Below, one piece after another: positions 1 to 64,000 of a stretch of DNA of 64,000 bases. The notes under the pieces were generated by a model that had not been told where the DNA came from, did not search any database, and saw nothing but the letters and a program-made list of their open reading frames with translations. Location: IMG/VR virus record IMGVR_UViG_3300027963_005443; one strand, 5' to 3'. Both the position numbers and the translations under genes were made by a program. How positions within the stretch are numbered: the first letter of the stretch is position 1; every line of letters starts with the position of its first letter. Source of the DNA: a virus.

Positions 1-365
1 GGTTCAGAAATCTGTTGTGATGTTTTTGTGATATTTATTTTATTAATAGGAAGACCAACAGAAGAAAGTAATGATTCTAGCTCTTTTATAGAGCTATAAA
101 TATTATCTTTTGGATCATTCTTTTCGTCGTAGTCTTTCATTAATGCAGTAGCTATTTTTTGTAAAATTTTAAGATAGTTTAGACCTATATCTTTCTTAAG
201 TAATGGTCTTATCTTATTGACTATATTGATAACATATACAAAAACATCTTTCTTACTCATTACATCTATATCTGAGTAGATATCTTGTAGCGAAGACAGT
301 ATGTCTCCAACCTTAACGGCAAAATCTGATTTATTTTCACTAAGTAAAAAGTCTTTAAATTCCAT
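1..365 (-). CDS. Hypothetical protein (partial, runs off window start) with CTS-like N-terminus
   Basis: Not in ORF track. My manual translation from ATG at 365 gives MEFKDFLLSENKSDFAVKVGDILSS..., open to the window edge; starts 4 nt after the pyrG stop. Confidence 0.8.
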   Translation of the reverse strand, partial: MEFKDFLLSENKSDFAVKVGDILSSLQDIYSDIDVMSKKDVFVYVINIVNKIRPLLKKDIGLNYLKILQKIATALMKDYDEKNDPKDNIYSSIKELESLLSSVGLPINKINITKTSQQISE

Positions 366-369
366 AAAG

Positions 370-2001
370 TTATTTACTTTTTTTTGTTAATTTTTTTTTA
401 TTTTCCAAGGCCGCCGAAACAAAACCTTTAAAAAGAGGAGCGGCATCTGACAATCTGCTCTTAAATTCTGGATGTGCTTGTGTTCCGACAAAAAATGGAT
501 GCTTTAGTTGATCTAATTCCATTATTTCAACTAATTTGGTTTCCGGGTTAAATCCAGATAGATTTAAGCCCTTCTTAGCAAAAATCTCTAAATACTTAGG
601 ATTAACCTCGAGCCTATGTCTGTGCCTTTCGCTTATTGTGTTTTTATTGTCCCATCTATTTGGCGACCCAGAATAAACATTGTGAGCAATTGTGCCTTTA
701 ATTAATTCACAATTATAAGATCCTAATCTCATACTAGCGCTCTTAACTGCTATATCTTTTTGTCCTACTAAATAATGAACAACTGGGTCAACTGCATCTT
801 TGTCGAATTCTTGGCTATTAGCCCCCAGCATACTGCAAACATTTTTAGCAAATTCAATTACTGCACATTGCAGTCCTAGGCATATACCAAGAAATGGAAT
901 CTTATTTTCTCTAACATACTTTATACACTGAATTTTTCCTTCTGTTCCATTTTTATCAAACCCCCCAGGAACTATTAGTCCATCTATATCCTTGATAGTT
1001 TCCTTAACATTTTTATTGTCAATATCCTGTGCACGGATCCACTTTATATTTATCTTAACCCCATAAAACATTGAGGTGTGGGTAAGAGCTTCCTTCAAAG
1101 AAAGATAAGCCTCATCATGATTTGAATACTTTCCACAGATGCCAATAGTCATCTCTTCATTTATTGGTTTCTCAATTAGTTCTTTGTACTTATGTATTCT
1201 ACATGAGCTTCTCTTGAGCCTGAGCATATCTACACAATAATCATCTATATGTCTATTGTAAAATTCTATTGGAACTTGATAGACAGAATCTACGTCTCTG
1301 GCTTCGAATATAGCACCCCTATCAACACCCGTCATATCAGATACTTTATCTAATAATTTAACAGGTATTTCTCTGTCTACTCTGCACAGAAGCAATTCAG
1401 GATTTATACCATATTGATATAGTTGCTTGACTGCATTCTGTAGAGGTTTAGTCTTAAATTCTTTTATGGTTGGAACCCAGAGTATGGGCGCAACCATTGC
1501 CACCATGACATCATTTTTTTGTTCAAATTGACGAACTGCTTCGTAGAATACAGCACTTTCCATATCCCCCACAGTTCCGCCTATCTCACATATAACCACC
1601 TCTGAAGTTTTACCTAGACTTAAAAGACGATCTTGAATCTTATCTGTTACATGGGGCATAATTTGAAGAGTTCTCCCCAAATTTTCACCCTTTTCCTGAC
1701 CAACTATCAATTCTTTGTAAAGAGTTCCAGAAGTGCATATATTTTGGCTGGACATATTGATACCAGCAATTCGCTCAACGGTACCAAGGTCTAGATCTGT
1801 TTCTTTACCATCATCGCAAAGAAAACATTCTCCATGTTCAATAGGAGATAATACACCGGCATCCGAGGATAAATAAGGTTCAAACTTTATGTAGTTGACC
1901 TTATATCCACGAAGTTTTAACAACAAGGCTATAGAAGCAGATGCTACACCCTTGCCAGTTCCAGAAATTACTCCACCACAAACAATAATATATTTGGCCA
2001 T
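370..2001 (-). CDS. pyrG: CTP synthase
   Basis: GGVISGTGKG, EIGGTVGDMES, KTKPLQ, glutaminase GICLG and HPE motifs all intact. Confidence 0.97.
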   Translation of the reverse strand: MAKYIIVCGGVISGTGKGVASASIALLLKLRGYKVNYIKFEPYLSSDAGVLSPIEHGECFLCDDGKETDLDLGTVERIAGINMSSQNICTSGTLYKELIVGQEKGENLGRTLQIMPHVTDKIQDRLLSLGKTSEVVICEIGGTVGDMESAVFYEAVRQFEQKNDVMVAMVAPILWVPTIKEFKTKPLQNAVKQLYQYGINPELLLCRVDREIPVKLLDKVSDMTGVDRGAIFEARDVDSVYQVPIEFYNRHIDDYCVDMLRLKRSSCRIHKYKELIEKPINEEMTIGICGKYSNHDEAYLSLKEALTHTSMFYGVKINIKWIRAQDIDNKNVKETIKDIDGLIVPGGFDKNGTEGKIQCIKYVRENKIPFLGICLGLQCAVIEFAKNVCSMLGANSQEFDKDAVDPVVHYLVGQKDIAVKSASMRLGSYNCELIKGTIAHNVYSGSPNRWDNKNTISERHRHRLEVNPKYLEIFAKKGLNLSGFNPETKLVEIMELDQLKHPFFVGTQAHPEFKSRLSDAAPLFKGFVSAALENKKKLTKKSK

Positions 2002-2010
2002 TTTTTTAAA

Positions 2011-5000
2011 TTAATTTAATTCACATTTACCACCTGCACACGCAATTGTGTCCATTGGTTTAGTATAGTCTTTATCTTCTAAAAATTGGGTGTAGTCTAC
2101 TTCCTTATATTCCTTGGTTAAATCTAACCAGATTTTCCAATTATTTACATGTTTTAACATGTATGTGCATTTTTTAATATTGCCATCACAATATCTCATT
2201 GCAAATTGTCGGACTCTTCTAACCCAATCATTTTTTAACTCCCAGGATTTTTCTTCCTCCGGCTGAGTTGGCTTATCTAAAGCATATAAACCAACTGCGT
2301 AGTTGCATGCCTCCCAAAGATCTCCATAAGCATGTAAACCATCAACTATTAATCCGCTCGCAAGCAAGCAGCCTTCACCGTATTCTTGTAATATCTCTTT
2401 TGCATTCAAGACATTGCAAAAAGGAGCCTGAGGATAGTCTAAATCTCCACTTGCAGGAAGCAAACTAACTCCAGCAAAATACTTTCTATTCTTGTAGATG
2501 AAGTCTCCTACAATTTCCCACTCATCGGGACGAACATTAATTGTATTGCTAACATTATGACTTAACCAAGGTTGTGTGCAAGCACTTTTACGCTTACCAT
2601 AAGCCACCCAATTTTGTTGAGTAGTTTTCACATACTCTAGAAGGTCTTGAGCACTCAAATCATTCTTGGTTTTTGCTGCAGTTGGTACTTCAACACAGAA
2701 AGTAACAACTTCGTCTTTTTTGTTTGCACTCCAAACACTCTTATCAACAGCATGTGGATTAAACTTCTTGAAATATTGAAGAACGGGCTCCATTTGATTT
2801 GCCTGAGTTCTTCTGAAGTATCTCTTTGCATGATGAGGATGAATTCCGCTGCTTGTCCCCAATAAGCAGCTAGTGGTTCCTGCAGGTTTGATGCAGGTGG
2901 ACCTTGCACATGGATTTATACCAATCTTTTTAGCCATCCATTCATTGGTATCCAAAACCAGTTTGGCCATTTCCTTTTGAACTTCAGGATCGAATATTAC
3001 ATCTGGGTTGTCCATCATGCCAGTAATACTAACGCCTAACAAAGCTTCACGTTCCACAATCTTCTCAGTGGTTTTACCCAGATAAGGAAAACTTGTATAC
3101 CCTGCTTGTAAGGTTCCGATAATAGAAGCAGCCCTTGCAGCAATGGCAAAATCTTCCTTGCATTTAATCTTTTTGCCATTTATTTCGGTTAGATTGCAAC
3201 ACTGCCAGCCAGATTCTCCTGTTTCTATATCTACTGGGTACATGCCGATTTCCACGCATCTACGAGCAGTCATTCCTTCGGCAATCAAAGTTCTCCGATT
3301 ATTTTCTGTTAGACAGAAGACATCTTGTTTACCAATGTAAGTTATAGACTTAACTTTGGAAGAATAGTTTGGATGCCTTGGTGTCTGTGATTTTTCAAGA
3401 GCATAATTTATCCTTGTGACATCTTTGGTGTGTATGTCCAAGAAACTCAAACTATTTTTACAATTCAACAAACCTCCAACTATAAGTCTGTAACTCTCTT
3501 TTGTATTATAAGACCTATAGTTTCTGTTACTATCTGGGAGCATAGCTGAGCCAGCTTTTCTAGAGAGAAAAATCTTGCTAAAAACACCGAGCTCCTGAAG
3601 AATAAGTTGAATATCTGAAAGGATCTTCTTATTAACAGAAGTCAATCTCAGGCTAACTGTTTTTACCTCATCGGAATATTCTGTGTGTCCATCGCAATAA
3701 AACATTGCAGAAACAAATCCAGATTTAAACTCTTTGTTTTTAGAGTGGATAAAATCAATATTGTCTTTGTTTGCAGAAATGCCCTCTAATTTAAATATTT
3801 GACCAAGCAATGTACTTGAAAGAGTAAATTTTGGTTTACCTCCATAAATTTTGCCTTCATTGATACTAAACTTGGGATTGGTATTAGAATTTACATTTAA
3901 GTTTAAACTATCGATGTTGGCTTTGATTTCTTCTGATACGATGTTCTCAATCTTTGCTGCTAATGCGGGAGAATCTTCGCCCCACATTTCAATTCTGGCT
4001 GCGCCATCAGTAAAGCATCCATCGCCAAAAACCATTCCAACTAAATAACCAAAATTAAAGTCTCTTGAATCTTTCTTGGACTCATATAATTCTGGAAGTG
4101 GAACTAATACCTCATCGTCTACTCTAAGATCCTCCAACTTAACCATGCCGTTAACTGTGGCAAAATGATGGTTTCCAGTAGCTTTGACTTTTCGTCCACA
4201 ACTAAGTTCTAACTCGTAAACATCTCTATTACGACCAGTTCTACGAATGTTGGTTGCTAAATTAGATGTTGCTTCGTTAGGCAAATCCAAATTAATATCC
4301 CAAAATTCTTCATTATTTTCAATTCTTCCTAACACCCTATTATCTTGAAGAATTTTTACCTCTTCTCCCAGAATGGAGGAGAAAGACATCCAGCCACTTT
4401 CCGTTAGAATTCTTGTATCTATTGTGAAGCATGGGTTTGGAACTTGCTCCGTGCTGTCACTCCAATAGAAACCCGGTTCACCAAACTGCTTAATTGATTC
4501 CATAAGTTTCAAAAAGTCTTCTTTTGAAACTTCATCCCTAATTAAAACAGCAGAATTATTTGATCTGGCTCGCTGAGGATTATCGACAAACCAATTACCA
4601 GTCTTGGCAGTAGCCATTTCTTCATCATCGTGACTGAACAAAGCAATAGTAGCTGAGCGTCTAACGCCACCAGATAACACAGCATCACTTGCGTGCATTA
4701 TTATGTCGTAGGCATCTATTGATTTTAGTTTCTTTTGTTTGTTTTCTAAACAACGATCTAATAATTTCCTGATTATCTCCAAACTTCTCTTAAGAGGTTC
4801 TGATCCTGGGGCTTTGCCTACACCAGAAGCAAGAATTGTCCCTTCTGCCCTGATTAGGCTGTAGTCAAAATCTACATTAAAACCTTTCCATTCAGAAAAC
4901 TCTTGGTGAGGAAGATAGGTGGCAAGGAGAATCCCTAAAGCATCAGCCCAACCTTCAATTGTATCTGGGATAGAAAAAGTTTTGGATTCAAGAGCGGTTC

Positions 5001-5388
5001 TATCCAACTTATGAAAATTTGGAAGTTTATCCACATGATGTTTTTGAACGCTGAACCCCGTCCCTGCGCCGCAAAGTAATAGCCAAAAAGATTCTTGAAA
5101 AAATCTTATGCGATCACAAAAGCTAGATGTACAGTTGAAAATACGAGCATTCTTCTTCTCACATGGTTCTCCTCCAAATTGCAAAGCTCTTTGGGAACCA
5201 AGTACTTTTCTCTGTTTGACCATTTCAAATGCCCATTCAATATCCTCCGATGCTTGGGGATATCTACGAAGATGCATTTGCTTAACACGATCAACAGCCT
5301 CGGCCCATGTCTCTCTACGACCCTCTTCTTTGTTATATCGAGCGTATTTAGAGTAATAGGTATAATCTTGAAGAGCTTTTACTGACAT
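2011..5388 (-). CDS. nrdJ: Class II (adenosylcobalamin-dependent) ribonucleotide reductase containing an intein
   Basis: FNC, GGVRRSA, NPC/EI split by insertion, IKPAGTTS, C-terminal CAGGKC pair; SD AAGGAG upstream. Confidence 0.93.
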   Translation of the reverse strand: MSVKALQDYTYYSKYARYNKEEGRRETWAEAVDRVKQMHLRRYPQASEDIEWAFEMVKQRKVLGSQRALQFGGEPCEKKNARIFNCTSSFCDRIRFFQESFWLLLCGAGTGFSVQKHHVDKLPNFHKLDRTALESKTFSIPDTIEGWADALGILLATYLPHQEFSEWKGFNVDFDYSLIRAEGTILASGVGKAPGSEPLKRSLEIIRKLLDRCLENKQKKLKSIDAYDIIMHASDAVLSGGVRRSATIALFSHDDEEMATAKTGNWFVDNPQRARSNNSAVLIRDEVSKEDFLKLMESIKQFGEPGFYWSDSTEQVPNPCFTIDTRILTESGWMSFSSILGEEVKILQDNRVLGRIENNEEFWDINLDLPNEATSNLATNIRRTGRNRDVYELELSCGRKVKATGNHHFATVNGMVKLEDLRVDDEVLVPLPELYESKKDSRDFNFGYLVGMVFGDGCFTDGAARIEMWGEDSPALAAKIENIVSEEIKANIDSLNLNVNSNTNPKFSINEGKIYGGKPKFTLSSTLLGQIFKLEGISANKDNIDFIHSKNKEFKSGFVSAMFYCDGHTEYSDEVKTVSLRLTSVNKKILSDIQLILQELGVFSKIFLSRKAGSAMLPDSNRNYRSYNTKESYRLIVGGLLNCKNSLSFLDIHTKDVTRINYALEKSQTPRHPNYSSKVKSITYIGKQDVFCLTENNRRTLIAEGMTARRCVEIGMYPVDIETGESGWQCCNLTEINGKKIKCKEDFAIAARAASIIGTLQAGYTSFPYLGKTTEKIVEREALLGVSITGMMDNPDVIFDPEVQKEMAKLVLDTNEWMAKKIGINPCARSTCIKPAGTTSCLLGTSSGIHPHHAKRYFRRTQANQMEPVLQYFKKFNPHAVDKSVWSANKKDEVVTFCVEVPTAAKTKNDLSAQDLLEYVKTTQQNWVAYGKRKSACTQPWLSHNVSNTINVRPDEWEIVGDFIYKNRKYFAGVSLLPASGDLDYPQAPFCNVLNAKEILQEYGEGCLLASGLIVDGLHAYGDLWEACNYAVGLYALDKPTQPEEEKSWELKNDWVRRVRQFAMRYCDGNIKKCTYMLKHVNNWKIWLDLTKEYKEVDYTQFLEDKDYTKPMDTIACAGGKCELN
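3259..4431 (-). mobile_element. Intein (391 aa) with LAGLIDADG-type homing endonuclease and atypical Arg C-terminus
   Basis: Begins CFTIDTRILTESG after PNP; block B ATGNHHF; LAGLIDADG-like GMVFGDG and AMFYCDG; ends DVFCLTENNRRTLIAEGMTARR followed by CVEI. Confidence 0.9.
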
Positions 5389-5547
5389 GGTTCTCCTTTA
5401 GTTTCTAGATTTAGGTAAAGTATATTTAGTTGGAAAGAATTTTTTTTATTGACAATTTTTAATAAAAATTATCAATTTATTTTGTCTTGTTTTTCTATAT
5501 TAACTTCACAAGATTATAGCTAAAAAGTTAATATAAACAAGAGACAT

Positions 5548-7551
5548 TTAATCTTTTTCTAATTTAGAAATTCCATTTTCCATTATTAGATTTAAAATAT
5601 CTGAGCCGGAGAGCATAGATAGCAAATCGTTATCGTGAGTGGTAATAAAAATTTGTCGATCCTCCGCCAACTCACATATCATGTGATAAATATTATTAAC
5701 TCCTATTGGATCAATGTTTGTCGTAACTTCATCAAGAAACATTATGCTTGGGCAAGTTCCGGTGGTGAGTAGCATCACATGTGCAAAGCTCAAAGAAACA
5801 GCAAGATTTAGTCTTCTCTTTTGTCCTGCGCTCATGGTGTGATAGAAGAAATCAATTTGTTCATCATTGATTATTTTAAATATACTTTCTTCTAATTCAT
5901 TATTAAATTCTATCTTCAACCTGTTGTTGTCAAGGACTTGCATCCAATACATCAATTTAGAATTAAGGGCAGGGATTATTCCATCTACAACCCATTTTCG
6001 GATTCCTTTATCTCCAAATGCATCCACCCAGAATGAATAATAGGGAATTTCTTTTTCAGCCTCTTGAATCTTTTCCTTCTTGGATTCAACAGCTTCTTCT
6101 GCCTCTTCTTTATCTTTAATTAAATTTGCAATTATTTCAGAATATGGAGATGTATTCTCGAACTCTTCTTTTAACTCCTTAGCCTTTTTAGTTAATAATT
6201 CTATTTCAGCCTGCAGCACTTTTTTTACAGAATTGGATTCAGGCTCTTTTATAGCAGAAAGTTTGACAAATTCATTTCTAAAAGAATTTAAGTTGACATT
6301 AATTTCTTGCTCTTTTTTAGAAAATTCCAATACCTTTTTTTCTTTTTCTTTAATATCTTCTTCAAGCTTTTTCGGATTTAAACTTAATATATCTTCAGAA
6401 AAATCTTTAATCTCTTTTTCAAGAACATCGTTATCTTCATTATATTTTTCAAGTACCTTTGAATAATTCTCGGGGTCTATCTTCCCATAACACACGCTAC
6501 ATGTTTGACCAGGTTCATGTTCATGTAATTTCTTAATTTCCTTATTATTTTTTTCTACACTAGATTTTTTATTCTTTATTTCGAAATCAAGTTTGCGAAT
6601 AGAATCTTTTTTTGATTCAAATTCTTTTTTAATCAAATCAATAGACTCTTTTAATTTTAATTTGTCATCAGCTAATTTTTTAATAACAGAATTATTATTC
6701 TCTATATCGATATTTATTTCATCAATTCTTTCCCTTGCCTTTTCATACTCAGATAAATCTTCTTCTTCATTAAGATTTTCAAGCTTGGATTTCTTATCTT
6801 TTATAGAAACAATTAGAGTTGATATTTCTTTCTTTTTACCATTCTTCCAAGAAATTTCATTTTGATTTGCTTGTTCTATTTTTTGTTCTATAGATGTTTT
6901 GTTCTTATCCAGAATTTCATATTCAGATGTATATTGTTTTAAAAAATTCTTACTATCCCTCAATAAGTTCTTACTTGCATCAAATCTCTGTCTGTAAACA
7001 TCTAGACTTAAAAGATTCTCTACAATTTCACGTTTTTTGGGAGTGTCGGCTTCTAAGAAATAGCTACTGATGTCATCTGTGAAAACGGAAGTTTTAATAA
7101 ACGATTCATAAGAAAGCCCTATTATTTCTTCTATCTTAAGCTGTGTATCAACAGATTTGCCCTGTGTGATTTCTGTTTTATCAGTCCAATCTTGATCTTC
7201 ACTCTCCCAGAGTCTCAGGAAATCAGGACTTCTTCCTCTTGAGACCTTGTATTTATCAAATATAATTTCTACTTTACAATTCTTCTTGATTAAATTATTG
7301 ACAACATCATTCTTGCTGAATTTCTTTGGGCTTTTAATTGTTTTGCCAAATAAGGCGTAAACAATAATCTCAGGGATACTGGATTTGCCAGAGCCGTTGC
7401 TCGACTCCTTTAAAGAGCTTTCATCTATATCCATGTTTTGACCACGGACCAAAATGATATTGCTCAATTCTTCAAAAGATATCTCTATGCCCTCTGGGCC
7501 GAATGGCAAAAAGTTATAAGCAGAAGCGCTTTTAAATTTTAGATTTTTCAT
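5548..7551 (-). CDS. gp46: Rad50/SbcC-like recombination ATPase (T4 gp46-like)
   Basis: Walker A NGSGKS, coiled coil with CSVC hook, signature MSAGQ, Walker B FLDE. Confidence 0.93.
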   Translation of the reverse strand: MKNLKFKSASAYNFLPFGPEGIEISFEELSNIILVRGQNMDIDESSLKESSNGSGKSSIPEIIVYALFGKTIKSPKKFSKNDVVNNLIKKNCKVEIIFDKYKVSRGRSPDFLRLWESEDQDWTDKTEITQGKSVDTQLKIEEIIGLSYESFIKTSVFTDDISSYFLEADTPKKREIVENLLSLDVYRQRFDASKNLLRDSKNFLKQYTSEYEILDKNKTSIEQKIEQANQNEISWKNGKKKEISTLIVSIKDKKSKLENLNEEEDLSEYEKARERIDEINIDIENNNSVIKKLADDKLKLKESIDLIKKEFESKKDSIRKLDFEIKNKKSSVEKNNKEIKKLHEHEPGQTCSVCYGKIDPENYSKVLEKYNEDNDVLEKEIKDFSEDILSLNPKKLEEDIKEKEKKVLEFSKKEQEINVNLNSFRNEFVKLSAIKEPESNSVKKVLQAEIELLTKKAKELKEEFENTSPYSEIIANLIKDKEEAEEAVESKKEKIQEAEKEIPYYSFWVDAFGDKGIRKWVVDGIIPALNSKLMYWMQVLDNNRLKIEFNNELEESIFKIINDEQIDFFYHTMSAGQKRRLNLAVSLSFAHVMLLTTGTCPSIMFLDEVTTNIDPIGVNNIYHMICELAEDRQIFITTHDNDLLSMLSGSDILNLIMENGISKLEKD

Positions 7552-8603
7552 GCTACCTGAGTTTCGCAGATTTTCTTTCCAATTTTTACCAAAAGTTCTT
7601 TATCTAATTCAGTCTTTGACTGTTCTACATATTTGGAAATCATATCTTCTTCATTATAAGAAGAAACTTCTATCTTTTCATCATCCTCTTTTTTAGAATC
7701 AATCTTTTTAGTTTGTTTAACTTTTAGTTCTAAAACTTTATTTTCTTGCGTTATAGATTTTTTAATTTTTAATAAATCTACATTAGAAATATCATCTACA
7801 ATCAATTGGATAAAGTTACCATTTAAATCATGATTTTGCAAATCATCGTCTTTGCAAATAATATGTTTTGGACTAAATTTATTCTCTATATATTTTTTGG
7901 TTCCGTCTTCAACATCTAAAAGTACAATACATTTCTTTTCAAAGGCTTCGCCAAAACTTAATTGAAGAGGACTGCCTATGTATTCGACATTATCGTTGAC
8001 ATTTTGTTTGGAATGAAAATGACCTAAAAACACATTATCGTAACCAGAGAATAATTTTGGATCTACACTTACCATATCTCCTTCATGCTCAACAAGAATG
8101 TCAGAAGAATATTTACCTTGATGCATTTTAGCATCATTAATTGCAATGTGTCCTATTAAAAACTTCTTTTTACCAGAAAGACTATCTAAAATCTTTAGGG
8201 ATTCAGGAACATTATTTGTGAATGGAAGGAAATCCCAATTGACACCTTCAATTTCTATTCTTTTTGGTTTATCTATTAATTCAATTCCATCTATAGCAGT
8301 GAATGGAGTAACGCTGCTTACAGTTGATTTATCAAAAAACCATAGATCATGGTTGCCCAGAAGCATCCAAAGCTTTAAATCTTTAAAGCTTTCTCTAAGA
8401 ACTTCAAATGTTCTTTGATAAGTATAAATGTCAATTTTATATCTATCGTGGAAAAAATCTCCACCAAAAATAACGTTCTTTACTTTATTTTTCTTTGCGG
8501 TATCGGCAACCCAAGAAAGAACTTTTAAACAATCCTCTAATCGATCTAAACTCTTTTTATGAGGATGTATGTGGAGATCACTGAATAAAAGTATTTTTGA
8601 CAT
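7548..8603 (-). CDS. gp47: Mre11/SbcD-like nuclease (T4 gp47-like)
   Basis: SDLH, GGDFFH, GNHD, GHFH metallophosphoesterase motifs; overlaps gp46 start by 4 nt. Confidence 0.93.
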   Translation of the reverse strand: MSKILLFSDLHIHPHKKSLDRLEDCLKVLSWVADTAKKNKVKNVIFGGDFFHDRYKIDIYTYQRTFEVLRESFKDLKLWMLLGNHDLWFFDKSTVSSVTPFTAIDGIELIDKPKRIEIEGVNWDFLPFTNNVPESLKILDSLSGKKKFLIGHIAINDAKMHQGKYSSDILVEHEGDMVSVDPKLFSGYDNVFLGHFHSKQNVNDNVEYIGSPLQLSFGEAFEKKCIVLLDVEDGTKKYIENKFSPKHIICKDDDLQNHDLNGNFIQLIVDDISNVDLLKIKKSITQENKVLELKVKQTKKIDSKKEDDEKIEVSSYNEEDMISKYVEQSKTELDKELLVKIGKKICETQVA

Positions 8604-8642
8604 AAAACCATATTAACACATATTATAGATAAAATCAAAGAA

Positions 8643-8936
8643 CTACTTTGAAAGATATTTCTCGAGAGTGTCCCAAACATTTGAGCTCTTAATTCCTTCT
8701 GGCTTGGTTCCTCCGCCGGATCCGACTTGAGGCATTCCACCGCCCATATCGGGCATTCCTCCACTCATAGAAGGCATCCCGCTGCCCATGTCGGGCATTC
8801 CTCCACTCATGCTCGGAGCAGTAGGGTCGCTTGCGGGGGCGGCAGCAGGTCCAGCAGGAGCGGCAGGAGAGGCAGGACCAGCAGGAGCGGGAGCATCTGC
8901 TTCTTTTATTAATTTATAATTAGAATAAGATATCAT
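8643..8936 (-). CDS. Small Pro/Ala/Gly/Met-rich low-complexity protein with CTS-like N-terminus
   Basis: MISYSNYKLIKE then PAPA and GGMPDMG repeats. Confidence 0.7.
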   Translation of the reverse strand: MISYSNYKLIKEADAPAPAGPASPAAPAGPAAAPASDPTAPSMSGGMPDMGSGMPSMSGGMPDMGGGMPQVGSGGGTKPEGIKSSNVWDTLEKYLSK

Positions 8937-8951
8937 GTCATATATATGTAT
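8937..8951. promoter_or_regulatory. Putative bidirectional TATATA promoter between divergent start codons 15 nt apart
   Basis: GTCATATATATGTAT; no room for an SD on either side. Confidence 0.55.
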
Positions 8952-9389
8952 ATGAGAAGCTTTAAAAAATGGATGGAAGAAAAGACAGAAAATCCAGAAG
9001 AAGAGACTCTAGATATCCAACAGCCAATTGCATACCAACAAAATATGGTTGCAAGCGAAATAGAACCAGAAGAAAAAAGTTGGAGTGCCAAAAAGAAAGA
9101 TATTTTAAAGTACTGGCGTGGGATACCAGAAATGCCTATAATGGCCACCCCGATAAGCAAAGACCATGAAGGAACGACATTTGATGAAGACACAATAAGA
9201 ATTACAGGTCAGCCGAAGTTCATATATTCTGTTTTATCTAAATTAAAACAATTTTTGAACATGGAGTCTAAAGAAACAAAACTCCAATTATTATTTAAAA
9301 AATCAGAAAAACCAAATTTAGAAAATCCCTCAAAGAAAAGTTACGCATTTTATATTCAAGTCAAGGAACGTGGTAGTAAATCAAAATGA
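8952..9389 (+). CDS. Hypothetical protein with CTS-like N-terminus
   Basis: Second ATG gives MRSFKKWMEE; overlaps next gene by 4 nt. Confidence 0.75.
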   Translation: MRSFKKWMEEKTENPEEETLDIQQPIAYQQNMVASEIEPEEKSWSAKKKDILKYWRGIPEMPIMATPISKDHEGTTFDEDTIRITGQPKFIYSVLSKLKQFLNMESKETKLQLLFKKSEKPNLENPSKKSYAFYIQVKERGSKSK

Positions 9390-10465
9390 TTGTTTCTGAG
9401 GAGCAAAAGGAAGTTATTAGAGGTGTTTTAAAAAACATTAATAATAATCAATTTTTGGGAATTGGTGGCTTAGCTGGTACCGGAAAAACTACAATTATAA
9501 AAATATTAAGACACAAACTCAAAAATTGGGCATTGGGAGCCTATACAGGCAAGGCCGCAAATGTGTTGAGGCAAAAAGGCAATCATGATGCGAGAACAAT
9601 TCACAATCTAATATACTACCCAGCAAAAACAGAAGATGAAGAAACAGTTTGGCTACGGTATCCCACAGAAGAAATTCCATATGACGGCTTCATAATAGAC
9701 GAAGCAAGTATGGTGGGAAAAGAAATACATGAGGATTTATTAAGTTTTAATAAACCAATAATCTATATTGGAGATCATGGACAATTAGAACCAATCGGAA
9801 GCAAATTTAATTTAATGAAGGATCCAGATTATAAACTGGAAACTATCCATAGAAATGCCGGAGAGATAGCACACTTTGCAGAACATTTGAGGAAAGGAAA
9901 AAATCCCCATTCATTTAAGTCAGAAAAAAAAGTAAAGATAGTAAAGAAAAATCTGATTAAAGATTCCTGCATGTCGAAGGCGGAACAGGTTATATGTGCA
10001 TTTAATAAAACCAGAGCGAGTGTGAACAGACGAATAAGAACAAGTTTAGGTTTAGACGAGGTCCCAATAGCAATAAATGAAAGAATCATATGTTTAAAAA
10101 ATAATAGAAGATTACAATTATTTAATGGGATGCAGGGGGTCGTGAAAGAACTCCATACTTTTAATAGATTTAGCTTTGTTTCAGGAGATATTCTCTATCA
10201 TAAAATACCTTATGATCACAATCAATTTGGTAAAGAAAAAAATGAATTTGAGTTTCAACAAGAAGATAATCCATTCGACTATGCTTATGCTATAACGGCC
10301 CATAAGGCACAAGGCGATAGTTTTAGCACAGTAATAGTCTTGGAAGAAAAGTGTGACATGTGGGATCACACAAGATGGGCCTATACAGCAGCGAGTAGAG
10401 CAAAAAACATTCTTGTATGGGCTACGCAAGAAAACTATTTACCTAATTACTTAACTAGGGCATAA
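9386..10465 (+). CDS. SF1B helicase (Dda/RecD-like)
   Basis: GLAGTGKT, IIDEASM, GDHGQL, YAITAHKAQG, YTAASRAK. Confidence 0.9.
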   Translation: MIVSEEQKEVIRGVLKNINNNQFLGIGGLAGTGKTTIIKILRHKLKNWALGAYTGKAANVLRQKGNHDARTIHNLIYYPAKTEDEETVWLRYPTEEIPYDGFIIDEASMVGKEIHEDLLSFNKPIIYIGDHGQLEPIGSKFNLMKDPDYKLETIHRNAGEIAHFAEHLRKGKNPHSFKSEKKVKIVKKNLIKDSCMSKAEQVICAFNKTRASVNRRIRTSLGLDEVPIAINERIICLKNNRRLQLFNGMQGVVKELHTFNRFSFVSGDILYHKIPYDHNQFGKEKNEFEFQQEDNPFDYAYAITAHKAQGDSFSTVIVLEEKCDMWDHTRWAYTAASRAKNILVWATQENYLPNYLTRA

Positions 10466-10469
10466 GATT

Positions 10470-11891
10470 ATGCAAAACAAATTAATAATAAGCAACGACT
10501 ACAGTTATTTCGTAAGCGATAATATTGAAATAAAATCTGTTCTCAATGGATGTCTAAAGTTCAGGGAAAAGAACTATTATCATAATCGTCGCTATAAAAT
10601 GAAATTATGGGATGGCTATACAGAGTTCTTCCAAAAAGAAACCGGAAAGTTTTTAACAGGATTGATGCCTGAAATAAAAGCTGTCTTAAAGGCAAAGAAC
10701 ATACAATATACAGTCGAAGATAATAGAAATAAAATAAAATTCATTTACGAAACAGTAGATAAGAATTTTGGAAGCACATGGAAAGAAGAAAGAAACATAG
10801 AACTTTATGATTATCAAGTAGATTTTATAAATCAAGTTATAAAACACAATAGGGGCGTAATATTCGCTCCTACGAGCAGCGGTAAATCAGCCACTATGGT
10901 TGGCATATTAAAGTGTATACCCCCTAAAACTAAAATACTGGTGTTACAGAATAGATTAAGCCTCGCCAGTCAGAATTATGATGAAATAACCGGTTGGGGC
11001 TTTGAAAGTGTGGGCAAACTTTGGTCAGGAAAGAATGAGCCCGGTGATATAATGGTGGCGAATGTGCAATCAATAGCAAAAATAGAGAAACAATTATCTG
11101 GGATACAGGTGCTTCTTGTCGATGAAATACATGACATGATGAGCAAACTGCCTAAGGCGGTATACAGAAGATTAAAAAACTGTCCTGTTCGAGTTGCTCT
11201 AAGCGCAACTCCTTTTAAATTTGGAGAGACAGATAAGGTTCAAAAATACTTTGTGAAAGGTTTCTTTGGCCCGGTTTTAAAAACTACAACCACAGAAACA
11301 GGAATATTGACAACCCAAGAATTGCAAAATAGAAAAATATTATCTAAATCAAAATGTACTTTCTATGAAGTAAATGAGCCGCAAATACCTCACGATGTCT
11401 ATCTAGATGCCGTGACCCGGGGAATAGCGGAGAATTACACATTTCATAAAATGGTGGTAAAACTTGCAAAATCTTTAAAAGGAAGAACCCTTATCTTGGT
11501 TGATAGGATTGCGCATGGAGATGTGTTAAACAATATGATCAAAGATAGCATATGGGTGCAAGGTAAAGATAATATGAAAACTAGAAAAGAAGCAGTTAAA
11601 ATATTGCAAAAAAGCAAAGGCAATGTAACTATTTTGGCCACACAACAGATATTCAATACAGGCATTAATGTATTTGTCCATAACCTAGTGAATGCTGCTG
11701 GCGGGCAGGCAGACCATCAAATAATACAGAGAATGGGTCGAGGTTTACGAACAGCCGATGATAAAGAAATACTAAACTATTATGATTTCGTATTCAATAT
11801 AAATAAATATCTACAGCAACATAGCGAGAAAAGAATAAAAATTCTTACTAAAGAGGGACATGAGGTTAAGATAGAGGAATTTAAAAACTAG
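10470..11891 (+). CDS. uvsW: UvsW-like SF2 helicase
   Basis: N-terminal WDG motif, PTSSGKS, VDEIH, SATP, QRMGRGLR. Confidence 0.88.
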   Translation: MQNKLIISNDYSYFVSDNIEIKSVLNGCLKFREKNYYHNRRYKMKLWDGYTEFFQKETGKFLTGLMPEIKAVLKAKNIQYTVEDNRNKIKFIYETVDKNFGSTWKEERNIELYDYQVDFINQVIKHNRGVIFAPTSSGKSATMVGILKCIPPKTKILVLQNRLSLASQNYDEITGWGFESVGKLWSGKNEPGDIMVANVQSIAKIEKQLSGIQVLLVDEIHDMMSKLPKAVYRRLKNCPVRVALSATPFKFGETDKVQKYFVKGFFGPVLKTTTTETGILTTQELQNRKILSKSKCTFYEVNEPQIPHDVYLDAVTRGIAENYTFHKMVVKLAKSLKGRTLILVDRIAHGDVLNNMIKDSIWVQGKDNMKTRKEAVKILQKSKGNVTILATQQIFNTGINVFVHNLVNAAGGQADHQIIQRMGRGLRTADDKEILNYYDFVFNINKYLQQHSEKRIKILTKEGHEVKIEEFKN

Positions 11892-11903
11892 TAGATCTTA
11901 GTT

Positions 11904-12776
11904 TTACTTAATATCCCCTATTTTACCTTGTGGGGCAAAGCCAACATCTCCTGGCTTAACATCGGTTGGAACCTCTGCATTGGCAATATCATATTCGCCA
12001 TAACCGCTATCCCATTTCATCTGAACTGGTGCGGTTTGATTATTAAAGCTGTTCCACCACGATTCCTCTGACTCTGTTTCGCTGTCTGTTGCGACTTCCT
12101 CTTTTTTTACTTTTTTGCTTTTATTCTTTTTAAGAATTGCATCTTGCAATGCCTTGGGAAGTTTCTTTTGTTTTTCAGTAAGTCCTTCTTCATCTTCATC
12201 TTCATCTTCATCTTCATCTTCATCTTCATCTTCATGCTTTTTACTTTTATTCTTTTTAAGAATTGCATCTTGCAATGCCTTGGGAAGTTTCTTTTGTTTT
12301 TCAGTAAGTCCTTCTTCTTTTACCTCTTCTTCGTCTTCGTCTTCGTCTTCGTCTTCGTCGGATTCTTCGTCTTCGTCTGAGTCTTCGTCTGAGTCTTCGT
12401 CTGAGTCTTCGTCAGAATCCTCTTCATCATGTCCACCATCTTCATTATCTTTTCTTTTATCTTTTTTATCATCTTTTTTCTCCTCTTTCTCTAGGTCGGC
12501 GTCGTCTTCATCTGAATCCATTTTCTTGCTACTGCAGGCACATTTGCTACATTTACTGCATCCACACCCACCAGAACCGGGTTTATCTTTTTCAGCGGCA
12601 ACCTTAACGATCTCGCCGTCCTCTTCGTCTTCTTCGACATCTACATTTTTCTTTTCTTCTAACTCTACACCAGTTGGGGCCGCTAGACCTACATTCTGCA
12701 TGGGTCTCAAACCCAGATTAAAAGCAGATGAAAAAACTGACTCGTTTAGATTTTTCCAGTCCTTGTAACTAAGCAT
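11904..12776 (-). CDS. Acidic low-complexity protein with duplicated motif; possible head core or scaffold-like protein
   Basis: MLSYKDWKNLNE start; long D/E tracts; GLTEKQKKLPKALQDAILKKNKSKK occurs twice. Confidence 0.7.
   Translation of the reverse strand: MLSYKDWKNLNESVFSSAFNLGLRPMQNVGLAAPTGVELEEKKNVDVEEDEEDGEIVKVAAEKDKPGSGGCGCSKCSKCACSSKKMDSDEDDADLEKEEKKDDKKDKRKDNEDGGHDEEDSDEDSDEDSDEDSDEDEESDEDEDEDEDEEEVKEEGLTEKQKKLPKALQDAILKKNKSKKHEDEDEDEDEDEDEDEEGLTEKQKKLPKALQDAILKKNKSKKVKKEEVATDSETESEESWWNSFNNQTAPVQMKWDSGYGEYDIANAEVPTDVKPGDVGFAPQGKIGDIK
12118..12317. repeat. 74-nt perfect direct repeat, 2 copies (12118-12191 and 12244-12317), among (TCTTCA)n/(TCTTCG)n microsatellite
   Basis: Direct comparison of the two segments. 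Confidence 0.9.
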
Positions 12777-12830
12777 TATTTCTACCTCTTAAAAAAGATT
12801 ATAAATTTATATATGCAATAAGATGCTTTT

Positions 12831-13205
12831 TTATTGTGACAAAAAATTAATAAATTGTTCTTTGCCTTTATAACCAACTATATTTTTCTCTATTTCTCCG
12901 TTCTCGTCCAGAATAAAGACTGCCGGTACTGTTTTGACTTTATATTTTTTAACCATATCCAAATCTTTTTCGATATCAGAATGAAGTATAATATAGGATG
13001 ATAGGATGTTCTTGACATCATCATCATTATTTATTAAATTTTCAAGTTTTTTGCACCAACTGCAGTATTTTCCAGAAAATAAAATAATAGTCTTTTTATC
13101 CTCTGATTTAGCTAATTTAACAGTCTCTGTTGTCATGTCTTGGGAGAAACTGGCGCCTTGGATAATAAATAATGATAAAAATAAGTAAATAAATATTCTG
13201 TTCAT
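12831..13205 (-). CDS. Thioredoxin-family protein with signal peptide
   Basis: CSWC active site, VKTVP cis-Pro motif, hydrophobic N-terminus MNRIFIYLFLSLFIIQGASFS. Confidence 0.85.
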   Translation of the reverse strand: MNRIFIYLFLSLFIIQGASFSQDMTTETVKLAKSEDKKTIILFSGKYCSWCKKLENLINNDDDVKNILSSYIILHSDIEKDLDMVKKYKVKTVPAVFILDENGEIEKNIVGYKGKEQFINFLSQ

Positions 13206-13244
13206 ATAAAAATCCTTCTATTGAATGTCTTAGATATATTATAT

Positions 13245-13895
13245 ATGCCTAAAAAAATAATAATAGCGTTACTAACATTGTTAATTCTGCTTGTTTACTT
13301 TAAAAAAACAGAAAATATACCAAAAATAGATATAAAACATATAAAAAAAATAAATAATTTCTATTCAAAAAATTCAAATATAACAATATCAAAATACTTT
13401 ATAAAAGAAAAATACACAGCTTCTATATTTTTGGAGGGTGACAATTTTAGAATATTAGCTTATAAAAAAAACAATTTAGAATTAGATGTAGGTTGCAATC
13501 AAAAATATTTCTGGTACTGGGATTCGGCTCAATCTTTAATGTATTACTCGGATAGAGCTGCAGCTCCTATTGTATTCAACCAAGTCTTAGATCCAGATTG
13601 TTTTTTAAATTTATTTAACAATGAATCTGGGGTGGTGAAAATCAATGATAAAAAAGTATCAACCACATTCGATGAAAAAAATACAATATATAAAAAAATC
13701 TATAATCTTGAAGATGCAATAATATTAAAAGCACATGTAATCTATCAAGACAATCTTCCAAAAGAAATAGTTTTATTTTATACAGAGAATAGTGTGTCTA
13801 TACAAATAGAAATAAAAGACGTTGTTGCCAACAAAAAATATGACAACAACGTCTTGGAGATTCCAGATATTAAATCAGAAAAATTACTTCCCTAA
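13245..13895 (+). CDS. Membrane-anchored protein, possibly LolA-like fold
   Basis: N-terminal TM segment IIIALLTLLILLVYF; beta-rich body with NFRI and DVGCNQKYFWYW. Confidence 0.55.
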   Translation: MPKKIIIALLTLLILLVYFKKTENIPKIDIKHIKKINNFYSKNSNITISKYFIKEKYTASIFLEGDNFRILAYKKNNLELDVGCNQKYFWYWDSAQSLMYYSDRAAAPIVFNQVLDPDCFLNLFNNESGVVKINDKKVSTTFDEKNTIYKKIYNLEDAIILKAHVIYQDNLPKEIVLFYTENSVSIQIEIKDVVANKKYDNNVLEIPDIKSEKLLP

Positions 13896-14093
13896 AGCCT
13901 TTTTAATGGCCTCTTGTCTGATTTTCTCGACCTCTCTCTTGTCCAAAGATAATCCAGCTGGACTCTGTGGAGCCGATCTTGGATTAAGATTTTGAGTACT
14001 GACTATGCTTCCATTTACCCTTGCTTGGGTAACATTTGGAACAATTGCTGATCTTGTATTTCTGCTAGCATTTTTGCCACATCCACATCCCAT
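13884..14093 (-). CDS. Small protein with MGCGCGK N-terminus
   Basis: Strong SD AAGGAGG upstream; 69 aa. Confidence 0.75.
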   Translation of the reverse strand: MGCGCGKNASRNTRSAIVPNVTQARVNGSIVSTQNLNPRSAPQSPAGLSLDKREVEKIRQEAIKKALGK

Positions 14094-14145
14094 GATAATC
14101 CTCCTTGTTTAATTTGGGTGTATAATCGACCTAATAATATATATG

Positions 14146-14178
14146 AAAAAACCCCCCAATTTTATTCGGGGGGTTTTA
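14146..14178 (-). terminator. Rho-independent terminator
   Basis: AAAACCCCCC-loop-GGGGGGTTTT hairpin with T-tract on the minus strand, downstream of 14207..14491. Confidence 0.8.
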
Positions 14179-14206
14179 TCAGAGATAATTTTAATTATAA
14201 AAATTA

Positions 14207-14491
14207 TCAAACAGCAATTGGACGTCTCTTTGTTCTACGAGGCTTTGGCGGAATTGACATTGAAGCCTTCTTGACGATTGCATTACCCTTCTCAATAATC
14301 TTAACCTGGTTGAAGCCGAACCTCTTTGCAATGGTTTTGGCAGCAGTAATCAGGGCAGATCTTGTCTGAAAATGGGTGGAATCACCCGTTCTCTTCTGAA
14401 GCTTCGTTGGGCAAAGCCCATCGACATTTACAATACCTTCGAACCAAGACTTGCCAGAAACAACCTTAACCTTCATAGTCGAATTAGACAT
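14207..14491 (-). CDS. Small basic hypothetical protein
   Basis: 94-aa K/R-rich ORF with its own terminator. Confidence 0.7.
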   Translation of the reverse strand: MSNSTMKVKVVSGKSWFEGIVNVDGLCPTKLQKRTGDSTHFQTRSALITAAKTIAKRFGFNQVKIIEKGNAIVKKASMSIPPKPRRTKRRPIAV

Positions 14492-14639
14492 AAATTAACC
14501 TTTCAAAAAGTAATTAAATTAAAGAATCATTTCTTTAATACGACTATTATACACATAAAAATAACAAAATCAATAAAAATTTTTGAAACCTAAATACTAT
14601 ATAATTAAGATTCTGATTCTGAGATTAAAGGAGATAATT

Positions 14640-14882
14640 ATGAAGAATTTTATTGATTGGGCCGGAGAAAACAAAAAAGAACTTCCCCTATTCAATCTCG
14701 ATGAAAAAACACACAGAGGCTCAATTGCAACGTGGGCATACCCAGATGCCGCTGCACGAGCGCAGTATCCAGCCGGATACTTCCTTCCAATAGCAGCCGA
14801 CGCCATGTTCAAGCTATTTGGAGACAAAGCTAAAAAAGATAAGTCACTGGAAACAGCCCTAGAGGATAAGGCTGCTGAGTGA
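14640..14882 (+). CDS. Hypothetical protein with CTS-like N-terminus
   Basis: SD AAGGAG then MKNFIDWAGE; ACTATATA at 14596-14603. Confidence 0.75.
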   Translation: MKNFIDWAGENKKELPLFNLDEKTHRGSIATWAYPDAAARAQYPAGYFLPIAADAMFKLFGDKAKKDKSLETALEDKAAE

Positions 14883-14897
14883 GTTTAAATTACAATT

Positions 14898-14940
14898 AAA
14901 AACAGCATAGGCTACAATTAATAGCCTATGCTGTTTTGTT
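14898..14940. terminator. Bidirectional rho-independent terminator
   Basis: AAAACAGCATAGGCTA / TAGCCTATGCTGTTTT inverted repeat between convergent genes. Confidence 0.85.
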
Positions 14941-15056
14941 TATAAAGCCAGGATTTTAGTCTTACAAAAATCCCGGCATAAAATCTACGGCCCTGGATAA
15001 AGTGGGTACCCGCTACCACAGACCACAAAGGTCTCCAATTTCAAGGCGTAAGATTA

Positions 15057-15470
15057 CTAAAATATCTTTATATATTTCATCCCTAGACTTTGAGCTATTT
15101 TGTACGAATCTTCTGAAAAAACTGCCAGTGGTTGATTTTTAATAAAATCACCATTAGCAATTAACATAGAAAATGCAAGTGTAGCAAAGCCCTTTCTCCT
15201 ATGGGCAGGAAGGGTGAATGCATGATAAGCTTGAATTTTATTCCATTGACTTGAGGACGCCCAGGATACCATTAATCCTTTATCCTCGACAATTGACAAT
15301 TTTTTCAAGCACCTGGAATTTTTTCTATTAATAAGTTGCTTTTTTAATTCAGAATCATCAAGTGTTAACTTATTAATAAAAATTTCATTTTCTTTTTCAG
15401 TAAGATTATAGGCGGCTGCTGTCTTGCAGACTAATTTAGTCTCAAGAAAGTTCTGCGTCGATAATATCAT
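15057..15470 (-). CDS. Putative GNAT acetyltransferase
   Basis: Motif A-like FTLPAHRRKGFA; start uncertain (overlaps uvsX end). Confidence 0.55.
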   Translation of the reverse strand: MILSTQNFLETKLVCKTAAAYNLTEKENEIFINKLTLDDSELKKQLINRKNSRCLKKLSIVEDKGLMVSWASSSQWNKIQAYHAFTLPAHRRKGFATLAFSMLIANGDFIKNQPLAVFSEDSYKIAQSLGMKYIKIF

Positions 15471-16659
15471 CGATGTTTTCATCCTCGGAGACCGTGGTTT
15501 CAACAACATCACCTGATATCTCGAAATTAATAGCACCCATATAAGGCTCCAAGTATTCTTCTATTTGTTGCCTGGATTCAGCATCTATTAACTTTGGATT
15601 TTTAAGCAATATTTCCATTGGAATATCGTTTCTCTCCATACTGGACTTAAACTTATTGCTTTCTTTATCCTCTCCCAAATAATCATCTTTAATTATGAAA
15701 TTACCAGCACTCTTCGCTTCAATTCTATCTGCCTCTAGTAGACAGCTCAAGAGGCCTGTGAGAGGATTAATACCCTTGTCAAAAAGCAACTGAATACCTT
15801 CTGACTCAACAAAGGGACGATGAGTCTTATTCTTTACATTTTTAATTTTAACATTAACACCTAAAATTTTTGCTTTCTTAGCAGAAATTTTTCTTTCTAT
15901 TTTTCTCTGAGTCTGCGGACGAAGACGACAACTGGCGTAGAATGGCAGGGCGTTGCCACCACCGGCAGTAGTTTCTGGATTGCCATACATCACGCCTATT
16001 TTATCTCTAGTCTGGTTCAGGATGATGACAGTGGCACCAGTAGATTCCATAACGCTGTTCAACTTCCTGAACTCTCTGGAGCAGATTTTGGCACGCTCGC
16101 CGGGTTGTTCATTTCCACCAACGATTTTTTTGTATGTGGCCTTGTCATAATCTTCTGGGAGATCTACCTCTCTGAGTTCTCTAGCGCTGGGGCTAACGCC
16201 AATTGAATCATATACGATTACAATTGGAACATCTTTCTTTACCTTTCGAACTTTTTCAATAACGGAATACATCTTGGCAAAAACATCCTCTAAGGATTGA
16301 GGAGTATATCTCAATATCTTCCCGAGATCACAATGGCTTGCCTTTTTAATAAATTCTTTATTTGCACTATTTTCACAGTCAAGAAGGACCGGGACTCCAC
16401 CCATCTTCTGGCAGCCGAAAAGAATATTTGTACCAAATAGACTCTTGGCGCTACTAGATGGTCCGTATATTTCGGTTAATTTACCACCGGGAATACCGCC
16501 TCCCATAAATTTACCGCTACAAATATAGTTTAGAGCAAGACTTCCTGTGTCAATAAAGTAGTTCACACTATCAATCTTCTCGAGAACGTCGCCGCCAGTT
16601 TGGCTCGCAATGTCCTGGAAGAAGGAGTCCATATCATCATTGTTTTTTCTTTTAGCCAT
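15442..16659 (-). CDS. uvsX: RecA/UvsX recombinase
   Basis: DTGSLALN, EIYGPSSSAKS, IVYDS, LNQTR, TAGGGNALPFYAS. Confidence 0.93.
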   Translation of the reverse strand: MAKRKNNDDMDSFFQDIASQTGGDVLEKIDSVNYFIDTGSLALNYICSGKFMGGGIPGGKLTEIYGPSSSAKSLFGTNILFGCQKMGGVPVLLDCENSANKEFIKKASHCDLGKILRYTPQSLEDVFAKMYSVIEKVRKVKKDVPIVIVYDSIGVSPSARELREVDLPEDYDKATYKKIVGGNEQPGERAKICSREFRKLNSVMESTGATVIILNQTRDKIGVMYGNPETTAGGGNALPFYASCRLRPQTQRKIERKISAKKAKILGVNVKIKNVKNKTHRPFVESEGIQLLFDKGINPLTGLLSCLLEADRIEAKSAGNFIIKDDYLGEDKESNKFKSSMERNDIPMEILLKNPKLIDAESRQQIEEYLEPYMGAINFEISGDVVETTVSEDENIDDIIDAELS

Positions 16660-16678
16660 CTTAATTATTCCTTTTAAT

Positions 16679-16727
16679 AAAAAAAGACCGTGGGATCAAA
16701 GGACCAATTTCTTTTGATCCCACGGTC
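16679..16727 (-). terminator. Rho-independent terminator after ssb
   Basis: GACCGTGGGATCAAA / TTTGATCCCACGGTC 15-bp stem followed by T-run on the minus strand. Confidence 0.85.
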
Positions 16728-16752
16728 AGACTCACACGCAACACTTTAGTTT

Positions 16753-17709
16753 TTATAGATCATCTATTTCTTTGAGAAATTCATCATCCGCCATGACTTC
16801 TTCTTCAACTGCTGTGGAGGAAGGAGCGGAATCTAAACCTAGATCTACCTCTTCCTTGGGCTTGGCAGTTTTCTTTGATGCAGATGCAGATGAAGTAAAT
16901 TCACTCGCATCAAAATCTTCATTCGAACCATCTTCAACTAGGCCCAAATGAACCTTCAATGCATGCTTTAGTTCATCTTCAGACTTCAAGACTCGTATAG
17001 ACTGGAGGTCGTGGAGATTGCTCAGCCAATTTTCAACTTCCTTTGGCTCGCCCAGAGGGGAAGCTTCAACAAACTTGGACTGGTCGTAGTTTGGATAATC
17101 TCCAACTATCTTCTTGACAAGCTTGAAATCCCTTCCTGTCTTGGGGTTGGTGATGTCACCCAATGCTTCTTCTCCGGCAGCTTCATCCCCAACGATTGCC
17201 CGCATAATCATGCCATGGATTGTCTTTCCGCAGCTAAATATCTTGGGACCAATATTCTTAACCATTTCACCGGTTTTAATGTCTTTTTCTTGACGAACTA
17301 TAACATTATAATAGTATCGCTCAATTCCCTTTAGTTCACGATATTGATTTCTAAGTTCATCTTGAGCCTTACCAGAGACTTTTTCACTCTTGGCCCAAAG
17401 ATCCCTGAGATACTTATCGATAATGCTATTATCACCGGTCCATCTAAGACCCTTGTCAGTCTTCGTCAGTTGCTTTGGGCTAAAGAAAACTCTTTTGTTC
17501 CCATTATTGTCTCTGAGCATGTGGTACTTGGCAGCACAGAACAGCGGCTCACCCTTTTTTCGGGGCAAAAATCGAAGAACAATAAAAGAATTTCCGTCAG
17601 GCATACGGACATAATTATTGTTGCCCTCAGAATTTTGTTGACCCTTGGAATTAACTCTACCCGATTCCAGTTCAATTTCACTTAGATCTAACGCATCATA
17701 GTCAGCCAT
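16753..17709 (-). CDS. gp32: Single-stranded DNA-binding protein (T4 gp32-like)
   Basis: LRFLP, YYYNVIVR, KIFSCGK, DITNPKTGRDFKL, YPNYDQSKF, acidic C-terminal tail. Confidence 0.88.
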   Translation of the reverse strand: MADYDALDLSEIELESGRVNSKGQQNSEGNNNYVRMPDGNSFIVLRFLPRKKGEPLFCAAKYHMLRDNNGNKRVFFSPKQLTKTDKGLRWTGDNSIIDKYLRDLWAKSEKVSGKAQDELRNQYRELKGIERYYYNVIVRQEKDIKTGEMVKNIGPKIFSCGKTIHGMIMRAIVGDEAAGEEALGDITNPKTGRDFKLVKKIVGDYPNYDQSKFVEASPLGEPKEVENWLSNLHDLQSIRVLKSEDELKHALKVHLGLVEDGSNEDFDASEFTSSASASKKTAKPKEEVDLGLDSAPSSTAVEEEVMADDEFLKEIDDL

Positions 17710-17771
17710 GATATTTTCTTTCTTTATTTGAGTTCAAGAATAAACGATAAGTAGATTATAACAAGTTTTTT

Positions 17772-18143
17772 TCATTGTTCAATAGCAGGGATATTTTTTT
17801 CTTGCTCTTGAGTTTCATCTTGAACAATCGAATCTGTCATTTTCTCTTTTTGCTCTTTTTCTTTGAGATATTCCTGTTCTAAAGCCTCTAATATCTTTAA
17901 ATTATTTTCTAATTTAGCCTTTATTGCTTCATCCTTCATTTTTTTAACATCTTCTCCTGTGGGATTTCTCAAAAAAGGTTTTTCTTTTCCGTTTTTAAGT
18001 CCATACTCAGTCTCAAATCTAATTTGATCAATTCTTTCTTTTTTTCTCTGATCCCTGAAGGCTTTCCTACGAGCCAAGACCCTCGCTCGTGATTTTAACT
18101 TTTTATTTTGCTTTTTTCTCTCTTGTTGTTTTTTAGTAGCCAT
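17772..18143 (-). CDS. Basic hypothetical protein
   Basis: K/R-rich 123-aa ORF in the operon. Confidence 0.7.
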   Translation of the reverse strand: MATKKQQERKKQNKKLKSRARVLARRKAFRDQRKKERIDQIRFETEYGLKNGKEKPFLRNPTGEDVKKMKDEAIKAKLENNLKILEALEQEYLKEKEQKEKMTDSIVQDETQEQEKNIPAIEQ

Positions 18144-18149
18144 AAATTT

Positions 18150-18830
18150 TCACCTTATAGATGGAATGTTGTCGTTAATTACGCCGCCCCACGAAAGGCC
18201 ATCAGAACCTTTTTGTTGGGATAGTTCCGTGTGAGGAACAAAGAAAATATCAAGCACCAATTGCTCTCTATTTTTATCATCATTAATTGTATAAATATCA
18301 TTGATTCCATTCGGTGATTTCTTAATGCCAATGATATCATAAACTCTATCCGGTGTAAGTTTTACTCCCTTTTGAAGAAGCTCTATGTGTTGCTGAGGCT
18401 CCGGGGCATACATTAGCTTCCTAATTGTTCTCTTTACAACATTTTGTTGGGGAAGTGGATGAAACTTCTGAACTGACAGCTCGGATTCAAGATTTTGATC
18501 GTCTCTAGGCGGGAATGCTATCGGGTCTTCATTTTCTTCCTTCATATTAATTTCAAAGTCATCATTAAAAATAAACTTTTTATTTTTAATTACTATTCCA
18601 GATTTGGTTTCCTTGAAACTAATTTTTTTCTTAGATATTTCATATATCTCAACATCATCAACCCAGATATCCCTACGGGCCAACTGCATCATTATAGCGG
18701 TGGCAAGTTTTTCTATAGGAGTCTCTTCATATGGATCTCCTATTCTCTTTTTAAAAGACAGTACCTCATCAGAAGATTCTTCTTCGGCTTTTTTTCTTTT
18801 TTTATAGTAACAAATTATTTCATATCCCAT
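18150..18830 (-). CDS. Hypothetical protein
   Basis: Start moved to MGYEII, immediately after the upstream stop. Confidence 0.7.
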   Translation of the reverse strand: MGYEIICYYKKRKKAEEESSDEVLSFKKRIGDPYEETPIEKLATAIMMQLARRDIWVDDVEIYEISKKKISFKETKSGIVIKNKKFIFNDDFEINMKEENEDPIAFPPRDDQNLESELSVQKFHPLPQQNVVKRTIRKLMYAPEPQQHIELLQKGVKLTPDRVYDIIGIKKSPNGINDIYTINDDKNREQLVLDIFFVPHTELSQQKGSDGLSWGGVINDNIPSIR

Positions 18831-18831
18831 T

Positions 18832-19440
18832 TTATTTCTCCAAAATTCCAACAGAGTATTTTGTGCCAAGTACTTTATATTCTTTTTTGTAGCCAATTGC
18901 AATATTTAAAAATATTTCTTTATTTTTATTGGCGCTCAAATTATTAAAAACAAGATGTCCCTTATTTTTTAATCTCATATAAGCATACTCTACTGCAGAA
19001 AAAAGATCATCGTAACCGCCTTGAGCATTTACAATAATTAAATCAAAATCTTTTTTATCAAAATAATCTAAAAATTCTTGATCAAAAAAATTTCCACAAT
19101 AATAATTGAAGTCCTTTTTATAATTTGTTTTTAAATTACTAATTGCCAACTTTTCATTGTATGAATCTTTTGTTTTCTGTTGGAGTGCAAGGAAATACTC
19201 GACAGACTTACAAGACTTTAAAAAACAACTACTGATGAGGCTTAAATCGAATCCCATTTCAAAGAAACAGGTGGGATTTATATGTTTTCCCAAGTGATAA
19301 AAAAAAGGTATATAAAAAGGATCGTTATAAATAATAGATTTTTTATCATTTTCATTTAAAAATTTAAATCTACTGGTCAAAACTTTTGAGGTTATTATTC
19401 CCTTAGATATATCTTTTTCTATATTGTCCAAATATTTCAT
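18832..19440 (-). CDS. Putative class I SAM-dependent methyltransferase
   Basis: FFEMGFD motif I-like and FDLIIVN strand pattern; degenerate. Confidence 0.5.
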   Translation of the reverse strand: MKYLDNIEKDISKGIITSKVLTSRFKFLNENDKKSIIYNDPFYIPFFYHLGKHINPTCFFEMGFDLSLISSCFLKSCKSVEYFLALQQKTKDSYNEKLAISNLKTNYKKDFNYYCGNFFDQEFLDYFDKKDFDLIIVNAQGGYDDLFSAVEYAYMRLKNKGHLVFNNLSANKNKEIFLNIAIGYKKEYKVLGTKYSVGILEK

Positions 19441-19961
19441 TGTATTTTATTTCCGTGAACTCTTAAAAAGTTATTAATATCTGCGAGGAGTTCAATATTT
19501 TGTTCAACTTTTTCTTTCGGCCAATTCCACCATTTTATTTCCAACAATTGATCTATTATATTTTGTTCAAATCTATATCTAATTATTTTAGCAGGATTTC
19601 CAGCAACAATAGAAAATGGTGGCACGTTTTTGGTCACAACAGCTCTGGCTCCGACTATCGATCCGTGACCAACAGCAACACCACCAAAAATCATAGACTC
19701 CGTTCCTATCCAGCAATCGGATCCTATTTGAATTGAACCTTTATCCTTGCCTGATGGAAAATTAGAATCTGGGTAGTATGATTTGAATCTAAAATTACAT
19801 ACGGTTGGATGATCTACAGATGCGTGGTCTATTGGGCCTCCACACAAAAATGTAACCTTTCGAGCAATACCCGAGTAATTGCCAACAACTATTTGTCCTT
19901 TAGGAAAATAAATTAAATAATCTTTACCAATGGTTGAAAGTGTTCCGAGTTTAATTGGCAT
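19437..19961 (-). CDS. CatB/Vat-like hexapeptide O-acetyltransferase
   Basis: IGSDCWIG, GAVVTKNVPP, AGNPAKIIRYRF, LLEIKWW. Confidence 0.9.
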   Translation of the reverse strand: MPIKLGTLSTIGKDYLIYFPKGQIVVGNYSGIARKVTFLCGGPIDHASVDHPTVCNFRFKSYYPDSNFPSGKDKGSIQIGSDCWIGTESMIFGGVAVGHGSIVGARAVVTKNVPPFSIVAGNPAKIIRYRFEQNIIDQLLEIKWWNWPKEKVEQNIELLADINNFLRVHGNKIQ

Positions 19962-19963
19962 AA

Positions 19964-20464
19964 TTATATATTTTTAGAAATCATATATTTGTCAAGGTCG
20001 CTATAGATCTTTCTAAAGTCGCCCTTATAAGGAATCATCTGAATCCCGGTTGCATTGCATATATGGTTTATAACATCCTGATGGTGATCGGTCACCATTA
20101 CAGAATTAACTGGGCCGTATATTATTTTTTTAATTCCGGTTTGAGCTATTTTCTTAAAACAATCTATGCAACAATGACCAGTAACATATAACCTGCACTC
20201 GCTCCTGTCATCTGGGAGGTTGGAGTTTAGAATACAGTTAGCCTCTGAGTGAACCACCCAATCATATTTTAATGGACGCTCAATAGGTACCCTGCTATCA
20301 TCTAGACCTCTAACCCATCCATTATAACCAACACCAAGCACTTTATAATTCTTGTCGCAAATAACACTTCCGTGTTTAGTGGATGGATCGGGGCTCCTAG
20401 TGGAAACTAGGAAGCATATAGCCATCATATAATCGTCCCAAATGGGAATATCTAGGCACATCAT
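19964..20464 (-). CDS. dCMP deaminase
   Basis: RSPDPSTKHG, GYNG, HSEANC, CCIDC zinc motifs. Confidence 0.9.
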   Translation of the reverse strand: MMCLDIPIWDDYMMAICFLVSTRSPDPSTKHGSVICDKNYKVLGVGYNGWVRGLDDSRVPIERPLKYDWVVHSEANCILNSNLPDDRSECRLYVTGHCCIDCFKKIAQTGIKKIIYGPVNSVMVTDHHQDVINHICNATGIQMIPYKGDFRKIYSDLDKYMISKNI

Positions 20465-21039
20465 TATTTTGTTAAAATTCTATTGTTAGTCCAAATTTCA
20501 AGATCTAATTCACTAATCGTTTTACCAATTTTTTCAGCATGTTCAAGAAAGATCTTCTCTATTTTAGAATATTGTGTTCTATTGGGTGTGTGATCGGGAA
20601 CATCATATCCCAAGCCTCTCAAGTATCTAAGGACGTGACGATCAAGACCAGCGTACTTTTGATTTTCTCTTGTGTGAATTAAAAAACATCTGACACTTTT
20701 TGGGCCCAATCCCCAAACAGACTCGAGATCTTCAAGTGAACATTTTCTAAGATCAAAGTTTTTTTCTATTAAGCTTCTTATTGTTTTAGCTTTATTGTTA
20801 AAACATCCAACGCCAAATTTTTTTAGTTCTGACGGTAGGGGGTCTATACTTTTAATTATTTCAAAGGGTGCAATCTTACCGATTTTACTGCCCCAGTGGC
20901 ACAAAAGATGATTCAAACATCTTGCTGCTGTGTGCCCATTTTTTCCAGCAGCAAATATCCAAAATAAAATATTTAGCTCTAACTGGTCATGACTATAGTC
21001 AAAACGGGTTATATTATCAGGATCTAATTTATAATTCAT
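20464..21039 (-). CDS. HhH DNA glycosylase/AP lyase (8-oxoguanine glycosylase-like)
   Basis: HhH LESVWGLGPKS with catalytic Lys, LDRHVLR with catalytic Asp. Confidence 0.78.
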   Translation of the reverse strand: MNYKLDPDNITRFDYSHDQLELNILFWIFAAGKNGHTAARCLNHLLCHWGSKIGKIAPFEIIKSIDPLPSELKKFGVGCFNNKAKTIRSLIEKNFDLRKCSLEDLESVWGLGPKSVRCFLIHTRENQKYAGLDRHVLRYLRGLGYDVPDHTPNRTQYSKIEKIFLEHAEKIGKTISELDLEIWTNNRILTK

Positions 21040-21512
21040 GCTTCGCCAACAATCCTATCAATGTCATCTTCAACAGATTTATAAATATCCTTGTTTAACT
21101 TATCTAATTCTTTTCTTAAACTGTGGCCTCTATTTTGAGCGTTGTCATGATTCTTATCCCATGCACGTAAATGAGCTTTCAAAAACCCTTCAACCTCTCT
21201 CTTTTCTATAACATTCTTTTTTGCCTCAACAACATCATCAGCAGCATTGGCTTTTGCTTTAGCATACTGCTCGGTGCCACCTTCATCTTTTGCTTCTATA
21301 TATTTTTTACTAAAAATAGCTTCAGCATCTATTTCAGCAATCATTCTCTCTTTTTGAGCAAACTCCAGTTGCTTACCAAAGTAATCTATCCATCCATATT
21401 CCTTTTCCATATATTCATTTATACTATTATCAGTAAAATGCATATTTTTTGGATCAAGTTTAACATCTTGTCCGTTGATCTTAACTGTTACTACTTGGAT
21501 TGGTGGATTCAT
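21036..21512 (-). CDS. uvsY: UvsY-like recombination mediator
   Basis: Helical 158-aa protein, EAKDEGGTEQYAKA pattern, T4-like context. Confidence 0.6.
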   Translation of the reverse strand: MNPPIQVVTVKINGQDVKLDPKNMHFTDNSINEYMEKEYGWIDYFGKQLEFAQKERMIAEIDAEAIFSKKYIEAKDEGGTEQYAKAKANAADDVVEAKKNVIEKREVEGFLKAHLRAWDKNHDNAQNRGHSLRKELDKLNKDIYKSVEDDIDRIVGEA

Positions 21513-21523
21513 ATTTTTTCTTT

Positions 21524-23113
21524 CTAGGTTTCTCCATCACCAACAACATCTGTCGTGGGATCAAATGGGATTGTGCTTCTGCCCCTCTTCTTGCCTTTTA
21601 CGTTCTTTTCATTGGAGTCGCCGGTAATAGAGTCATTATTCTGCATTACATCTCCACTCTTCTTTTCTTTAACTAAATTCATTTCTCTTATATATTCTTC
21701 TTTGGTTATTTGCTCTATATCTAAAGTGGCGACATCTAATGCGTCTCTAAAACCGAATTTAACATAAAAAGCATTTCTGCTTTTTCCATTTCTGTGTTTA
21801 ATTACAAATATTCTACCAACTTGGGCTTCCTTTTCAAGCACCTGTTGGTTTATACTCCAAAGACAATCGAGAGGTTTAAATTGATCGAAGCTTGTGCCGA
21901 TACTTGATTCATCGATATATTGAGATTGATCCAGCTTTGCAGCAGTGCTATTGGGCTGTATGCATGTTATAGTACAATGTTTTTGTTCAATTCCGAAAGC
22001 TCTTAAGTCACGCAAAATTCTATACGCACTTTCATATTTTTTAAGATTAGGGTCATCTTTCATTTCACCCACATAGTCCACAACCAACAAATCAGGCTTG
22101 TACCCTCTCATTACGAGTTGTGAATAATATGCTCTAATCCCGTTTACATCTAATGTCCCGCCAGGAAACTGTTTTACAACAAACATATTGGGATCATGTT
22201 TATCTTCTTTGAACATCTCTATCTCTTTAATGATCTCGTCTTTAAAAGATGATAAACTATTGACGTCTTTGCCAAAGAATTGACTTGTAAATCTCTGGGA
22301 GATTCCCAGTTCATCCATTTCCATGGTAATGTATAAAACTTTTTTACCACGCTTTACATTTTCAACACTAGCTTTGATCATAGCCAACGATTTACCAGTA
22401 CCCGGCAAAGCTATCCAGGCCCCAATATTTCCCACCATCAAACCATTTCCGGTGAGAGAATTATCTATCTCTGCAAAGCCACTAGTAAAAGTCTCGGATC
22501 CCTCCATTACCTTTTGCATCCTAAGAAACATTTCTTCGGGATTTAGAAAATACTCCAAACCAGTTTCATAGTTTTTATCTACGATCATTGACTCACGCAT
22601 TTGATCGTAGATATACGCCCAAGTTTCTTCGCTCTCGGGATTACGAGTCATTCTCTCCAAACATTTATGGAAAGTTATTTTTACGGATTGAACCTTGGCA
22701 AAATAAGTAATTTTATCAGTTAAAACATCACGATTCTCTAGCCCAGGGACATAAAAATCAAAAACATTTTCATACTCAGCTTGATATAAAAGCTGGGATT
22801 CTATTGATTTTTCTTTTGTCTTATCCGCTATCTCTTGTTTGAGATAAAATCTATCCGGCAGATTTTTATACTTATCGAAATATTCAAAAAGAATACTTGC
22901 TATAAGAACATGGGAATCTTTAGAAAAATATTCTGGTTTTATTTTGTCCAAACTTTGAATTAAGAAGAAGCGATCCGTTAAAAGTAATCCAAGAATTCTT
23001 GATTGGAAGCCATCGTCCCAGCCATATTTGGACACAGATCCAGAATCCTCTTGAATCAATTGATTCATTCGATTGGATTCTTCTTCGGTCAACTCAATTA
23101 AATCTTCTTGCAT
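21524..23113 (-). CDS. dnaB: Replicative helicase (DnaB/T4 gp41-like)
   Basis: PGTGKS, YITMEM, LVVDY, KHRNG. Confidence 0.9.
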   Translation of the reverse strand: MQEDLIELTEEESNRMNQLIQEDSGSVSKYGWDDGFQSRILGLLLTDRFFLIQSLDKIKPEYFSKDSHVLIASILFEYFDKYKNLPDRFYLKQEIADKTKEKSIESQLLYQAEYENVFDFYVPGLENRDVLTDKITYFAKVQSVKITFHKCLERMTRNPESEETWAYIYDQMRESMIVDKNYETGLEYFLNPEEMFLRMQKVMEGSETFTSGFAEIDNSLTGNGLMVGNIGAWIALPGTGKSLAMIKASVENVKRGKKVLYITMEMDELGISQRFTSQFFGKDVNSLSSFKDEIIKEIEMFKEDKHDPNMFVVKQFPGGTLDVNGIRAYYSQLVMRGYKPDLLVVDYVGEMKDDPNLKKYESAYRILRDLRAFGIEQKHCTITCIQPNSTAAKLDQSQYIDESSIGTSFDQFKPLDCLWSINQQVLEKEAQVGRIFVIKHRNGKSRNAFYVKFGFRDALDVATLDIEQITKEEYIREMNLVKEKKSGDVMQNNDSITGDSNEKNVKGKKRGRSTIPFDPTTDVVGDGET

Positions 23114-23135
23114 TTATTTTTATATCTAAAATAGA

Positions 23136-23696
23136 TTAGTAGGAACCTAAGTAATCATACTCACTTAAGCTGCAAAGTCCAGTTCGAATACTCTTCTCTT
23201 TAGTTATTTTCTTACCCATGGATTTTTGACCATTCCAAACAATTGCTTTGCAATAAGTGGAAAATTTATTATCTATTTTAAGAGACTCGTCTTTTTTGGG
23301 AGCCTGTTCTTCGGGAACAATATTTTTAACTATTTTTTCAAGAAGATATTCTTGATATTCACCGAATTTTTGACGGCTAGCGCCGTGCCTCGTCCTATTG
23401 CTCCATAGTCCTTCTAAATTCTTAACAGTCACACCCAGAATGTAATCTCCTGATGAATATTTTCGAGCAGTCTTCAGACAATTTTCTATATACGTCTGTC
23501 TTTTAAAGTAGCTACCTGCTCTTATAATTGATAATTGAAGTTCTTGATTAATATCATCTATATCATCTGTGTAATTATTTCTTGTATTCTTTTTTTTCAA
23601 TTGATGTGCAGCATAGTAACACAATTTTCCAAATTTTTTGCACAACTGATTGTATTCTTCATTATTGATTGGGAAATTATTGCATATATCTTTCAC
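23136..23696 (-). CDS. Sigma-factor-like protein (region 2 with insertion)
   Basis: DIDDINQELQLSI and KFSTYCKAIVWN resemble sigma regions 2.1-2.3. Confidence 0.6.
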   Translation of the reverse strand: MKDICNNFPINNEEYNQLCKKFGKLCYYAAHQLKKKNTRNNYTDDIDDINQELQLSIIRAGSYFKRQTYIENCLKTARKYSSGDYILGVTVKNLEGLWSNRTRHGASRQKFGEYQEYLLEKIVKNIVPEEQAPKKDESLKIDNKFSTYCKAIVWNGQKSMGKKITKEKSIRTGLCSLSEYDYLGSY

Positions 23697-25003
23697 GTTA
23701 AAACTCCAGTATATTTTTTTAGATTGTTAAGATTATCTCCATATTCACAACTCACATTTATGACTATGTTTTCAAAAAATCTTCCATCTTCTAAAAGTAT
23801 ATTTTTAATTATTTCCGCCGTAGAGTCAAGTTCTTTTTTATTACAAGAGAACAAATAACTATCATGAACATAAAACAATATATTAGGATCTTTAAAATAA
23901 TTAGAAAGATCTATTAATTTATCTAGACAGAATATACTTGCAGTAGATTGAACAATAAAGTTTCTAGATTTATATTTTTCATTTATAATTCTTTTTTTAC
24001 CGAATATATTAGTATAAATATTGCTTCCAGAGTTTTCAGAGTAATTATCTAACCAATCAAATGTGTGAGAAAATATCTTCCTTATATTTTTTATAAACCC
24101 TTCAATAGAAGATAATGAAATCTCACAATTTGTCGCCAATGCTTGTGGGCTAGCCCCATAAACATAAGGAAGGAAAATCTTTTTGATTTTGTTTCTCTTA
24201 TCAGGAGTGCATGTTTTACCAAATAGCCTTTCATATAAAGATTCATAAAAATCATTACCGCTTTCTAAGACATCTCTCAAACCAGAATCTTTTGTAAGAA
24301 ATTCCAAAACAGAAACTTCCATGTTTTTATAATCAAAATTTAAAAATAAATAATCTTCATCCATCGTCTTAAAATTTTCTTTATCATCTTTTTTCAAATT
24401 TAATGGTAAAAAACAATTATTAAATTGACAACTACTTGATAATCTACCATTATCTTGGCCCTCTACATCGTAATAGCAATATTCTATTTTTCTTTCTTTT
24501 TTATTAACAATGCCCTTAGTCTCAATTTTAGGTATCACCTTCTTGATCAAAGGAAGGTGTATCTTCTCATATAATTCATATATTCTTTCATAATCAATCT
24601 CCTTTATAGTTTTAAATGCATTTACAGCCTCCACGAAGGTGTTAGGGACAGTTTTGGTATTTAGACCACATATTCCACCCAATACCTTTAAATCTAATAT
24701 CTTGCAGTCAGAATTGAAATTCCTACCAGTATTGTTTCTATAGTAGGAACAATAGTTCTTAAAATTCCAACATAATATTTTTTTATCTTTTAAAAATAAA
24801 ATTTGTTTAAGTAAACTGTGTATCTCTTTAAAATTATCCCTTGTTACCAAAGTTGATACTTTAAGACCTTGGGAAAATATCTCTATTGTGAAATTAAAGT
24901 TTTTATCAGTAAAATCAAGAATTTGAGGAGAAAATCTCAGATAAAAGACATTTTGATTCTTTATCTTGGATAGTCCAGTAAGAAATTCAAATTCTACCAT
25001 CAA
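23693..25003 (-). CDS. polA: Short family A DNA polymerase
   Basis: Motif A DYKNMEV, motif B RNKIKKIFLPYVYG, RNFIVQSTA, motif C VHDSY. Confidence 0.85.
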   Translation of the reverse strand: MMVEFEFLTGLSKIKNQNVFYLRFSPQILDFTDKNFNFTIEIFSQGLKVSTLVTRDNFKEIHSLLKQILFLKDKKILCWNFKNYCSYYRNNTGRNFNSDCKILDLKVLGGICGLNTKTVPNTFVEAVNAFKTIKEIDYERIYELYEKIHLPLIKKVIPKIETKGIVNKKERKIEYCYYDVEGQDNGRLSSSCQFNNCFLPLNLKKDDKENFKTMDEDYLFLNFDYKNMEVSVLEFLTKDSGLRDVLESGNDFYESLYERLFGKTCTPDKRNKIKKIFLPYVYGASPQALATNCEISLSSIEGFIKNIRKIFSHTFDWLDNYSENSGSNIYTNIFGKKRIINEKYKSRNFIVQSTASIFCLDKLIDLSNYFKDPNILFYVHDSYLFSCNKKELDSTAEIIKNILLEDGRFFENIVINVSCEYGDNLNNLKKYTGVLT

Positions 25004-25041
25004 GGAAACTTACCAGAAAGAATTAGTTTAAACAATAGTGG

Positions 25042-26307
25042 CTAAACATAACAAAAATTATCATATAGTTTCATAGTCATACTATACAATTTCCTTTTAT
25101 CTATCAAGAATCTTAGGATAGGTACCAAATAAGAGTGCTTTCTTCTACTGGCGGTGATATCTTTTTCTTTAGTGAATGTCTCACTATCCATCAAGGATGC
25201 TCTCTCTGTCTTTGGAGAGCTGGTTTTCTCCGGAGACGATATAGTGGAGAGGAAAGAAGGAGTTAATTTCCATTTGCATGCTATTCCTTTAATTCTCTTC
25301 TCTTTATTTCCAAATGTATACTTGTTATCAATCCAGTCTATTAATCCTAATTCAGATAGTTTATCTCTTATTGCTTTCCATCTATGATGATTCCATCCTC
25401 GATTAACATCACCTTTTGAATATAAACTATCCCATAAACCTTTTATTCTTTCAGTTGGTACTGAGCCATCTGTATTTGGATTTTTATTTACAAACAAAAG
25501 TATCATTGTTCCTATCGACCAATCGTGGGCTGTCACCCTGAAGCCCCTCCCTTTTAAGTCTTTTATCTTTGAATTAAAGAATTCTTCATAATTCTTGAGT
25601 TCTAATAAATCTTTTTCATTAAATAATTTGTTACTTACGCTTCCCTTTATTTCCTTGTATTTTCTCTGTATGTAAAATTCTTTTTCTATCTCTTTGATAT
25701 TAAATACTTTGCACTCCCGTGCAGTTTCTATATCCCTTGGTAATTTAGCCAATGTTCCATATTTTATATTTTTAATTTCATCTTCGTGGTAGATTAATTC
25801 TGGGCAATTGCCTTTTACTTCTACTTGTTCGATATCTGCCTCTATTTTTAGGGCTTCCGTTCTCAACCAATTTTCGAATCCCTTTAATACTTTATTGACA
25901 TGTTTCGCATCATGTCCTTCTTTTTCTAATAAAAAATAGGCATGAATTCCTTTTTTATTTGTGCTGGGTTCGTAATAAAGGCTTTTAAATTTATCTTTTA
26001 GGTGCTCTACGAAATTAATGGCACCTTCTGTTGATCCTTTTTTTTGTGTTTTTTGTATGTCTATGTCTATCATTACAAGAGTATTCTTGTCTTTTCTGCG
26101 GCCATTTCCGTAATAATATATTGTTGTTTTACCGCTTACATGATCTTTTATTTTATTTTCGGATAATTTTCGGGGAGCAAGTCTCCCGCTTCGCAGGAGA
26201 TTCTTTTTTGATATATTGGGACGTATTCCCTTTGCTGTTTTCTCCCCATAAGCTAGTCTGCTTATGGCTTTTCTGACCCATTTAGCGTCGAATGTTTCTG
26301 AGATCAT
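25042..26307 (-). CDS. AEP-superfamily primase/prim-pol-like protein with C-terminal wHTH-like region
   Basis: Motif I VMIDID, motif II PSTNKKGIHAYF, motif III-like VEVKG. Confidence 0.65.
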   Translation of the reverse strand: MISETFDAKWVRKAISRLAYGEKTAKGIRPNISKKNLLRSGRLAPRKLSENKIKDHVSGKTTIYYYGNGRRKDKNTLVMIDIDIQKTQKKGSTEGAINFVEHLKDKFKSLYYEPSTNKKGIHAYFLLEKEGHDAKHVNKVLKGFENWLRTEALKIEADIEQVEVKGNCPELIYHEDEIKNIKYGTLAKLPRDIETARECKVFNIKEIEKEFYIQRKYKEIKGSVSNKLFNEKDLLELKNYEEFFNSKIKDLKGRGFRVTAHDWSIGTMILLFVNKNPNTDGSVPTERIKGLWDSLYSKGDVNRGWNHHRWKAIRDKLSELGLIDWIDNKYTFGNKEKRIKGIACKWKLTPSFLSTISSPEKTSSPKTERASLMDSETFTKEKDITASRRKHSYLVPILRFLIDKRKLYSMTMKLYDNFCYV

Positions 26308-26316
26308 ATTTTTCTT

Positions 26317-26357
26317 AATATAGTGAGTACTAAAAATATTTCAATACTCACTATATT
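26317..26357. repeat. 13-bp perfect inverted repeat (AATATAGTGAGTA / TACTCACTATATT), 15-nt spacer; each arm has an outward-facing ACTATATT
   Basis: Arms at 26317-26329 and 26345-26357 between divergent genes. Confidence 0.85.
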
Positions 26358-26373
26358 TGGTAGAATAAACACT

Positions 26374-27042
26374 ATGAGTTATTTTAAAGATATAATTGAA
26401 AAGTATAAAATTGTAGATGACGATGAAAAGCTTGCAATTAAATTTTTATCTTATTGGATTGAAAACAGAAAAAAAATTTTCCCTAATACCATACACTCGA
26501 AGTTTAATAAGGAAAAAGATCCGAGAAAGAGCTTGGCTTTTAAATATTGCTATAAACTTCAAAGAGAAACCCGTGGACTACTAAAAGAAGAAGATTATGA
26601 ACTTTATGTTAAAGCTCAATTACATATGCTTAAGTACTTTGCAACAAAGTACAACAATCAAGCACTTGTGATTGAACCTCAATGTCTTGTAGGTGAAAAA
26701 GCATGGAAAAGATGGAAATTTTATAAGTTTAAATATGATTCTTTGAAAAACACACCGATAGATAAACCAAATATTGCCAATAGAATAAATCTGGGAGTTC
26801 TTAGAGAGAACTTGTTGAGGACTAAAAAGTTTTTAAGTTCCAAACTAGAACTGAATAGAAATTCTATAAAGAAAAATCTTGATAATATTGTGATCTGGAA
26901 TAGGCTTGGAAATGTAGATATCTACTTCTTATTACTTTGTAATAGTTTCGATAAAGAACTTGTGAACAAAAAAAAGTCTTCAACCATCATTATAGATGAT
27001 GAAATGAAGAGAGTATATTCTTCTATTTTTGGGAATCTCTAG
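26374..27042 (+). CDS. Hypothetical protein
   Basis: ATG start MSYFKD downstream of the promoter-like motif. Confidence 0.75.
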   Translation: MSYFKDIIEKYKIVDDDEKLAIKFLSYWIENRKKIFPNTIHSKFNKEKDPRKSLAFKYCYKLQRETRGLLKEEDYELYVKAQLHMLKYFATKYNNQALVIEPQCLVGEKAWKRWKFYKFKYDSLKNTPIDKPNIANRINLGVLRENLLRTKKFLSSKLELNRNSIKKNLDNIVIWNRLGNVDIYFLLLCNSFDKELVNKKKSSTIIIDDEMKRVYSSIFGNL

Positions 27043-27472
27043 AATTTAACCAATCCAGAAACAGTCGCCTGGTTTGGTATCCGTATCCTTCTTTTATTAT
27101 ATTTTCATCTTTGTCTATTAAAATATAAGTTGGTAATTTTCTTATATTGTACTTTTTAATAATATCCATATTAGATTTATAATCTAATGAACATACTACA
27201 TACTCTTTCATCTTATTCTTAACTTCTTCTTCCGATAATACCTCATCCTTGAATTTAGCGCAATATCCACACCATTTTGCGTCTACTAATAATAGTATAT
27301 CTTTATTTGTATTTTTTGAAGCTTCTAATGCTTCTTGATATGTAAGTATTATTTTTTGTTCTATTATTGGCTGGTCTATAATCTCTGGAGTTAGTCTCTT
27401 GGTTTCTTTGTTTAGAACCAAAATCATTAGTAAACAAAGTATAGGTAAAATACTATTTTTTAATATTCTCAT
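27023..27472 (-). CDS. Membrane-anchored thioredoxin-family protein
   Basis: WCGYC, IRKLP cis-Pro motif, N-terminal hydrophobic segment. Confidence 0.85.
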   Translation of the reverse strand: MRILKNSILPILCLLMILVLNKETKRLTPEIIDQPIIEQKIILTYQEALEASKNTNKDILLLVDAKWCGYCAKFKDEVLSEEEVKNKMKEYVVCSLDYKSNMDIIKKYNIRKLPTYILIDKDENIIKEGYGYQTRRLFLDWLNSRDSQK

Positions 27473-28275
27473 TAGTATGTCATGAAAGTTGTTGCTATCA
27501 TTCCTACTATCTTGTTATTTTTTTCATGAGGAGAAAAGTATTCATCCCATTCGCTGGGTTGAATTATGTATTCCCGCTTCTTCACAGGACTGTCTATATC
27601 GTAACCCCAACATCTAACTAGGCCTTTATCTTTGTCAAATGATAGGTCTATGTTAAATTGCATGGCTATCGAACTGTTTGGAACTCCTTGTCCGGAACCT
27701 TTAAACTCAAAGATTATCTTATAATAATCTTTGTTCATTTCCTTCATACCCACAGGAAACATAATATACTCTGGGTATTTAAGTCTTACCACATTGAAAA
27801 GATCATGGGCCAATCTCTTTAGATCGTATTCTTTACTGGGGTATTCGTTGTTTATTTCGCTGAATTTCTTTATCTTCTCATACAGGAATCTTGCCGTTCC
27901 TCTTTCTCTGTTTATTTTATAATCATCTATATCCAAAACATTCTTACATATTTTAACGTCATTTCCATTTAAATCTTTAATGTATTTTCTGGTTGTTATT
28001 CTTAGACTTCCGAATGGATTTATATTAACTTCTATTACATTACCATTCTCTGTCCAGGCTATTTCCTCCTCCCAGATCTTGAGGGCTTTTTTCCCATCTG
28101 ATTGTATTAGGTATTTTAATTCGTCAAAAAAACTCTCTATTTTGAATAGCTTCCATGGCTCGGCATTATCGTTGTCGGGCTGAGTGTTTTTTTCTTCTTT
28201 ATTTTTTTCTGGTTTTTTTACCTCGAAACCATAGTCGGCATACTCTAAAAACCATTTTGAAAATTTCATATCCAT
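27472..28275 (-). CDS. Hypothetical protein with CTS-like N-terminus
   Basis: Start moved to MDMKFSKWFLE; the longer track start overlaps the divergent gene. Confidence 0.75.
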   Translation of the reverse strand: MDMKFSKWFLEYADYGFEVKKPEKNKEEKNTQPDNDNAEPWKLFKIESFFDELKYLIQSDGKKALKIWEEEIAWTENGNVIEVNINPFGSLRITTRKYIKDLNGNDVKICKNVLDIDDYKINRERGTARFLYEKIKKFSEINNEYPSKEYDLKRLAHDLFNVVRLKYPEYIMFPVGMKEMNKDYYKIIFEFKGSGQGVPNSSIAMQFNIDLSFDKDKGLVRCWGYDIDSPVKKREYIIQPSEWDEYFSPHEKNNKIVGMIATTFMTY

Positions 28276-28291
28276 ACAGTATATAATCTTA
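28276..28291. promoter_or_regulatory. Putative bidirectional TATATA promoter (16-nt divergent gap)
   Basis: ACAGTATATAATCTTA. Confidence 0.55.
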
Positions 28292-29041
28292 ATGAGCCGA
28301 AAAAAAGCAGTTATAAAACATAAACCTCTATTAATAGACAATCTTTTAAAGTCAAATGACATAGAAATAAGATTGTTCTCTGGGATCACATGTCAAGATT
28401 GTATTCCAAATAATTCAAATTATTTCATAGAATGTGACTTTGCAGGATATCAAAGAAATTTACTTGATCCAAATTATTGGACGCATGATGTGTCTGTGAT
28501 GGAAAAGTATTTAGCTACATCTTATTATTCGCCTATACTTTATGATAATTTCAGTGAATCAACGGTATCAATTAAAGGTTATTACGCAGTAAAGCAAAGC
28601 ACTGAAGAGTTATTGTTTTACTCAGAGTTTTTGGATATTATGAGTTTGGATTCATATGAGAGTTTTTCTCTGGAATTATTCTTCTCTATAGACAAGTATT
28701 TTTATAAAAATCCAAAGTTATTAAATCTAACAATTTATATAAACAATCCTGAATCATCTTATATAAATAATGCTTTATTAGAGATCAAAAACACAGCATA
28801 CAATGGAGTTAGTTGTGATGAATGTATAAAAGATATTTTAGGGTTCAACAGCAATTTCTATAATAATGCTTATTTCTTATCAATTAACCAAAATATTATG
28901 AATTCAGGCGGACCTGTTCCCTCTAATTTAACTTTTACTGTATTGATAATAGCCCCAGGATATAACGACTACACACAGAGTGTTACATTGACACTAAACC
29001 AAGATAGTTACACAATAAATGCGAACATGGTGCAACAGTGA
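28292..29041 (+). CDS. Hypothetical protein with two CxxC motifs
   Basis: CQDC and CDEC. Confidence 0.7.
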   Translation: MSRKKAVIKHKPLLIDNLLKSNDIEIRLFSGITCQDCIPNNSNYFIECDFAGYQRNLLDPNYWTHDVSVMEKYLATSYYSPILYDNFSESTVSIKGYYAVKQSTEELLFYSEFLDIMSLDSYESFSLELFFSIDKYFYKNPKLLNLTIYINNPESSYINNALLEIKNTAYNGVSCDECIKDILGFNSNFYNNAYFLSINQNIMNSGGPVPSNLTFTVLIIAPGYNDYTQSVTLTLNQDSYTINANMVQQ

Positions 29042-29295
29042 ACTTTAAGAGTTGGCTGGAGAGCAAAAGCTTTGATAATAACAAAGATTTTATAATTAGT
29101 TTTCTAGATTTGGATAAAAACGATGCACTCTCTCAGTCTTTGGATTTTTTTGATAGAAAAGATTTGTTCAAAAGAATAAAAGATACTAATTATTATAATA
29201 ATTTGGATGATTCGTCTAAGGATAGACTGAAAAATGTTTTATTGAAGACTGGCAGAACCGTAGGAGATTTAGTTAGATCTGTTTCTGAGATTTAG
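29038..29295 (+). CDS. Small protein with CTS-like N-terminus
   Basis: GTG start overlapping upstream TGA; MNFKSWLES. Confidence 0.75.
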   Translation: MNFKSWLESKSFDNNKDFIISFLDLDKNDALSQSLDFFDRKDLFKRIKDTNYYNNLDDSSKDRLKNVLLKTGRTVGDLVRSVSEI

Positions 29296-29522
29296 CTTAA
29301 TTCTTTTTTTAATATATCTTTACACTTATCCATCATTTCTTCTAATTCCTTAGGCTTACAGCCTAGTAATCTGCAAGCTCCGCTTTTATTTAATCTTCCT
29401 TTTTTAGTATAAACTTTATTTTCATTTAATAACAATGCGTCTATAAGTTTACCGTATCCCTTGTCTATCAGTTTTTGTATCATTTCTTGTTTTTCCAATA
29501 TATCTACAAAGTTTTTATTCAT
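29292..29522 (-). CDS. Small HTH-like protein
   Basis: NKSGACRLLGCKPKEL resembles a helix-turn-helix. Confidence 0.55.
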   Translation of the reverse strand: MNKNFVDILEKQEMIQKLIDKGYGKLIDALLLNENKVYTKKGRLNKSGACRLLGCKPKELEEMMDKCKDILKKELS

Positions 29523-29581
29523 AGTTTGTTTCTCCTTTGTGAATATTATATTAAAAAAAAGTTATAGAATCAATGTATTTA

Positions 29582-30097
29582 TTATTCTATATATGCTCTA
29601 TCGTATCTGAGTGTTAGATCTATAGTCATAACATCAGAACTAGACATGTCTAATTCACCAAACTCTATGTTTTGCGGCCATGCATTCTCGAACGTCCATG
29701 TTTCTATTACATTCCCGCACCCGTCATACATCTCCAAAGTACAATTTCGCTTAAAGCCAGAACTTACACTTGGTTTCCAGTCCCCCGACTTTGTGTCATA
29801 TATAGACTTTATCCACTCGATTACAGGATTGGTGGAATCTTTTTTTTGTTTTATATCATATAAACTCAACGGAAAAGGTTTCCATTCTGGCTTACTGGGG
29901 TAAAATATAGTTTCATTTAAATGTTGGACTTCCATTTCTTTGAAACTAAGACTTGGACGTGAGGACCTTAAAGGAGGTAACGCATTGACACCTTCTCCAC
30001 TAATACCGTCCAGTTTTAACATCCATCTAAATTTTCTTTTGAAACAGGTATTGCCCCCAGACAAACCTAAATCAAATCCCATTGTATTTGCTGCCAT
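29582..30097 (-). CDS. gp19: Tail tube protein (gp19-like), paralog 2
   Basis: KRKFRW, RPSLSF, TWTFENAWPQNIEFGELD, LTLRYD. Confidence 0.9.
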   Translation of the reverse strand: MAANTMGFDLGLSGGNTCFKRKFRWMLKLDGISGEGVNALPPLRSSRPSLSFKEMEVQHLNETIFYPSKPEWKPFPLSLYDIKQKKDSTNPVIEWIKSIYDTKSGDWKPSVSSGFKRNCTLEMYDGCGNVIETWTFENAWPQNIEFGELDMSSSDVMTIDLTLRYDRAYIE

Positions 30098-30102
30098 ATA
30101 AT

Positions 30103-30110
30103 TATATAGT
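30103..30110 (-). promoter_or_regulatory. Putative late promoter ACTATATA upstream of tube paralog 2
   Basis: 5 nt from ATG, just after a terminator. Confidence 0.6.
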
Positions 30111-30116
30111 ATGCAT

Positions 30117-30150
30117 AAAAAAAATCCCCCCGAAAAATCGAGGGGATTTC
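30117..30150 (-). terminator. Rho-independent terminator between the two tube genes
   Basis: AAATCCCCTCGA-loop-TCGGGGGATTT with T-tract on the minus strand. Confidence 0.8.
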
Positions 30151-30181
30151 TTATTTTTAATATCTAAATCACAAGAACTTA

Positions 30182-30754
30182 TTAGCAACCGGCACAAGGA
30201 CAGCCGGTAACTGCTGTTCCACATGAATTCATGTACTTGGCTGTTGAGTATCTTAGTGTTAACTCAATATTCAATTCTTCTGAACTTGAGTAATCTAGAT
30301 CACCAAAATTAATACTTTGTGGCCAGACATGCTCTAACTCCCATCGTTCCATTTCTTTTCCGCAACCATCATACATGGTCAGAATTCCTATACCGGCATA
30401 GCCAGCTTTGACAGAACTCATAGTTACGTTGCCGGCTTTGTCGTTAAAGTTATAAACTGTTGACAGCCAACTGTATAGATTGGCAACATCGCCACCAGCG
30501 CCAGCATTAACTACGTCATAGTATGTAACTGTTAGTGTTTCCCAACTTGCTTTGCCTGGGATCCACATTTTACCATGAAGGTAGTTTATTTCTGTTTCTT
30601 CGATAGTTAAACTTGGTCTATTGGCAACCTTTACAATTGTTTCTGGTATTGAGCCACAGGGAGTCTCTAATTGAAAGGTCCACCTAAATTTACGCTTAAA
30701 TATTGCGTTGGCATTACCCAGATTGCCTATTCCCATATTGGATAAACTTGACAT
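30182..30754 (-). CDS. gp19: Tail tube protein (gp19-like), paralog 1
   Basis: KRKFRW, YLHGKMWIPGKASWE, WPQSINFGDLDY; Cys-rich C-terminal tail. Confidence 0.9.
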   Translation of the reverse strand: MSSLSNMGIGNLGNANAIFKRKFRWTFQLETPCGSIPETIVKVANRPSLTIEETEINYLHGKMWIPGKASWETLTVTYYDVVNAGAGGDVANLYSWLSTVYNFNDKAGNVTMSSVKAGYAGIGILTMYDGCGKEMERWELEHVWPQSINFGDLDYSSSEELNIELTLRYSTAKYMNSCGTAVTGCPCAGC

Positions 30755-30789
30755 ATAAAATTCTCCTTATCTTCTTTTGTTTTTAGATA

Positions 30790-33126
30790 TTAAAATGTTT
30801 CTGTATTTTCTGAGAAGCTACCTGTTCTATGAATTGAGAATTCTAAGAATATGAATTCGGCAGCTCTGATTGGCTGAATTCCTATTCTTGCTCTAAATTC
30901 ATTTCTGTCTATTACGTCGGCAGTATTTAATTCTGCATCTGCTTTAATGATATAATCATTGACACCTCTTCCAACCTTGATCTCAGATAGTATTGAGTTA
31001 GCTAATGTTGTGAATTTGCTTCTGAATTGCTCATCATGTGGATCGAATATTAACGATCTTGATGCTGTTCTAATTCTCTTTTCAATTACAAACATTAATC
31101 TTCTTACGTTCACTCTATCGAGAGCAGTAGGTCTTCTTTGTAGTGTTTTCTGACCGAATATTACGAATCCTTGTGTATCAACAAATTGAACAATTGGATT
31201 GATACAATTTCTGTTGCCATACATCGTATCTCTTTCTTCAAGTGAAGGTCTAGAATATACATCTAATATATTTGGAACCACACCTCTGTTCAGACCGGCT
31301 GGGGCAAACCATGGTTCTGATATGCTGTCTGATACGGCAATTGTGGCCATAACAGCGCCAGATGGTGGAACCCATACATCTAGGTTGTTATGGTTATCAC
31401 GAATCTTGACCCAAGGCCAGTAAAGTGCACCGAAGTCACTGTCTAGTCTATCTAGATTAAGTGGGTGAATACCGTTTTGCCATTGGACTATTTCTTTAAC
31501 TGTTAAGCCGAATGGCGGGTCAATGATTGCAAGGCAATCACTTCTAACATTCTGGCAGAGATTTAATAGACTGGTTACAACGGCTGTGCTACTGTGTCCT
31601 GGAACTGCAACTAAATCAATGTCGATTTGTTCTGGTTCGCTAAGGGCGTATAGTCCAGTATATCCAACTTCGTTTCCGATCAAGAGTTCATCCTGACGAT
31701 CTGGATCCGATGGTATTCCGTCTGATCCTCCGGTTAAGGTGTAAACACCGTCGAGGGGTGAGAAACTTGTGGAGTCTAGTGGAGGAGATGTTGTGTCTGT
31801 CATATCCATTACACGAATGTAGTCAGATACTAGACTTAAATATGATTCTACATATAGTCTGCTTGTGGCATCTTTTGTTAAGTTTCCCCAAGATTCAACT
31901 TGAGTTCCATTGCTGAACACTTGCATCGTGAATGTATTATTTCTAATATCATTTAGAATCTTGACTTGCGTTCTATTTCCTTCTATACCTGGTGAGTCGG
32001 CGGATATAGTGAATGTTATATCCATATTGTTTGCGTTTTCTGAGCCATAAACAATGCCAGCAGTATTGGTATCATCTGAATTAGGATCTGATGAAGATAC
32101 TGCCACTGGACTTTCACCAACTTTAGTGGTTGTGTCTAAGCCAAATATGGTCTCGGATGTACTATCTGGCTTGATTCTTAAGCGAGCATCACGACCAACG
32201 TGTAGAGTTCTTATGCTTACTTTGTTTGTATCATATATTTCTGCAACAAAACCGCCTGGAAGACTTGATATTGCTGTGTTTATTGCGTCTACAACCTGAG
32301 AAGCAGTTCGGCTGGCACCAAGTGATGAAAGATCAATTACTTGAACAACATTATCAATTGCTGGAACATCTGTTCCGTCAACTATGATTTGTAGGTTGAG
32401 TCCAGAATCAGATAGATCAAATGGTCCATTTACCGAGCCAACGGCCATGGCAGGCATCATATCCATTCCTAGTCCTATCGGTGAATTTGGTCCATATATG
32501 CTATCATAAACAGAAACTAGCTCCAGTGATGAACTTGGTCCATATGCCCATATTGTTTTTACTCCAATCTTGTCACTTGTTGAGTAGAATATAATTCCAT
32601 CATTATTTGTGTCTAGTTGGTTGTTTAGTAAGTCAGCTAGATCCATTGCTGAATAATTTCCTTGTGGTATGACAAGTGTTTTGCTTGATAGAACTCCATT
32701 CAGCTTCCATTTGAACCACATTCTGTCTTCTGATATTGTGTAATTATCCTCTAGTTTAGAGTTGATTGAGATGATTGCTCCAGCAGATGGAACGTCAGCA
32801 CTAGCAGTTTCTGCACGCTCATCGTTTACGTTATCTTCTTCGCCAACTCTGACTACATAGAGTTCTGAGCCTACATTGAGATATGCTTCGGCAGCATATA
32901 GCATGTATGGGTCACTGACATCTGGGTGAGGGTAGCCAAAGGTTATGTATAGTTGTCTGGTTGTTGAAACCATGGTTGGAATATTTAGTGGGCCTTTGCT
33001 GGCAAAACCAACAACAGCAGCACGATGAAAACTTTGAGCAGATGTTACAAAGCTTAAATCTTTTTCTGTTATTCTAACACTTGGACTGATTGTATTTGAA
33101 GGTGGGAAGCCACGTAAAATTGCCAT
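30790..33126 (-). CDS. gp18: Contractile tail sheath protein (gp18-like)
   Basis: SPSVRITEKDLS, GFASKGP, YWPW, WFAPAGLNRG, GQKTLQ, DRVNVRRL. Confidence 0.95.
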   Translation of the reverse strand: MAILRGFPPSNTISPSVRITEKDLSFVTSAQSFHRAAVVGFASKGPLNIPTMVSTTRQLYITFGYPHPDVSDPYMLYAAEAYLNVGSELYVVRVGEEDNVNDERAETASADVPSAGAIISINSKLEDNYTISEDRMWFKWKLNGVLSSKTLVIPQGNYSAMDLADLLNNQLDTNNDGIIFYSTSDKIGVKTIWAYGPSSSLELVSVYDSIYGPNSPIGLGMDMMPAMAVGSVNGPFDLSDSGLNLQIIVDGTDVPAIDNVVQVIDLSSLGASRTASQVVDAINTAISSLPGGFVAEIYDTNKVSIRTLHVGRDARLRIKPDSTSETIFGLDTTTKVGESPVAVSSSDPNSDDTNTAGIVYGSENANNMDITFTISADSPGIEGNRTQVKILNDIRNNTFTMQVFSNGTQVESWGNLTKDATSRLYVESYLSLVSDYIRVMDMTDTTSPPLDSTSFSPLDGVYTLTGGSDGIPSDPDRQDELLIGNEVGYTGLYALSEPEQIDIDLVAVPGHSSTAVVTSLLNLCQNVRSDCLAIIDPPFGLTVKEIVQWQNGIHPLNLDRLDSDFGALYWPWVKIRDNHNNLDVWVPPSGAVMATIAVSDSISEPWFAPAGLNRGVVPNILDVYSRPSLEERDTMYGNRNCINPIVQFVDTQGFVIFGQKTLQRRPTALDRVNVRRLMFVIEKRIRTASRSLIFDPHDEQFRSKFTTLANSILSEIKVGRGVNDYIIKADAELNTADVIDRNEFRARIGIQPIRAAEFIFLEFSIHRTGSFSENTETF

Positions 33127-33127
33127 T

Positions 33128-33343
33128 TTATTCTCCTATAATTTCTGGAATTTTCTTTGTTTTGATTAAACCATCTTTTTCTGCTCTAAGTATATAGTCA
33201 GTTGATCTCTCTTCTTGTAAAAGAAAAATATTTTTTCCTGAGCCAATCCCGGGAATGTTTAATACTGTGAAAGATTTTGGTGATGTTCTTGATCTTATGA
33301 TCAGTTGAACTGGGAATTTCTGTCTATTTGTTATTTCTAACAT
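33128..33343 (-). CDS. Small hypothetical protein in the tail operon
   Basis: Tightly coupled between gp15 and sheath. Confidence 0.7.
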   Translation of the reverse strand: MLEITNRQKFPVQLIIRSRTSPKSFTVLNIPGIGSGKNIFLLQEERSTDYILRAEKDGLIKTKKIPEIIGE

Positions 33344-34308
33344 TCTACCTCTTTAACTGTTTCTTCAATTCTAGATATAATTTCTGTTATATCTTCTTCT
33401 CTTAGGCCATCCGTGATTTCTACCCTTTGTGTAAGAATCGCTTTCTTTTTCACAATTGGCTGAGGTATATAAGACTCAGCAGTAAGGTTGAATTGAAATT
33501 TAACAACCCTAATTGCTTGGTCACCAGGTTCTGTTTCTATATTATTAGATATCGAGTCTAATTTTACTTGGACTTCCCAGGTTACACCTCTAACCTTTAT
33601 ATATGCAACAGGGCTAAATTTTAAAATAATTTGCTCTAGAATTTGGTTCATATCTTCAACGTATAGGGTCCAAGCATATAAACTATAAGATATGTCTATT
33701 GGTATTCCTTTTGTCACCCCAAAGATAGTATCTCTTTCATACTTTTCATTAGTGGTAAACCCAGGTTTATTATCTGGCCTTAATCCTCTTAAATAATCCA
33801 CGGCTTTGTGGTAAACATATCTAGATTGATTAAATTGATAATCTAGGGAGTGTATTGCCAATATTGGCAATCGGATTCTATCCACAACTAGAGAGTTATC
33901 TTTTCTTACATTGTCTTGTATTATAGCCGCTACTGCTTTTTCTTGGGTGCCCCATATTATTGGAACTCTGTGAGCTTTGCCATCTTCGTCCAAAACTACA
34001 AGATCTTTAAAAAGATCCATTACCGCTTCATCAGTGCCTCTTAGAGATTTGCTATATCTGTATATTGTGTTTATGTTTTTATCATCATTTATAATGTGAC
34101 CGCTTTGCATTGGGTCACAGTTATTACCTTTGCCCACACCTGTTTTTTCATTTGTAATTGCTTCTTTTAAAAAATCTAAACTATTATCTTTTTCGCAAAC
34201 TGAATCACATTTACTGGCCGAACAATATTGGTCAGGTATAGTTTTATTTTCTTTTAAATTGTTTATTTCGTTGCACTCTACAAGTCTTTTTTCTGGATGA
34301 TTTTCCAT
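33337..34308 (-). CDS. gp15: Tail terminator/sheath stabiliser (gp15-like)
   Basis: VPIIWGTQEK, RLPILA, IPIDISYSL, DMNQILEQI. Confidence 0.8.
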   Translation of the reverse strand: MENHPEKRLVECNEINNLKENKTIPDQYCSASKCDSVCEKDNSLDFLKEAITNEKTGVGKGNNCDPMQSGHIINDDKNINTIYRYSKSLRGTDEAVMDLFKDLVVLDEDGKAHRVPIIWGTQEKAVAAIIQDNVRKDNSLVVDRIRLPILAIHSLDYQFNQSRYVYHKAVDYLRGLRPDNKPGFTTNEKYERDTIFGVTKGIPIDISYSLYAWTLYVEDMNQILEQIILKFSPVAYIKVRGVTWEVQVKLDSISNNIETEPGDQAIRVVKFQFNLTAESYIPQPIVKKKAILTQRVEITDGLREEDITEIISRIEETVKEVEC

Positions 34309-34313
34309 AAAAT

Positions 34314-34321
34314 TATATAGT
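34314..34321 (-). promoter_or_regulatory. Putative late promoter ACTATATA upstream of the gp15-sheath-tube operon
   Basis: 5 nt from ATG. Confidence 0.6.
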
Positions 34322-34357
34322 GTTGAAAGTTTTTTTAAAATTATGTAAAATAATCTT

Positions 34358-35167
34358 ATGATTAATTTAAAATGGAGGGCTTGTCACAATGCTGATAAGT
34401 ACCCTCCAAGAAGAATAAAATTAGAAATACCAGGATGGGCAGGTATAGATAAAAACCATTCTAATGGCGCTATCCCCCAGCCTTGGCATTGCCCTCCTTT
34501 TGTTGAGGGCAATACATATGGGTTGGAATTGATTTACCCTTTTGAAAATGAGTGTATTGTAAAAAATATAGATGGAAATACATTCTTTGAATGTGATTTT
34601 TCAAAGGAGGAGGGATACGATAATTCAGACCCCCCTTTTCAGTGTTTCGCACCAGGTCATTTCGGGTTCACATCCAGTTTTGATCTACTGCCTCCTAAAG
34701 ATTATATCATAAGAATAGAGCCTCATCCAAAGTACTTCACGGATCATTCTTGGACAACACCACTTCCGGTACCAGGGCATATACAAGGTGAGTGGTGGAC
34801 CAAAATATTTTTTATTGTTTTTAAACAGCCTCCACTAGGAGGAAAATACATATTTAGAAAGGGCGAGCCCTATGCTCAAATATTATTATTGCCCAAAAAG
34901 GTTGATTACAAGATAGAAGAAATGACCATATCAGAAAAATTTAAAAGAATGCAGCTGGATAATAATTCTAATTTGTTCATAAAAGATTCTTGGAAAGACC
35001 ATAAAGGAAATACTTTTAATGATAAATATAGAAATTTAGCTTGTGAATTTGCAAAAGGTGGAATAGATGGTATATGCAAAAAAATAGATAAAAATATTAG
35101 TAATAGGGTTAAAATTAATAAAAAAAGACCTATATTAAATTGTGGCAAAAATAATAAAAAATGTTAA
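34358..35167 (+). CDS. DUF6065-like (dUTPase-fold-like) protein
   Basis: HCPPFVEGNTYG and FRKGEPYAQIL pattern. Confidence 0.55.
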   Translation: MINLKWRACHNADKYPPRRIKLEIPGWAGIDKNHSNGAIPQPWHCPPFVEGNTYGLELIYPFENECIVKNIDGNTFFECDFSKEEGYDNSDPPFQCFAPGHFGFTSSFDLLPPKDYIIRIEPHPKYFTDHSWTTPLPVPGHIQGEWWTKIFFIVFKQPPLGGKYIFRKGEPYAQILLLPKKVDYKIEEMTISEKFKRMQLDNNSNLFIKDSWKDHKGNTFNDKYRNLACEFAKGGIDGICKKIDKNISNRVKINKKRPILNCGKNNKKC

Positions 35168-35246
35168 TACCGTTAATAATAAATTATATTTAAGAAAAGA
35201 AAATATAGTTTATAAAGATCTTCCTAAACCTAAAATTCCATTAAAA

Positions 35247-35498
35247 TTAATTAACGTTAACTCCGACTTGCTTAAGTAATCCTTTTAAATTATCAAAGGT
35301 TTTCTTTAGCTGCACTCCAGCTTGAGATTGTTTTTGTTTGTTTCTAATATCTTGTTGCTGTTGATTTCTTGCTTTAACTATATCTGCAGCACTTTGCGAA
35401 GGATTACTTCCAATAGAAGTCATACCACTAGCACTCACTGGCGTTATTGGTGTCATTGGATTTTGTTCCATCAATTTGGTTAGTTTATAAAAGTTCAT
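35247..35498 (-). CDS. Small Q-rich protein with CTS-like N-terminus
   Basis: MNFYKLTKLME; TATATA upstream. Confidence 0.65.
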   Translation of the reverse strand: MNFYKLTKLMEQNPMTPITPVSASGMTSIGSNPSQSAADIVKARNQQQQDIRNKQKQSQAGVQLKKTFDNLKGLLKQVGVNVN

Positions 35499-35509
35499 AA
35501 GTGTATATA

Positions 35510-36043
35510 TTAAATGATTTTGAAATCTTGTTTTTGCTGAGTAACTTTACCTTCTCCTGTAGTAACGCTTTCTTGGAATTTCTGGGCTATTATCTGAATG
35601 TGTAATACTCCCCATTGTTTAAATTCAGATAAATTTCTTTGTATTATAACCCAGTTTTCTTGTAGGTGGGGAGTGTAAATTCTAGATCCTATTTTTGGAG
35701 GATGACCGCAGGCCTTTAAAACCGCTTTGTAGTTAAATTCGAACAATTGTTCATCTGGCGCATCTATTCCGAATTGATTTACATAATTTTGTGAAGGTAT
35801 TGGTTCATAGTAACACCAGAGCTGAATTGGAACTGGTGAGAATAATTTTCCTCTATCTTCAAGATATAAAGGATCTACTGTATTGTTTTGTATGTGCACT
35901 TCATGGTAAAATACTGGAATTCCACCTCTTTTAATCGCTTCTTCATCCCAAGAATTATAAAGATTAAATTGAGGATCCTCGGGATCAAACTGTTGGTAAT
36001 TTCCATTCACGCAGTAGGGTGTTCCATCTTGTCTTTTTATCAT
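35510..36043 (-). CDS. gp14: Head closure/neck protein (gp14-like)
   Basis: EEAIKRGG, DPLYLED, QFGID, KIGSRIY; SD AGGAG. Confidence 0.72.
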   Translation of the reverse strand: MIKRQDGTPYCVNGNYQQFDPEDPQFNLYNSWDEEAIKRGGIPVFYHEVHIQNNTVDPLYLEDRGKLFSPVPIQLWCYYEPIPSQNYVNQFGIDAPDEQLFEFNYKAVLKACGHPPKIGSRIYTPHLQENWVIIQRNLSEFKQWGVLHIQIIAQKFQESVTTGEGKVTQQKQDFKII

Positions 36044-36071
36044 GTGATCTCCTCTATATTATATATTTTAT

Positions 36072-36737
36072 ATGATGAATAAAAATTTCTTAGATATTTT
36101 CAAAGAGCAGAATGATGACTACTGGATTAAGAAAAATAATGTTCCAAGGAGTCTTTATCAAGCCATTAAATCTTATTTTGATAAAGATCTAGTGGTTTTA
36201 GATTTAGGTTGCGCCGGTGCAAGATTATCAAGATCCATGAGAAATCATTTTAAACTGATTTATGCTGTTGATAAATCTCATAGTTTAATTACAAAATCAT
36301 CCTTGATTAATCCAGATATTAATTTTATTTGCGGTGATTTTGGAGATCAAAGAGCCTGGAAATTAATGAACCAAAAATTTGATTTGATAGTATCTGACTG
36401 CGCAATAAGAAAAGACTATATTGATTTGAAAATTTTGTTGGATCTTTGCAGAGATAATTTAAATAAAGATGGAAGAATAATACTTAGAATTCAAGGTATA
36501 AATGATCTTGGAAATATTTTAAATAAAGATTATAGATCTACAATTTTTTACTCTGAGAAAGAGTTGAAAGAATTAACTTCTATTTTTCAAACTAAAGAAA
36601 TCCAGACAGAATCATATACACAAAAATTTAGTAATGAACAGTATCTATTGGATTTTTTAAGAAAGATAGATATATATCAAGATATATCTGAGAGTTTAAA
36701 TGTAATTAGACAATACTATTTGGTTACATTGACTTAA
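36072..36737 (+). CDS. Class I SAM-dependent methyltransferase
   Basis: VLDLGCAG, AVDKS, FDLIVS, LNKDGRII. Confidence 0.85.
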   Translation: MMNKNFLDIFKEQNDDYWIKKNNVPRSLYQAIKSYFDKDLVVLDLGCAGARLSRSMRNHFKLIYAVDKSHSLITKSSLINPDINFICGDFGDQRAWKLMNQKFDLIVSDCAIRKDYIDLKILLDLCRDNLNKDGRIILRIQGINDLGNILNKDYRSTIFYSEKELKELTSIFQTKEIQTESYTQKFSNEQYLLDFLRKIDIYQDISESLNVIRQYYLVTLT

Positions 36738-37145
36738 TTACTCTGCGCCTATCTTTGGAGTAATAGCTATTGTTCCACCACTTGCTGGTAAAGTAAATGG
36801 AGCGCTTGTGAATCTCTCGGCCCACAACAGTCTTGGGCTTTGTTCTGAGGTTACGATGTAGTATCCATATATTGAAGCAGCCTCTGTGAACGTAAATGTT
36901 TGCTCAGGATATGTAGCTGTTGTTGTCCCTGATGCCGAGGCTATTACCCAATTTGTCCCATTAAGGATTTTATCCGCATAACCAGCTTGAGTCGCTTCAA
37001 TAAAATCACTTAATACAGTTGATTCATTTGGCACAGTGCTGCTGCTTTTGAACAATTTTAGAACTTGGTTTCCTGGGTTTGTCGTGGCTCCAAGCAAAAG
37101 GCTTAAAATTGTCTGCTCAGAGATATCAGATACTACTAGTGCCAT
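36738..37145 (-). CDS. Putative virion structural/tail fibre-associated protein
   Basis: Ser/Thr/Ala-rich beta-type sequence, GYADK, YGYYIV; SD GAGGT. Confidence 0.6.
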   Translation of the reverse strand: MALVVSDISEQTILSLLLGATTNPGNQVLKLFKSSSTVPNESTVLSDFIEATQAGYADKILNGTNWVIASASGTTTATYPEQTFTFTEAASIYGYYIVTSEQSPRLLWAERFTSAPFTLPASGGTIAITPKIGAE

Positions 37146-37194
37146 ATTATTTACCTCATAATTTATTATTATATTCTAATTTATATATAGTAAA

Positions 37195-37758
37195 ATGGCC
37201 ATAAAAAACAAAGACGGCACGGTTTATAGGATAGAAGGCCCCAATCCCTTTATGAACAACCAAGAGTTATGGAGTGATTGTGTTAAACATAATCTTGAAT
37301 GGAAGGATGAGATAGTATTTGATTTTTTAAAACAAAAATTAAATCTACCTGTTCAAGATTCGGCTGAAAGTTTCCTAGAAGAGCTCGAGCAGGAAAAGAT
37401 TAAGCAAGAAGAACCTATTCCCGTAGTTGAAAAACCCGTCCCAATAAAAGAGAAAAGAGAGTTTGACACAATAGAATCCTTCTGCCTACCGGTGGATATT
37501 ATTGAAAATAGAGATGATTTATATGGAGAGGTAAAACAGAAAGTAATTTATGGCGAAGTTTGCACAATAGAGATTGTGGTTTTAGAGCAGGCCGACTTGA
37601 CATTTAGGTTTTGGACTACTCACAAAATAAATAAAGGCTCTATTATTTATCCTAAAAATAAAGATAAGAGATGGTGGAAAGTATCAGAATATACGGATGC
37701 TCCAAAGGGTTTTATGTACCTAGCTCTACCCAGTCCTTTTACTCCTTCGTTTGTTTAA
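37195..37758 (+). CDS. Hypothetical protein
   Basis: 187-aa ORF with TATATAGT immediately upstream. Confidence 0.7.
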   Translation: MAIKNKDGTVYRIEGPNPFMNNQELWSDCVKHNLEWKDEIVFDFLKQKLNLPVQDSAESFLEELEQEKIKQEEPIPVVEKPVPIKEKREFDTIESFCLPVDIIENRDDLYGEVKQKVIYGEVCTIEIVVLEQADLTFRFWTTHKINKGSIIYPKNKDKRWWKVSEYTDAPKGFMYLALPSPFTPSFV

Positions 37759-38545
37759 TTCTGTTCTTTGTGACTTCGCAATAATCTTTATCTATTTCTA
37801 TTCCTATGCTATTTAAATTTAGATAAGAACTAACTTTTAAAGTTGTTCCGCTACCACAAAATGGATCCAATACAGTGGTGCTTTGATTGTGTCCATTTAA
37901 TTTTATACATTTTTCTACTAATTCTTCTGGGTATGCTGTTGGATGGTTGAACTTATCATCTTTAGATCTTGTTGTTCTATATGGTATAAACCATATGTTT
38001 CCTCTGCATCTAACATCACCCTTGTCTTTGTTATTTTGGAATCGTTCCATGTTTCTTTTATCTTTATAAGGAACTCCAATAGATAATTTATCTAAAGTCT
38101 TTTCGCCTGTCTTTGTGAAATGAAACATATACTCAAAAAAGTTATTTAAATATTTGTTACTATTATTTGGCGTGAAATGACCAAATGATTCATTGTTTAC
38201 CGTTATGGATTTGGCCCATATTATTGTGTTTTGTAGTTCAAATATTTTTGTAAGTTCATTGCATATTAGAAAAGGTATTGTTGGATTTGTATTCTGGTAT
38301 CCTATGTTTAAGAAATATGATCCATCTTTTTTAAGAACTCTATTTATTTCTTTAGATACATTTGTTATCCATTCCACATACTCTTGCAACGGTAGTTTAT
38401 CTTTATAGCTCTTATATTTTTTATTTAGATTATAAGGAGGACTGGTTATGGTCACGTCAACGGTTTCTTGCCCTATTATACCCAACGCACTTAAACAATC
38501 ACTATTGTATAATATTGTTTTTTCATCTTTATAATATGGTTCCAT
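37739..38545 (-). CDS. DNA N4-cytosine/N6-adenine methyltransferase (beta class)
   Basis: TSPPY motif IV and DPFCGSGTT motif I near the C-terminus. Confidence 0.9.
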   Translation of the reverse strand: MEPYYKDEKTILYNSDCLSALGIIGQETVDVTITSPPYNLNKKYKSYKDKLPLQEYVEWITNVSKEINRVLKKDGSYFLNIGYQNTNPTIPFLICNELTKIFELQNTIIWAKSITVNNESFGHFTPNNSNKYLNNFFEYMFHFTKTGEKTLDKLSIGVPYKDKRNMERFQNNKDKGDVRCRGNIWFIPYRTTRSKDDKFNHPTAYPEELVEKCIKLNGHNQSTTVLDPFCGSGTTLKVSSYLNLNSIGIEIDKDYCEVTKNRIKQTKE

Positions 38546-38557
38546 TCCATAATATAG

Positions 38558-38815
38558 TTAAGAATTTTGGTCCGCTACTATATTTACTTTATAGCCTAAT
38601 TCTTCAAATTTCTTACGATGATCTTCTACACATTTGGTGTATGCTACTTCATAAATATCTGCCACTAATTTATTGAAATCCTTGATATCTTGGTCGGTAG
38701 CTAGATGGTATAATATTCGGTCTAATATATTTTCATTTCTACTAAATCTTTCTTTTAGTATTTCAAATATATTCTTTTTAATAAAATTATTTCTATTACT
38801 CTTCAAAAAGTCCAT
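38558..38815 (-). CDS. Hypothetical protein
   Basis: 85-aa ORF. Confidence 0.65.
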   Translation of the reverse strand: MDFLKSNRNNFIKKNIFEILKERFSRNENILDRILYHLATDQDIKDFNKLVADIYEVAYTKCVEDHRKKFEELGYKVNIVADQNS

Positions 38816-38828
38816 AAATTTAAATTAG

Positions 38829-41800
38829 TTAGTTTTGTATAAATCTTGGCGTTGAGGGCCTAATTCCCTTTAGCTTAATATTTTGATCGGTTAGATCTTT
38901 CCATACAATTCTAAGATTATTCTTCATAGAATCTATTTCTTTGCTTTTTATGCCAACAGACTCGAGTTTGGCTAAAGAGTCGCAAATGAAGTTAAATTTA
39001 TTGATTTTAACATCCAGACTTTCATCTTTGATAAATTTATTTATTAGGACTACATCTTTTATTTGTGAAAATAATGATACAGCAACTTCTACTGCTGACT
39101 TATGAATTTCAACTTCTTTTTCATGCATATTTAAACTGTTTATTATATTTATTAAATTTTTACTTTTGGGTAATACCAACATGTTTTTTGAAGCTATATC
39201 CCTTACGACAGAAAATACTAAATCCATTTTTTCTTGAGGTTTTTCTGTGGATTGAACTTTTTCTTCCGGGGAGGATACAACAATAACTTCCTTTGGAATT
39301 TTATTTAATTTTCTTTCTATTTGTTGATAATAATCTAAAACTATCTTCCTTCTTACTCCGGAACTTGTTGGACCCATCACTAGTCCACTTAAATATTCTA
39401 ATAGTTGATTTTTTTGTTTGTTTATTTTATTTAATAAACTCCTCCTATCTTGATCCGATATTTTTTCATATCCATCTAATTCTTGAGCCAAGCCAGAATA
39501 TTCATTTAATTTAGCTGCTACTCCCTGCTCAGGATCCTCCAGTAATTTAGCCAGCTCTTCTCTTGCTTTATCTATATTTCCTTTTGAGAGACTTTTTGCT
39601 TGATTCTCTTTTCCTGGGAAGTCAAATATGGTTTCAAGAAATTTATCTTCTATTAAGTCTCTTTTTGGTTTATTTGAATTTGGTTTTTCTTCCTTTTCTA
39701 CTGAATCTTTTCTGAATGGGTGTCCTGTTGCATCCACATCAGATTCATCTGAAGATGCTAGATACTCTCTAGTTTTTCTTGATTTTTGTCCGAATGCCGG
39801 GCTCTGCAGGACTTTTCCAAGTTCTGAATTTGTAAATTTTTCTCTACTTATAGGTTCCTTGAAATCTTTTTTGGAGATATTGTTTATCAGTAGCTCTACA
39901 ATAAAGTCGTGTGCTTTTTCTATTAAATCTATATCATTTAATATTTTGTTTTTAACTGCTTGTTTTATTTCTGTGCCACAAGATCTTGCACCCTTGGATA
40001 AAAGACATTGAGATATTCCTTTTATTATTTCATAATATCCTTGTATATCGCCATCTCCATCATTTGATACTACTATATCTCTGACTTTAGTGCCTGCCGA
40101 TCCGGATTCGTCGGAATCCCCTTCTTCATCGTTGGAATAATTGTCTCCATATCTAACTATTTTGAAATCTGCCCATCTCATTGGTTTATACCCTTCTGCC
40201 GGATCTTCTGAGAATAGGCCAATTTTGGATCTATAACCAAGTCTTATTAAAGTTGGAGTTAAGTCTTTAGAATCTTTTATCTGTCCAAATACCCCGCTTA
40301 ATTTTTTTCTTGCTGTCTTCTTTACGGCAGTTTCTGGTTGTTCTCCGCTTTCTTCTTGTCTGAAGTGTGCTCCTTCAACGCCACTTGCACCATGCTGATA
40401 ATCATCAATTGAATACATTTTATTGCTAATATCATCAAATACAAAACCATCTTGAACATTTTTGGTTTTTCCGTTGTATTTATAAAGTCCACCAGAATCT
40501 GAATTCCTGTAAGCATTAACAGCAGCCTCTAGTTCTGTTCCTTTATATTTTTCTGGATTTCTATCGTATATTTTTTCTATTTCTTCTATACTTTTTATTT
40601 CACTTGAACTTCTTGTTGTTGTTATTGGCTTAGAATATCCCGACTCTAAATCATCTTCAGGATTAACATCCTCATCATCCTCAGAATCTTTCAGCTTTGA
40701 TGGTGTATTTTTTATAAATCTAGATCCATTTACAACTGGAAGATTTATGGTTTTTTCTCCTATTTTATTTCCATCTTTGTCTGTTATATCGACTGTGTGC
40801 TTGATAGTTGGAAGCATCAAGAATGCTGATTGAGACTCGCCAGTTCTTGGATTTTTTCCTATTGTTATTTCTGGATTTTTTCCATCCTGTTTTAGCGAAT
40901 ACGGTAGTCTCCCTGTTTTCTTAAATATTTCAAATTGTTCAGGAGTTAAAGATTTTTCAATCTGATCTAATTCTTCTTTATCTATCCTGGGATGGCCACC
41001 GTCAGAAAATTCTTCTGTCTCTTTGTCGCTTAATATCTGTGGGGTTAATTGTTTATTCGATGAAAGTATTTGCATCGTTACTAATTTTGCAAAATATTCA
41101 CTAAATTTTCTTTTAAGTTTTGCATTACCTGCCACACCACCTCCACGAGGAGTCTTTAATTCTCTGAACCATCTTTCACTTTTTGCTACTTTCCATGCAG
41201 GCAAAGTATCTCCCTTTGCATTTATATTAATTGGTTCTTTGCCAAAAATACCTATTAGATCTGCTTCATTATCCAGCCCTGCTTTTTCAAACCAAGATCC
41301 ATCGGTTGCTTCGCTATTTTTACCAATAATTTCCCAAAGATCACTTAATTTAGGATCATCCCAATTTTTATAATCTCCACTTTGCGCTCTACTCAATATT
41401 CTACTTATGTTATTCTTTATTCCATTTTCTTTTTGTTGTGGGATATAATTATCTTTTTGTTTTTTCTTTTGATCGTGAGTTGAATCTTTTGATCTATCGT
41501 GAACTCTTACTATTTTATATTTAAACTTTCCTTCGTCGGCCAATTTATCGAAAGAGGATGAATTTTCATCCGAAGGTAATGGTCCTAGATGTCTATGAAA
41601 GTTTAATGTTAATAAATGACGAACTGTATTTCCTATATTATTCTCTGATGGGAAAGCAAAACTTTTTGATCCCACTCTTTGTTTTCCGCCCCTAGAAGTT
41701 TTTTTAACATTAGATAGATCTAAACCGTATTCCCCTGATGATGCTAATTTCATCTTCTTTGAAACTTCTGATGGTAAAACACTTTTTATATTTGGAAGAT

Positions 41801-42455
41801 TGACTGGGCTATATGAGTTACTATTTGGAACTATATAATTTTTGCCTCTTGTTGTCTCTAATTTTTGTATTAATCTGTTTATGTAAAAATTTATGAAATT
41901 ATCTTTAAACTTTTCTTTTTCTTCTTTGACAAATGGAACTATTGCATCAACTGTATAATATACAAAATCTTTAAATGCATTTCTAACATCAGAATATCTA
42001 TATCCTATTTCACTCATCTTGGTTTTGAGATCATAATCCTCTAAATCATTCTCCAACCAATCTGTTAGTTTTATTATATTAAATTCTCCTGGCCCTGGGC
42101 CTCCATAATCATTATATTTTGACGCAAAATCTAATATTAATTTTTTAAATTTATTATTAAAATCTTCATCTCTAATTCCTGCCAATTTCTTCTTGCCAAA
42201 AGATTTTTCTATTTCTTTGAATAATTCTTTTTTAATATTATTTCTGACTTTATCTCTATTTTCTAATAATTTGTATAATATATCATACCTTGTTTTTAAA
42301 GCCTCAGGCCAATCTTTTTGATCTACCTGATAAAGGAAGTCAATATCTTCATTATCTATAGATACTGGTCTTTTTACCACGTGTTCTCTATAGGCCATTT
42401 CTAAGAAAATTGAGTAGTCATGATTAGCCTTAAAAAATTCTTTGAATGTATTCAT
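38829..42455 (-). CDS. Large hypothetical protein (1208 aa) with CTS-like N-terminus
   Basis: MNTFKEFFK...IFLEMA; no catalytic motif recognised. Confidence 0.8.
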   Translation of the reverse strand: MNTFKEFFKANHDYSIFLEMAYREHVVKRPVSIDNEDIDFLYQVDQKDWPEALKTRYDILYKLLENRDKVRNNIKKELFKEIEKSFGKKKLAGIRDEDFNNKFKKLILDFASKYNDYGGPGPGEFNIIKLTDWLENDLEDYDLKTKMSEIGYRYSDVRNAFKDFVYYTVDAIVPFVKEEKEKFKDNFINFYINRLIQKLETTRGKNYIVPNSNSYSPVNLPNIKSVLPSEVSKKMKLASSGEYGLDLSNVKKTSRGGKQRVGSKSFAFPSENNIGNTVRHLLTLNFHRHLGPLPSDENSSSFDKLADEGKFKYKIVRVHDRSKDSTHDQKKKQKDNYIPQQKENGIKNNISRILSRAQSGDYKNWDDPKLSDLWEIIGKNSEATDGSWFEKAGLDNEADLIGIFGKEPININAKGDTLPAWKVAKSERWFRELKTPRGGGVAGNAKLKRKFSEYFAKLVTMQILSSNKQLTPQILSDKETEEFSDGGHPRIDKEELDQIEKSLTPEQFEIFKKTGRLPYSLKQDGKNPEITIGKNPRTGESQSAFLMLPTIKHTVDITDKDGNKIGEKTINLPVVNGSRFIKNTPSKLKDSEDDEDVNPEDDLESGYSKPITTTRSSSEIKSIEEIEKIYDRNPEKYKGTELEAAVNAYRNSDSGGLYKYNGKTKNVQDGFVFDDISNKMYSIDDYQHGASGVEGAHFRQEESGEQPETAVKKTARKKLSGVFGQIKDSKDLTPTLIRLGYRSKIGLFSEDPAEGYKPMRWADFKIVRYGDNYSNDEEGDSDESGSAGTKVRDIVVSNDGDGDIQGYYEIIKGISQCLLSKGARSCGTEIKQAVKNKILNDIDLIEKAHDFIVELLINNISKKDFKEPISREKFTNSELGKVLQSPAFGQKSRKTREYLASSDESDVDATGHPFRKDSVEKEEKPNSNKPKRDLIEDKFLETIFDFPGKENQAKSLSKGNIDKAREELAKLLEDPEQGVAAKLNEYSGLAQELDGYEKISDQDRRSLLNKINKQKNQLLEYLSGLVMGPTSSGVRRKIVLDYYQQIERKLNKIPKEVIVVSSPEEKVQSTEKPQEKMDLVFSVVRDIASKNMLVLPKSKNLINIINSLNMHEKEVEIHKSAVEVAVSLFSQIKDVVLINKFIKDESLDVKINKFNFICDSLAKLESVGIKSKEIDSMKNNLRIVWKDLTDQNIKLKGIRPSTPRFIQN

Positions 42456-42492
42456 GTAAATTTTACCTTTTGTATATCATATATATATTTAT

Positions 42493-43353
42493 ATGAGCAA
42501 TATTTTACAAATTCCAAGGCCGACCACAGATACAAAATGCACAGGTCAATGCATGAATGATCTAGGCCCAACAGATCCATTGACTCCACTCGCCCCAAGA
42601 AAAAACAGAGAAAAAGTTAGAGAGCAGATAAAAGACTATGTTTTATTGATGCTTGGGGCACCGGTAGTCAGCATCGAACTCGACCAACAGCAATTAGATG
42701 GGGCTGTGGACTTTTCCCTTCAAATCATAGAGGATTACGCACCTAGAGAGTATTTTCAGTGGTATGTATTCCCTACCATTCCAGGACAAACTGTCTATGC
42801 AATGCCTGACGATGTGGGCATAATAAGAGAAGTTGCATATAAAGAAACTGCTCAATATGCCTTTAGTGCGAGTGATATTGGTGGAGTAATACCTTTGGAA
42901 TATATGGGCGCCGGGGCTTACGGAAGTATAGCAGGAGGTATTAATCCTCAACAGCCGGTATGGGGAAAAATGAATGAATGGATATTATATAAACAATATG
43001 AGGATATGTATAATAGGACAAGTGGTCAGCAAGGAGGGTGGGAATTTATTGGAGGCTACAAGCACATTAAACTCTACCCAGTTCCTTATAGGACTCACTT
43101 GGTGGCTGTTCACTATCTTCAGAGAAAGCCAGATTTTGCTCAGGTGACTCAGGCCATGCAAGAAGGGGCTTTGGCTTTTGCTAAGATAATGTTAGGAAGA
43201 ATCCGATCCAAAATACAGAACCCTCCGGGGCCAAATGGTGGAATTCAGTTGGATGGTCAAACTATTCTTCAAGAAGGACTACAGGATAAAAAAGATTGGG
43301 AAGAGAGATTAATAACTAGATTCGGGGATCTACCAAGTATAAAGATGATGTAA
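42493..43353 (+). CDS. gp13: Neck protein (gp13-like)
   Basis: KDYVLLMLGAPVVSIEL, LAFAKIMLGRIRSK, GGIQLDG. Confidence 0.85.
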   Translation: MSNILQIPRPTTDTKCTGQCMNDLGPTDPLTPLAPRKNREKVREQIKDYVLLMLGAPVVSIELDQQQLDGAVDFSLQIIEDYAPREYFQWYVFPTIPGQTVYAMPDDVGIIREVAYKETAQYAFSASDIGGVIPLEYMGAGAYGSIAGGINPQQPVWGKMNEWILYKQYEDMYNRTSGQQGGWEFIGGYKHIKLYPVPYRTHLVAVHYLQRKPDFAQVTQAMQEGALAFAKIMLGRIRSKIQNPPGPNGGIQLDGQTILQEGLQDKKDWEERLITRFGDLPSIKMM

Positions 43354-43358
43354 AAATT

Positions 43359-43820
43359 ATGAAATCATATAAAGATTGGAAAAAAATAAACGAGGCTGCT
43401 GAGGAAACACGGTACAGTGTTGGAGTTAACTACAGAACATCGCCTGATGAAGTTCTGGATGTTTATGCTAAAATAAGCCTTGGATATGTGAGTGCTGCAA
43501 TTAAAAATTATGGTTATCACACAAAACATGTATACACAGAAACTCCATATAGACTATTAATTAGCTCCGGGGATTGGAGTGAAGGAGAATGGGTAGGGGT
43601 AGTTAGTTGGGATCACAAGAATAAGTGCTTTGTGATAAGTAGTGGTTTTTATAAAAAGATGACTAAAACTGTGTCGATTGTCAAAACAGATGCTTGCAAA
43701 TATGATACTGCATCTAAGATAGCTCAAGAAGTCTATAGCATGATGAAAGGCTTAGAGGACAAGCCAGATAGAAAAACTATTGAACTAAAACCTGCTAAAA
43801 AGAAAACTGGGCCAAAATAA
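43359..43820 (+). CDS. Hypothetical protein with CTS-like N-terminus
   Basis: MKSYKDWKKINE. Confidence 0.75.
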   Translation: MKSYKDWKKINEAAEETRYSVGVNYRTSPDEVLDVYAKISLGYVSAAIKNYGYHTKHVYTETPYRLLISSGDWSEGEWVGVVSWDHKNKCFVISSGFYKKMTKTVSIVKTDACKYDTASKIAQEVYSMMKGLEDKPDRKTIELKPAKKKTGPK

Positions 43821-43821
43821 T

Positions 43822-44322
43822 CTACTCGCTTCTTCTAGGTGTCTTGGAACAGCATATTTCGCTTTCCACTTCTTTCATCATGAAGTCTTGATATCTCTTC
43901 TTGAGTTCATTGTAGTTCCGTGCAGACCTATACAACTGCTTAAAGTGATTTAGTATGCATGTTGTCATATAGTTGAATGCTTTTCCTATCTTAGGATTGA
44001 ACCTGTCCAGTTTTTCAAAGCAAACCAATACTCCTTCTTGAACCGCATCATCTATATCAATTAAATTAAATTTTGCATATCGGACTATATTTTCAGATAA
44101 CGTGTAAAATGCAATCGCTAGATTATTTTGCGTTACCTCGTAAACATTCAATATCTCAGAATTTTTCTTATTTACTAAATCTTTTAGTTCAATTTTTACT
44201 TTATCTTCTCTCTTCTTTATATCTTCTTGTAAGAAATTATATAGCTTTTTATCTCTTTTTGCTTTTTGAAATATAATTATTGTTTTCTCAAGATTTTTAT
44301 TATTAAGATACTCTGACGCCAT
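43822..44322 (-). CDS. gp55: Late sigma factor (T4 gp55-like)
   Basis: EYLNNKNL N-terminus, DDAVQEG, DRFNPK, KAFNYMTT. Confidence 0.72.
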   Translation of the reverse strand: MASEYLNNKNLEKTIIIFQKAKRDKKLYNFLQEDIKKREDKVKIELKDLVNKKNSEILNVYEVTQNNLAIAFYTLSENIVRYAKFNLIDIDDAVQEGVLVCFEKLDRFNPKIGKAFNYMTTCILNHFKQLYRSARNYNELKKRYQDFMMKEVESEICCSKTPRRSE

Positions 44323-44357
44323 TTTTACTTTCTATCATTTTTTTCTCATTTATATTG

Positions 44358-44513
44358 ATGAATAATACTGACTACACTTATTTTTATAAATTACTTGAGG
44401 ATCCTACCTGCTTAAAGTATTATTATGAAATAATACGCTATTATAAAAGTAAAAATAAATTAGATTTCGCAGATGCTTTTGAGAAATTAGTGGAAAAGAT
44501 CAAAAATGAATAA
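44358..44513 (+). CDS. Small hypothetical protein (51 aa)
   Basis: Manual translation MNNTDYTYFYKLLEDP...KIKNE; stop overlaps next ATG. Confidence 0.55.
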   Translation: MNNTDYTYFYKLLEDPTCLKYYYEIIRYYKSKNKLDFADAFEKLVEKIKNE

Positions 44514-45432
44514 TCTTGCTGTTTGCATGATAATATATGATCAAGAAGATCTGGATAATGCTAGTAAATCTATAGATTCTCTATTTGGATTAGAATTTAG
44601 TCTATTTATTATTGATTTCACCGGTAGATTTAAAGACATTAGAGCAACAACACTAGAACCAGTATCTGAGGAAGATTTTTCTGGAAATAAAAATTCTTTT
44701 TTTAAGCTAGACTATAAATGGTTTTTATTCTTGGATGCTCAAGACACTTTAATTAATGGGAAAGATTACTTATCAAATATAGTTGCCCAAGATCAAGGAG
44801 TGTATAAGGTTCTAGTATTAAATAATGGGGTAATAACTAAATCTATTAGGCTGGTGAGTAAAAATTCAAATGTTGTTTTTGAAAATCCAATATATGAAAA
44901 TATATTTTGCTCTTCTTCGAAAAATACCAACATCCTCCTAGAATCAAAAGAGAAACAGATAAAAGATGAACTGATTAAAATAGAAAAATGGAAAAATAAA
45001 AACAAATTTGATTCAATACCTCTTTACTATGAATCGTGTTTTTATTTGAAAAATCAAGATTATAAAAAGTTTATAAGTACTACTGAAAAATATTTTTTCA
45101 TAGAGAAAAACTCAAATCTTCCTTCTTATATCATGCTCAAATACTACCAAGCGTATGTTTATTTTTATCACCTAGACGATATCTCGAGATCTTTTCAAAA
45201 TCTAATATTTTGCATAGAAAAAAATCCAACCCTTGCTGAATTTTGGTGCTTATTAGGTGATATAAATTTTGAACTCAAGAAATATAAGAAAGCATATTAT
45301 TATTATGATAATGCTTTGATTCTTGGTAGAGTTAGGAATAAGAATGATGATCTATTTATAGACATCAAAAGATATGAGATGCACCCAGAAAATATGAAGG
45401 TTAAATGTAAAGAACTAATAGATAATATCTAG
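44506..45432 (+). CDS. Degenerate GT2-like glycosyltransferase fused to TPR repeats
   Basis: LAVCMII, WFLFLDA (DxD-like), TPR-like AEFWCLLGD. Confidence 0.6.
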   Translation: MNNLAVCMIIYDQEDLDNASKSIDSLFGLEFSLFIIDFTGRFKDIRATTLEPVSEEDFSGNKNSFFKLDYKWFLFLDAQDTLINGKDYLSNIVAQDQGVYKVLVLNNGVITKSIRLVSKNSNVVFENPIYENIFCSSSKNTNILLESKEKQIKDELIKIEKWKNKNKFDSIPLYYESCFYLKNQDYKKFISTTEKYFFIEKNSNLPSYIMLKYYQAYVYFYHLDDISRSFQNLIFCIEKNPTLAEFWCLLGDINFELKKYKKAYYYYDNALILGRVRNKNDDLFIDIKRYEMHPENMKVKCKELIDNI

Positions 45433-45801
45433 TTCATTTACCACTACGGTTACTTCTTCTTCATATCTTGCCATTGCTATTTGCTTACGACCTGGGCCTA
45501 ATTTTTTTAAAATCTCTTCCAGTTCAGAAAAATGACAATTTATAACGGAAAAATTATTTTCTGAAAGTTTTCTTATCTGTTCGGTTTCTTCCACTATCTC
45601 TTTTTCAGGATAATATCTTTGAAGTTCTGCTCGGGCTTCTTTGATTAATTTTCTATAAAAACCTATATTACATCCACAACCGGGGTTATTTAAAAATTTC
45701 TTAAGATCTTCTGAGAATATTTCCGGGAGAAACTCTCGGAATTTCTCATCCCTCAGAGCAATTTTTACGTCAGCTAAACCTAATGTTTGTTTATTAGTCA
45801 T
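45415..45801 (-). CDS. Hypothetical protein
   Basis: Contains NPGCGCN. Confidence 0.7.
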   Translation of the reverse strand: MTNKQTLGLADVKIALRDEKFREFLPEIFSEDLKKFLNNPGCGCNIGFYRKLIKEARAELQRYYPEKEIVEETEQIRKLSENNFSVINCHFSELEEILKKLGPGRKQIAMARYEEEVTVVVNELDIIY

Positions 45802-46096
45802 TTGTCATCTTGATTGTTATTGATTCAAGTGTATTCAATAATACTGCTGTGGTTTGAGATAAAATACTTCCGGCACAACCACAGGAGAACAACTTTGCTG
45901 GTTCATATATCCCTAGACAAAAACCAGTAAAAACACCGCACCAGAAACCTGCACACATATAACACTCTACTAGAGTTGCTATTTTAGATGGCAAGTTACT
46001 TTTAACGTATTCTCTTAATGAAGAGAATATTGAGCCATCTATTATTATATGTGTCATTCCAATAGAGCCTAGTATAAACAATATTGTTGTATTCAT
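45794..46096 (-). CDS. DUF1360-like membrane protein
   Basis: THIIIDGSIF and LVECYMCAGFW; hydrophobic. Confidence 0.7.
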   Translation of the reverse strand: MNTTILFILGSIGMTHIIIDGSIFSSLREYVKSNLPSKIATLVECYMCAGFWCGVFTGFCLGIYEPAKLFSCGCAGSILSQTTAVLLNTLESITIKMTND

Positions 46097-46098
46097 TT

Positions 46099-46839
46099 TT
46101 AATATATTTGTAATTGATTTTTATCAGATACGAACACGTTTTCTGCATAACTTAATTCAAACCAGATATTGTATATTCCTTTTTCCATATCTGTTGTGTC
46201 GATAAAATAATATCCAAACCTTTTTTCCCTGAAAGAAACAGTTTCTCCGTCTACAACCATATCTAAGTCTTGCTCTTCAGGAGGGCAATTTGCGCAATCT
46301 TGTTCTATGTAAATTTTCATTTCTGATATTACTGCTAAATTATTATAATATCTTTCAATGTCGCCTCCCTTTGGAACATTTGGCACCACTTCAACTAAAA
46401 TGTATCTTTTGCTTCCTTTTGTTACTTTATTTGGCTTGAAGTAAAAACTAAAATCGTAAATACTCGGCCCAGGAGCGGTAAACCATACATCTGGGTATAC
46501 TTCAAAATTATTATCTACTACGGCAACTGAACAAGGCTCATTATCCTCAAATTTTATATGCCATTTGTCTTTATACTTGCCTATTGTATATCTGGGCTCA
46601 CTAAGAGTTAAAGTGACACTATACTCTCCTGTGTTTTCATTTATTATGTCGGGAGATTCTATTGTTTCTACTAATCTCAAGCCCTCTGGGTTTTCTTTAG
46701 AAACCTCCTCAGGATCATAGAAATATATTTCTACTTTTGTTATTTCATAAACATTTCTTTTAAAATTAGAATTGAATGCGAATAATCTTAATTTTAATTC
46801 ATCCCCACAGTTTGGGTTTTGGAAACGTTCTTTTGACAT
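46099..46839 (-). CDS. Hypothetical, probably baseplate-associated beta-rich protein
   Basis: Co-oriented downstream of hub genes; Ig-like strand pattern. Confidence 0.6.
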   Translation of the reverse strand: MSKERFQNPNCGDELKLRLFAFNSNFKRNVYEITKVEIYFYDPEEVSKENPEGLRLVETIESPDIINENTGEYSVTLTLSEPRYTIGKYKDKWHIKFEDNEPCSVAVVDNNFEVYPDVWFTAPGPSIYDFSFYFKPNKVTKGSKRYILVEVVPNVPKGGDIERYYNNLAVISEMKIYIEQDCANCPPEEQDLDMVVDGETVSFREKRFGYYFIDTTDMEKGIYNIWFELSYAENVFVSDKNQLQIY

Positions 46840-46841
46840 TT

Positions 46842-47024
46842 TTACCTCTTAGACTTTGCTTTTCTTCTCTCTGCTTCCATTTGCTCATTTTCTTTTTCTT
46901 TTTGATCTACGAATCTTTGTATTAGCCATTTCCTTAAATTTATAGGAAGCTTCATGCTACCTTCCATTGGAAGATTGAGATTATATAAAAAGAAAAATAT
47001 TTCTTCGGCTAAACTATTCCACAA
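46842..47024 (-). CDS. Baseplate hub assembly protein (gp51-like)
   Basis: EIFFFLY, LPINLRKWLIQRF, KENE; follows gp26-like gene. Confidence 0.6.
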   Translation of the reverse strand: MWNSLAEEIFFFLYNLNLPMEGSMKLPINLRKWLIQRFVDQKEKENEQMEAERRKAKSKR

Positions 47025-47026
47025 CT

Positions 47027-48046
47027 CTAAGCTTGCGTTTGTTCCCTCCTCCGACGAGGGAAGAAAAAATTTGCTTCGAGAGGTAGATCTACGTCAAACT
47101 CCTGCAGGCAGCTTGGGCAAACCATTTCAACCTTTGTGTCTACTCCAAATGGAGGCTCATTCACACAATTTCTAAGGTATGAAACATCTGATATCGGAAG
47201 GTTCTTAATTAATACCTGAAGATCTTTTTTATCAGCCAGTCCTTCGATGTCATCCAGCAATAGAGCAGTTCGGTAGATTAAGGTATCGTCAGCAGAAGCA
47301 TCTCCAAAGTTTTTGATTCTTCTGTCTCTATGATCCTGTATTTCATTCTCATCTTTTCCTTGTGATAATCTATATCTAAACCTATATTTAGAGCTCGGAA
47401 GCACATCCTCTAAAATGGGCCCATAATTATCAGGACAAGATTCAACTACAAGTGAATTTAAATCTATTTCTGTGCTAAATTTCTTTTCGCACTCTGGGCA
47501 TTTGATCTCTACATCATAAAGAGGTGAATAAGAAATGCCTCTTAGATATATTAAGAGATATGTTCTATCCACGGTCAACAGATTTTCAGATTTATATTTC
47601 TCTTTGACGCACCTTGAGAAAATCATATTTAAGGCTTGGCCTTTTCTTACAAATCTCGGTGTTGCTAATATTTGCTCTTCTTCACCGGTCATTGGCCTTA
47701 TATGAAGTTTGCCGTCAGCTGGGCCATTCTCTCCATCATAGAATTTACCCTTTGATGGAAGTTCTATCTCCTCATATACAGAAGTATTGTTTTTCAAGCC
47801 TTCTAAAAGTTCTTTTAGCTGACCACTGCCAGAAGCAGGAGCAGAACTATTCTCTACCGCAGCTCTTCCTGACATTGCACTTAAGAACTGTTCAGGAACA
47901 TTTCCCTTTACTTGAAATGGGGCCTTATTTTGATCGAAGTTACTTCTTTCATCTACTTCGGCCGCCTTTCTTATGGCGTCTATTTTGCTTAGAGATTCAC
48001 TATTGTCTTCTTCTGATTTTCTTGGTCGATATACTTCGTCGGACAT
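47027..48046 (-). CDS. gp26: Baseplate hub subunit (gp26-like)
   Basis: IELPSKG, RPMTGEEEQIL, DRTYLLIYLR, CPEC and CPSC. Confidence 0.8.
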   Translation of the reverse strand: MSDEVYRPRKSEEDNSESLSKIDAIRKAAEVDERSNFDQNKAPFQVKGNVPEQFLSAMSGRAAVENSSAPASGSGQLKELLEGLKNNTSVYEEIELPSKGKFYDGENGPADGKLHIRPMTGEEEQILATPRFVRKGQALNMIFSRCVKEKYKSENLLTVDRTYLLIYLRGISYSPLYDVEIKCPECEKKFSTEIDLNSLVVESCPDNYGPILEDVLPSSKYRFRYRLSQGKDENEIQDHRDRRIKNFGDASADDTLIYRTALLLDDIEGLADKKDLQVLIKNLPISDVSYLRNCVNEPPFGVDTKVEMVCPSCLQEFDVDLPLEANFFFPRRRREQTQA

Positions 48047-48114
48047 TTTTTTGGCCTTTCTTTTTTACTGCATTTTATCATAGTACAAAAAAATTTTTTT
48101 ATCTACTTTATATC

Positions 48115-48471
48115 GTGGAAATAGATTTTTATAATGTTGAAGAAAAGATTTTTTTGGAGAAAAGACTCCAACAATCTCTTCCTGAACTCAAACCTTTATT
48201 TGATCGATGGAACTTTGCTAAAGTTAATGGATTATTTACTTTTTTAAAAAGTGTTGAAAATCAACTGATAGATTCACTATCAGATGGTCATATATCAATA
48301 ATATCTAAATATTACAAAGAAGATATAATTATTAAAAGAAACAATATAAATATAATTAAAAATTATTCTTATGATTTGAATGAAGATTTTGGTCTTCACC
48401 AGCCCAGAGAGTACAAGGATTTCTGTATATCCAGGGATAAAAATAATATATTTTTTACTTTTTGGCGATAA
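48115..48471 (+). CDS. Hypothetical protein
   Basis: Non-overlapping 3' part of track ORF 47614..48471; GTG start. Confidence 0.55.
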   Translation: MEIDFYNVEEKIFLEKRLQQSLPELKPLFDRWNFAKVNGLFTFLKSVENQLIDSLSDGHISIISKYYKEDIIIKRNNINIIKNYSYDLNEDFGLHQPREYKDFCISRDKNNIFFTFWR

Positions 48472-48556
48472 TTATATTTTTGTATCTTAAACAACTATAT
48501 ACTATAGATGACAATTCAAAGGATTGAATTTGTTATAAATCTTAATGGAGGGAACC

Positions 48557-48928
48557 ATGAGTGATTATAAAAATTTTGCTAAAAGTATAGTTCAAAATTG
48601 GAAGAATGAAAATGAAAACTCATTTTCATTTAATAGCGAAAGTTTAGCAAAACTTACCGCAGATCTTCTATCGTTTCTAGATAGTTCGGTGCACTACGCC
48701 GAGGAGAATATAAATTCTAGCGGAAGAAATAAAAAAGCTGTTGTTTTAGCTATTATGCAAATTATTTTTGTGGACATAGTCTTAAATAATCTTCCAATTT
48801 ATCTTAAACCTTTTGAACAACTAATTAAATTTATCGCAGTAAATATATTATTCAGTGTTATTATTGATTTTATAGTTAAAAAATATAAAGAGGGGATATG
48901 GAAAAAGGAGGCCAAAAATGAAGTGTAA
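48557..48928 (+). CDS. Holin-like membrane protein (LL-H-like)
   Basis: SD GGAGG; AEE..SGRNKK motif; two hydrophobic C-terminal segments. Confidence 0.5.
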   Translation: MSDYKNFAKSIVQNWKNENENSFSFNSESLAKLTADLLSFLDSSVHYAEENINSSGRNKKAVVLAIMQIIFVDIVLNNLPIYLKPFEQLIKFIAVNILFSVIIDFIVKKYKEGIWKKEAKNEV

Positions 48929-49847
48929 TTTATTACCATATACAAGAGAAGATGTTTACTCTATACAGGAAGTCAGACAGGCTGCTGGCTGGGAGATAAC
49001 TACGTTTAATCTTCCTGATAAATGGAAACTATCTCAAGGGGAAGGGGTAAAGATAGCCGTAGTAGATACGGGTTGTGATCTTAATCATGAAGATTTAAAA
49101 AATAATCTTTTACAAGGTAGAAATTTTGTTAATAAAAATAAAGATCCAATGGATTATAATTCTCACGGCACCCATGTTGCCGGAACTATATGCGCCGAAA
49201 ACAATAATGTTGGTGTAATTGGAGTTGCTCCTAAATCTAAAGTTATACCTATTAAGGCATTGGATGATAATGGTAGCGGCAATATGGACAATATAGCAGA
49301 AGCTATTAGATGGGCCGCAGATCAAGGTTCCGATTTTATAACTATGAGTTTGGGATCTCCGGGCCATGTGCCGAGTATTAGAAATGCCATACAATATGCT
49401 TTATCCAAAAAGTGCATTACATTTTGCGCCGCAGGCAATGCAGGCTCTACAAGAGAGATTTACTATCCAGCAAATTATCCCGAGACTATAGGAATAGGAT
49501 CCATAGACCAAAACTTTGAAAGAGCTAGTTTTAGTTGCACTGGCGAGGATTTAGATTTTTTGGCCCCCGGAGTCAAAATATTTAGCACAGTTCCAACTAA
49601 TTGGTATGCATATATGAGCGGAACAAGCATGAGCACCCCATTTGCTGTTGGATGTGCCGCATTATTGTTATCCTATGTTAGAAATAATAGCACAGGATTA
49701 GTTTTGGATAATGATAATGACTATAGAAAAGCTTTTAGAAAAAAAACAATGTCTTTAAAAAATAAAGACTTTGCAGGTAAAAAGTTTTTCGAAGGTTTCG
49801 GTATTATAGATCCAAATCAATTTGAAGAATGGGTTAAAAACAATTAA
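48918..49847 (+). CDS. S8 subtilisin-like serine protease lacking signal and propeptide
   Basis: Triad VDTG, HGTHVAG, SGTSMSTP; oxyanion AAGN; SD GGAGG. Confidence 0.95.
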   Translation: MKCNLLPYTREDVYSIQEVRQAAGWEITTFNLPDKWKLSQGEGVKIAVVDTGCDLNHEDLKNNLLQGRNFVNKNKDPMDYNSHGTHVAGTICAENNNVGVIGVAPKSKVIPIKALDDNGSGNMDNIAEAIRWAADQGSDFITMSLGSPGHVPSIRNAIQYALSKKCITFCAAGNAGSTREIYYPANYPETIGIGSIDQNFERASFSCTGEDLDFLAPGVKIFSTVPTNWYAYMSGTSMSTPFAVGCAALLLSYVRNNSTGLVLDNDNDYRKAFRKKTMSLKNKDFAGKKFFEGFGIIDPNQFEEWVKNN

Positions 49848-50072
49848 TCAAACATTTCTTATTGAAGATGTGGTTGCTTCTAATAATGTTTCAAAATCTA
49901 TTTTTTCTACTTTTTTATTATTTTTTTGGCACCATTCAACTATTTTAAGCAATATGGCTTCTTTGTTCTTAATCACCCAGTGGTTTTGTAGTCTCATTTA
50001 TATGACCTTTTGACTATCTAAATTGTAATTGATTCTTATTAAAAATCAAGTATAATTATTTTTGAGGTTTAC

Positions 50073-51581
50073 ATGTCAATTAAAAGTTCTGATATTGCTT
50101 TTTATTACTCCGGCCAGAGTTCTTCTTTGGGTATACCCGATTCTATTGGAGGTGAGCCTTCCACTATTCCTGTGGCGGACCGACTATTTAAGAATATAAC
50201 TAATCAAGAAGCTACGGATGGAATAGTTGATTATAAATGTGTTTACATGGCGAATAAAAACCCTGATGAACCTTTTTATAATTTAAATCTTACTATTAAA
50301 AACAGTAGTACATCCGTTATTCAATTTGGATTTCCCGGTGTTCATTCGACTTCAACTGAATTGTGCTCCATCCCACCCTGCACAGATTCAACAATACAAT
50401 ATTTGAACCTAGTTGCTTCTGGCAATAAAATAAATGGCGGGGGTTTTAGTTTAATTTATAACGGATCCTCTGAACCAATAGAGCTCGGTATTCAGTGGAG
50501 TTGGAGCAATAGCTTAAGTGATTCTCAAAATTTGAGTAACACTGCCAATAACATAAAGGCCGCCCTTGAACTTATACCCGAATTTAAAAATGTAATTATA
50601 GAACCTCAAGCTTCAACCATACCCGAACCTGGCAAATATAAAGCATCTTTTAAAATTATATTTGAAACTGGCCGTTATGTTGATTTGCTCACTGTTCCTT
50701 CATATGGCAATGCTTTATCACCGGCCACAGTTGTTACTGTATATAGCGCCGGTATAGGTGGCCCAGTAAATAGAACGGCTGATGTTATAGAAACTTCAAG
50801 AGTCGCCCCTAATATTACTTTTTTAGATGTAAATTCAACAGTTATTATTAAGCATTTTTATCCAAATGATTATATTCCTATATGGATAAAGAGAACAATA
50901 CTCCCCAACACCGCTGCAGTAGACCAGGATAATTTTTCCATATTAATAAGTGCATCTAATTCTGAAATTGAGCCTACTCCTACTCCGACATATGTCGCAC
51001 TAGATCTAGTGGACCAATCCCAAGAATTATATGATGGCGGTTTACAAGTAATACCTGGAATAGCATATTGGCAGTCTTTTGAATGCACAAAAACTGGTGT
51101 GTTAAGTCAACTTGAAATTGGATTATATAGTGATCCAATATCTTCTAACTTTTCTACCAACTCAACCGGGGATATCATCCAAGGCAGTGTTTCTCAAACT
51201 TCATTCACTGCTGTTTCGGGCACCGGAACTATTAGGGTTTATACTGGTGAGGGCATAAACTCTTCTAATCTAATCGCATCTTCTGTGGTTTCCGTGAACG
51301 TTGCAAATAGTTTAATAACTTGGAACAATTTTAAAATTAATGTAGATATTATAAAAAATATTAAATACACGTTAGCCTATACACCTGATTTCATACATAA
51401 GATAGCAATTAACTATCAAAATCCCTATAATGGTGGAATTTTTGGAGTTAATACCACGAGCTTTCCAGAAGCAGATATCTTATTTAAGACTCATGTATTA
51501 GAAGAATTTTCTCCACCCACTCCAACTCCCACAATGACACCTTCTCTTACTCCTACTTTAACGCCAACATTTACTTTTTAA
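50073..51581 (+). CDS. Multi-domain putative virion structural protein with PT repeats
   Basis: SIGG, DYKCVY, PIWIKR split by an inserted GGFSL..IKAALE domain; TPT-rich C-terminus. Confidence 0.65.
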   Translation: MSIKSSDIAFYYSGQSSSLGIPDSIGGEPSTIPVADRLFKNITNQEATDGIVDYKCVYMANKNPDEPFYNLNLTIKNSSTSVIQFGFPGVHSTSTELCSIPPCTDSTIQYLNLVASGNKINGGGFSLIYNGSSEPIELGIQWSWSNSLSDSQNLSNTANNIKAALELIPEFKNVIIEPQASTIPEPGKYKASFKIIFETGRYVDLLTVPSYGNALSPATVVTVYSAGIGGPVNRTADVIETSRVAPNITFLDVNSTVIIKHFYPNDYIPIWIKRTILPNTAAVDQDNFSILISASNSEIEPTPTPTYVALDLVDQSQELYDGGLQVIPGIAYWQSFECTKTGVLSQLEIGLYSDPISSNFSTNSTGDIIQGSVSQTSFTAVSGTGTIRVYTGEGINSSNLIASSVVSVNVANSLITWNNFKINVDIIKNIKYTLAYTPDFIHKIAINYQNPYNGGIFGVNTTSFPEADILFKTHVLEEFSPPTPTPTMTPSLTPTLTPTFTF

Positions 51582-52312
51582 AGTTTGTAGTTATTTTTTT
51601 CAATGAATCTTTGTGTTTGTAAAACACTACTTGGAGTTCCCATGTCACTCCAATACCCAGATATGTGATTAACTTTTATTCTATTGTTTTTACAATAGTA
51701 ATTGTTTATATCTGTTACTTCTAATTCTTTTCTTTGGCTAAGTTTTAATTCTTTAGCCACTTCATATACATGTTTTGTGTATAGATAAATTCCTGTGACT
51801 GCCAGATTACTTTTGGGATTTTCTGGTTTTTCAACTATAGATCCATCATGATACACGCCAAATCTTTTTGGGTCACTTACTTCTTTTACAAAAATCTCAG
51901 CACCAGAAGCATTGGATGCGTCAAACTTGCTGAATTCCTCAGAGAATTCATCTTCAAAAAAATTATCACCGAGTAATACTGCAAAATTACTATCTTCTGT
52001 GAAATCTTCTGCTAACTTTAGTGCGCTTGCAATTCCCATTGGCACTCTATTTGTGTCTTGAATTTTATATGTAAAATTAGCTCCAAATTTATAACCATCG
52101 CCCATATTTTCTATAATATGGCCACAATGCTCTTTTGAAGAAACAATCAATATATTGGTGACCCCGCTTTTAACCAATGTGTTGATTGGATAAGATAACA
52201 TTGGAATAGCGCCCTGTTCTGAATATATTGGCAACAAATGTTTGTTTGTTACCAATGTGGCAGGCGATAATCTAGTTCCTGCACCACCCGCAAGTATCAC
52301 TGCTTTCTTCAC
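51578..52312 (-). CDS. rfbA: Glucose-1-phosphate thymidylyltransferase-like nucleotidyltransferase
   Basis: LAGGAGTRL, NKHLLPI, LGDN, EKP, ELEVTD, WSDMG. Confidence 0.88.
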   Translation of the reverse strand: MKKAVILAGGAGTRLSPATLVTNKHLLPIYSEQGAIPMLSYPINTLVKSGVTNILIVSSKEHCGHIIENMGDGYKFGANFTYKIQDTNRVPMGIASALKLAEDFTEDSNFAVLLGDNFFEDEFSEEFSKFDASNASGAEIFVKEVSDPKRFGVYHDGSIVEKPENPKSNLAVTGIYLYTKHVYEVAKELKLSQRKELEVTDINNYYCKNNRIKVNHISGYWSDMGTPSSVLQTQRFIEKNNYKL

Positions 52313-52316
52313 AGTA

Positions 52317-52865
52317 TTACTCGCTAATTATCTCCATGTCGCCGGCTGGATCTTCTGTTAGAAGAACTTCTGTTTCTTCAATTTGTTGATCTTCGACAAC
52401 GGGTTCAGATTTTCCGTTTTCTTTTATTATATCTGGTTGGTCAAGAATTAATTTCTCTTTCATTTTATTGTCCTTTTTATTATTTACTACTTTTTTCTTC
52501 TTTTTTTTCGTAGATTTTTTAGATTTTGCCAAATTTTTTTTAATTTTTTCTACAACCTGGACAACTACTGGCACTGATTTTTCTTCAACTATTTCATCGA
52601 CTTTAACATTTTCTTCTTTATTTACTCCTGCTTCTTCTTTTATTTCTATTAATTTTAGTAGATTTATAGGAGGACTAATGAACTTAAGATAATAACTGTC
52701 TCCCTCAAATCTTTGACGAGGACCAATGTTCTTTAATCCGGTCTTGGTTGCTCTTGGAAGAGAAAGATCTGCATCTGTATTGTTCTCGTAGACATACAAA
52801 CCAGATCCACTTAGTTCTTCTTGGACCCTTTTAAGTCTATCTTCTCTTCTTTGTTTTTTGTTCAT
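52317..52865 (-). CDS. Hypothetical protein with Lys-rich tract
   Basis: 182-aa ORF; ACTAATATA upstream. Confidence 0.7.
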   Translation of the reverse strand: MNKKQRREDRLKRVQEELSGSGLYVYENNTDADLSLPRATKTGLKNIGPRQRFEGDSYYLKFISPPINLLKLIEIKEEAGVNKEENVKVDEIVEEKSVPVVVQVVEKIKKNLAKSKKSTKKKKKKVVNNKKDNKMKEKLILDQPDIIKENGKSEPVVEDQQIEETEVLLTEDPAGDMEIISE

Positions 52866-52886
52866 ATGATTATATTAGTTTAAAAT

Positions 52887-53312
52887 TTATATTAATTTAA
52901 ACACGCCTGATTTTACTCTTTTTATCTGTTTTCCATCTTTCTGGTAAACTTTTTTGACATTATTGAGATAATTATAAAGATTAGCTTTCGTTACGCCATA
53001 TTTTTCAAATTTATTTTTTAGTTTATTAAAATTTAAAACTTTGTTTTGTTCAAAACTTTTATTAATATATTTTTTAATATTTTCTGATATATTTTTATTT
53101 GTTTTGAATATTTTATTCTCATTAAAAGTATGATCAGATAAAGCAATTAATATATGTTTCATTGAAAGTATGACTTGATTATCATATGCTGTTTTTTCTA
53201 TCTTGCTAAATAGGATTTTTTCATATTCTTTGAGTTCTTTATAGTGACTACAAAGAGTAAAAATATTTCTTTTATCAAATGTTCTTATTTTTATACAATT
53301 TTTAATTCTCAT
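52887..53312 (-). CDS. Hypothetical protein (possible wHTH)
   Basis: Basic 141-aa ORF. Confidence 0.6.
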   Translation of the reverse strand: MRIKNCIKIRTFDKRNIFTLCSHYKELKEYEKILFSKIEKTAYDNQVILSMKHILIALSDHTFNENKIFKTNKNISENIKKYINKSFEQNKVLNFNKLKNKFEKYGVTKANLYNYLNNVKKVYQKDGKQIKRVKSGVFKLI

Positions 53313-53361
53313 AAATTGAATTATAACATTTTAAAATACAAAAACAAGGATAAATAATTTT

Positions 53362-53808
53362 ATGGCTAATTTGGATGCTACGATCAAAAGAATGAAAAAA
53401 TTGGCTAAAAATTTTATTCATTTAACATTTCCTTGTTCTAATGGAGATGACCAAGATTTAGTTCTTTTAAAATCTGCTGAGGTTTTGGTTGATGGATATA
53501 CCATAATAATATTCTATTCAATATCAGACTATAAAGACCATCTTGTTAAAACTTTTCAGATATATCCTAAAAATCATAGTTTTTTGCCATTCTATGTTGT
53601 TTGTAAAATGGCAAAAAAATTCTTGGGGGACAAGCACGTTTCTTTATTGGAAATGTTTAACAATAATAAAAAGCTTTATTGTTGGAGTGTTGTCACAAAC
53701 TTAGATGAGGAACCAATTGAAAATCCATACAGCACCAATAGCGAAAAAAGAGAGTTTGAAAAATTTAATTTCAGTATCATGTACCCAGAAGAAGTAAATT
53801 TCTTTTAG
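53362..53808 (+). CDS. Hypothetical protein
   Basis: 148-aa ORF. Confidence 0.7.
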   Translation: MANLDATIKRMKKLAKNFIHLTFPCSNGDDQDLVLLKSAEVLVDGYTIIIFYSISDYKDHLVKTFQIYPKNHSFLPFYVVCKMAKKFLGDKHVSLLEMFNNNKKLYCWSVVTNLDEEPIENPYSTNSEKREFEKFNFSIMYPEEVNFF

Positions 53809-53889
53809 CCGATATTGATTTTATGCTCAATTGTGGTAGATTATTCTAAGTTGTTATTGTTTTTTAAATCTATTCTCTTTGAGGAAAAA

Positions 53890-54147
53890 ATGAAGAATCA
53901 GCAAGTTGTTTTCAAAGATTACGTAGCCGGCTTAAACGAAGAAGATCTCAAGAAGACTTACGAAAAAATTGTTGACCGATTTTCGGGTGATATCGGAGAT
54001 GTTGTAAATCATGTAGATAAAAACAAAGATATAAGTAAATTTTTCCATGCCACTAAGAACGCAGATGAAATCTATGATATTGTAGATGCTCTTTTCCCTC
54101 ATGTCGAAAAAGAATATAAGAAGAGATTTGAACTGATTTCAAAGTAA
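53890..54147 (+). CDS. Hypothetical protein
   Basis: SD GAGGA before MKNQQVV. Confidence 0.7.
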   Translation: MKNQQVVFKDYVAGLNEEDLKKTYEKIVDRFSGDIGDVVNHVDKNKDISKFFHATKNADEIYDIVDALFPHVEKEYKKRFELISK

Positions 54148-54192
54148 ATTAAGTTTCTTTAACTTCTATATTTTTTTAGTCATGAAGGTTTT

Positions 54193-56247
54193 ATGAATAA
54201 GTTAATTGAGATCACAGACAGTGAAAATATAGTCTCTACTAAAGACTATCCATATGCTAATTGGGATTTTGAGCAATTTAACTGTGTTCAATCTTCTTTA
54301 ATTCCACTATATGACCAAGATGTAAATGGAATCGTAGCAGCCAGCACAAGTGCTGGTAAAACTGTCTGCTCAGAACTTTTTCTTGCTCATGAGATAAGAA
54401 AAAGAAAAGGCAAAGGAATGATGCTTGTGCCTATTAGGGCTCTTGCACAAGAAAGATATGATGATTGGACAAGAAAAGATCACCATTTTGGCGATCTTAA
54501 AGTCGCTATATGCACTGGTGACTATAGACTAGATCAGGAAAAGATGAAGGGCGTTGCGGATTCTGATCTTGTGATCATGACATCAGAGATGCTCAATAGC
54601 AGAAGCCGCAACGATACTAAGCAGAGTAATTTTATTAAATCTATAAAAACTCTGATTGTTGATGAGTCGCATCTTATAACTACACCAGGAAGAGGCGATC
54701 ATTTAGAAGTTGGGCTTATAAAATTCTTAGAAATCAATCCAGATGCTAGAGTAATTTTACTTAGTGCCACAATGCCTAATGTAAAAGAAATAGCAGAGTG
54801 GATGAAGAAGTTATCTCCCAATAAAGATTGTTTTATACTTAATTCAAAGTATAGACCTTGTCCTCTCAATGTTCATTATGAGAAGTATTATGATGGTGAG
54901 AATAATTATAGTAAAAATGAGAGAGAGAAAGTTAATAAAGCTCTTGATATAATTGATTATTATCCTGATGACAAATTCTTGGTATTTGTTCATACCAAGA
55001 AAACAGGCGAATTGGTAAAAGACGAATTATTAAAAGCAAATATTGAAACTGAGTTTCATAATGCTAATCTCGAGAAGGATAAAAGAATAAAGCTTGAGAG
55101 CAGGTTTAAAAATGACCCCAAGTTTAGAGTTATTGTTGCCACCTCTACTTTAGCTTGTGGTTTGAACCTGCCAGCCAGAAGGGTAATCATAACAGGAGTT
55201 CATAGAGGACTCGAAGAAGTAGAAGTATATAATATTAATCAAATGTGTGGGCGTGCAGGACGGCCAAGATTTGATAAAGCTGGGGATGCCTACATACTAA
55301 TTCCCGAATCCAGGGCGGCTCAATTTAAAGAAAAATTGAAAAAGCAAGAGAATATAGAATCTCAATTATTAAAGAATGATTTTGGTCACTACAAGGTTCT
55401 TGCTTTTCATATTGTAAATGAAATCTTTAATAAGTCTATTAAGACTACTGAAGATATACACGAATGGTATAGAAAAAGCCTTTGCTATTTTCAATCAAAG
55501 GATTTAAATGAAAGCATTCTTGATAAAACTATTGATCTCCTAAAAAAGAGAGGAGTGATATATGAGTATCAAGGAGAGTGGAAAGCCAGCGCAGTCGGCA
55601 GAGTAAGTAGTATGTATTACTTTCCTCCACTAGATGTGGCAGATTTAAAAAGCAATCTTCTGATGCTTGTTGAAAATGGATTAGAGAGTAATGATTATGC
55701 GATTTCAATGCTTCTTGGAAATCTTGATTCGCACAAGGCTGGAATAATAAGCCGAGCAGAGAAAGATGAAGTTTCTCTTTATTCAAATAGACTTGATGAA
55801 CTATTAAGAAAAGAAGGAATAAAAGTATTTAAAACAGATTCAAGTGTTAAAACTTCATACTGTTATTATAATATTTTAAATTCACTTAATAGTGATAATA
55901 TGAATGCTCTTATGAGAGGTCTGCAAATGGATGCTCCAAGAGTAATAGAAGTTTTAAAACAAATAGATGCGATGGACATTAAAGAAGGTTTAGGAGATTA
56001 TTTAAATAGACTTCTCATTAGACTTCAAAGCGGAGTTCCATCGCATCTTGTTGATCTTTGCTTTATTAAGAATATAGGCAAACAGAGAGCTAAGAAACTC
56101 TATGAAAATAATGTTAAGAATCTAGATGAATTCTTAAATTGCCCGAAAGACAAACTAGTTAAATTATTGAATATGAAAGTGGATAAAGTGGAACAAATAA
56201 TAATTGATGCAAAAAAGTTATCAACTGACAAAATTCTTATTGATTAA
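54193..56247 (+). CDS. Ski2-like (Hel308-type) SF2 helicase
   Basis: STSAGKT, DESH, LSATM, ATSTLACGLNLP, QMCGRAGR, C-terminal HhH IKNIGKQRA. Confidence 0.9.
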   Translation: MNKLIEITDSENIVSTKDYPYANWDFEQFNCVQSSLIPLYDQDVNGIVAASTSAGKTVCSELFLAHEIRKRKGKGMMLVPIRALAQERYDDWTRKDHHFGDLKVAICTGDYRLDQEKMKGVADSDLVIMTSEMLNSRSRNDTKQSNFIKSIKTLIVDESHLITTPGRGDHLEVGLIKFLEINPDARVILLSATMPNVKEIAEWMKKLSPNKDCFILNSKYRPCPLNVHYEKYYDGENNYSKNEREKVNKALDIIDYYPDDKFLVFVHTKKTGELVKDELLKANIETEFHNANLEKDKRIKLESRFKNDPKFRVIVATSTLACGLNLPARRVIITGVHRGLEEVEVYNINQMCGRAGRPRFDKAGDAYILIPESRAAQFKEKLKKQENIESQLLKNDFGHYKVLAFHIVNEIFNKSIKTTEDIHEWYRKSLCYFQSKDLNESILDKTIDLLKKRGVIYEYQGEWKASAVGRVSSMYYFPPLDVADLKSNLLMLVENGLESNDYAISMLLGNLDSHKAGIISRAEKDEVSLYSNRLDELLRKEGIKVFKTDSSVKTSYCYYNILNSLNSDNMNALMRGLQMDAPRVIEVLKQIDAMDIKEGLGDYLNRLLIRLQSGVPSHLVDLCFIKNIGKQRAKKLYENNVKNLDEFLNCPKDKLVKLLNMKVDKVEQIIIDAKKLSTDKILID

Positions 56248-58479
56248 TATTTTTAATCCATTGTTATTTTTGTTTTTCATCATTCTAAATGGTGCAGGGC
56301 AAGGATCCGGGTGTGCTTCTGTTCCTGTTGGATATCCCTCTTCTTTTGTATTATCGTTTGGATTTTTGCATTTACAATCTTGTTCTCCTCCATAATATCC
56401 CGAATTTTGCCCTGAAATTGTTATTGTATACTCGCAGCCATCTAAAACATATTTAGAGGTTCCAAATTCTCCTTCTGAGCAGCCTCCTCCGCCCCCACTA
56501 CAATAGCCAGAGTCAACCTCACAGATTTTAACTGTTGGATTGCTACAGCACTCTAATCCTTCTCCACTTCCCGGTGAACCACTATCAACACTGGCATATA
56601 GTGTTCCTTCTCCTACTGCATATATTTTATCTCCTTCTACTTCTATACAACAACCTGTTGTGTCTAATAACACAACAAACTTACAACCATAGTTTTGTGT
56701 TGAGAGATTTTTTATTGTGCTATTTTTTGTTTCTTTTAAAAGATTACTTATTGTTTCAGGACAAAGTAAACAATACTCCCAATATGAGTTTTCATTTGTA
56801 ATGGTTTCTATTATTATATAATCTGAACCTTCTGGCTTACTTATTAATTCTACATCTTCTTTGTCTTCTTCTATTATTATATTTTTTATAATTTCATCTT
56901 TTTCATTTTTTATAATAAATTCATTGTGTCCTTTATTTTTATAGCAAAGAACAAATTCATCTTGTTTTGATCCGGTGTAATGTTGGTTGATTTGTGAGTT
57001 TTCTCCTTTTGTGCAATTACTTATAAAAGTATTACTGTTGATGCAATCCCTTGATTTTTCCGCAATATTTAATTTTAATTTTTCTGCAATATTTGATTGT
57101 TCTGCAATATTTGAGGGTAGAAACCCAGCCCCGGCCCCAGTGCATTCATCCACCCAATCATTATTTATATTGCCATCTTTATCAGGTAAACCTTGTGCAA
57201 AACGACTGCAGCTTCCCGAATTTTGATAGCAGCACTCACTTTGGGTTGGATACCCATTAGAAACTACGGTGCGGTCGCCTCCAATTTTCGATTGATCACA
57301 TTCGCATTTTTTTAGCCAATCGATTCCCATATAAAATGGCTGACCGTATACATCATATCCGATTATATTTAGGCGAACATCGAATGTCGCCCAATAATAC
57401 CATGGGGACTGTGTCGTAGTTGTCGTTGTTTCTTTAGAATTAAAACAAATTTTATAATTATAATTAGCGCCACCTGGATAATAATTATATCCAGCAATTG
57501 TGAATGTACTATTATATAAAGTAAATGTATAATTAACTGCACCTGCCGAATGGTCTTCATTTATTATCTCACCGTCGACCACTAGATCATCATCTGCGAC
57601 TCCGGTTATTGTAACTTTTGTTGGTAATTCCACTCCTTCTGGTAAACTAATTGTTTGTTCTCCATAAATGGTCTGAGTGGGTACGCTATAGTCTTGGGGC
57701 CATGATTTATCGACACATTTTTCACACCCGTTGCAGCATAGTTCAATTAACGTCACCCCTACACCATGTCCTTGACTATCACGAAGTGCGTCTAAAGTAC
57801 CGCCTCCCAAACAGCAACCATCGGAACCAATTGCGTAAAATTGTGTCACATCAGAGTGGCAATTAGTTCCATCTCCATAAACACACTTTAATTTAACTGC
57901 AATTTTTATGCAATCTTTATTATCCCCGGGAGATGTTGAAATGCTGTTTACTATTATATCTGATATTATTGCTTCATCTACTGACAAAGTCTGGTTACAG
58001 GTTTTCACACAACATTCAAATCCATTTTTATTCTTTTTTTCACCATTGCATATATAAGGATTTGAAGATTTCACGTTTTTCCCAGTATCGTAACTACTTA
58101 AATCAATAGTAAGCGGTCCCGTTTCTTCATTTGCGGGATCACATGAACCATTGACGCATATAGAGCGTATTTGTATTTCGCTGAATGGATCCCATTGGTC
58201 ATTTGAATCTAATGATCCTACATAAAATTCATATATAGCTTTAGGACAACTATGACAGGCGTTGAAATATAAGTGCATTCCGCTAAATGCTGGGCAAGGT
58301 GTGGTTGTTGTTGTGGTCGTGGTTGTTCCACAACTAAATTCCACATCAACTTTATCGTAACATACTGGAGGATAGCATTTAACAGGACAACACTTTAAAT
58401 CTGTTGGTCCATTTGCATCACGTTCATAGATGCAAATTTCTCCTCTTCCTCTGTTGTATGGCGACTTGCATTCTCCCAT
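56221..58479 (-). CDS. Cys-rich, Thr-linker multi-domain protein (752 aa)
   Basis: About 49 Cys by manual count, including 7 CC pairs; poly-Thr linkers. Confidence 0.8.
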   Translation of the reverse strand: MGECKSPYNRGRGEICIYERDANGPTDLKCCPVKCYPPVCYDKVDVEFSCGTTTTTTTTTPCPAFSGMHLYFNACHSCPKAIYEFYVGSLDSNDQWDPFSEIQIRSICVNGSCDPANEETGPLTIDLSSYDTGKNVKSSNPYICNGEKKNKNGFECCVKTCNQTLSVDEAIISDIIVNSISTSPGDNKDCIKIAVKLKCVYGDGTNCHSDVTQFYAIGSDGCCLGGGTLDALRDSQGHGVGVTLIELCCNGCEKCVDKSWPQDYSVPTQTIYGEQTISLPEGVELPTKVTITGVADDDLVVDGEIINEDHSAGAVNYTFTLYNSTFTIAGYNYYPGGANYNYKICFNSKETTTTTTQSPWYYWATFDVRLNIIGYDVYGQPFYMGIDWLKKCECDQSKIGGDRTVVSNGYPTQSECCYQNSGSCSRFAQGLPDKDGNINNDWVDECTGAGAGFLPSNIAEQSNIAEKLKLNIAEKSRDCINSNTFISNCTKGENSQINQHYTGSKQDEFVLCYKNKGHNEFIIKNEKDEIIKNIIIEEDKEDVELISKPEGSDYIIIETITNENSYWEYCLLCPETISNLLKETKNSTIKNLSTQNYGCKFVVLLDTTGCCIEVEGDKIYAVGEGTLYASVDSGSPGSGEGLECCSNPTVKICEVDSGYCSGGGGGCSEGEFGTSKYVLDGCEYTITISGQNSGYYGGEQDCKCKNPNDNTKEEGYPTGTEAHPDPCPAPFRMMKNKNNNGLKILINKNFVS

Positions 58480-58482
58480 AAT

Positions 58483-58725
58483 TCATTCATCTTTTCCAAA
58501 AAAGTTTTCCGGGTACTCTATCTCTACTATTTTTTTATTTGTTTTATTGTCTGTTTTCTCCATCCAACGAACTTGCTCAACTTCTATTCCCAATTCTTCC
58601 ATGTGGCAATTGTCTTCTGCGAAAACAGGTAGATGTTTTTGTTCTCCATCTATTAATAATGCAACCTTGCATTCTTGTTTTTTATAATTAAATAACAAAC
58701 AATTTTTGCACTTGTGTTCAATCAT
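58483..58725 (-). CDS. Small Cys-containing (Zn-finger-like) protein
   Basis: CKNC..C..C; ACTATATT upstream. Confidence 0.7.
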   Translation of the reverse strand: MIEHKCKNCLLFNYKKQECKVALLIDGEQKHLPVFAEDNCHMEELGIEVEQVRWMEKTDNKTNKKIVEIEYPENFFGKDE

Positions 58726-58761
58726 ATTTTTATTATAATATAGTGTGAAAAGGACAAATTA

Positions 58762-59196
58762 ATGAGCACTAAACCAACAAATCCAAAAGATGCTATCGGT
58801 AGTGATAAATTGCCTTTACATCTCTGGCCCACAACCGCAACAGCCATGGGTTGTGTAGCATTGCTTAACGGTTGCTTGAAATATGGTCGTGCTAATTGGA
58901 GAGGTGTGGGATGCCGAGCATCAATTTATGTTGATGCTTGTCAACGACATCTTTCTGCTTGGTTTGAAGGCGAGGAAGTTGATGAAGAAGGTGTTCCTCA
59001 TTTAAGTTCTGCACTGGCATGTATTGCTATTATCATAGACACACAGGCTGCCGGGAAACTTAATGATGATAGACAATACTCTGGTGGTCACAGAAAATTA
59101 ATGGATTCTTTAACGCCTCACGTTGCTCGTCTTAAAGAATTGCATAAAGATAGAGACCCCAAGCACTGGACCATACAAGATTTTGAGAATCCTTAG
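58762..59196 (+). CDS. dATP/dGTP diphosphohydrolase domain protein (DUF5664)
   Basis: KLPLHL, GCLKYGRANW, ACQRHL, PHLSSAL. Confidence 0.85.
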   Translation: MSTKPTNPKDAIGSDKLPLHLWPTTATAMGCVALLNGCLKYGRANWRGVGCRASIYVDACQRHLSAWFEGEEVDEEGVPHLSSALACIAIIIDTQAAGKLNDDRQYSGGHRKLMDSLTPHVARLKELHKDRDPKHWTIQDFENP

Positions 59197-59867
59197 AGAT
59201 CATATTTTCTTTTCTCTCTGGAAATAACTTTGAGTTTTCCGATTCCCCGCTCAGTCATAACAACAAATCTCCAGCCTCTTCCTTGGCAGTAACTTTCACA
59301 TGCTGCCCATTTAGCATGATTTTTAGGCAGATCTGTTTGATTAGAGGGTTTGATCTCCCAGACTTCTTTGTGTCCATCTATAAAGTGGACTATTAAATCC
59401 GGGTTATAGGTGTGATGTTCTCCTTCAAATAAATATCCTACTTTGATTGGTTCAACTTCATAAGCCAGAACTTCTTCTATATGTTCTAATGATTCATATA
59501 CTTCGCACTCATATCCGCTCCTATAGTGCATTTCTTTTCCACCATTTTTCATACTGACCATATATCCTTCTCTGAATCTTGGTCGGGTGGTTTTTTTATC
59601 TCCATTTTTACTGAAGTCTCTCCATACAGTCGATCTCATTTGTGATGTTTTGGGAAGCACGTCTCTTGGATGATGTGCTTTAAAATGTGTTCTGACACAT
59701 CTGACCGGAAATCCGCACCGGTCCAATGGGCAGACAACAAAGTCTCTTCCCATTTCATGATTATCTAATATGTGAGACTTATAGGAGTCTAAGTCTTCGA
59801 ATGCCACTCCGCATACAAAGCAAACATATTTTCTTTTATTTAAATTTTGTCCGAATTCAAAAACCAT
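59193..59867 (-). CDS. TnsA-like/gp4 head-completion nuclease with N-terminal C2H2 zinc fingers
   Basis: YRSGYE, YNPDL, EIKP, KWAA; C-x2-C-x12-H-x4-H. Confidence 0.8.
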   Translation of the reverse strand: MVFEFGQNLNKRKYVCFVCGVAFEDLDSYKSHILDNHEMGRDFVVCPLDRCGFPVRCVRTHFKAHHPRDVLPKTSQMRSTVWRDFSKNGDKKTTRPRFREGYMVSMKNGGKEMHYRSGYECEVYESLEHIEEVLAYEVEPIKVGYLFEGEHHTYNPDLIVHFIDGHKEVWEIKPSNQTDLPKNHAKWAACESYCQGRGWRFVVMTERGIGKLKVISREKRKYDL

Positions 59868-59890
59868 TTTTATTTAATATATAAGATATA

Positions 59891-60259
59891 ATGTATTTAC
59901 TTAGTTTTAAACAATTTTTAGAGAGCACCCCAGATTATCTTCAAAATGGAATGGGAGATGAATTAGGAATGAGCTGGAATGATATAGTTAAAGTTCTTGA
60001 AAAAGAACCTTGGGTTGCTGCTGGGTTATCTTTTGGAAATAAATCTTATAAATTAGGAAGCTGGGAGATCGTTCCTGGAACATTAACACAACACGGAGCA
60101 AATATAAGACTTAAAAATAAATCAAGAAGTTATTTAAGTGATAAAAAATTAGATAAGAGTGATATAGATACTACCGAATATCATTTAACTCGAGAAGAGT
60201 TAATAAAGTTTTTAACGCAGGGCTGGACCCCAGCAATATCAGCAAGCGCCGGGATGTGA
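59891..60259 (+). CDS. Hypothetical protein with CTS-like N-terminus
   Basis: MYLLSFKQFLES. Confidence 0.75.
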   Translation: MYLLSFKQFLESTPDYLQNGMGDELGMSWNDIVKVLEKEPWVAAGLSFGNKSYKLGSWEIVPGTLTQHGANIRLKNKSRSYLSDKKLDKSDIDTTEYHLTREELIKFLTQGWTPAISASAGM

Positions 60260-60262
60260 AAT

Positions 60263-60463
60263 ATGGAATTTAAAGTTTGGCTTCAAAATGAAGAGGGAAC
60301 AACAACCGTAGCAGCAAGTGCTGCTCCTGCTGGAATGGGTTCTGCTACTACAACTGCTGATGTTGCTCATTATACTCTCCCTCTTTTTGCCAATGCTGTT
60401 CGCCGCACCAGTCTTTACCCAGTAAAAAGAAAGCAGCGTAGAAATAAACATTCGCTGAAGTAA
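60263..60463 (+). CDS. Small protein with CTS-like N-terminus and basic C-terminus
   Basis: MEFKVWLQNEE. Confidence 0.7.
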   Translation: MEFKVWLQNEEGTTTVAASAAPAGMGSATTTADVAHYTLPLFANAVRRTSLYPVKRKQRRNKHSLK

Positions 60464-60464
60464 C

Positions 60465-61031
60465 ATGACAAATTACTATGAGGATTCTGACGATCAGTTC
60501 ATAGACGATATCTTAAGTAATAAGCAATCTAAAAAAATAAATTCAAAAAGAAAAGGCAATAGAAATGAACTTGATCTTGCCAAAATATTTACTAAAAGAT
60601 TTAAAAAAGGGTTCTCCAGAAGCGTAGGTAGCGGAAATAGATGGAGCCAGACTGCATTTTTACCAAAGCACGCACAAAAAGTTTTCAGTTCAGATCTAGT
60701 TGTTCCTCTAAATTTTAAGTTTAGCCTAGAATCTAAAGGCGGTTACGATGGAATTGATTTAAACTCTATATTTTTGAGAGGAAATAGTGATTTAGATAAA
60801 TTTTTAACTCAGGCTTATAAAGATGCCAATAAATGTGATAAGAAACCATTGCTTGCATGGAAGAGAAGTAGAAAACCTTGGTTAGCTTTTGTTTTATCCA
60901 AAGATCTTGAAGAAGTCACTTTAGATTTTAAGTATAAATTAATTTATAATAAGTGGACCGCACTAGCATTAGAAGAATTTTTGAAATTAGAAGATAGTTA
61001 TTTTTTTGACGGTAAAATTGAAGAAGAATAA
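60465..61031 (+). CDS. PD-(D/E)XK nuclease, Holliday junction resolvase-like
   Basis: SKRKGNRNE, SDL, LESK. Confidence 0.72.
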   Translation: MTNYYEDSDDQFIDDILSNKQSKKINSKRKGNRNELDLAKIFTKRFKKGFSRSVGSGNRWSQTAFLPKHAQKVFSSDLVVPLNFKFSLESKGGYDGIDLNSIFLRGNSDLDKFLTQAYKDANKCDKKPLLAWKRSRKPWLAFVLSKDLEEVTLDFKYKLIYNKWTALALEEFLKLEDSYFFDGKIEEE

Positions 61032-61073
61032 TTTAGTTAATTCTCCATATATTGAAATATATACTGGTTAAAA

Positions 61074-61081
61074 ACTATATA
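61074..61081 (+). promoter_or_regulatory. Putative late promoter ACTATATA upstream of the collagen fibre gene
   Basis: 5 nt from ATG. Confidence 0.6.
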
Positions 61082-61086
61082 TTTTG

Positions 61087-64000
61087 ATGCCAAGAAAAAC
61101 ACTAATACAAATTAGAAGAGGGACAGATGCTGAGTGGTCCCTGACCAATCCCACACTAGGCTGGGGAGAGCCCGGATTTGAATGGAACACTAATAGGATA
61201 AAAATTGGTGACGGAGAAACTCTGTGGAATGATCTTCCCTATAGTTCGGGAACTTTATTAAAATTTACTGATTACTCGTCTCTTCCTGAAATTGGTTATG
61301 CGGGTAATTTTTATCTAACATTAGATAATTTTAGTTTATATATTTGGAATATTGACCAGTATAGTTTAATTACTAGTCAAAGCGTTCAAGGAGTAACTGG
61401 CTCTCAAGGAACTCAAGGACTGCAAGGTCCACAAGGAACAACTGGTATTCAAGGACTACAGGGAACTTCTGGATTGCAGGGAACACAAGGATTGGGATTT
61501 AATTGGAGGGGTGAGTGGGAGGACATACAATATACCTTGAATGATGTGGTTTCTTATAATAATGAATTATGGATAGCATTGCTTGAAGATGTTAATGGTC
61601 CAGTTCCTGGCCTCACGGTTATCGAGTGGGGATTATTTGTTCCACAAGGAGCACAAGGAACACAAGGAACAACTGGTAGTCAGGGAGTTGGTTTTAATTT
61701 TCGTGGACCATGGTCTGGTGATAGCACTTATTATCAAAATGATGTAGTTACATATAATGGATCTTCTTATATAGGAATATCTCTTGATCTTAGTAGTTAT
61801 GTAGGTTGTACGTCTTGCACTCCTACTGCAAGGGCAGACTTATGGAGCATAATTTCTGCTCAAGGAACTCAAGGCTTACAGGGAACTCAAGGTTTACAAG
61901 GATTGCAGGGTGTCACGGGAAACAAAGCGGGCCTTCAGTATAATTTCAATGCCGATACTTCTGGTGTTCTAGCTGATGCAACCATAAGATACAACAGTTC
62001 AACTTTGTCCTCTGTGACACAAATAGTTGTTAGCCATGTAGATGCAAATTCAGTAGAACAATACGACTTTTTCTACAACCTATTTGGCGGAACGTCAGCG
62101 AACAAGGGTTACATTTACATATCAGAAAACAATCCAAGTTCAACAGTATTCAATTCGTTCGCTGTGTCTGACATTGGTGATGCAAGTAATGGAGACATTG
62201 AACTTGCAGTGACCTATGTTGCCGGATCAACCTTGCCGGAAAATGGGAATCGCTTGGCTATTGTGGTTGGTAAAACCGGCGATCAAGGTTCGATTGTGGT
62301 TGGTGCAGCCGGTTCGCAAGGAGTTCAAGGAACAACCGGCGATCAAGGTTTGCAAGGAGTTCAAGGAACTCAAGGTTTGCAAGGAGTTCAAGGAACTCAA
62401 GGTTTACAAGGTTTACAAGGAACTCAAGGTTTACAAGGAACTCAAGGTTTACAAGGAACTCAAGGTTTACAAGGAACTCAAGGTTTACAAGGAACTCAAG
62501 GTTTACAAGGAACTCAAGGTTTACAAGGAACTCAAGGTTTACAAGGAACCCAAGGTTTACAAGGAACCCAAGGCTTACAAGGAACTCAAGGTTTACAAGG
62601 CACTCAAGGTATACAAGGTCGTCAAGGTATACAAGGTCGTCAAGGCGTTCAAGGAACACAAGGCACAGGCTTTTCTTGGAAGGGATCGTGGAGTGCCTAT
62701 TCCCAATATTTAATTAATGATGTGGTTCGATATAACGGAAGTTCATATGTAGCTACTGTAAATTTCACAGGTAACTGCCCCAGTGGTATAACTACTCCTG
62801 AAAATTGGTTTTGCTGTCCAGATAACATATATGCTGCGCCTACTGCTGGGCAATGTCCACCGATAGCTGGGTCATATTCTTCATTTGACCCAGTATCTTA
62901 CCCAGATGGTTGGTCACTTATGGCAAGCCAAGGAACTCAGGGCATACAAGGACGTCAAGGAACACAAGGAACTCAAGGTTTACAGGGAACTCAAGGAACT
63001 CAAGGAACTCAAGGAACTCAAGGTTTACAAGGAACAACTGGTAGTCAGGGAACTCAAGGAGTTCAAGGAACTCAAGGTTTACAAGGTTTACAAGGAACTC
63101 AAGGTTTACAAGGACTGCAAGGCTTACAAGGAACTCAAGGTTTACAAGGACTGCAAGGCTTACAAGGAACTCAAGGCTTACAAGGAACTCAAGGAACACA
63201 AGGAACTCAAGGAACACAAGGAACTCAAGGCTTACAAGGAACAACTGGTAGTCAAGGAACAACTGGTAGTCAAGGAACCCAAGGAACTCAAGGAACTCAA
63301 GGTTTACAAGGAACTCAAGGTTTACAAGGAACAACTGGTAGTCAGGGAACCCAAGGAACCCAAGGTTTACAAGGAACTCAGGGCACTCAAGGTATACAAG
63401 GTGTACAAGGAACCCAAGGTTTACAAGGAACTCAGGGCACTCAAGGTATACAAGGTGTACAAGGACTGCAAGGTTTACAAGGAACTCAAGGTTTACAAGG
63501 AACTCAAGGTTTACAAGGAACTCAAGGTTTACAAGGACTGCAAGGCTTACAAGGAACTCAAGGCTTACAAGGAACTCAAGGAACACAAGGAACTCAAGGA
63601 ACACAAGGAACTCAAGGTTTACAAGGAACAACTGGTAGTCAAGGAACAACTGGTAGTCAAGGAACCCAAGGAACTCAAGGAACTCAAGGTTTACAAGGAA
63701 CTCAAGGTTTACAAGGAACAACTGGTAGTCAGGGAACCCAAGGAACCCAAGGTTTACAAGGAACTCAGGGCACTCAAGGTATACAAGGTGTACAAGGAAC
63801 CCAAGGTTTACAAGGAACTCAGGGCACTCAAGGTATACAAGGTGTACAAGGACTGCAAGGTTTACAAGGAACTCAAGGTTTACAAGGAACTCAAGGTTTA
63901 CAAGGAACTCAAGGTTTACAAGGAACTCAAGGTTTACAAGGACTGCAAGGCTTACAAGGAACTCAAGGCTTACAAGGAACTCAAGGAACACAAGGAACTC
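61087..64000 (+). CDS. Collagen-like fibre protein (partial, runs off window end) with Mtd-like N-terminal domain and three CBM5/12-like modules
   Basis: Missed by track (no stop in window). Manual translation MPRKTLIQIRRGT...GEPGFE..KIGDG, then Gly-X-Gln repeats and W..Y..NDVV.YN modules; no stop found in frame. Confidence 0.92.
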   Translation, partial: MPRKTLIQIRRGTDAEWSLTNPTLGWGEPGFEWNTNRIKIGDGETLWNDLPYSSGTLLKFTDYSSLPEIGYAGNFYLTLDNFSLYIWNIDQYSLITSQSVQGVTGSQGTQGLQGPQGTTGIQGLQGTSGLQGTQGLGFNWRGEWEDIQYTLNDVVSYNNELWIALLEDVNGPVPGLTVIEWGLFVPQGAQGTQGTTGSQGVGFNFRGPWSGDSTYYQNDVVTYNGSSYIGISLDLSSYVGCTSCTPTARADLWSIISAQGTQGLQGTQGLQGLQGVTGNKAGLQYNFNADTSGVLADATIRYNSSTLSSVTQIVVSHVDANSVEQYDFFYNLFGGTSANKGYIYISENNPSSTVFNSFAVSDIGDASNGDIELAVTYVAGSTLPENGNRLAIVVGKTGDQGSIVVGAAGSQGVQGTTGDQGLQGVQGTQGLQGVQGTQGLQGLQGTQGLQGTQGLQGTQGLQGTQGLQGTQGLQGTQGLQGTQGLQGTQGLQGTQGLQGTQGLQGTQGIQGRQGIQGRQGVQGTQGTGFSWKGSWSAYSQYLINDVVRYNGSSYVATVNFTGNCPSGITTPENWFCCPDNIYAAPTAGQCPPIAGSYSSFDPVSYPDGWSLMASQGTQGIQGRQGTQGTQGLQGTQGTQGTQGTQGLQGTTGSQGTQGVQGTQGLQGLQGTQGLQGLQGLQGTQGLQGLQGLQGTQGLQGTQGTQGTQGTQGTQGLQGTTGSQGTTGSQGTQGTQGTQGLQGTQGLQGTTGSQGTQGTQGLQGTQGTQGIQGVQGTQGLQGTQGTQGIQGVQGLQGLQGTQGLQGTQGLQGTQGLQGLQGLQGTQGLQGTQGTQGTQGTQGTQGLQGTTGSQGTTGSQGTQGTQGTQGLQGTQGLQGTTGSQGTQGTQGLQGTQGTQGIQGVQGTQGLQGTQGTQGIQGVQGLQGLQGTQGLQGTQGLQGTQGLQGTQGLQGLQGLQGTQGLQGTQGTQGT
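62341..62660 (+). repeat. 9/18-nt tandem repeats encoding (GLQGTQ)n; 7 perfect GGTTTACAAGGAACTCAA units at 62410-62535
   Basis: Direct reading. Confidence 0.9.
62929..64000 (+). repeat. Collagen-coding 9-nt repeat array with about 387-nt higher-order duplication
   Basis: ACAACTGGTAGTCAAGGAACAACTGGTAGT recurs at 63241 and 63628. Confidence 0.85.

Follow-up and report, generated by a model that had tools for sequence, protein, structure and literature searches.

How does an intein leave its host protein when its last two residues are Arg-Arg instead of His-Asn? In textbook protein splicing the last step is cyclisation of a terminal Asn, for which no substitutes other than Gln, Asp and Glu have been described. 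The question was raised by a ribonucleotide reductase (RNR) gene in a 64,000-nucleotide stretch of viral DNA (IMG/VR record IMGVR_UViG_3300027963_005443), here called the window. A sequence-only reading had placed in this gene an intein that splits the active-site motif Asn-Pro-Cys-x-Glu and ends in Arg-Arg. These junctions were upheld: the flanks read VPNP/CFTIDT and GMTARR/CVEIGMYP, and the last intein codons are GCT CGT AGA, followed by TGC. The open reading frame was also as claimed, running through 1125 codons without interruption. The parts of the gene are as follows.

2011..5388, minus strand: precursor gene (ORF and translation), an RTPR-like ribonucleotide reductase (monomeric, class II, predicted to be B12-dependent) plus one intein, 1125 aa
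4432..5388, minus strand: N-extein, 319 aa, ending in Asn-Pro, which is kept in 68–69 of 69 hosts of Arg-ending (Arg-type) inteins
3259..4431, minus strand: intein, 391 aa (residues 320–710 of the precursor), a HINT splicing domain interrupted by a LAGLIDADG homing endonuclease, assigned from PF14890, PF14528, an AF2 model and the homology break against the sibling phage L026
2011..3258, minus strand: C-extein, 415 aa plus stop, with a C-terminal CxGGxC pair (translation)

The precursor matched TIGR02505 (RTPR), PF02867, PF17975 and PF21995, the TIGR02505 score of 210 bits being below the model cut-off of 340. Lactobacillus leichmannii RTPR (1L1L) was the sole PDB match of each of the two exteins. 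Splicing would re-form the finger-loop motif as NP/C-V-E, and the C-terminal Cys pair reads CAGGKC. By motif, Cys pair and similarity to 1L1L the host protein is an RTPR-type class II RNR, for which B12 dependence is predicted. The first C-extein residue, Cys+1, we take from established motif knowledge to be the thiyl-radical Cys, equivalent to Cys408 of the L. leichmannii enzyme. RTPR homologues of cultured phages aligned with the exteins alone and left the intein region unmatched.

The insert is an intein, with a HINT fold and splicing blocks, inserted precisely and in frame between the Pro and the catalytic Cys of a conserved host site. It matched PF14890 at 43.5 bits (cut-off 35.8) and, in its N-terminal region, TIGR01445. 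The NCBIfam matches of the protein included this N-terminal intein model and no model of the C-terminal splicing region. The AF2 model of the intein (pLDDT 90) had its best Foldseek matches in PDB with the TliVMA, PI-PfuI and PI-SceI inteins (E 1e-17 to 1e-11). The residues in question are listed below.

4429..4431, minus strand: Cys1 (TGC), N-terminal splicing nucleophile, invariant in 69/69 Arg-type inteins and in 53/53 and 28/28 other relatives
4168..4179, minus strand: block B Thr85-x-x-His88 (TGNH), Thr in 68/69 and His in 69/69
4018..4050, minus strand: LAGLIDADG motif 1 (GYLVGMVFGDG, Asp137)
3688..3720, minus strand: LAGLIDADG motif 2 (GFVSAMFYCDG, Asp247)
3313..3315, minus strand: Cys373 at block F:4, canonically Asp; Cys in 72/72 Arg-type inteins, Asp in no Arg-ender
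3304..3306, minus strand: Glu376, invariant in the Arg-type clade only (72/72; relatives mixed E, Q and V)
3292..3294, minus strand: Arg380, where block F canonically has His (F:13 in the 2014 review); Arg 70/72, Lys 2/72, His or Asn in relatives
3259..3264, minus strand: Arg390-Arg391 (CGT AGA), penultimate and last intein residues (Arg391 codon 3259..3261), replacing His-Asn; terminal Arg invariant
3256..3258, minus strand: Cys+1 (TGC), C-extein nucleophile and Cys of the NPC-x-E motif, 72/72, with Glu at +3 in 71/72

The endonuclease domain (PF14528) has an I-DmoI-like fold and is a double-motif LAGLIDADG homing endonuclease, with Asp137 and Asp247 kept in 41 of 45; its nuclease activity is predicted. 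Blocks A, B and F and both LAGLIDADG motifs had been described as intact from the sequence. This held for A and B (Cys1 and T-x-x-H) and for both LAGLIDADG motifs with their Asp, and failed for block F, where Cys occupies F:4 and Arg replaces His. Cys373 was aligned to the Asp of VFDLT in the Ssp DnaB mini-intein. The nucleophiles and block B residues of a class 1 intein were all present. On the other hand, the terminal residue is Arg (AGA), neither Asn nor Gln, Asp or Glu, and the step-3 helpers His F:13, His G:6 and Asp F:4 are replaced by Arg380, Arg390 and Cys373, respectively.

The terminal Arg was not peculiar to this copy. A search of homologues for conserved RR/C ends, which had been suggested as a check, retrieved 71 relatives at the same NPC/CxE site that terminate in Arg, with identities of only 30–56%. 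Their penultimate residue was mostly Arg (61), otherwise Ala (4), Lys (2) or Glu, Gln, Ser or Val (1 each). Among 12 distinct DNA copies the terminal Arg was encoded by AGG, AGA, CGC, CGA and CGG; IMG/VR scans gave 10–11 loci and JGI metagenome scans six. The sharing of Arg by 71 same-site relatives through five codons indicated that it is real and selected. Sequencing error, which had been considered, was refuted by the Arg end common to all relatives and by the identical protein (P0002) recorded from two contigs; an IMG/VR record also holds a copy 99% identical to the window protein.

In trees built on the HINT columns, with the trait columns excluded, 69 Arg-enders and three Asn- or Gln-enders formed one clade (support 96 in FastTree, SH-aLRT 98 in IQ-TREE). 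The three exceptions carry His or Asn at position 380, and in the Arg-type inteins Cys F:4, Glu376 and Arg380 form a coupled signature. Cys F:4 is not confined to Arg-enders, since 65 inteins combine it with a terminal Asn or Gln. Among these relatives Asn and Gln replaced each other at the end about 20 times, and the penultimate His was already lost, with Gly as its most frequent replacement; the sister groups contained 51 Gln-enders.

Both intein and exteins were under purifying selection. The intein dN/dS values were 0.088 and 0.097, and those of the exteins were 0.03–0.07 in Arg-type pairs, where dS reaches about 2, and 0.02–0.03 between the window and L026 (dS 0.9). The NP/C-x-E motif was intact in 68–72 of about 70 hosts, the C-terminal Cys pair in all inspected, and the reading frame was open in every Arg-type host. 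Mini-inteins of 243–338 aa retained RR/C and the splicing blocks. The Arg-ending inteins are a monophyletic, phage-borne and conserved lineage. The proposal of a recently crippled intein was refuted by some 70 diverged relatives with terminal Arg, the five codons and the strong purifying selection.

Comparison with L026 gave the junctions at the DNA level. DNA identity between the two phages is 85% on either side of the insert, ending at the Cys1 codon and resuming at the Cys+1 codon, and their exteins are 95.8% identical. Between these identical codon boundaries L026 carries a canonical intein (P0049; D..VHN/C), inserted at exactly the same point and only 25% identical to the window intein. 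The intein dS was lower than the extein dS in the pair L003/L012, which suggests mobility of the Arg-type inteins, and the pair L016/L018 was mosaic.

Three CheckV-complete genomes with Arg-type inteins contained no second large-subunit (PF02867), class III (PF13597) or class I small-subunit (PF00268) RNR gene; the large phage of the window is likewise taken to have a single RNR. An Arg end that is conserved, selected, exchangeable with a His-Asn intein and located in the sole RNR of these three genomes means that removal must proceed without Asn cyclisation. The sole-RNR part of this argument is weakened by the fact that phage RNRs can be dispensable. In INPHARED no cultured phage had an Arg-type intein, the best matches being SPbeta-type NrdE inteins (24–27% identity). 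When 185,579 prokaryote genomes were scanned twice, with search patterns fitted to the main subclade only, no cellular host was found.

Several other readings of the insert were rejected. Codon reassignment or suppression did not agree with terminal Arg codons from both codon boxes, five in all, and the window contains no tRNA genes. Removal as a group I or II intron was contradicted by the absence of Rfam hits over 1800..5700 and by protein-level selection on the HINT blocks. Shifted boundaries (NPC/F...RRC/V) were contradicted by the homology break against L026, and Phe1 and Val+1 match no intein class. Decay did not fit the RR/C kept by mini versions or the purifying selection on intein and exteins. 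Bacterial intein-like (BIL) domains lie in variable, non-essential proteins, and type A lacks a +1 nucleophile while type B lacks block G; here, Cys+1 never varies and the insert occupies the RNR catalytic motif.

Class 3 inteins (mycobacteriophage Bethlehem DnaB, Deinococcus Snf2; Trp-Cys-Thr) share Cys F:4 and the association with phages. Unlike the window intein, they have no N-terminal nucleophile, and they combine Trp at B:12 with a Thr that precedes the terminal Asn. Despite Cys F:4, a class 3 assignment was rejected, because Cys1 never varies, position B:12 holds Phe (46), Ile (8) or Val (6), and Arg-Arg forms the end.

The evidence thus pointed to the non-canonical splicing or cleavage that had been proposed from the sequence, while the specific chemistry is still inferred. 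We consider it likely that the intein excises itself by a chemistry other than Asn cyclisation, and the insert probably completes protein splicing in a manner not yet described. The first two steps would probably be those of class 1: Cys1 would form a thioester, aided by the block B Thr and His, and the N-extein would then be transferred to Cys+1, the catalytic cysteine of the RNR. In step 3, N-epsilon of Arg391 may attack its own backbone carbonyl to give a six-membered delta-lactam, freeing Cys+1 for the last S-to-N shift. Arg380 and Glu376, possibly with Cys373, may help by polarising the bond to be cut and lowering the pKa of the guanidinium group. This route to the C-terminal cut is plausible by analogy, at somewhat less than even chances.

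The analogy is with Gln. The distance from Arg N-epsilon to C-alpha equals that of the terminal Gln amide nitrogen, so the route would match in topology the glutarimide formation of the sister inteins that end in Gln, a six-membered ring forming in both. RNR inteins ending in Gln do splice, and His G:6 is missing from about 5% of functional inteins (PMC4031507). In activated Arg, the internal guanidine nitrogen attacks its own carbonyl to form the delta-lactam (PMC3597280, PMC7352207). The Gln-ending class 1 inteins of Chilo iridescent virus RNR and Pyrococcus abyssi Pol II share Cys1, T-x-x-H and Cys+1 with the window intein (PMC4031507). Gln-ending RNR inteins with Cys F:4 (such as P0048, P0067 and P0091) also share the insertion site and the loss of the penultimate His. 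They differ from the window intein in that it has a terminal Arg instead of an amide, Arg at the block-F His/Asn position, and a separate clade. Gln to Arg is a single transition (CAR to CGR). In this lineage Arg stands in place of the block-F His, the penultimate His and the terminal Asn, which canonically promote the final cut, and Cys in place of Asp F:4. The Arg-terminated inteins may, with a likelihood a little short of one half, be a new, Arg-cyclising mechanistic class derived from Gln-ending RNR inteins by one transition and the block-F Arg; such an "arginine peptide lyase" chemistry is not known from any protein.

Chemical considerations count against the delta-lactam. The guanidinium group (pKa about 13.8) is a poor nucleophile. 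To our knowledge, delta-lactam formation has been seen with activated esters and not with amides.

The intein might also splice itself with the last cut made by Cys373 or an activated water, which we regard as unlikely. The Cys373 thiol would attack the Arg391-Cys+1 carbonyl, or a thioester arising there through an N-to-S shift, in the fashion of a cysteine protease; the resulting intein thiolactone would be hydrolysed later, and Arg380 and Arg391 would serve as oxyanion hole or electrostatic catalysts. The presence of Cys, and never Asp, at F:4 of all 72 Arg-enders is consistent with this, as is class 3, where Cys F:4 has been proven to act as a nucleophile in the active site, adjoining both junctions (PMC4031507). 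The roughly 20 Asn/Gln flips and the lost penultimate His also suggest a relaxed need for the classical step-3 set. However, an uninvolved terminal side chain should drift, whereas Arg was fixed in 69/72 and co-varied with Arg380, and Cys F:4 was just as invariant in Asn- and Gln-enders that can use the classical route. Another possibility, to which we give rather a small chance, is a slow or conditional switch, also among the suggestions made from the sequence, in which precursor builds up and RNR is released under some redox, pH, nucleotide or B12 condition. Insertion on the thiyl-radical Cys means that unspliced enzyme must be inactive, and Cys1, Cys373 and Cys+1 in one active site could make regulatory disulfides. 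Gln-ending inteins also tolerate a slow step 3 (PMC4031507). But the sequence data are silent on kinetics, the near-identical L026 RNR is served by a canonical His-Asn intein, so that the host protein does not need special regulation, and a switch would be laid over some chemistry rather than replace it.

Two further explanations dispense with self-splicing. A protease that recognises a basic pair might cut the Arg-Cys bond in trans, the intein performing only the first two steps. The end is mostly dibasic (R-R 61, K-R 2) and the window encodes a subtilase (48918..49847, PF00082). The penultimate residue may nevertheless be Ala, Glu, Gln, Ser or Val, none of the three complete genomes of Arg-type phages has the subtilase, no conserved protease gene lies beside the RNR in L003–L009, L039 and L040, and a homing element dependent on a helper would spread poorly. 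We therefore think such a protease very improbable. That the insert is a selfish homing element that does not splice and knocks out a dispensable RNR is an extremely slim prospect: phage nucleotide-metabolism genes are often non-essential, but the extein dN/dS of 0.02–0.07, the intact NP/C-x-E motifs and inspected Cys pairs, the open frames and the splicing blocks retained by mini-inteins all argue against it.

Preferring self-removal, we interpreted a conserved mobile lineage that ends in Arg and occupies the sole RNR of several phages to mean that the C-terminal junction can be cleaved in another way. If the cut is made by Arg cyclisation or by a relay through Cys F:4, this would be a new self-processing chemistry, from which tools for intein-based cleavage and ligation might also gain a new handle. 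The fear that such inteins were already catalogued proved unfounded: no paper found by literature search describes Arg-enders, and the 2014 review gives only Asn, Gln, Asp and Glu as C-terminal residues (PMC4031507). Annotation rules that demand His-Asn will miss or mislabel them.

In architecture and fold, HINT plus LAGLIDADG, the window intein resembles the L026 intein, the SPbeta bnrdE family and PI-PfuI (1dq3). Canonical RNR inteins have Asp F:4, the block-F His and a His-Asn end, whereas this one has Cys, Arg and Arg-Arg. Its best sequence match among solved structures was the Ssp DnaB mini-intein M86 (6frh/6frg), of which the aligned block F, ..VFDLTVPGLRNF.., has Arg at the position of Arg380. 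In the wild-type mini-intein this residue is His, so an Arg here can be compatible with efficient splicing. M86 differs from the window intein in keeping Asp F:4 and in its His-Asn end, which lies beyond the aligned region.

The host gene encodes a precursor resembling RTPR, the monomeric, B12-dependent class II ribonucleotide reductase (RNR), into which the intein is inserted:

2011..5388, minus strand: RTPR-like class II RNR precursor, 1125 aa (TIGR02505, PF02867, PF17975, PF21995)
3259..4431, minus strand: intein, 391 aa, protein residues 320-710 (PF14890, intein splicing; PF14528, LAGLIDADG)

The RTPR of L. leichmannii (1L1L) was the sole PDB match for either extein. The junctions read ..VPNP/CFTIDT.. 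and ..GMTARR/CVEIGMYP, and the C-terminal codons were GCT CGT AGA / TGC. The sequence-only reading, that the intein at the RNR catalytic Cys ends in Arg-Arg instead of His-Asn, was therefore correct. The ORF is uninterrupted, as that reading stated, but block F, which it took to be intact, is itself non-canonical. Residues are numbered below from Cys1 of the intein to Arg391, followed by Cys+1 of the C-extein.

A sibling phage (L026) was assembled on more than 20 contigs, the longest reaching 330 kb. Its gene order matches that of the window, and its DNA is about 85% identical. The homology stopped at base 4429 (the last of the Cys1 codon) and restarted at 3258 (the first of the Cys+1 codon), which places the intein limits at Cys1 and Arg391. 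Between these points the sibling has another intein of 358 aa (25% identity), with Asp at F:4 and the end Val-His-Asn/Cys. The exteins were 95.8% identical. At one site, then, this host protein is served by an Arg-type intein in one phage and by a canonical intein in the other.

To collect relatives, a word-indexed search was run and 1.84 billion representatives were scanned in full with HMMER. About 190 inteins could be aligned over the C-terminal junction, every one at the NPC/CxE site of RNRs.

Inteins at the NPC/CxE site of RNRs, by residue at block F:4 and last residue
Cys, Arg: 71 inteins
Asp, Asn: 41 inteins
Cys, Gln: 38 inteins
Cys, Asn: 27 inteins
Asp, Gln: 14 inteins
Asp, Arg: 0 inteins

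The Arg-enders were 30-56% identical to the window intein, and their hosts had RTPR-like (CVEIG/CFEIG) as well as NrdJ-like (CGEIPL/CGEQPL) exteins. Four, of 243-338 aa, had little of the endonuclease left but kept RR/C. The terminal Arg codons in 12 distinct DNA copies were AGG (5), AGA (4), and CGC, CGA or CGG in the rest; this variety ruled out a recoded codon at the intein end. Removal at the RNA level was rejected, as no intron-like RNA was found at the RNR locus. All Arg-type contexts examined were phage-like. No copy turned up among 185,579 prokaryote genomes, scanned twice with patterns that fit the main subclade, and INPHARED contained no cultured phage with an Arg-type intein. No description of Arg-ending inteins was found in the literature searched.

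In trees built from 154 HINT columns, from which those of the trait had been removed, 69 Arg-enders and three others formed one clade (support 96 in FastTree, 98 in IQ-TREE). Cys373 (F:4), Glu376, Arg380 and Arg391 were invariant or nearly so in this clade, and not in its relatives. Arg380 aligned to the His/Asn position of block F. The three non-Arg members (P0094, ..RQ/C; P0110, ..KN/C; P0183, ..RN/C) had His or Asn at 380, indicating that Arg380 and Arg391 go together; this coupling stems from one or two evolutionary events, and carries no statistical weight. The penultimate residue was mainly Arg, with A, K, E, Q, S and V also found.

The wild-type Ssp DnaB mini-intein has His at the position aligning with Arg380. 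Its variant M86 (PDB 6frh/6frg) has Arg there. The residues that drive splicing step 3 are His F:13, His G:6 and Asn G:7 (PMC4031507), and the window intein has Arg in place of each. Outside the Arg clade (P0048-P0197, RNR inteins at the same site), the tree showed more than 20 switches between terminal Asn and Gln, and the penultimate residue was mainly Gly, not His. The step-3 set of these relatives is unusually labile for one intein family. Four Arg-type hosts (P0003, P0004, P0007 and P0046) had a further intein, located about 230 residues upstream (residues ~88-386 in P0003), before the Cys of a conserved ..RIYN/C.. motif, with block F ..VWCLEVE.. (Cys at F:4) and the end Thr-Gly-Asn/Cys. 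Thus, the combination of Cys F:4 and a Gly-Asn end is seen again at a different Cys site of this RNR.

An AlphaFold2 model from eight sequences (pLDDT 90.4, pTM 0.90) matched the intein-endonucleases TliVMA (7qsu), PI-PfuI (an RNR intein, 1dq3) and PI-SceI, and I-DmoI for the endonuclease part. The lineage has the features of class 1 inteins for the first two steps, which it probably carries out in the same way. It lacks their defining C-terminal Asn/Gln/Asp/Glu, as well as Asp F:4, His F:13 and His G:6. Class 3 was ruled out by the presence of Cys1 and the missing Trp-Cys-Thr signature, and the lineage is not a BIL domain.

The dN/dS of the intein was 0.088 and 0.097 in two Arg-type pairs (L003/L012 and L009/L017). 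That of the exteins was 0.03-0.07 in Arg-type pairs, and 0.02-0.03 (at dS 0.9) between the window and the sibling phage. A sequencing error or a recently crippled intein, both raised in the sequence-only reading, was refuted by these values and the 71 Arg-ending relatives, and the low dN/dS of intein and exteins makes a dead intein very unlikely. In L003/L012, dS was 0.63 in the intein, far below that in the exteins (about 2), and another pair (L016/L018) was mosaic, a pattern that would be expected from homing. The Arg-ending intein is a real, conserved, mobile element.

The Asn-Pro...Cys-x-Glu extein motif was preserved in 68-72 out of about 70 hosts, and the C-terminal Cys pair of RNR was present in the hosts inspected. 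Three CheckV-complete Arg-type phage genomes (138, 194 and 169 kb) contained no second RNR large subunit, class III enzyme or class I small subunit. In a 318-kb phage-like contig (L039), a 709-aa RNR gene (PF02867; 5872-8001) with no intein noted lies directly upstream of the Arg-type-intein RNR gene (P0105, 8001-11294). The pair appears to be a tandem of class II genes, so a sole RNR is not true of every host.

Cys+1 is the thiyl-radical Cys of RNR. A 391-aa insert on this residue is incompatible with catalysis, yet the enzyme is under strong constraint. We infer from this that the intein is removed, and hence that breakage of the Arg391-Cys+1 bond needs no Asn. The final chemistry is probably new. 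The terminal Arg is fixed rather than drifting, which suggested that its side chain matters. We tentatively prefer a route, somewhat short of an even chance, in which N-epsilon of Arg391 would attack its own carbonyl to form a six-membered delta-lactam; an earlier N-to-S shift at the Arg391-Cys+1 bond would, speculatively, supply the activation. This route is favoured by the fixed Arg and by the Gln-rich ends of the clade's nearest relatives, Gln being one transition from Arg (CAR to CGR) and its amide N, the glutarimide former, taking the same side-chain position as Arg N-epsilon. It is also favoured by the known behaviour of activated Arg, whose classic side reaction is delta-lactam formation via the internal guanidine N (PMC3597280, PMC7352207).

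In the main rival, which is less probable than this route, Cys F:4 would bring about thiolysis or hydrolysis, and the arginines would be electrostatic catalysts. Cleavage of the Arg-Cys bond by a trans-acting protease is unlikely, given the variable penultimate residue. The window does encode a subtilase (48918..49847, plus strand; PF00082, E 3e-56), which the IMG/VR record of this phage also contains. It was missing from the three complete genomes of phages with Arg-type inteins, so the intein and the subtilase are not conserved partners. The intein is possibly a conditional switch.

The window, with 34% G+C, comes from a metagenome and covers part of the large genome of a T4-like myovirus. 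Its products include a tail sheath, proteins resembling gp15 and baseplate components, others resembling gp32 and RecA/UvsX, and also a family A polymerase, helicases, CTP synthase and an SbcCD-like pair. A 99% identical copy of the RNR gene was present in a 103.6-kb IMG/VR record (CheckV 21% complete), and an identical RNR protein on another contig of 228 kb. Adjoining the family A DNA polymerase gene, 25042..26307 (minus strand) gave a weak, below-cut-off match to the archaeo-eukaryotic primase domain of TOTE conflict systems (PF22548). An ORF at 61084..63999 (plus strand), continuing past the window end, codes for over 970 aa. The product contains a CBM5/12 carbohydrate-binding module and repeats of the collagen triple-helix type (PF01391, E 7e-83), and is possibly a fibre or decoration protein. 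On other contigs with Arg-type RNR inteins, a terminase-like gene of 905 aa that faintly matches LAGLIDADG and Terminase_6C (L040:14654-17371) is probably a large terminase containing an intein, and a free-standing LAGLIDADG-type ORF of 252 aa (L004:1590-2348) lies about 650 bp upstream of the RNR gene.
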